From Phoronis australis (taxonomy: Eukaryota > Animalia > Phoronida): 64,000 nt of DNA. The stretch lies in the NCBI GenBank assembly GCA_002633005.1, contig NMRA01000016.1:1070034-1134033 (forward strand). Reading direction: 5' to 3'. Within the stretch, counting starts at the first letter, position 1. Each line of letters begins with the position of its first letter. A program made the position numbers and the translations under genes. Shown here piece by piece: positions 1 to 64,000 of the stretch. The notes beneath the pieces were generated by a model. That model was not told the DNA's origin. It saw nothing but the letters and a program-made list of their open reading frames with translations, and made no database searches.

Positions 1-159
1 ACTTACATGTAACATAAATTTGCAAAAAAGGCACAATTGTGAGATGGACATTGAGAATAAGATTGTTCAAACATCCCTGCAGTTTTGCAGTGAAGCAGCA
101 CTGTGCATGTGATTTATAAGCATTTGATGAATGTTTTTAATTCAAAGCCGATGCATGTG

Positions 160-3100
160 TTAGCTTGAATCAAAGGCTTTCGAGAACTCCTGCCTGTGAC
201 TGATCGTGTAAGGTTCACTTCGTCTGAAGACAGACTCAGGTGGATCCGTGTGCCGAGGATCATCATAAATAGTGGATATTACAAAGTCACTGGTCTTTTG
301 TCTCTTCCGGCCAATACCAACATAGCGGTTCAATTTTTCGCCACGGTAACTGTAAAACAACAAACGGGAAGTCAGTAAACAGAGGTAAAAAATTGCGTAT
401 AAGCTACAATGGTCAGATCTGATATTGTTATGACAAAGTGATCGTTATTTAAAGTCAGAAATGTTACAGGAACAGATCCAAGATCCACCAGGCACTAGGA
501 ATTTATGAGAAAGATCACCATTAAGAAAGAGCCCAAGGTTTGAAAAAAACCCCGTTGGCTCTTTCGGTATCATTTTGACGTATGGCAAGAAGTGCCAAAG
601 AGGATGGAGCATTGGCGATAGTGTGGAAGGAGTGATAGCATTATCTATGTGAATGTGTGTGCAAGATTTCTCAATTTTGTTTCTTAAAAGATCCGTTAAA
701 ATAAACACTTGTCAACACAGAAATCACAAGATATATTTTAGTCAAATTTATCAACAAAGCAAACCTCAGCCGGTTATTGAAACCCTGACCATCTGTAGTG
801 TAGTTAGCAATATAAGCACTAATATTATTTTCCAAAAGTGTTCTGACGGCATTCTGGGCACAAAATCACTACGTGAAAATGGACATTTCTGGAAAAGTCT
901 CCAACTGGCTGTTTCGGAAATTCTACATTTTAAGTGAATTCGGGCACCTCGGTACTGAATAAGAATTCGTGACACGCCCGACAGTGTAAATCTATAAACA
1001 GGTATCTCATACTGACTGGCATGATTTGATATACAAATATACATGTATTTGGTATTCTACCAATTGGAAATTACATATCACTTTCTAGTTACTCAATGTT
1101 ATATTAACCACGTTACATACCCAAATCCAGACTTATCCCTGGGTTTCTGCCCCTCATTCTCAAGAGCTTCAGATATCCCAAGATTCGCCACATTTCCAAG
1201 ACCTTGACCATCTTTCCACCCCTTTTGCTCCATGATCCTACGTCCAATTCCCTGAAATGACACCTAAATCTGTTAAAGAACGACAAGCTATAACCCATGT
1301 GCTAGCACAGCACTCAACCAACAACAAAAACTTAAGAACTCTCGCATTCGTCCGGGTTAACCCCATATGCTTTCTAATTGAAGAACTCATAAATTAGGGG
1401 GGGGGGTGAATAAAGCTGAACCACGCAGACAATCACGATCCCAAACTGCCACATTAGTGTCAGCTTACATAACTTGAATAGACATAATACAGTGTTTGTA
1501 AGTCACAGGTGCAATCTGTGCGAATTTTGGTTGTTGAAATTCTCTGTCGATAGGCGTAGAAACAAGCATTAGGGGCTTTAAAATGAAAATTCCGAAAATT
1601 TCTGGGGAGGGTGTTTAGCTAAATATGGGCGTTATGCAGGACGAGAGCACTATTTTAATTTTCAATTTCAACTCCTGTAACCAAAAGAATTTAACGGAAT
1701 TTGTCAGTTGTGATCAAAAGGTTAAAATTTGTAAGAAAATGCAAATTTGCTGCAAACTGCATCACCATTCACACCAGTCACAAAAAATAAAATAAAAATT
1801 CAAAGCTCCTTGTAATGCCACTCTTAATTTTTTTCAGTCTGGATCCACTTTCACTTTGAACTATGATTCTGAATTTCCCTAATTAAAAAAATAACCAAAT
1901 GGCATTCATTGAATGTTTTGAGGCAAGAATTGTTGCTACAAACTTGCTTCATTCTAGTTTGATGATGGCAATAATGACTTGGCTTAATTAATACTATGCA
2001 CGGCTTTAGTTGCAAAGTGGACCCGCCGAAAATTCTAAGCAAGCTCGTCATTTTGAATTGCGATTTCTCCTTGACAATAACTACCTTAGTGTACTTCTCA
2101 AACTTTCCAATGCCACTACTTTCTCCTTTCTTTCTAAACACGCTGTCTAGAACCAATCCTTCCCTTCTCTGCTTTTCTCTCCTCATCTGCACATAGTCAC
2201 GTGAGTCTTTGTCACCGCCATTCTCCTCGTAATACACAGACATGTCCACGTCCCAGTCATCTGCTGTTTGTTCATCAAAGTCTGAAACCAGACATGTAAC
2301 TGGATCATGAGACATTTTAATAGACCAGTAATGAACTGTTTTAGTAAGTGATACCAACAATTCAATATTTGGTGACTAATCAGTAATTCTTCCTATGTGT
2401 ATTTTCTGTAAGAGGAAGCCTGAGACTTTGTTTCTTTTATACTAGGAGCGTGACGTTGTTTAAAACGTTTGGAACACTATAGAGAACTGGGTTAAAAACA
2501 GAACCAACACCTCTCTAGGTACAAATACAGTCACGTCACTATTTGGCAACAGATGTAGAAACCACCCAGGTCAACACTCAATTTTATGTATTTGAAATTC
2601 CACTCACATAAGCAATGACACAATGTAAACCTCCAAATTTAGCCATCTTGCAAAAAAGAAATAGACTGCTACTACTATTCCGAGAAATATCATATAAAAC
2701 ATCTTTTACGATGAATCATGATCAACCCTCATAGTCTGTATTCTGTACATCAAGTAACATCCTACACCCACCCCCAGCCTCTCTCTCCTCCCAGAACTGT
2801 GCATCGGTGTAAAACACTAGGCCACTGCCNAATGTTTCAGATTCAAAACTTTGTGATGTCAGTGTTGCTACGATAAAATAGCAAATAAGAAATAATCTTT
2901 AGTTAACATTTTGGTTTTAGACCATTCAGAAATTCAGTCCTGTACACTAAAACGGTTCATTAGCTACTGCAAACATGACTTGATCCAGTTTAAGTTGACC
3001 TAATCATCATTGCATGGGCTTAAGACTTAAGAAGCGCAAAAACACACACATCTCCAGAATCGGGATCCTGTTGTCTGTTTCTTTCCGTTTCTTTTTCTTC

Positions 3101-4870
3101 CTCTTCCAGTTCTTTCAATTTTTCTCTCTCCTTTGCTTTCTCTTGAATACATTTTTCAATATCTGGATTTTCAGCTTCAATAACATTACCCTGTCCATCG
3201 CGGACTATGGTTTCATCGTCTTTTTCCTCTCTTTCACTCATCACACCTTTGTAATCAAATGGAACACGTCCGTATTTCCTGCACTTTGTTCTAGGAAAGG
3301 TGAGTCCAAGTTTCTTAATCACTGCAGGAGGTAGGCGGCATTCTTTTATGGAATTTAAAAATATTCTGGAGGGTGTCCCGACGTTGCCTTTGGGCATTAT
3401 GTCAGGAGGGTGCAACTCGGGTAAACTGTGTAGATCTTCCTTAGTGAAAACCTCTCTACTGCGGAGTGCATTCTTCTGTTCCAGTCTGGTTTTGTATGGG
3501 TTGATGGACACACCACCTGCAATGTAATTAGATAGCACGGTTTGTTTAAGAGGAAGCTAGTTGCTGTGCAGAAGGAAATAAATTATAAAATCCAATAACT
3601 AATTTGTTATGTAAAAACCACTAAACGTCCTTCAAAGATCCTTCCAGAAATTTCTGTGAGATTGTCTCCCTTGCCGTAGTACAGCAAACTAGGTCTTACT
3701 ATCTTCACTGTCACACCCCATCTGACAATTTCTAAATCTGTTAATATTGCTCTTGCATTATGATTGGCTAACAAAAATAACAATATTTTATTGAATCGTG
3801 TCATTTACTGACATTTTGCTCATCAACTATCATGAGTTTGTGTACCCTTGTTATAACCAGGGTCACAAAACAAACAATCATAAACAACTTTTTCAGTAAA
3901 ATATTTGCTACTTCTAGTATGACCCTACAATTAAAGTACAAGCTATTCTCACACACTTGGTATAACCAATTTTTGTTCTGACACTGTGTTAAATGTTTTA
4001 AATATGACAAACACTATGACAATTCTTCACTTATTTAACTCACATTACGAATGACAAATGAAATTCTATTTTGTCAAATTTCATCACAAAAATAAAGATG
4101 AAGAAAACTTTAAGTCTACTACTACTACCAGCATAGTTTGTACTCTGAAGATGTCATAAAACAACATTTGGAAAAGTTTCCACTATTTGCATCGGCCTGT
4201 GAAATACTTTGATGTTAAAGAAAATTTCCAACTCCTGAAACAACTTATTAATGTATATCACTGTCTACTTCTACTAGAAGACAGTGAGATACATTAAGAA
4301 GTTCTAGATTTACTGAGGCAAGGTAAGGTCTTCAACATAAATTAACTGTGAATGGGTGACCATGCTCACTACATAATGCTGAAGACATTGCTAAACAGTC
4401 GTCAACTCAACTTCATGAATAATCTTAGGCCTACCAGTCTTACCACGCTCTATAGAAGCAGGAACAGGTTCATCTATTTTTATTTTCGCAATATTACACA
4501 TAGTTCTCATGCTGTTTCCTTGTCTATCCAGCCAATGTTTTTTATGGTAAAATTTAACGAAATCGTTCCTCTCATTGGAGCCTAATTTGACCACGCAGCA
4601 GGTGGTTTTCTTTTTATGCCCTGACTTGCTGCCTGGCGTTGCTGTAGGCAGTTCGTTTCTATCACAATGCCGCTCGTTCGTTTCATTCGGCTTTTCAGAA
4701 GAGACAACGTTTTCGCTCGTTTGACGTTCCGGGTATTCTGGACGGTGACGAAAGTGAAAACATTCGAATCCGTCAGATTCTATGAAATGTGAGAAGTAGT
4801 TCCTGAGATCTTTGGAATGATACGATGATGGAATATTGCCGATCAGTGCATAAACGTCGTCACAACTCAT
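160..4870 (-). CDS. GPATCH3: G-patch domain-containing protein 3 (spliced; one exon partly lost at an assembly join)
   Basis: Exons (minus) are 4870-4444, 3516-3050, [n at 2830]2829-2772, 2281-2085, 1251-1121 and 349-160. All visible junctions are GT-AG and phase-consistent. Recognisable GPATCH3 motifs: NIPSSYHSKDLRNYFSHF..CFHFRHRPE, LPELHPPDIMPKGNVGTP, GSGLVFYTDAQFW, DFDEQTADDWDVDMSVYY and the G-patch GIGRRIMEQKGWKDGQGLG...GFGY. Confidence 0.93.
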
Positions 4871-6082
4871 CTCAAATCAACTGTTTGCTATAATATGATC
4901 TCCTTTATAAAAGAGCAACCAACTGCAACTGGTTCCCTACCTGCCGCTAGGTGGGGCGGTAGCCGCGCCAGCACGCGTGTTGGCTAAGCACCAGGGAACC
5001 AGCGAGTATGGTGGTGCGTAGTCTTGATAGATAGCTTAATACGGAATCAATGCACTGCTACGCTGACGACTGCATTGTCGCCAAATATTCCAGCGCGCGT
5101 GACCATACATCATAGAAAATTTATTCAAAGTGTTGTTGTGAACTTGTAGTGGCGTTGGCTTGACGGATATTTTATTTAAATTCGGAAAATATTCCGTTAT
5201 AGAGATGACGACACCTAGAGTTACCAGGCGGAATCTAAACATTCTTCACCATACATNTTTTTTTTTTTTTTTTTTGTTTTTAGCGTCCCTCTCTTTGCCA
5301 ATCCGCTTGAAGGAAGATTAGTAGCATTTTTTTCTTTTCTTTACTTTTCTTGTACCTCAAATTCTACCAACACCCTTGAATGATATACTTGTATTATGTT
5401 GTATGTTATCAGTTGAGAAGAATAGGCCTGACCTTCGTTTTGTGACGTGTTCGTTAATTGTGGTGCTTTGAGGTATCTTTATGAAATGTTGTACAGATGT
5501 GTTCTTGTCCTTAATCCACACTACAGGCACTATATTGGGTCGTCTGGTGAAATTTCAGGCACCAGTGCCGTTTAACAATCGCAGGGTGCACCTTTAGTTC
5601 TTTGAACATTATTAAAGTGTAGGGAACTCATCGAACATCACGGTGGGGTTCTGAGTAGGACTTAAATTCTTCATGAACAAGTTTCACACGTTTTGTTAGA
5701 TCGTCATTTGTTCGGGAGTTTTTTTGCTCAGCCATGGATTTGCTACGATCAAGATGGCGTACTTTCTGAATCCACGTGGTGGTGCTGCGACCACGTCACA
5801 CACGTCGTCCAGCCAGTCAAAACTCGTGGACATAGATTAGATCTATGGGTAATTCTGGCTGCTTTGACTCCATCAAAAATTACTGAATGCCTGTGCACCA
5901 ACATTCCAATTCATTTCTTTCAAGTGAGTACAAATGTTAAAATTGCGAATTAGAAAATGTGCACCCCCCCTACCACTTAGCTGTGCACGCAGAGTATTTT
6001 TGCGTTTTTATTATTTTCGTGCACCTAGTCATGCTTATAGATATGAATACTTAATATCATAAAACTTAATTATAATTTGCAG

Positions 6083-9000
6083 GCACTGTTAAGCCAACTG
6101 GAAGTGGAGAAGGTGGAGGTACGTTAATATTGTTCTCCAATTTAAAATTAACTTAACGATAGCTTGACAACTCGCCGCTTTCTCGACTAGCTTTAACAAC
6201 ATCATTTTCACATCAGTGCAATTCCAGTTGTTGCTCCAAACTGCAAATCTCCTTGTACGAACTCAGTTTTTCCTAATGAACAGGCACTCTCCTATGATCA
6301 CATCTACTGATAACATCAGGAATTAGTTGGAAGGCATTGCTTTAGGCCTGTTCAAACTGTTTGAACATTTTTGAAAACATTTTTTCTAATGTTTTGGAAA
6401 TGGTGCAGGGAAGGGGGAACACAGTATAGAACTGTGCATTGAAGCCCCACGCACAGAAGGTCTCTTATTGCGAAAGGTCATTGCCTCCCCTGTGTGCAAA
6501 CTGTCTTTTCATTGATTTTACTTGGATGCATTTATAATCCAAAGCGTGTGTACTCCGAAAGTGCAGTATTTATAAAACCAAGACAAAATATAACATTTCA
6601 GTTACATTATAATAATATGTTTGCTGGAGGTTGACTTTTATTTTCAAATTGTGAAAGCATTGTTCATTTTCGTATTTGGCTGTTTTTTAATTTGAATTTT
6701 CTTCGTCACACGGCTGCAAGGCCGCAATCCACTTTTCTCACGTGTTTATTCAACTTTCTCTCATCGAGCTTGCAGCTCCCACCACGGCAGTAATACCTCA
6801 TTGTTTATTGCTTCTTACTCTGTGTTTCTCTCAACACTACCTGTGTTGTCCACGGTAGGCGGATTACACTTCACGCCTCCATTTACATTTGCCGGCTACA
6901 ATTTCCTATGCGGGCTATCAAAGTAGGGAAACTTATCGAACATCACTACATACTCAGGTGTCCTGTGTAGGACTTCTTTATGAACATGTGTCTCGGGTTT
7001 TGATAGATCGCCGTCATTTGTTCCCCATTAATCCTGTTCAGCCAATGAAGTTGTTGCAATGGGTACTTTTTGAAACTAATCCTCATGGTGGCGCAATGAC
7101 TATGCGAGACAAGTCAAGAGTTCCACTCCTGGCCGCTCTAATATCTGATGAACAAGTTTTTTGCTAAACAAAAGATTTGCTGGATGCCTTATAGGCACTA
7201 AATTTTCAGTTTATTTCTCTTAACTTAGTATCAGTTATAAAAAGCAGACATCCAAGTCATGTTATTTTTGTGACATAGCTGTAAACACAAAATAAAATAA
7301 CGCTATTTGGGTGTGCATTTGTTTTAAGTCTCAAATTTGACTGATAGGTACCGAAATTTTTCGTAGATTACCCCATCCGATGACACGCCCATGGGGTTTC
7401 ATTCAAAATTATGCCAAATACAAGACCATTGGCGTTAACTTGGTGTTGCAACTTCTGGGCCCGGTCTCTAATCTTTGTACTCGAACGAACTCAAAACTAT
7501 TTTTGGCAATTTCTCTGCTCCTTTTGTGCGGACTTAAGATAATTGGTCATCAGACTGTGCTCGAATACATTATAGTTTATGCATAGGAGTTTCTAGTTCA
7601 AGCTTGCCCTTGAAGACCCTTATGTTCGTGCTAAAAACTCGAGTAAAAACTCGAAATTTCGAGTTCAAACTCGAACTTATTGCTTTAATATTGGGTTTAC
7701 AAACTGTGAACTAAGGGCAATAAATTATCTACGTAAGTTATTGTGTACTCGAGCATAAAATAATAAACACTTATCTTGAGTTCGCCCAAAAATAGAGTTG
7801 TAGAAAATGCCAAACCTAATTTCGAGTTCCATTTCGAGTAAAAAGATTGGAGACCGGGCCCTGGTGTCAAGTGTCTAGATAATGTGGCATTTATTCGGAA
7901 AATTATCCTCTTAAATGTCCAATCAGCGTCAACTTTTAGTCACAAGTTCAGTTTTGTGGAGCATTTATCACTTATAAAAACAAATCCAGAAGGACTGGTT
8001 TCTCTTACAAAATACACATCACACTTCAGGATGTCATTTGCGTAGCCAAAACTGACTTTCCGCTTACACTTCCCTTTTTCGGAATTAACGCCCGGGCGTT
8101 TATTTGCTGTTACTTAACAATGCCTGATTTTTTTCATTTTCCGTATTCATGCCCATGGGCTTATCCACGAAAAATCACTGTTAGGATACTTATTGTAAAA
8201 CTAAATTATGATTTACAGATACCGTTAAGCCAACTGGAAATGGAGAAGGTGGAGGTATGAAATATTTTTATCTAACTCAATATTAACTTTCTTCACTGAA
8301 ATCGAGCAGAACTGAATAGTAGGCAGATTATATGCTGCTTTCATGGGAAGAATATTGGTTTTCGGGCAACTGAGAAGTAAGAAATGCTAGGAAAACACAA
8401 AGGACGCTAAAGTGTAGGATGAAAACGATGTTCGGATATAAGTCAATAATCATCCTCAGGTTAAATGAGACAGAAAACAAAATATATTAACTGAATGCTA
8501 ACTTCACATCACATGCAAAACAAAAGATCTGTAACTAAAAACTGTACCACAACCCTTGCCTGAATACTTCAACATTCGTATTCAATGACCTCTTAGTTTT
8601 GAGGGCTTGGATGTGAGTAGCCTCACAGGTTAAAAGTTTGACAGTTTTATTGTCACCGAGAAGAAGCTTGACCTCACTTAACCCTTTAGTGTGGTCCGGA
8701 GAACTGCAACGATTGTTGTGAGTTTAACGTTGGTGTGACCACTCGAATTTTGCATCATTGACTAGCTGAACTCGAGAATTATGTCAACAGTTCCCTGTGT
8801 ACTCATTTTATCAACACTAGACACACTATTTAGATGTCTTAGGTTTTGTGCTTCATTCTTCTTTACTCACTGTAACTTTTTGCCACTTGGTTTTCCATTT
8901 GTGTGGAGACTCAACTTTTATGTATACGAATATATCTTGTAAAACTAAATCGTGCTTTACAGATACTATTAAGCCCACTGAAAATGGAGGTAGTGGAGGT

Positions 9001-12000
9001 ATGTCAACATTTTTTATTATTTAATTCTATACACTGAAGACTTGACTTAATTGTAGGCAGACCATATGCCACTTACACGAGAATAACGTTATTTTTTGCC
9101 TAATTAGGAGTAAGAAATAGAAAACAAAAAGGACATTTGAGGGCAGCATGGAAACAATGTTTGGATATTAATCAAAAATCATCTTGAGTTAAAAGAGTAG
9201 ACAGTAAACATAATACCATTACAGAATGTTCACATCACAATACATGGCACAAGATCTGTCAACTGAAAACTCTGCGACATACTCCAGCCTGCATGCATAC
9301 AGTGTAAACATTCCTATTAAGTGACACCTCCGCATTGAGGGACTGAATGAGAATAGTCTCACTGATTAAATTTGAGAGTGATTGTCGTGGTCAAGAATTA
9401 ACCTTGAGCCCAGGAAACGCTTTAGTGTGGTCAGGTGAATTATAACGATTGGCGTGAATTTTACCTTGGCATGACCACTCGAATTTTGTGTCATAGACTG
9501 GCTGAACACAAGAAAGATGTCAACAGTACCCTGTGTACTCATTCTATCGACACTGGGCACACCAGATTAAGTTTTCGTGTTTCATTTTCATTCATTCACG
9601 GTAACTTTTCGCCACTTGGGTTTCCATCTGTGAGGACACTGCAATTTCACTTATCTATAAGAATACTTACTGTAAATCTAAATTCTGGTTTGCAGATACC
9701 ACTAAACCAACTGGAAATGAAGAAGGTGGAGGTATGAAATATTTTTCTCTGATTCAAAGTCGTTCTATAAAAGCAGAGCTCAATGGTCAGGGTTTCCATT
9801 TGTGTGGAGCTCCACTTTCATGTGTAGATAAGAATACTTCCTGTAAAACTAAATTCTGGTTTGCAGATACCGCTAAACCAACTGGACATGGAGAAGGTGG
9901 AGGTATGTTGATAATTTTTCTGTAAAACAAAAAGTTAAATTTGTTGGCTGATTACTTAGAGCTTAATAGTAAGTCAGACCATGTGCTGCTTTCACGAGAA
10001 CCATCAATAACATCGTTTTTTATCAACACAATTCGAGTTGTTCAAACTGCAAATCTTTTACCGAATCAATGTTTCTTGAACACCTGTCGTGTGATCACTT
10101 GCATGGATAACAGCAGACATGCGTGTGACGTGTGCCTCATTGCTTTAGGTCTGTTCACCTTTTGCGAAATTTTGTAGCTTTTTTCCAAATGTTGCTAAAT
10201 TTGTTTCATGGCTTAGGAAATCTGATTTCTATCGTGCACTAACCCTGAAGGGGTTATGATCTGAAGGGCATTTTCTGTGAAAGTCCGTTAACCACTGAAG
10301 TTATATCGGTGTCAAGTGACCATTTACTTTGATGCATTTAGTTCAGAGCGTGTCTTCCGAATCTGTTGTACTTGTAGATTGTAAGACACATAATATGCTG
10401 TATTGATTAAATTACAGGAAGATGTTTAAATTGATTTTTATTTTCAAATGTTTAAAGCATTAGATATTCTTACTTCTCTGTTCTATACTTTAACTTCTTT
10501 TTCTTACATAATTGGTGTACGCCACGCAAATACANCACTTACACGAGAATAACGTTATTTTTTGCCTAATTAGGAGTAAGAAATAGAAAACAAAAAGGAC
10601 ATTTGAGGGCAGCATGGAAACAATGTTTGGATATTAATCAAAAATCATCTTGAGTTAAAAGAGTAGACAGTAAACATAATACCATTACAGAATGTTCACA
10701 TCACAATACATGGCACAAGATCTGTCAACTGAAAACTCTGCCACAACTCCAGCCTGCATGCATACAGTGTAAACATTCCTATTAAGTGACACCTCCGCAT
10801 TGAGGGACTGAATGAGAATAGTCTCACTGATTAAATTTGAGAGTGATTGTCGTGGTCAAGAATTAACCTTGAGCCCAGGGAACGCTTTAGTGTGGTCAGA
10901 TGAATTATAACGATTGGCGTGAGTTTTACCTTGGCATGACCACTCGAATTTTGTGTCGTAGACTGGCTGAACACAAGAAAGATGTCAAGAGTACCCTGTG
11001 TACTCATTCTATCGACACTGGGCACACCAGATTAAGTTTTCGTGTTTCATTTTCATTCATTCACGGTAACTTTTCGCCACTTGGGTTTCCATCTGTGAGG
11101 ACACTGCAATTTCACTTATCGATAAGAATACTTACTGTAAAACTAAATTCTGGTTTGCAGTTACCACTAAACCAACTCGAAATGGAGAAGGTGGAGGTAT
11201 GAAATATTTTTCTCTGATTCAAAGTCGTTCTATAAAAGCAGAGCTCAATGGTAGGGTTTCCATTTGTGTGGAGCTCCACTTTCACGTGTAGATAAGAATA
11301 CTTTCTGTAAAACTAAATTATGGTTTGCAGATACCATTAAACCAACTGGACATGGAGAAGGTGGAGGTATGTTGATAATTTTTCTGTAAAACAAAAAGTT
11401 AAATTTGTTGGCTGATTACATTGAGCTTAATAGTAAGTCAGACCATGTGCTGCTTTCACGAGAACCATTTATAACATCGTTTTCTTATCAACACAATTCG
11501 AGTTGTTCAAACTGCAAATCTTTTACCGAATCAATGTTTCTTGAACACCTGTCGTGTGATCACTTGCATGGATAACAGCAGACATGCGTGTGACGTGTGC
11601 CTCATTGCTTTAGGTCTGTTCACCTTTTGCGACATTTTGTAGCTTTTTTCCAAATGTTGCTAAATTTGTTTCATGGCTTAGGAAATCTGATTTCTATCGT
11701 GCACTAACCCTGAAGGGGTTATGATCTGAAGGGCATTTTCTGTGAAAGTCCGTTAACCACTGAAGTTATATCGGTGCCAAGTGACCATTTACTTTGATGC
11801 ATTTAGTTCAGAGCGTGTCTTCCGAATCTGCTGCACTTGTAGATTATAAGACACATAATATGCTGTATTGATTAAATTACAGGAAGATGTTTAAATTGAT
11901 TTTTATTTTCAAATTTTGAAAGCATTAGATATTCTTACTTCTCTGTTCTATACTTTAACTTCGTGTTCTTACATAATTGGTGTACGCCACGCAGATACAC

Positions 12001-15000
12001 TACTACTTGAAACTTTAAAAAGTTTCTTAACTCGCAGTTATGAGCTTAACAACACTCCCCCCCCCCCGTCCCCCTGATCAGTGATACATGTAGGTGGCAG
12101 TTTTGCATGCTTTGGTCGTATTATTTGTATCTAACATGACCTTACCAAATTTTATTTAAAACTTTTGGCTGGATAACTATTCCTTTTGAAAAGGGAAAAA
12201 CTTCACCACAGGATTCCAGTTTGCTGTTTTACCACCTTTAATTGTATTTCTTGGTCAGGCTCCTCATGTATTTTATGAAATAAGAAAAGGCAGCGTAACA
12301 TTTCATAGAATTATGATAATGTTTCTATGAAATTTTTAATATTGCCGTAAAAATGCTTCACTCGTGACAGGATGCTGCAACAAGGCGCGTGTAATTTCTG
12401 CGTCAGATGCGCTAAGGCACGTCATGAAAATAACTGAGTCATTAATGCTTAGATATTGTGCCTACGCATAAGCCTCGGTTTGCAAAACAAATTTGAATAA
12501 CAGTCTTTACCGTAAGAGATTATTGACTGTGGTTGTCATTATTGGTGACCTGTTGAAGATGATAACTAACTTAGAAAAATTGTTTTCACGCATTTGGTCT
12601 TGCGGAAATGAGGCCTTCCACAGATGTGACAAAGTTGAAGGTTATCGTTGGCCACGCAAATTATGCGTAAATTAATTCTTATGAATGGGTAAATTAACTT
12701 TTAACAGGTGATCGTACATTAATTCTTTACTACATAAATTATTTACTGCACATATTTTTTATTTGCGGTGCAAGTTAACTTTTAATGGTGAAAATTAATT
12801 GCTAACGGCATAATTTACTTTTAACTACATAAAGCAATTCTTTACGGTATAAGTTAATTACTTGCGCTGCAAATTAACTTTTAATGGAATCAACTGAACT
12901 TTATCTACGTGCGTAACGTTCACTCATTTGGCCAACAATAAATTTGAGATGCAAATAAGTAATTTGTACCATAGAAAGATATTTATTCTAAGGCCCAAAT
13001 AATTGATTTACACAATTAAAGGTTAATTTATGCACCAAATAATTAATTTACACCCTCAATTAACAATTAATTTATGCTATTAATAGTTATTTTACGCCGT
13101 CAAACAGAATTACATATAATTTATGCTTGTATTTTTGCATAACGTTTACTGAATTCTTCATAAGAGCACAGCCCCAGAAATAGCTTTGGCATTATATCCA
13201 GGTTCTCATTCATTCCCTTCCATACATTCACTGTCTAGTAATTCCGAGCTCAGAGGTGTAGGAGCCACCTTGAAGCCAGGATTCGAACCCGGGTCTCCCA
13301 AACAGGAATCTGCAGCTCAAACCACTGAGTCACACTGTTTACTGATTTATGTGTAGGTAGAAGAGCGTCTAGATCAAAATCGTAAACAGGGAGGGCACTG
13401 GATCGGCTGGAAACGTGGGCCAATCAAATGAAGCAATGAATATATCGACAATTATCATTGGCTGACTTATGTCAGACATAAATGCGATCCATGTTAGATA
13501 TAAATAGAATAGTGGTGGATGAAATGAATGTTATTTATGTATGATATGACTAAAACTATAGTTGACATTAATGATTTTTGTACGATATTATTACACATAA
13601 TTGTCAGAGGTAATCTGAATGATATTGCACTGCGCCAGTCATCATGGATGTGGTGCTTCCACAGCCCGGGCGTAGTGTGCGTGCTCTGCCCTGTGTCTTG
13701 CAATAATGGAACGTATAAATGGACTATGAAATTTCCCTTAGGGAAGATGTGTGGCGTTTTGTTCACAATTCATGCCATGAAATTATAGGGATATCAAAAG
13801 GCTGAAGTCAGAAATGATCAACCTTGGAGTATATACTATACACGACCTTTGCATGTTTTGAGACATGTGCCTCTCCCCACTAACATGCCATCATGTCACT
13901 TCCAATTTACCCAATCTTAGCACGTTCCTAAAATATATTTTTGAAATGTTTATCATTGGACAATTTAAGAAAAGTAATTATATGAAATCGTGAAATCTTT
14001 AAAATTGCACAGTTCATTCAACTCCATTGATTTCAGATAACTCGGAATAAAAATCTGTATGCAAAATAAACTTCTCTGATGTTGTCTAAGTTAAATTAAT
14101 TTGAATATCTGATTTGTCCAAAATCAAGTTGTGATAGATATCGGAACAGCTTTATCACTGAACTGCAATCTACTAAAAGTATTTTACCCTTCAATCATTT
14201 CATAACTTCCTCATTATTTTATGATGAAGGCAGCTAGATTGATATATTTTGTTTAATCTCTTCTCAAACGCTTGCACGAATACAAAGCAATACAGTACAA
14301 TGCAATGCAATGAAATGCAACACAATACAGTACAGTGCAATACAGTACAGTACAATAAAGTACAATACAATACAGTACAATACAATACAATATAATGCAA
14401 TACAATACAATGCAATGCCAGATAAATGCCTCTTGGCGCTTCCTGGGTTATGTATATTCATTGTATTCTGAAAGTTTCGTAATAAACATTAATTAATAAA
14501 AAATAACAATGCCAATGTCTTTCCAGACGCATTAGAGGCCATACAACTGAACAATTAAAGGACGAGTAGCAAACGGTATTTCATCTCATAAGCAGGTCCT
14601 GGCAATTACCAGCCAGTCTATCAAGTTTTGGCTTCTTCATCACTAACTGTTTAACATTGTTGACATCCCATAGGCAGATATAAGGGTGACCTTTCCCCTT
14701 TACGGTATCCTATATCCCCCGATGCTTTCAATATATTAAACATTTCTGATCAAAGCTCGAAGTAAGCAGGACATTGTATTAAAATATGAACTTTGTCTTG
14801 TACTACCCCACAATGGCTCTGACAACACATTCTATCCCCATACATTAAACCTCAGCATCTTAATAGACCAATTAGTGCGTGGACAGTCGGACCTGCACGC
14901 TGCCAAACCATTTGGTTCCTTTCATTCTGGTTCATGTTCCATATCAAACTTGAAGTGTCTAAACAGATTGTTTTTGGTTTCCAGTCCCTTATTTCTCACT

Positions 15001-15309
15001 TCCGTCAATTGCTGAACACCGCCTCAGTATTTATCTCAAACAGAGTTGTTTCTTAGAAGCTGACCCAAACCACCCTTTTCTGTAATGTACATCGTATTGA
15101 GAAGGCTGGCAAGACTCCTAGCGAGGTCGCTTTCAGAATACTGAGTACAGTGTTCAAGTTCCAGCTATTTTAGTCAGTCTTTTAAATCAGCTAAATGCCA
15201 CTGACCTCTTCTTGCAGCACCGGCTGGATGCGACAATATTCCAAGCAAAGTCATACTCGGCGCAGCCTTTGTTGTGATGGCGATCATCTCCACCAACATT
15301 TACATGTAA
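6083..15309 (+). CDS. Orphan micro-exon gene, probably a GPI-anchored Gly/Thr-rich repeat surface protein (5' part not identified)
   Basis: Seven 36-nt AG/GT-bounded exons at 6083-6118, 8219-8254, 8963-8998, 9696-9731, 9867-9902, 11161-11196 and 11331-11366. In phase 1 they read (G/D/V)TxKPT(G/E/R)x(G/E)(E/G)(G/S)G. A terminal exon 15218-15309 follows a ctcttcttgcag acceptor and reads APAGCDNIPSKVILGAAFVVMAIISTNIYM* in phase 1. AATAAA at 16212. Confidence 0.72.
7458..7860. mobile_element. PIF/Harbinger-like MITE in a micro-exon gene intron
   Basis: About 40-bp imperfect TIRs (ggcccggtctctaatctttgtactcgaa / ttcgagtaaaaagattggagaccgggcc) with a 3-bp CTG duplication on both sides. CWG TSDs are known for Harbingers. 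Confidence 0.75.
9070..11999 (+). repeat. About 1.46-kb direct duplication (9070-10534 vs 10536-11999) across a single n
   Basis: About 98% identity by eye (roughly 30 non-exonic differences). Each copy carries two micro-exons. The junction is exactly the n at 10535. Confidence 0.9.
12655..13160. repeat. AT-rich degenerate foldback/MITE-like segment
   Basis: Recurrent aaattaacttttaa motifs in the left half and complementary ttaattta(t/c) motifs in the right half. Ends not resolved. Confidence 0.35.
13272..13337 (-). mobile_element. tRNA-derived SINE head / tRNA pseudogene fragment
   Basis: The minus strand has an A-box-like TGACTCAGTGG (13332-13322) and a B-box GGTTCGAATCC (13289-13279) at tRNA spacing, but no clean cloverleaf. 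Confidence 0.55.
14281..14417. repeat. Pentanucleotide microsatellite (TACAA/TACAG/TGCAA)n
   Basis: Directly visible. It explains the spurious Cys/Ile/Val/Leu/Tyr ORFs at 14200-14461. Confidence 0.95.
15218..15309 (+). CDS. Putative terminal exon encoding a GPI-anchor-type C-terminal signal
   Basis: Pyrimidine-rich acceptor, then small residues (APAG), a short polar spacer, a hydrophobic stretch VILGAAFVVMAII and a stop. The phase matches the micro-exons read in phase 1. Confidence 0.65.
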
Positions 15310-15509
15310 AGCTTTGAAGACATCAACTCTGGGCCAATCGTTTTATCATCCCAACTGGTTAACTGTACCGCAACCGTCGGGAAGGCAAGAAACAATGTAC
15401 TCCAAAGTTAAAACAAAATTATTTTTTTACAATTCTTAGCAAAATGTTCAAGTTGCGTGACCTAACAGGTGTTTTTATGAACTAGGTTTTAATATTTTCA
15501 TGCCTTAAG

Positions 15510-16050
15510 ATGTTCAATCGTTAATTGGTCGATGAACGTGTTATATATAATAAGAATATACTGTTTTGTTTGTTATTTATTTGGTTATAACAACTGATTT
15601 ACAGTATTATAGTAACGCAACAGTCTCAAAGGCAGACAATTAAGTTCTTCTATGTTAAAACAGTATTATTTTTTAGTGCCCAGCAAAATACGTATTGTTT
15701 TGAGAAATTAACATATGTTTTTCTTGTACCGTATTTTGCTCTTTGTACATACGTCATATGTTTCGTTAACATAATTTTCATTTATTGTTTGTTCGATGAA
15801 CGTGTTAATTGTTATTGAGATTTACTGTATTTACTTTGTTTGTTATTCATTACTTCAATGTCGTAACCGTCGTAAAGGCAGACAATAAAGTACTTTGGTG
15901 TTGAGGAAAATACGTAGTGTTTTGAGAACCTAACATTTTGTTTTTCGTTTTGCGTTTCGTTTTTTACCTGCGTGTTGTTGTTCGTTGGATGATGTTCAAT
16001 CGTTACTTGTTTGATAAACATGTTAATTGTTATTCCAATTTACTGTAAGT
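15510..16050 (+). repeat. Degenerate about 240-260 bp tandem repeat (about 2.3 units) in the putative 3' UTR
   Basis: Recurring blocks gatgttcaatcgtta, gatgaacgtgtta, aaaggcagacaat and aaaatacgta.tgttttgaga near 15510, 15780 and 15991. Confidence 0.6.
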
Positions 16051-16300
16051 GTTTTGCTTGTTTTTCTGGCAAGTGTTGAAAATAGTTTTTTCCATTATGT
16101 TGGCTTCACTTGAAATTGTGTTCGTTAGGACTTTTTGCTTGATGGTTTCTTGTACTTTGCTGTTGATGATATTCCTTCAAGCGTTGCACGCACTGCTCTG
16201 TTTAACGTTGAAATAAAACTTTATGGAAACATCATTTTTCATAGTGATTTTGCGAAGCTCCAGATTTCAAGAAGACATTCCATATGATATCCGGATAAAT

Positions 16301-17137
16301 ATAGATTATTTCATGGCGAAGTCGCTATCCCCCGTATTCTAGAGCCCGAGTGGATTTTGGGGCGATAATTCTCCAAAATCCACGAGGGCTCTAGAAAACG
16401 AGGATAACGACTGAGAACATGAAATAATCTATTTATAGCATATACTGAACGAGAAACATTGCAATGAATCGATCTACCTTTGTCGACTCGCTTCGGCTTT
16501 GTAGCTACTTTCCATGTCAGAGGCCCGGGGTCGGAGTTCGTGACCTTTTAAGAAAAGCCGAGTTATTTTGGTCAAATAATGCTTTTACTCAAAATCTATT
16601 GAAAATTTAAACAAAATAGAAATAGAATGAATCTATAAATTAAGGTTTAGCAATTATTATAGCTTAACTACATATTTTATCACGTCAAACTTCGACCGGG
16701 AAAATATCGCCTGCTAAAGTAGGTTACCACTGGCAGCTAAGTATAATGCTCAAGCCAAAGGATCCTGACCACACGATATCCGCATTCAAAATGGAGATCG
16801 GTGACTTACAAGTGAGAGAACATGAGAGAAAAGTTTCAATGAATTAAAATATCGTTTTTATGGAAATTATGCGTCTTATTTTTCATAGCGGTTGGTACAA
16901 TGCCCTTTGTTGAACATGCGATTGTTGCGCGTGCTCATTTATGTATTCTATTTTCACGTTCGATGACGTCAGCCGCTGAGTTGTGTAGTGGTAAAGTCGA
17001 CGACTCGAAACTCTTGCGGCCCGTGTTCCAAATCGGCCTCGGTTCTCGCCAAAATGATATCTCACGAGTGAGATAACTAAATGGGTTATTACACGGTTTT
17101 ATCGGCCATTCGAGGATAATGTTGTGTTATAATACAT
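16301..17137 (+). mobile_element. Non-autonomous terminal-hairpin element with internal tRNA-like module (copy A)
   Basis: 5' hairpin 16301-16432 (atagattatttcatg...catgaaataatctat), a conserved body, TGACGTCA immediately before a tRNA-like segment 16972-17043, then the small hairpin tatctcacgagtgagata. Homologous to the copies at 17140, 17963, 18440 and 23494. Confidence 0.8.
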
Positions 17138-17139
17138 TG

Positions 17140-17920
17140 TATACCACATACCGAGATAACATTTTGGCGGGAAACCGAGGCCGGATTCGAACCCGGACCA
17201 AAGATTTTATAGTATCTTTTCCCGGAACTCAAGAGTTTCTGGTCGCCGACTTTACCATTACACCACTCATCGGCTGACGTCACCAAGAGTGAAAATAGAA
17301 AACTTAAATGAGCATGCGCAACAATCCCATGTTCAACAATCCGTATTGCACTCACATCTATACTATCTGAAAAATAAGACGCATAATTTCCATAAAAAAG
17401 ATATCTTGATTCAGTGAAATTTTTCTCTCATGTTCTCACACTTGTAAATCACTGATCTCCAATTTGAATGTGGGTATCGTGTCGTCGGGATCCTTTGACT
17501 TGAGAATTATACTCAGTTACCAATGGCAACCTACTTTAGCAGACGATGGTTTTCCGGCCGAAGCTTAGCGTGATAAAGTTTTTTAACCTATATTAGTTAG
17601 TAAACCTTAATTTATAAACTCACTTTATATCTATTTTGTTTAAATTTTCAATTGGTTTTGAGTAAAAGCATTATTTGACAAAAAATAGCTCGGGTTTTCT
17701 TAAAAGGTCACGACCTCCGACCCCGGGCCTCTGACATACTGTAGAAAGTAGTTACAAAGCCAAGGCGAGTCGAGAAAGGTAAATTGATTCATTGCAATGT
17801 TTCTCGTTTACTATGTGGTATAAATAGATTATTACATGTTTTCAGCCGTTATCCCCCTTATCTAGAGCCCGAAAGGCTCTAGATAACAGGGGATAACGAC
17901 TTCGCTGTGTAATATTCCAT
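17140..17920 (-). mobile_element. Same element family, inverted (copy B), tail-to-tail with copy A
   Basis: Reverse complement matches copy A along its length. Its tRNA-like module 17274-17174 has B-box GGTTCGAATCC and about 30 extra nt. Confidence 0.8.
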
Positions 17921-17962
17921 TTTCATGTAACGAAGATACATACATCCATTGAGCTATAACTN

Positions 17963-19312
17963 TTTATCACGCCAAACTTCGACCGGGAAAATATCGCCTC
18001 CTAAAGTAGGTTACCTCTGGCAGCAGAAAAGTATAATGCTCAAGCCAAAGGATCCTGGCCACACGATATCCGCATTCAAGATGGAGATCGGTGATTTACA
18101 AGTGAGAGAACATGAGAGAAAAATTTCAATGAATTAAAATATCGTTTTTATGGAAATTATGCGTCTTATTTTTCACAGCGGTTGGTACAATGCCCTTGTT
18201 GAACATACGATTGTTGCGCGTGCTCATTTATGTATTCTATTTTCACGTTCGATGACGTCAGCCGCTGAGTTGTGTAGTGGTAAAGTCGACGACTCGAAAC
18301 TCTTGCGGCCGTGTTCGAAACCGGCCTCGGTTCCCGCCAAAATGATATCTCACTAGTGAGATAACTAAATGGGTTATTACACGGTTGTATTGGCCATTCG
18401 AGGATAATGTTGTGTTATAATACATTGTACATGTATACCACAATATTAACCTCGAATGGCAAATACAACCGTATAATAACCCATATAGTTATCTCACAAG
18501 CGAGATAACATTTTGGCGGGAAACCGTGGCCGGATTCGAACCCGGACCAAAGATTTTATAGTATCTTTTCCCGGAACTCAAGAGTTTCTGGTCGCCAACT
18601 TTACCATTACACCACTCATCGGCTGACGTCACCAAGAGTGAAAATAGAAAACTTAAATGAGCATGCGTAACAATCCCATGTTCAACAATCCGCATTGCAC
18701 TTACATCTATACTCTGTGAAAAATAAGACGCATAATTTCCATAAAAACGATATCTTGATTCAGTGAAATTTTTCTCTCATGTTCTCACACTTGTAAATCA
18801 CTGATCTCCAATTTGAATGTGGGTATCGTGTCGTCGGGATCCTTTGACTTGAGAATTATACTCAGTTACCAATGGTAACCTACTTTAGCAGACGATAGTT
18901 TCCCGGCCGAAGCTTAGCGTGATAAAATGTTTTTTAACCTATTTTAGTTAGTAAACCTTAATTTATAAACTCGCTTTATATCTATTTTGTTTAAATTTTC
19001 AATTCTTTTTGAGTAAAAGCATTATTTGACAAAAATAGCTCGGCTTTTCTTAAAACGGGTCACGACCTCCGACCCGGGCCTCTGACATAAAAAGTAGTTA
19101 CAAAGCCAAGGCAAGTCGAGAAAGGTAAATTGATTGATTGCAATGTTTTTCGTTTAGTATGTGGTATAAATAGATTATTACATGTTCTCAGCCGTTATCC
19201 CCCTTATCTAGAGCCACTCGGGCTCTAGATAACGGGATAACGACTTCGCTATGTAATAATCTATTTTCATGTAACGAAGATACAATGTACATACAACCAT
19301 TGAGCTATAACT
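17963..19312. repeat. Second copy of the A/B palindromic pair (duplicate of 16676-17961) across the n at 17962
   Basis: Near-identical to 16676-17961. tRNA-like modules at 18261-18331 (+) and 18623-18523 (-). The right flank gagctataact is duplicated. Confidence 0.85.
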
Positions 19313-20237
19313 GTCGTAGCTCATTGATACAAGGAAGCTTCTCTCTGAGTGTGTGCAAGTTCAGATGACGAACACGTTCGCATAATGAAAGCCTTTGCCT
19401 AGTCACCTCCACCTTGTCTGCACAACCTATCAAAGATTGATCAAGTTGCGGTAGACCTAAACATTCGAAATGAACATGTCGGGAATGCTTTCTGGTGTAT
19501 ATTTCGATTTGACGTCTCATCACTAATTGTAGTCGGTCTCAAATATACGCGCCGACCAAAAATCTTATTCAAAGTTGATCATACATTAACCCATGTTAGT
19601 GAAATTGCACGGATGATAACTTCCAAAAATGAACTGGGAACTATGATTGTGCGTTTTTCACGGAATCGTCCACATTTCTACTTCTTCACTAGATTGTAAA
19701 ATGTTCGCCGATGATTTCCCTGTTTAAAGTCACGTGTACCGCTAGTGCATGCAGCAAAATGTATGATGTTTTAGTCGTCTTTTTGTGAAAAACGCCACTT
19801 TCGAAAAAACTGTCACCAGCGCATGGTTTGTTTACGTGCAAACTGTCAATCGAACCAACGATCTGTAACTCCTGTACTATCGAATCTGTCTTGTTCTGTG
19901 TATCCAACGTCGTCCTTCGTTTTACTATAATCACAAATTCCCGCCAGGGATATTTACATCTACTTGTCTTCAAGACAGAATCAAACTATCCCCAATTTTT
20001 TATAATAACCGTGGTATCGCTTCAAAGGTCTTTTTGCCTATCAATGTACATTTCAAAAATGACAATTTGCTGAAAATGCATGAACGAGTAACCATGACAA
20101 TGCCAAAGTGTTATGAATCACGTGGATGAATTTGATTCGGTTCCTAGTTTCTGAAAATACTTTTTTGACAATTGCTAGTTATGTAAAGACAACACCTTTT
20201 AATTAAAGCTAGTTTTGACAAGTGACTACATTGTGGG

Positions 20238-20389
20238 CAGTGTGCAGGCCCAAATTGTCACAACATCCCAAACTGTCACAACTTCAAAATTGTCTCAATT
20301 TTTGCTTGTGACAATTTGGGCCTGCAAAAATTGAGACAATTTTGAAGTTGTGACAATTTGGAATGTTGTGACAATTTGGGCCTGCACTG
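20238..20389. mobile_element. Short palindromic MITE built from ttgtcacaa/ttgtgacaa subrepeats
   Basis: tgcaggcccaaattgtcacaac ... gttgtgacaatttgggcctgcactg|ta. The right end CACTG-TA is Tc1/mariner-like. Confidence 0.6.
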
Positions 20390-21306
20390 TAGTAATGTCG
20401 GATGTGTCGGGAGAGTCTAGCTTAGCCAAAAATGGATAAAAGCATTGTTTTATTTAAAACTGATATGTACCTGATGTTGCAACGGTAGTAATTCACGTCA
20501 ACGGTCACCATGCAGATTCAAGCGTGTGCATGCAAAGACGATTAAAGCTGGATTGTACAGAATTTTCATATTCCAATACCAGGAGTGCAAGCCCATTCTT
20601 TAAGTGGCATAGAACACGAAAACACCAACATGTTTTACTGCCATTGAAACAAATCGAAGTGTTCACCAGTCATTTTTAATTTTTTTTTCACAAAGATTTT
20701 GAATTAACGTTGATATCAAAGCATTTTCTTAAGTTTCAGCTTTCTGTAAAAACGATCGTCACTTCGTCAAAATTTCTCTCACAAGGCAAAGCACGTCCTC
20801 TTATTTGGTATGGCAACTCAGACGGACATAGCACTCAATGAGCTATAATTTGTTTAATTAATTTATCTCATTGATAGCACATTTCGCTTATATGGAAAAG
20901 GCTTGCGAGTGTGGTATTGTCTGGGCAATACCTTATTAAATATTTAAATTAGTCTTTTTCCAAGCTCATTTATTTGACGAAAAGATCATTTCAGATGAGT
21001 TTTTATGAAAATTTCAGGTCGCCAACTGGAACAGAATCAGAAACAGAAATGTTTAGTGTATGTAGGCCTTGGCCTCATAATACTGTTGACATTTCAACTT
21101 TACAATGATAAAATTTCAGCTCCTATAGCACAGTTGTTCTCAAAATATATAGTAGCACCAGGCGTTTTAGCTCACAAAGATCATGGCTTTGAAATCTGGC
21201 ATCATCTGTGATATTCGTCAACAAATTTATGCGCACATCACTAACAGGGGTACCGTAGAATCATACGCACGAGCACTGCATCTTACGCATGAACAACCTA
21301 CGAACC

Positions 21307-23022
21307 ACTCGAACTAACTGGAAATATGATCAGGTCGACACCGATAAACTGCGTCAGGATATCACCAACACTGACTGGGATTCGATATTGAACACTGGCG
21401 ACATTGATGACACTGTTTCACTCTTCACTAGTACTTTGTATGAAATCTTAAAAAACAACATCCCATCAACTGAAAAGATAATTAAACACAACAGCCAACC
21501 GTGGTTCAACAGTAATGTTAAACGGGCAATCCGCACAAGAAACAGACTTTACAGCTCTTTCAGAAGATCTAACAACACTATAATCTACAACAGATACNNN
21601 NNNNNNNNNNNNNNNNNNNNNNNNNNNNNNNNNNNNNNNNNNNNNNNNNNNNNNNNNNNNNNNNNNNNNNNNNNNNNNNNNNNNNNNNNNNNNNNNNNNN
21701 NNNNNNNNNNNNNNNNNNNNNNNNNNNNNNNNNNNNNNNNNNNNNNNNNNNNNNNNNNNNNNNNNNNNNNNNNNNNNNNNNNNNNNNNNNNNNNNNNNNN
21801 NNNNNNNNNNNNNNNNNNNNNNNNNNNNNNNNNNNNNNNNNNNNNNNNNNNNNNNNNNNNNNNNNNNNNNNNNNNNNNNNNNNNNNNNNNNNNNNNNNNN
21901 NNNNNNNNNNNNNNNNNNNNNNNNNNNNNNNNNNNNNNNNNNNNNNNNNNNNNNNNNNNNNNNNNNNNNNNNNNNNNNNNNNNNNNNNNNNNNNNNNNNN
22001 NNNNNNNNNNNNNNNNNNNNNNNNNNNNNNNNNNNNNNNNNNNNNNNNNNNNNNNNNNNNNNNNNNNNNNNNNNNNNNNNNNNNNNNNNNNNNNNNNNNN
22101 NNNNNNNNNNNNNNNNNNNNNNNNNNNNNNNNNNNNNNNNNNNNNNNNNNNNNNNNNNNNNNNNNNNNNNNNNNNNNNNNNNNNNNNNNNNNNNNNNNNN
22201 NNNNNNNNNNNNNNNNNNNNNNNNNNNNNNNNNNNNNNNNNNNNNNNNNNNNNNNNNNNNNNNNNNNNNNNNNNNNNNNNNNNNNNNNNNNNNNNNNNNN
22301 NNNNNNNNNNNNNNNNNNNNNNNNNNNNNNNNNNNNNNNNNNNNNNNNNNNNNNNNNNNNNNNNNNNNNNNNNNNNNNNNNNNNNNNNNNNNNNNNNNNN
22401 NNNNNNNNNNNNNNNNNNNNNNNNNNNNNNNNNNNNNNNNNNNNNNNNNNNNNNNNNNNNNNNNNNNNNNNNNNNNNNNNNNNNNNNNNNNNNNNNNNNN
22501 NNNNNNNNNNNNNNNNNNNNNNNNNNNNNNNNNNNNNNNNNNNNNNNNNNNNNNNNNNNNNNNNNNNNNNNNNNNNNNNNNNNNNNNNNNNTCGAATCCC
22601 TGAGAGACTCACTCTTTCGTGCACTCAATGATAACCAATCAATTGTTAACGCTCTCAATTCTTGTAATAATATCCCTACTAGAGTTACATTATTACTGAA
22701 TGGTAGTCCTAACCTTGACTTTGTTCTCAACGAATTCCTCCTAAGCAGCGTTAGCAAATTTTTATGTACCGTTTATCAATATTTTTGCATCTTTCCATAC
22801 ACGAATCTGTAAATATTTTTGTTTTTATATATCTGTAATAGCATGTCTAAGTATTGGAATACTTATTTTAGATACTACTTAATTGTATATACCTCTATGT
22901 ATATAAGTTTCATTTATGAATTGTTTACAACCCAGATATAATGCTTTGCGGTTTCTGGGTTTGTTATTATTTCTTTGTATGTCCTGTGTATCCTTCAATA
23001 AATATATATCACAGTGAAAAAA
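21307..23022 (+). mobile_element. 5'-truncated CR1-group LINE fragment (ORF2 linker to C-terminus; RT core position falls in the N-gap)
   Basis: Translation WKYDQVDTDKLRQDITNTDWDSIL...QPWFNSNVKRAIRTRNRLY is the typical endonuclease-RT linker. The C-terminus reads LRDSLF..LLNGSPNL..NEFL. AATAAA near 22998 and a short A tail. A 15-bp TSD aacaacctacgaacc sits at 21292-21306 and 23023-23037. Confidence 0.8.
21598..22591. other. Assembly gap (N run)
   Basis: Run of n. Confidence 1.
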
Positions 23023-23493
23023 AACAACCTACGAACCTGTGAATTATGTATACGTACGTGTACGAACCCCAAACTAGTGCAACGAACAATAATAATGCGC
23101 CGCACGAACCACAAAAACCGCATACGCGAACACAATACGCACAATGTGATCGTGTTTGTGAGTGATTCGATGCTCGCTATCGTATGAATGATTTAGTGTT
23201 CGTATATGATTCGCATGATTTTCGTTTGTGTTATTTTTGGGTTCGTATCAGTACATGATTCATGCATGGGTTCGTATGCATGGATTCATAGGAGATTCAT
23301 GAATAAGATGCAATACTCGAGCGTATGATTTTATTTTTGGAACTCCTGACTCAGGACAGTGCAGTCATAAAATGAATCTCGTTTTCAACTTGACCAGCAC
23401 TGCATATACCACTAACTCTCATCCTCGCTCAGACCTGCGTCAGTCGAAACAAGGATGTGATGTCCGATGGACGAAACGATTTGTGGAATAAAT

Positions 23494-24423
23494 ATAGATT
23501 ATTACATGGCGAAGTCGTTATCCCCCGTTATCTAGAGCCCTCGTGGATTTTGTAGAATTATCAACCTCGGAACTAACGCCCCTCGGGCGATAATCATTCT
23601 CTAAAATCCACGTTAGCCCCGAGGGTGATAATTCTACAAAATCCACGTGGGTTCTAGATAAGGGGGATAACGGCTGAGAACATGTAATAATTTATTTATA
23701 CCACATACTAAACGAGAAACATTGCAATGAATCGATTTACCTTTTCTGACTCTCCACTGCTTTGTACATGTACATGCATGTAACTACTTTCCATGTCAGA
23801 GGCCCGGGGTCGGAGTTCGTGACCTTTTAAGAAAAGCCGGGCTATTTTTGTCAAATAATGCTTTTACTCAAAACCAATTGAAAACTTAAATATAATAGAA
23901 ATAAATTGAATTTATAAATTAAGGTTTACCAACTATTATAGCTTAAAACAGGTTTTTTTCACGCTAAGCTTCGACCGGAAAATTATCGTCTGCTAAAGTA
24001 GGTTACCACTGGTAACTGAATATAATTCTCAAGTCAAAGATCCTGACGACACGATACCCCCATTCAAACTGGAGATCGGTGATTTACAAGTAAGAGGACA
24101 TGAGAGAAAAAAATTCACTTAATTAAGATATCCTTTTTATGGAAATTATGTGTCTTATTTTTCGTAACGTATAAGTACAGTACAATGCGGTTTGTTGAAC
24201 ATGCGATTATTGCGCGTGCTCATTTAAGTATTCTATTTTCACTCTTGATGACGTCAGTCGCTGCATGGTGTAGTGGTAAAGTCGGTGACCATCAATTTCA
24301 GGGTCGAGGGTTCGACTCCGTCCTCGGTTTCCCGCCAAATCGTTATCTCACTAGTGAGATAACTTTATGGGTTATTACACGGTTGTATCTGCCATTTGAC
24401 GCTATAATTGTGGTATAATCTAT
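23494..24423 (+). mobile_element. Solo full-length copy C of the terminal-hairpin / tRNA-like element
   Basis: Starts ATAGATTAT and ends ATAATCTAT. Expanded 5' hairpin to about 23697. tRNA-like segment 24257-24328 with TGGTGTAGTGG and GGTTCGACTCC boxes, followed by the ttatctcactagtgagataa hairpin. Confidence 0.8.
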
Positions 24424-24612
24424 TATTTATAGTCAATTGTTCGCAAGTCATGATAACTGATTCACACATGTGCACACAATGAGATACATGGCGTGCACAT
24501 TCTTTCAGTCAGGTCATGAAAGGTTTGCACGTGGGGCGTCCTTTAACGTTGGCAAAAATAGTATTGTGAGATGCACGCGATTCAAATGCAATGAAATGAC
24601 AACTTTCACTTC

Positions 24613-25434
24613 ATGTACAAAATGACTTTTGATTTGTGTCACTTCAATGACAATTCAGTCCCAACAAATATAGTTAGTTTTCTAGCTGTATTATTATTTT
24701 TTACGTGCGAACGGGAAGTAGACGGTAGCCGTGCTACCACAAGTGCCAAACTAAAGGATTCACCCAAAATCATCGATGTAAGGCAATCTAAGTACACTAT
24801 ACAGTTCAAAGCATCGTGGAGTGAACTCGACAACACGGCAACAAAATCCCCAATCGGTTACTTACTACTCTTCAGGAAAAAGGGCGACGAAGAATGGAAA
24901 GAACTTCGCGTTTCTGCAGATCGTGAAGTCTGGGACATGCAAATGGAAACCCACTTTGGTGAGACCTACCAAGCTAAACTAAAAGCATTATTTGCCGAAA
25001 TTTCTTTCAATGAGACTTCAAGTCCTGTTTTAGAATTTAAGGCGGCATACCTAGACGAACGCGGCGGCGAAGGCCTATTTCTGTGGATCATGGGTGCAGC
25101 AGCCCTCTTAATTCTGCCTCACGTGATCACGCTGATCTACAGGCTTGCAAATAAGAAGGTTGTAGTTAAAGCAGTTAGCAGTGTGGCCGTAGGTGAAAAC
25201 GTCAGCGACCTCTACGTTGCATTTCTGCCGGATTTCAGAGCGGAAACAAAAAATGCAGGTGGGAAAGAACTCGCGGAGTCTACAGAACCATGTAATATTG
25301 ACACAAAACCTGAACCAGGACAAAATGATGTGACGAAAAACAGTGCACTTGAAGCTAATATTGACACAAAACCTGAACCAGGACAAAATATGACGACAAA
25401 CTATGCGCCTGAAGCTAAGGTGCATTACAGCTAA
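24613..25434 (+). CDS. Orphan single-pass membrane protein with one fibronectin type III-like domain
   Basis: 273-aa ORF. Hydrophobic leader IVSFLAVLLFF, FN3-like pattern (ASW...PIGYLLLFRKKGDEEW...GETYQAKLKA), TM LFLWIMGAAALLILPHVITLIY and a cytoplasmic tail with a duplicated NIDTKPEPGQN. The true start may instead be spliced in at the acceptor ttttctag|24686. Confidence 0.7.
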   Translation: MYKMTFDLCHFNDNSVPTNIVSFLAVLLFFTCEREVDGSRATTSAKLKDSPKIIDVRQSKYTIQFKASWSELDNTATKSPIGYLLLFRKKGDEEWKELRVSADREVWDMQMETHFGETYQAKLKALFAEISFNETSSPVLEFKAAYLDERGGEGLFLWIMGAAALLILPHVITLIYRLANKKVVVKAVSSVAVGENVSDLYVAFLPDFRAETKNAGGKELAESTEPCNIDTKPEPGQNDVTKNSALEANIDTKPEPGQNMTTNYAPEAKVHYS

Positions 25435-26240
25435 GAAAACACCAGTAGCAATATCACTGACCAACCAACACGGGAAAAATAGCGGCAACAGTCGGTTGCC
25501 TCTATAAAGAGTTCATGGTTACTGAAATCTTGTATTTTGTGAAAACTGGACCCGCCACCTTGTTATAAGTTCCGTATGAACATTGTCGGTGACCAGACGG
25601 CCGTCCACGTGACGAAGTAATCTTGGCCTATATAATTGTACTGTACCACGAGACGCAGCAGTCCATGTTACCTATGGTACCCAAATGTACTATAGTCATT
25701 TGCAACAGCACACATTGATATGTCTGCGATGCAAAGCGCTGCATACCCACAGCTCTCCACCGCGCATGCCGGGCACCGCCACTAAGCGCAGAAAACGTAA
25801 AGGTCCGAGTCTGAATGTGAATTGGGAGACTGAATAAACCCTGGACCTGTATTGCCACTGCGCAAACCATCTGCATTACTATTAAAGGAACATTTCACCG
25901 CTGATTAGTTGCCGAACTGTTTTATTCTAAACCAAAGCACTAAGTTGGGGTTGAAACATTACACTTTACCGATCCCGCTGAGTCGAAATCAGCCAACAAA
26001 TCAATACACACGTGTCATTCTCAAATTCGCAATTTTAGGATTGGCTGACCCACAAAAATGTTCAAGTACTTTCTGGAGTCACCCATGGCCTATATGTTTT
26101 TCCGGGTCAATGTAAGGGATATTATGGGCGGGACAAATCTTATGAACTGAAGTGGCTTGCTTATTTTTTGGCAGCTAAATATAAACCAGGCTAGTCATTG
26201 GTACAAGTACCCATACTTCTGCCGACAACCGTGACAATAA

Positions 26241-26370
26241 GCGGATCCAGGGGATAGTCACGGGTACGGACCACCAATTTTTACCCTTGATATCAAATCT
26301 AGAATTTTCAAATTGTTGACTTAAAAATCCTTGATCTGACCACCCCCTTTTAAAAATTCTGGATCCACCC
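26241..26370. mobile_element. Small GCGGATCCAG...CTGGATCC MITE-like element
   Basis: Short terminal inverted repeat gcggatccag / ctggatccac with G/C-rich subterminal runs. Confidence 0.5.
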
Positions 26371-28435
26371 CCGCCTGAGCACAGGCTGATTTATTTAGTG
26401 GGTGGGACAAGAAGGTCCAGGTTAGCAACAAACAATACGTGACTTTCTTATTGTGTAATCATTAATATTTTCTGCTACAGCAAATCATGGTGTACAAGAT
26501 TTGTCAAGGAAGCTTACCATGACAAAACTTAAAGCATACATAAAGTTGGGCCCTATCACAGAAGTCTATGGTAGCCCTGGGAACAGTACTAAGTGAACTC
26601 CGTGTGTTAGTAAGCTAGACACCATGATAAGATATTAGAAAGCACCATACTGACACTATATACAAGAGCATGTACATACGGTAAAATTCTTCAATTTAGG
26701 AAAAATGCAATTGCTGAAATTGGCATACGCGGTACTTGAGAAGTTTACCTCATTCTTGTATATGCTCAAACATTTGGTAAATGTTTGATGTTCAATAAAA
26801 ACCATGATAAAAGCAAAGTAAACTTTCATGAACAGGTATTTTTGTTGAGAAATTTGACATATCCACCATATTGTGTACCAAAGTGAAGAATTTATACCAT
26901 AATATTTATGTGTGCCACAGCAGTTACACTTCATAAAATGCAATGAGACACTAAACACAGATTTGCCTCTTAAAATAAATACCCTATGTAAAGAATAGGC
27001 ATGTCTACAAACCAATCAAAGACCTTTTTACATATCTCCAAATTCAGGCCCAAACTGATGAACTGTGGAAAATAAATAAAAAACCCACTAGTATTACCAC
27101 TGAGTTGAACCTTAATTGAAAAAAACATGTACCTTTAGCTCCTCACAAGATGTGCAACCCTCGATCAAAATCTTGAAACTAGTATCAGCACAATGAAGGA
27201 AATCAGTAGGGAGTCAGAGGTAGAAGTTTAACATGTTTACTATAGGAGGGAATGAGGGAAGCGACAATAATTTTGCACCTGATATTGTAAAACTGGGTCA
27301 CTTATGATGCGTCGTTCAAATGCTAATGACTGGGAGGCAAAAAGTAACACGTATCCAATCAACTGGGTGCATGAAATTTATTTAACAACACTGGACAACA
27401 ACTACAGGTAAGTTCGTCACGTGTTTACAAAACCAACTGTACTTGTTGATGTTTTATAGATGAGAGCATCTCAGTGACACCAGCCTTAAAGCTTTCATTT
27501 ACAAACCTCTATTGAGAATTATCCTTTGAAAAGTGCCAACTGGAAAGGAGACTTCAAAACTACTAAAACGCAAGATGTTTTATGGGTAACACAAAATGTT
27601 CCTAGAGATTTAAGTGATTCATCGTAGGGATTGCTGTCTTTTAACCACATATGCAGTCTTTCTTAAAGTACTCGGAAATCTTCTCATGACCACTCGTGTC
27701 TTGATTGCACTTGACTAGACCACCTGAACTCTCTCATTCTTAAAAACTGAAAATTATCTTAAAGAGGTGGTCGTTTACTCCGCAACAGGCTTTCTAGCTA
27801 TTCACCGATAAGGGCTGCCTTCCCTAGACCCAGGACATTAGCTTGAAAAACCTCTGCTTATGAAATAAAAAAGAGTTGCATAACGTCTTTTATGAATCCT
27901 ATCCCACAATTTTTTCCAACCTCACCAGCCAATCACCTCTTTGACCGCAAGTTTGCTAAGTTAAGCTACAAAGGTATCAAGAGTAGTCACGAAACTCACC
28001 CTTCACTTGTGCGACTTTACATCGGGCAGGGACTCTACTGAAAATTATTTCTGGCATTTTTTGTTCTACTGTTGTGCAAACTCAAGATGAGTGTCCATAA
28101 TTCTGTGCTCGAGTAAATTATGGTTTAATATGCAAATGAGTTTTTAGTCCAAGCTTGCATTCGATGATCCCTAGATAAAAGGTAACAGCTCAGTGATAAT
28201 CCAAGGTTTCACATAAAAAGTCTAAATTTCGAGTTCAGATTTGCACTTTTAGTCTCAATGATGGAGTCATCAAATGCAAACTAGGATTGAACTTCCACAA
28301 AAGTACATAACAGAAAATGTCAAAAATAATTTCTAGTTCCATCACGAGTAAAAAAAACTTAAACCCTGGGCCATAGTCCTGCGTGACCTCGTCTTCCTCG
28401 GGAGAAACTTGGTCCACGGAACACCATCCAGATCT

Positions 28436-45932
<17,497 letters not shown>

Positions 45933-46089
45933 GTTCACGGCCACCAAACAGCTTACATACTTAAAATGTTTCTAAAATTAATTCCCGTTTTCTGTGGTCC
46001 ACCATTGCCTAGTGCTGCTACCTGGTGTTCGTGTAGTTTTCAATAAAAGAAGTTAAGTTTCGGTGTTCGGCCATTATTCGCGTGGAAAG
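45933..46089. promoter_or_regulatory. Bidirectional promoter region shared by MTMR2 and AIFM1
   Basis: Divergent start codons at 45932 (-) and 46090 (+) are only 157 bp apart. Confidence 0.7.
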
Positions 46090-57042
<10,953 letters not shown>

Positions 57043-59250
57043 ATAAACTTTAATTTTTAGTTGTTATACAGATTCACGGAGCTTTGCTGCCAGTCAACCT
57101 GGAACAGAATATTTCAAAATTGTAATATTATTAGCCACTCCTTCTTTCTCAGTTATTAATTTATTGTAAGCCAAAACACAGTTGGATTTAACTTACTGCA
57201 AGAGATATGCAAAAATCATGGGGTTTTCATGTGAACTGTTAGTGGGTGTGTTTAGGATGTCAATTTTTCCTCAGCTAAAACCTGGTTGATTAAGTGTTGA
57301 TTTGTATTCTGGCAGTCCACAGTTAGATTGCCCAGTGCTGTGGAAGAATGGGCTGTGCGTTTTGGTTTGCTCAGGTTTGTGAATTATTTGATAAATTTTA
57401 CTTTAGGAAAATGTCAAGAGGTATCATAACTTGTGCTGTATGAGATTGTTGCAATTATTTTAAGTCTTGTCTGCACGCCATCTGTTGCCTGTATCTGATG
57501 ACCTAATTAATATAAGTCTGAAAAGGTTTCTGCCCTCAACGTGACACGAACCCAGGACGTTCTGCTAAGGTGCAGATTAACATATTCATCTGTATGAGAT
57601 TATCATTCACTTTGGTTGTCGTGGTCCTGTTCCATCAATGAAGACTATAGTCTTGTACAAAGGCGTATAAATTACCACAAAACTTAGGCTGTTTGGCATT
57701 GTTGAAAGTGTATGTAACCTATTACATATGTTTGTGATCTCTGGGACATTGTTTGAAAGGCTGTGTATAAAAAGCTGTATCAAATTAGCTTCAAATTCTA
57801 TCAGAAATAAATAATTTAGTAACTGATAATCGAGTATGTTTTCTTGCCTCGCCCAAGTGTGTCATCTGGGAGAGTTTTTAGGCGTGTCATACATGCCTAT
57901 GGTAGACGGTTTGCATAAAATCAAGTTTTCATAGGAGGCGGGTGTCACTATTGTTATTAGGTGTATGTTGTTTAAGCAACTGGTTTCAAGTCGCGACCTA
58001 ATCTTGTGCCCTGATTGGCTCATCCCACTTGCTGTGGTCTTCCCACGAATGAGTTCCATTCCCAAAGTCTAGCATGATGGGGTGATTTTTCATGGACTAG
58101 TTTTTGGCGACTCGTGATTTTTGTCGCTGGCACTCCTGGTAATCGTAGCTGCTGGACACCAGCTCTGAATCTAGCTTACTAAAATAGTTTTGACCCATTA
58201 ATAGAGCATTAACAACTACTTTTCTAGCTATCTAAAACAATGCAGTTCCTTGTAACCTTGCGAACTCTCAAAAGTTTGTAGCAAATTTTGAAATCTTTCA
58301 AAGTCAGCTAAACATGGAAGCACGACCTACGCTTTAGGCCACAACCATAGTATCCATTCTGTAACACAATAGTATTTAGTGCCACACGGTGTGTTTGTTG
58401 TTGAATCCTGCTTTTGTCACTCATTCGCTTATGGTGCTTTAGACTGGACGAAGACTGATTGAAATCGCCATGGCTGGGTTTAGTATTGCTCTTTTAATTT
58501 AGGATATTTGCCTCCCCGCGTCGTGTCTGAGCAAGCGAACACACGGCTTCCTGGTCTTCAGCATGTGCCGGTCTCGGTCATTCTTGTGACGCGCTCAGTC
58601 CCCCCAAGATCTGCTCCCAATTTGATGCCCCTCTCCCTCACAAAGCTACGACATGTTGCAACGATACAATAAGTTGACTCTACACGGTAGGCCGTTTTAT
58701 GGGTTTAGTGTACCTCGTGTCTCGTGCACTACAAATTGACAGTTCTCCTGAGACCAGAAATCACGTAATCTGATTATATACAAGGGGCAAATTGAATGGC
58801 AAGTTGTTTAGTCTTAGGTAGAATATTTTGTGTAGCAGCTTTACAGATTGAAAATGATTGTTGCATCCTGTTTGTTTCATCAAATTTCAAAAAGAACAAA
58901 GTCTTGGTTGGTAACGTTTAGTTACTGTGAAGTCATGATCGCTCGGCTGTCGCGATTAACTGACCTATCGCCAGGATTATGACCTACGTCTTAACTGACC
59001 AATAAGAACGCAGTATTCTTGGCACACCGTCGTCTGCATTTCCAAGCCGCCATTTTACCCGAGAAACAATGCACGTTGTTGGTAAACCTTTTCTTTGTCT
59101 ATAGCTCAAGAAATTGTACGATATGAAAGGTGAAACGGTGTTGATATAGCGTGTGTCAGAAGCTCTGATAGCTGAAGAATATCCCGTCACTTTTTGGGCA
59201 TTCATTAAACCGAAAAGTTGAACACAACTACCGGTATATTTGTTCCAAGA

Positions 59251-59348
59251 CACAGGCGTCCTCAGCTTCTGATCGTCCCCAATACACTATATATAATACT
59301 ACAAAAATGTAGTGTATTGGGGACGATCAGAAGCTGAGGTCGCCTGTG
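59251..59348. mobile_element. 98-bp near-perfect palindromic hAT-type MITE with an 8-bp TSD
   Basis: cacaggcgtcctcagcttctgatcgtccccaatacacta...tagtgtattggggacgatcagaagctgaggtcgcctgtg, flanked by ttccaaga at 59243-59250 and 59349-59356. Confidence 0.85.
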
Positions 59349-60827
59349 TTCCAAGATACGTGCATTTCAGTTTGGTGGCTATCTGATTTTGACTCCAGAG
59401 TTTCACTCTCTGGGCGCCTTTGTCTCGGAATCTGAAGAATATCCCAGCACTAGTTTACTCCTCGGAAATTGTTTTTAAGGACATTTTTATTATTTTTCAT
59501 TTATTTCGACCTATTGTGGACATCGTTTTGCTTTCGTACCAGAGGTATATTTTTGTTATACAAAAAATCCGAAGGCTGGCGTTCAACTGAACGTCTCACC
59601 AAAATTGACTGAGATTCGATCGGCACAGGGAGGAGCAAGATTACTGAATTCAAAGCCCCGTTCTAGTTGTTGTCACGATACAATAAACAGTTGAATTGCT
59701 TTTTGTTGAGAATCTCTAGTATACACTACGCCTGTAGAGTTAGGGAGAGTTCATTTTGTAGTTGTTCAAACAGGATATTTGGATTTATGAAGCTTTAAAA
59801 AAAACTTTTTAGTTATTTTTGTAAATGGCCATTTTTGTCACTACACCAGGCTTGTTTGTAACCATACCACAGCTTAGTGATTATGATACGTTTTAAATTA
59901 GATGAAAGCTACCTTAAATTTATGCAATGAAACTACAAAAAATGTGAAGTTCATCAGGTTTACCTAACTCAAATGTCTTTTTGTGCACTGAATTACGGCC
60001 AATTCCATTCATTAATTTAACTTGGACACAGCCCTACACCCACCGGAGCTAACTACTTGCCTAGGACAAGATGAATTATGTGTCTGAGCTATGAACCTGA
60101 TTTTTTTAATCAAAACAATTTGCTCGAAGATTAGAAAAGTATAAACAGTGCTATCGACTCCACCTACTTTACTCGGGAGAATCCCATCAGTTGTGACCTG
60201 TGTATACTTTATTTTCTGTTTTGGCGGAATTTAGCAGACGGCAGAATATAAATATCGGCGAATCTTTACTGATTTTGTTCGAAATACCCTGAAATCTATG
60301 ACATCGTAGAGAAAATTCGACTTTAAGTTACACACCTAGCTTTTCATGAACAAATCGCATCAGTGGTCTTGTTAGTTTTCAAGTGAAGAGAACCCCGTGT
60401 GGGGTTCTTCGGATTTCCGAAATACCTTTCATCGAACACATATTTTTTCATCGACGCCTTTACAATTCTCAAACCATAAACGTTCTATTATTCTTAGCTG
60501 AAACGCGTCACCTAGCTGTTGTCTTCGTCGAAGCGTTTTCGGGAAGTGCAAAAAACTCATCGATTCCACTAAGAACGTCGTTTGGCGACAGTGCATTTGC
60601 CTCTGACTTCTAGTTTGTTTGTCGAGTGTCACGTGACTTAGCAAGGGGGCGGAGCTTCTGATACGTCAAATACTCTACGTGATAGCTAGGACCTTAGGTC
60701 AGATTCTCTGATATATACAGGCTTTCGAAATGCGGCCTTTGTACAAATCTGTTGACGAAGCACATGTGGTCCGATCATAGCCGTTTTCCGATGGACGAGG
60801 CACACGCGCACCGACTCAGTTTAATGA

Positions 60828-62732
60828 CATGGGGGCCCGTCCAATTTTAGGAATGTGGACCTTTTACCGGCGCATCACCGAAGTCCACTAAAAAGGCGGG
60901 AACTACCAAAATTCGACGAATGCACAACTAATATCCGCTCTGTTTGTACCCCGCGAAACTTAGTAAAAGGTCCAACATTCTCGAAAGTTCGAGGCCCCCC
61001 CCCCGATTTTTCTGGGTACGTGCATGTACCCTGTGCTCAAACTCCACTCCCATGGACTAATTCATAGTCAGATACTGAACATTGTAGATTGGTACAGTAC
61101 GTCATAGATTGGTGCCAGCGAGATAACGTTCGTACTTTGAGTTAGTCAAAGGTTAGAAGGGACCATGCCTTGAGCCGTCAGTGCAGACTAGACGGACCCT
61201 CGAGAGCCGGTCGAATTTGAGTCATGGTCCGACGTAGTCCACTTGTTTAATTGTAGTGTAGTCTATCTGACATCAAATTTGTGTTCTTGATTGCCTGGCT
61301 TCGCGGACGAAATAAGTAAGTTCAGTTGTGAATTCGTCGGTCTGCTAGTATCACGCGTGGCAAGGATCGAGGGGTCAGCCTTAATAGTTGAACGTTAGAG
61401 GTCGTACGCGTTACAACGCTGAACAAGAAAAAAACGTTTGTCTGATTTTTTTATGCCGGTCAGTGACGAATTACGGTCTCTGGCCGGGTAACGTCAGAGC
61501 CGTTCTGCATATATGACTGACCCCTCCGACTCACCATTTTAATTCGCTGAAAATGCTGCTCATTACTTCATTAAAAATATGAGGCACGTACACTATCTCT
61601 CACTCCCGGGACCGACGCGCTGATCGATGTGTTGAGCAAGTCGCTCTCCCTAGACTAGGCCTAAGTCTTACACTCTTACAGTTATGCAGTTCTGTCGTCG
61701 GCCAGCCCTTGTATTGTCGGCATTGACGTGAGTACGGTGATTTGAGCACAACATCTACCTTGAAAGTCTTGAGACTAAAACTAAAAATTCTCGTGCTTTC
61801 TTGTATCAGATCAAATATGTGATGTTGATGTATTGGACGCATCCCGCTGTCAGCTGTTGATGCATGGCGTAGCCGTTGACGTCATCGTGTACGGGGGGGG
61901 GGGGCTNNNNNNNNNNNNNNNNNNNNNNNNNNNNNNNNNNNNNNNNNNNNNNNNNNNNNNNNNNNNNNNNNNNNNNNNNNNNNNNNNNNNNNNNNNNNNN
62001 NNNNNNNNNNNNNNNNNNNNNNNNNNNNNNNNNNNNNNNNNNNNNNNNNNNNNNNNNNNNNNNNNNNNNNNNNNNNNNNNNNNNNNNNNNNNNNNNNNNN
62101 NNNNNNNNNNNNNNNNNNNNNNNNNNNNGGCGCGCAGCACTGAAAAAAGTGTGGGGGGGCCTAAAGCCGCCTATGCATAGAAGAACACCTTCAGGTGGCC
62201 CCACCGTTCCGGGTGTCATTACTCTTCCCGCCACGAACAAATACTGGAATCAAACTTTTTTCGAACAATCATTCGTTCAGTTTCCCAAATCTGCCGGAGT
62301 ATTTGTTTGACGGCTGGGAAGCCGAGTTATAGACATCCGGAACAGCCTCTTAAGGATGGTTTATTCGGTACGAGGTATAATTTGTGGAAAAGCTTTTGGC
62401 GTACTGCGAACATTTGGGATGGCCACCTACTCTACAGGGCCATTTGAGACGGTGGTGTCTGTGTACGGGTCCGCCGTGTCCTTCCTCATGTGCGCACTCA
62501 GCCTTAAAAATGGGGGGCTATAATTTTTAAGAATGTGGATCTTTCATTAAGATTCACGGGGTACATTCAGAGCTATGAATGATGCATTTGGCGAATTTTA
62601 GTAGTTCCTGCCTTTTTGGTGGACTTCGTCTCGTTTTCTACGTTTTTCGGAGTTTTTGTTTCTCTGAGGCTGACTTTTTCTCCCACTTCGTCAAAATCGG
62701 GGGCTCGTTCGAGCCTCCTGGGTCCGCGCATG
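60828..62732. mobile_element. Cluster of G/C-run MITE-like fragments around the second N gap
   Basis: CATG-terminated segments with poly-G/poly-C runs and a ggaccttt/aaaggtcc inverted pair (about 60828-61026 and 61863-62732). Boundaries uncertain. Confidence 0.35.
61907..62128. other. Assembly gap (N run)
   Basis: Run of n. Confidence 1.
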
Positions 62733-62954
62733 TACCTGCATTGCAAAAAGCCTTGTGAGATAAATCTGCAGTGAGTGGTTAGGCATTGTAAGCAATTACT
62801 GGAAAGTCGATCGTGTGGCGATAGTACGCGTCCTCATCTTAGTGAATAACATCGAATATAACGTGCGACACATTGAGTTATAATTAGCACATACATGTAC
62901 CATGACACTGGGGACAACTTTGTCAATAGAATTTAGATTTAAGATTTTGTTCCA

Positions 62955-62957
<3 letters not shown>

Positions 62958-62997
<40 letters not shown>
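62958..62997. repeat. (TA)n microsatellite
   Basis: About 20 TA units, directly visible. Confidence 0.95.
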
Positions 62998-62999
<2 letters not shown>

Positions 63000-63401
63000 T
63001 ATTAGCGTCCATACAAACACTGTTAACGAGCTAGTAATACAACAGAACTACACAAAGTACATGTAATAATAATAAGAGAAAAGAGATCGGGTACTACAAT
63101 TTTATAATGATGCTCTCACTGAACGAATATCAGAACAGTAGTAGGTCACTTGTAGAAATAGCTAAGAGAAAGGGATTGACTGAATTGTCAAACCACATGA
63201 AGACGATACGTAACACAACACTGAAAGGCAGTACAAAGATGGCTGTAGTACTGAAACTTAGAAAAGCCTAGACTAACGTCTGAACGCGCTATGATAAGCT
63301 GTATAAAGTTTGTTATCGTCTGATTTAAAATTCCACCTTGTTCACTAACAACAAGAATGATATACATGTAATTCCAGATTCTTTGTGGGACATAACTTAC
63401 G

Positions 63402-63536
63402 ATGTTCCGACGATACATTGCACTCGCCTGTGTAGTCTCTGTTGCCTACTGGCTGTACTTGCCGTTACCGGAAGGTGGCGAAGAACCAGTGAAAACTCGT
63501 CTGATACTCTCCGTCTTCAGAGCGTTAACCTCTATG
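63402..63536 (+). CDS. First coding exon of an AADAC/NCEH1-family (arylacetamide deacetylase-like) esterase; gene continues beyond the window
   Basis: MFRRYIALACVVSVAYWLYLPLPEGGEEPVKTRLILSVFRALTSM|gtatgc: a signal-anchor plus the YxPLP...EPxK motif typical of AADAC/NCEH1 exon 1, ending at a phase-0 donor. Confidence 0.7.
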
Positions 63537-63883
63537 GTATGCATGTTGAATATCGTGCCAAGGATAGTAGATAGAACTGTTAAAAACTCGCATAGTACTA
63601 TAGTAAATACCATTAGACTACCACAACTCAATTGGACGAAATGGTACCACGTAGAAGCTCAGTTGGTTTAATAAATGTTTCAGTCATGGGGGAAATTGAG
63701 TCGCCAAGAATGCCATCTATGCCCTCTATCGGGATGTTTGCAGTGTAGCACACCTTGTCGCCTTGCATAGTAAATGCACGGAATGCTGTTGTGGAAAAAC
63801 TGCACCTCCAATTGGTTCATTGTTGCTGGGGATAATTATGGGAGCGTTTGGATGAACTTCCCGTATGCAACTATTGGTAACCA

Positions 63884-64000
63884 CTGGCGGATTTAGAGGG
63901 AGGCCAAGGGGGCCATGCCCCCCCCCGAAAATTATCCCAGATTCCAATTGGAGTGCGAATGTCTGACGGCAAAGTCTTGACTAATACTCTGCCCCCCCCC
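63884..64000. mobile_element. Start of a GGCGGATTTAG-type MITE in the esterase intron
   Basis: ctggcggatttagagggaggccaagggggccatgcccccccc terminus. The other end is outside the window. Confidence 0.4.

Follow-up and report, generated by a model that had tools for sequence, protein, structure and literature searches.

The window examined here, that is, the whole stretch of 64,000 nucleotides from the phoronid Phoronis australis, carries a plus-strand gene of 36-nt exons lying head-to-head with a minus-strand neighbour at about 1900-4870, the orthologue of GPATCH3, for which 10 matches were obtained among 92 candidates at 42-47% identity, the nine named ones belonging to molluscs, a brachiopod and a hemichordate. 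Further to the right lie a plus-strand open frame of 279 codons (24595-25434) whose tail contains a 30-nt repeat and for which a membrane segment is predicted, with no Pfam match and just weak chance matches in the PDB, and, by Pfam, exons of a myotubularin-type phosphatase (about 32100-41800, minus strand) and of an AIF-like pyridine nucleotide-disulphide oxidoreductase (about 54200-56700, plus strand). The features of the micro-exon gene are the following.

5257: single N separating unit 1 from the promoter side of GPATCH3; might be a gap with 5' exon(s)
6061..6070, plus strand: branch-point-like motif at -22..-13 of unit 1, repeated before every unit
6083..6118, plus strand: unit 1, 36-nt phase-1 exon with an RNA joint to 8219; reads may be paralogous
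8219..8254, plus strand: unit 2, 36-nt phase-1 exon, acceptor of the unit 1 joint
8963..8998, plus strand: unit 3, 36-nt phase-1 exon, 7-10 of its 36 nt differing from the other units, the largest divergence
9070..11999: tandem copy pair of 1465 bp, copies 9070-10534 and 10536-11999, single N at 10535
9696..9731, plus strand: unit 4, donor used in 79/47/1 reads (X5/X6/X7) and joined back to a unit-2-like exon
9867..9902, plus strand: unit 5, with 65 sense reads at 9872 in X5 and in X6
11161..11196, plus strand: unit 6, a probable second allele of unit 4
11331..11366, plus strand: unit 7, a probable second allele of unit 5
15218..15309, plus strand: last coding exon, phase 1, predicted GPI signal as read from the sequence
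15310..16217, plus strand: 3' UTR with AATAAA at 15884 and 16212, end position approximate

A motif scan of both strands recovered seven phase-1 units of 36 nt bounded by AG and GT, all on the plus strand, at the places and with the peptides that an earlier sequence-only reading had assigned to them, together with the hydrophobic last exon; in 200 dinucleotide-matched random sequences the mean number of such units was 0.05 and the maximum 2. The model has seven introns, each running from GT to AG, the one that leads to 15218 among them, and since every unit is 36 nt long and in phase 1-1, any subset of units keeps the frame. No further convincing small exon emerged from a splice-site scan of 5258-15217. 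The conserved acceptor context to which that reading had also pointed was borne out: AAA[AT]CT[AT]AAT starts exactly 22 nt before the acceptor end of every unit and, with this spacing, before no other acceptor on either strand of the window. Because it resembles the branch-point consensus CTRAY, the -22..-13 motif may well be the branch point. When unit 1 is compared with units 2-5, identity is 88% over the motif and 81% over the exon, as opposed to 31% and 34% for the flanks, and in the comparison for unit 3 the corresponding values are 97%, 76%, 48% and 37%; the acceptor motif and the exon are thus under selective constraint, whereas the flanks have diverged.

At the protein level, T, K, P, T and the last G are invariant in all seven units. 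Taken across the 21 unit pairs, pN (0.150) falls below pS (0.189), a comparison by which positive selection on the units is not established, and the total lack of synonymous differences among units 4-7 is suggestive of selection, the differences being too few to call. Some local sequence features could offer alternative splicing choices: within 9695-9901, the 135-nt intron that separates units 4 and 5 is a multiple of three and stop-free, so that its retention would keep the frame; units with GAAGGT contain, 6 nt ahead of the donor, a further GT in frame, a candidate alternative site; and in-frame upstream AGs at 9828 and 11292 are candidates of the same kind.

A search of sequencing runs listed four DNA runs and no RNA run that contained the last exon; three raw RNA runs and one contig set were added as data of the same species. 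Reads from these RNA runs (X5, X6 and X7; 18-19% of each run) were aligned, along with the contigs of X1, to positions 1-17000 of the window at 90% likeness, and the statements on junctions made below are based on 15 of 143 joints and 24 of 1478 loose ends. Spliced reads joining the 36-nt units were found, as the sequence-only reading had anticipated, the joint from 6118 to 8219 (unit 1 to unit 2, GT..AG) occurring in 153, 116 and 2 reads of X5, X6 and X7, respectively; the splicing of a hidden gene of symmetric phase-1 exons is thereby shown in RNA. As first mates fall on the minus strand over the units and on the plus strand over the minus-strand GPATCH3, the micro-exon RNA is transcribed from the plus strand. 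When the depth of a bin is assigned wholly to the exon in it, sense depth per base reaches 384/284/4 (X5/X6/X7) for unit 1, 551/482/6 for unit 2 and about 34/33/0 for unit 3, near which (8989) a sense depth of 22 was read in X5; GPATCH3 shows a depth of about 1 per bin and is low in all three RNA runs. The micro-exon gene is thus strongly expressed in X5 and X6 and hardly at all in X7.

Other transcribed stretches were seen within and beside the gene. Sense intronic RNA covers 9073-9639 (depth 3.7/1.6/0.06) where no exon is recognisable, and may be pre-mRNA or paralogue sequence; intron 1 contains at about 7450-8170 a very high-copy repeat with inverted ends, huge DNA depth and opposite-strand RNA joints, possibly a MITE-like element. 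At the left edge of the window (1 to about 700), plus-strand RNA reaches a depth of about 30 in both X5 and X6 and of 0 in X7, the sample pattern of the micro-exon gene, and has the look of a 3' UTR belonging to a gene upstream; positions 1-1200 share no similarity with the 3' UTR region (15201-16400).

The exon at 15218 ends in 19 hydrophobic residues with no cytosolic tail (peak 11-residue hydropathy 2.81), preceded by the small residues A-G-C and a spacer of six polar residues. The four-part scheme of GPI signals described in PMC5054108 comprises a small-residue site, a spacer of about seven residues and a hydrophobic tail that no cytosolic tail follows, and by inspection the exon fits this scheme as a predicted GPI signal, with attachment probably near A-G-C. 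This reading gains support from a second last exon present in the RNA, about 80% like that at 15218, which 242 and 252 reads join in frame to a unit-2-like exon: it differs from 15218 at 6 of its first 30 nt (5 of the 6 changing amino acids, as counted by hand), but retains the A-G-C triplet. The proposal that the units feed a GPI-type tail is thus supported in RNA by the paralogous last exon; none of the 15 joints (of 143) ends at 15218 itself. Sense RNA depth amounts to 22.6/21.5/0.5 (X5/X6/X7) in the bin of the last exon and to 38/37/0.5 over 15310-15876 of the 3' UTR, where individual sites show 11/12/2 (15506) and 10/7/0 (15715).

On the 5' side, 107 reads join an upstream exon, known over 30 letters only, to unit 1 in phase 1 and with an open acidic and polar frame. 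This exon is unmatched in the window (at best 9 mismatches in 27), and positions 1-6082 yielded five weak ATG..GT candidates for a signal-peptide exon, none of them convincing or covered by RNA. The N at 5257 may hide the sequence of the 5' exon(s). A different explanation is that the copy in the window represents a minor duplicate, or one truncated at its 5' end, and makes no protein, nearly all reads being paralogous; the missing 5' exon, the lack of RNA depth over 5104-5670, the disagreement between window letters and reads at 6083 and 9872 and a depth of only 7-12 at unique UTR sites would all agree with it. We regard it as improbable, given that sense reads from the same two runs fall on the diverged unit 3 and on UTR sites that are single-copy in DNA, that frame, splice sites and branch-like motif are kept in all units, and that a single N stands just where the 5' part would be.

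While seven units are present in the sequence, as the sequence-only reading had counted, they are probably not seven independent exons. Units 4 and 5 lie in the first copy of the 1465-bp block and units 6 and 7 in the second; the copies differ by 30 substitutions in 1463 aligned bases (2.05%), which equals the haplotype difference found nearby (10 in 460, in one X1 contig), and at 11341-11907, inside copy 2, DNA depth drops to 21.3, the minimum among the 30 bins. Two of the six single Ns in the window sit exactly on junctions of tandem copies (10535 and 17962), for which a rough estimate gives a chance of about 2e-7. According to PMC9516828, false heterotype duplication is marked by half depth and by gaps that separate the duplicates within one scaffold. 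Because of the single-N junction, the haplotype-level divergence and the low depth in copy 2, we hold it probable that the block with units 6-7 is the second haplotype scaffolded in tandem, and hence that there are five exons rather than seven.

The distribution of the differences does not fit this reading as neatly: 5 of 72 exon positions differ between the block copies versus 25 of 1391 intron positions (Fisher p=0.014), and all five exon differences change the amino acid. Such an excess speaks against plain alleles, which need not show it, and may stem from selection, from conversion by other units or from mis-collapsed repeats. At 9872, in unit 5, X5 and X6 have 65 sense reads each, every one of them with a letter other than that of the window, and so has the one X1 contig there. 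A second tandem pair at 16676-19312, with its single N at 17962 and 40 substitutions in 1272 aligned bases, is probably another haplotype duplication. Caution is advisable in this assembly, where single-N tandem junctions probably inflate exon counts.

The locus appears to be one of several. Single contigs of the DNA run over unit or intron sequence have depths of 183 and 252 against 34-49 for long single-locus contigs, figures that are summed contig depths and give no copy number, and the RNA holds unit variants, an upstream exon and a second last exon that do not occur in the window. Backward joints are of four kinds, each with 47-127 reads in X5 and in X6 (unit 1 to unit 1 twice, 63+85 and 54+50; unit 2 to unit 2, 127/121; unit 4 to unit 2, 79/47), and their letters are partly those of no unit in the window. 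The simplest reading of the read variants and backward joints is a family of paralogues with different arrays. As unique UTR sites of the window copy are only 7-12 deep, most unit reads probably stem from paralogues, which would outnumber the window copy roughly tenfold. Within the window, exon-plus-intron blocks of uneven size are 73-98% identical, in agreement with the tandem exon duplication proposed at the outset; variation demonstrably arises in DNA, by way of such blocks. What is present here is a real, expressed gene family of an unannotated type but of a known architectural kind.

The same variants might instead be alleles of one hyper-polymorphic locus, with the extra units and the second last exon representing divergent alleles of the RNA donors under diversifying selection of the self/non-self or gamete recognition type. 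The amino-acid changes at all five exon differences between block copies and at five of the six seen in 30 nt of the second last exon, like the absence of synonymous differences among units 4-7, are what such a locus could produce, but with about 74% of sites being non-synonymous these counts are not significant alone, and pN stays below pS over the 21 pairs. Given, moreover, that neighbouring DNA is only about 2% different (the 10 in 460 of the X1 contig) and that unit contigs of one DNA run reach depths indicative of several copies in a genome, we find this explanation improbable.

The sequence-only reading had gone further and proposed a surface protein tuned combinatorially by exon skipping, in the manner of the micro-exon genes (MEGs) of schistosomes. 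Were symmetric exons skipped, repeated or trans-spliced, many stalk isoforms could come from one gene, and the uniform length and phase of the units would permit it; RNA does join units out of genomic order, as well as a unit-2-like exon directly to a last exon, and SmPoMuc transcripts are reported to contain more repeats than the genes (PMC2576457). Non-window letters in the backward joints and a last exon only about 80% alike are, however, just what paralogues would give, which explain these joints equally well; no forward skip is seen among the 15 of 143 joints, paralogue reads being a confounding factor; and the conserved branch-like motif, the CAG acceptors and the GAG/GTA donors would suggest strong constitutive exons. 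Tuning by exon skipping is so far not upheld, and we consider a MEG-like system rather unlikely. The same low weight goes to a broader version, a MEG- or SmPoMuc-like system in a non-flatworm invertebrate in which 12-residue cassettes of GPI-anchored glycopeptides would be shuffled both in RNA (skipping or exon repetition) and in DNA (paralogue conversion) under diversifying selection. If true, it would imply a tissue-specific variable surface coat at a self-recognition, gamete or microbe interface, and any proof of skipping or exon repetition would mean that combinatorial surface variation of the MEG type is no parasite speciality.

Homology searches returned little for the micro-exon protein. 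A protein search with the unit alignment gave no match at E<=10 among 221 longer and 5 near-length candidates; the ESM Atlas gave the tail no match of 0.9 or more and the repeat stretch no usable match; Pfam matched neither tail nor repeats; and both pattern scans of metagenomes came back with 0 loci. A profile search of the full library, with a profile of 69 positions that included read-through intron, yielded a VWD/WxxW mucin and a protein with a ricin-type lectin domain, both of which were dismissed as chance matches, neither having KPT. The micro-exon protein thus appears to be without a detected homologue, the queries being weak, and is best read as lineage-specific: a strongly expressed family missed altogether by ORF-based annotation and protein searches.

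The composition of the repeats gives some indication of what the product might be. Every unit (7/7) has a Thr at position 2 with Pro at +3 and a Thr at position 6 with Pro at -1, and Thr with Pro at +3 or -1 is a context favoured for O-GalNAc addition; the units contain no N-glycosylation sequon, and two of the seven have a Ser-Gly. Over 84 residues the repeats contain 19% Thr, 2% Ser, 8% Pro and 31% Gly, and a Ser+Thr content of 21% is low for a classical mucin domain. The repeats would therefore not qualify as the PTS domain of a classical mucin, and we call them mucin-like only.

Our preferred reading, to which we assign a probability of about 0.6, is that the window contains one copy of a multi-copy family in which a 12-residue Thr/Pro/Gly repeat per 36-nt exon makes up a small, likely GPI-anchored and O-glycosylated surface protein whose stalk varies mainly by genomic duplication and exchange. 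Each repeat would be its own spliced exon, five of them in the window copy among several paralogues, and the units would be mostly constitutively included; a signal-peptide exon, absent from the window sequence, would lie upstream, and the chain would end in the GPI-type last exon. With O-glycans on the invariant Thr2 and Thr6, the predicted product would be a lipid-anchored stalk that is short, flexible and glycosylated, possibly serving in the glycocalyx or in recognition, and duplication or exchange of exon-plus-intron blocks would be likely to vary this stalk more than regulated skipping.

CD24 and CD52 are small GPI-anchored glycopeptides with a short chain that is presumably heavily O-glycosylated; unlike the gene described here, they are not known to be built of tandem micro-exons, and homology is not claimed. 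Among better documented systems, MEGs are described as flatworm-restricted genes with 10-20 exons of 6-81 bp (mostly 15) and documented skip isoforms (PMC4015677, PMC4350168, bioRxiv 2023.06.21.545858). The gene resembles them, as they are portrayed in these sources, in its small symmetric exons (36 nt, phase 1-1, spliced), its long introns, its escape from gene finders and its presumably extracellular product, but in place of 10-20 short exons of varied length it has 5-7 equal-length copies of one 36-nt exon. The units make up at most about 54% (five units) to 63% (seven) of the coding part seen (a 92-nt last exon and at least 59 nt upstream); in MEGs most of the coding sequence, up to 75%, consists of micro-exons. 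The named GPATCH3 matches next door are not from flatworms, and no homologue of the repeat was found; MEG membership fails on both exon variety and lineage.

SmPoMuc of Schistosoma mansoni, a multigene family with a 27-bp repeat exon in tandem genomic repeats of about 1 kb (PMC2576457), comes nearer. Both systems share a short repeat exon duplicated with its flanking introns in tandem blocks (27 bp there, 36 here), a multigene family (indicated here by the second last exon, the extra units and the high-depth DNA contigs), repeats that are hard to assemble, and repeat introns unexpectedly alike beside differing exons. They differ in that no sequence relation was found, that blocks here are uneven in size (170 to 2136 bp), and that SmPoMuc, as described in that source, has 15 exons, repeats at the 5' end and an intronic ribozyme, whereas here the repeats pass directly to a GPI-type last exon; the 15-exon gene with a conserved 3' part that defines the SmPoMuc family proper is not what this locus contains. 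Chicken Muc13 likewise devotes one exon to each stalk repeat, splicing control of length being put forward in PMC1552070 as a proposal rather than a demonstration, yet its repeats are of 20 residues and accompanied by SEA/EGF domains, a transmembrane segment and a cytosolic tail, as opposed to Gly-rich repeats of 12 residues, no domain seen and a GPI-type end here. The open literature library, with the terms chosen, gave no paper on such a layout ending in a GPI tail in any lineage other than flatworms. Our comparison would thus place the gene closer to the one-repeat-per-exon mucin-like genes exemplified by SmPoMuc and chicken Muc13 than to MEGs, and would extend their one-repeat-one-exon layout to a GPI-type surface protein and to another animal lineage.
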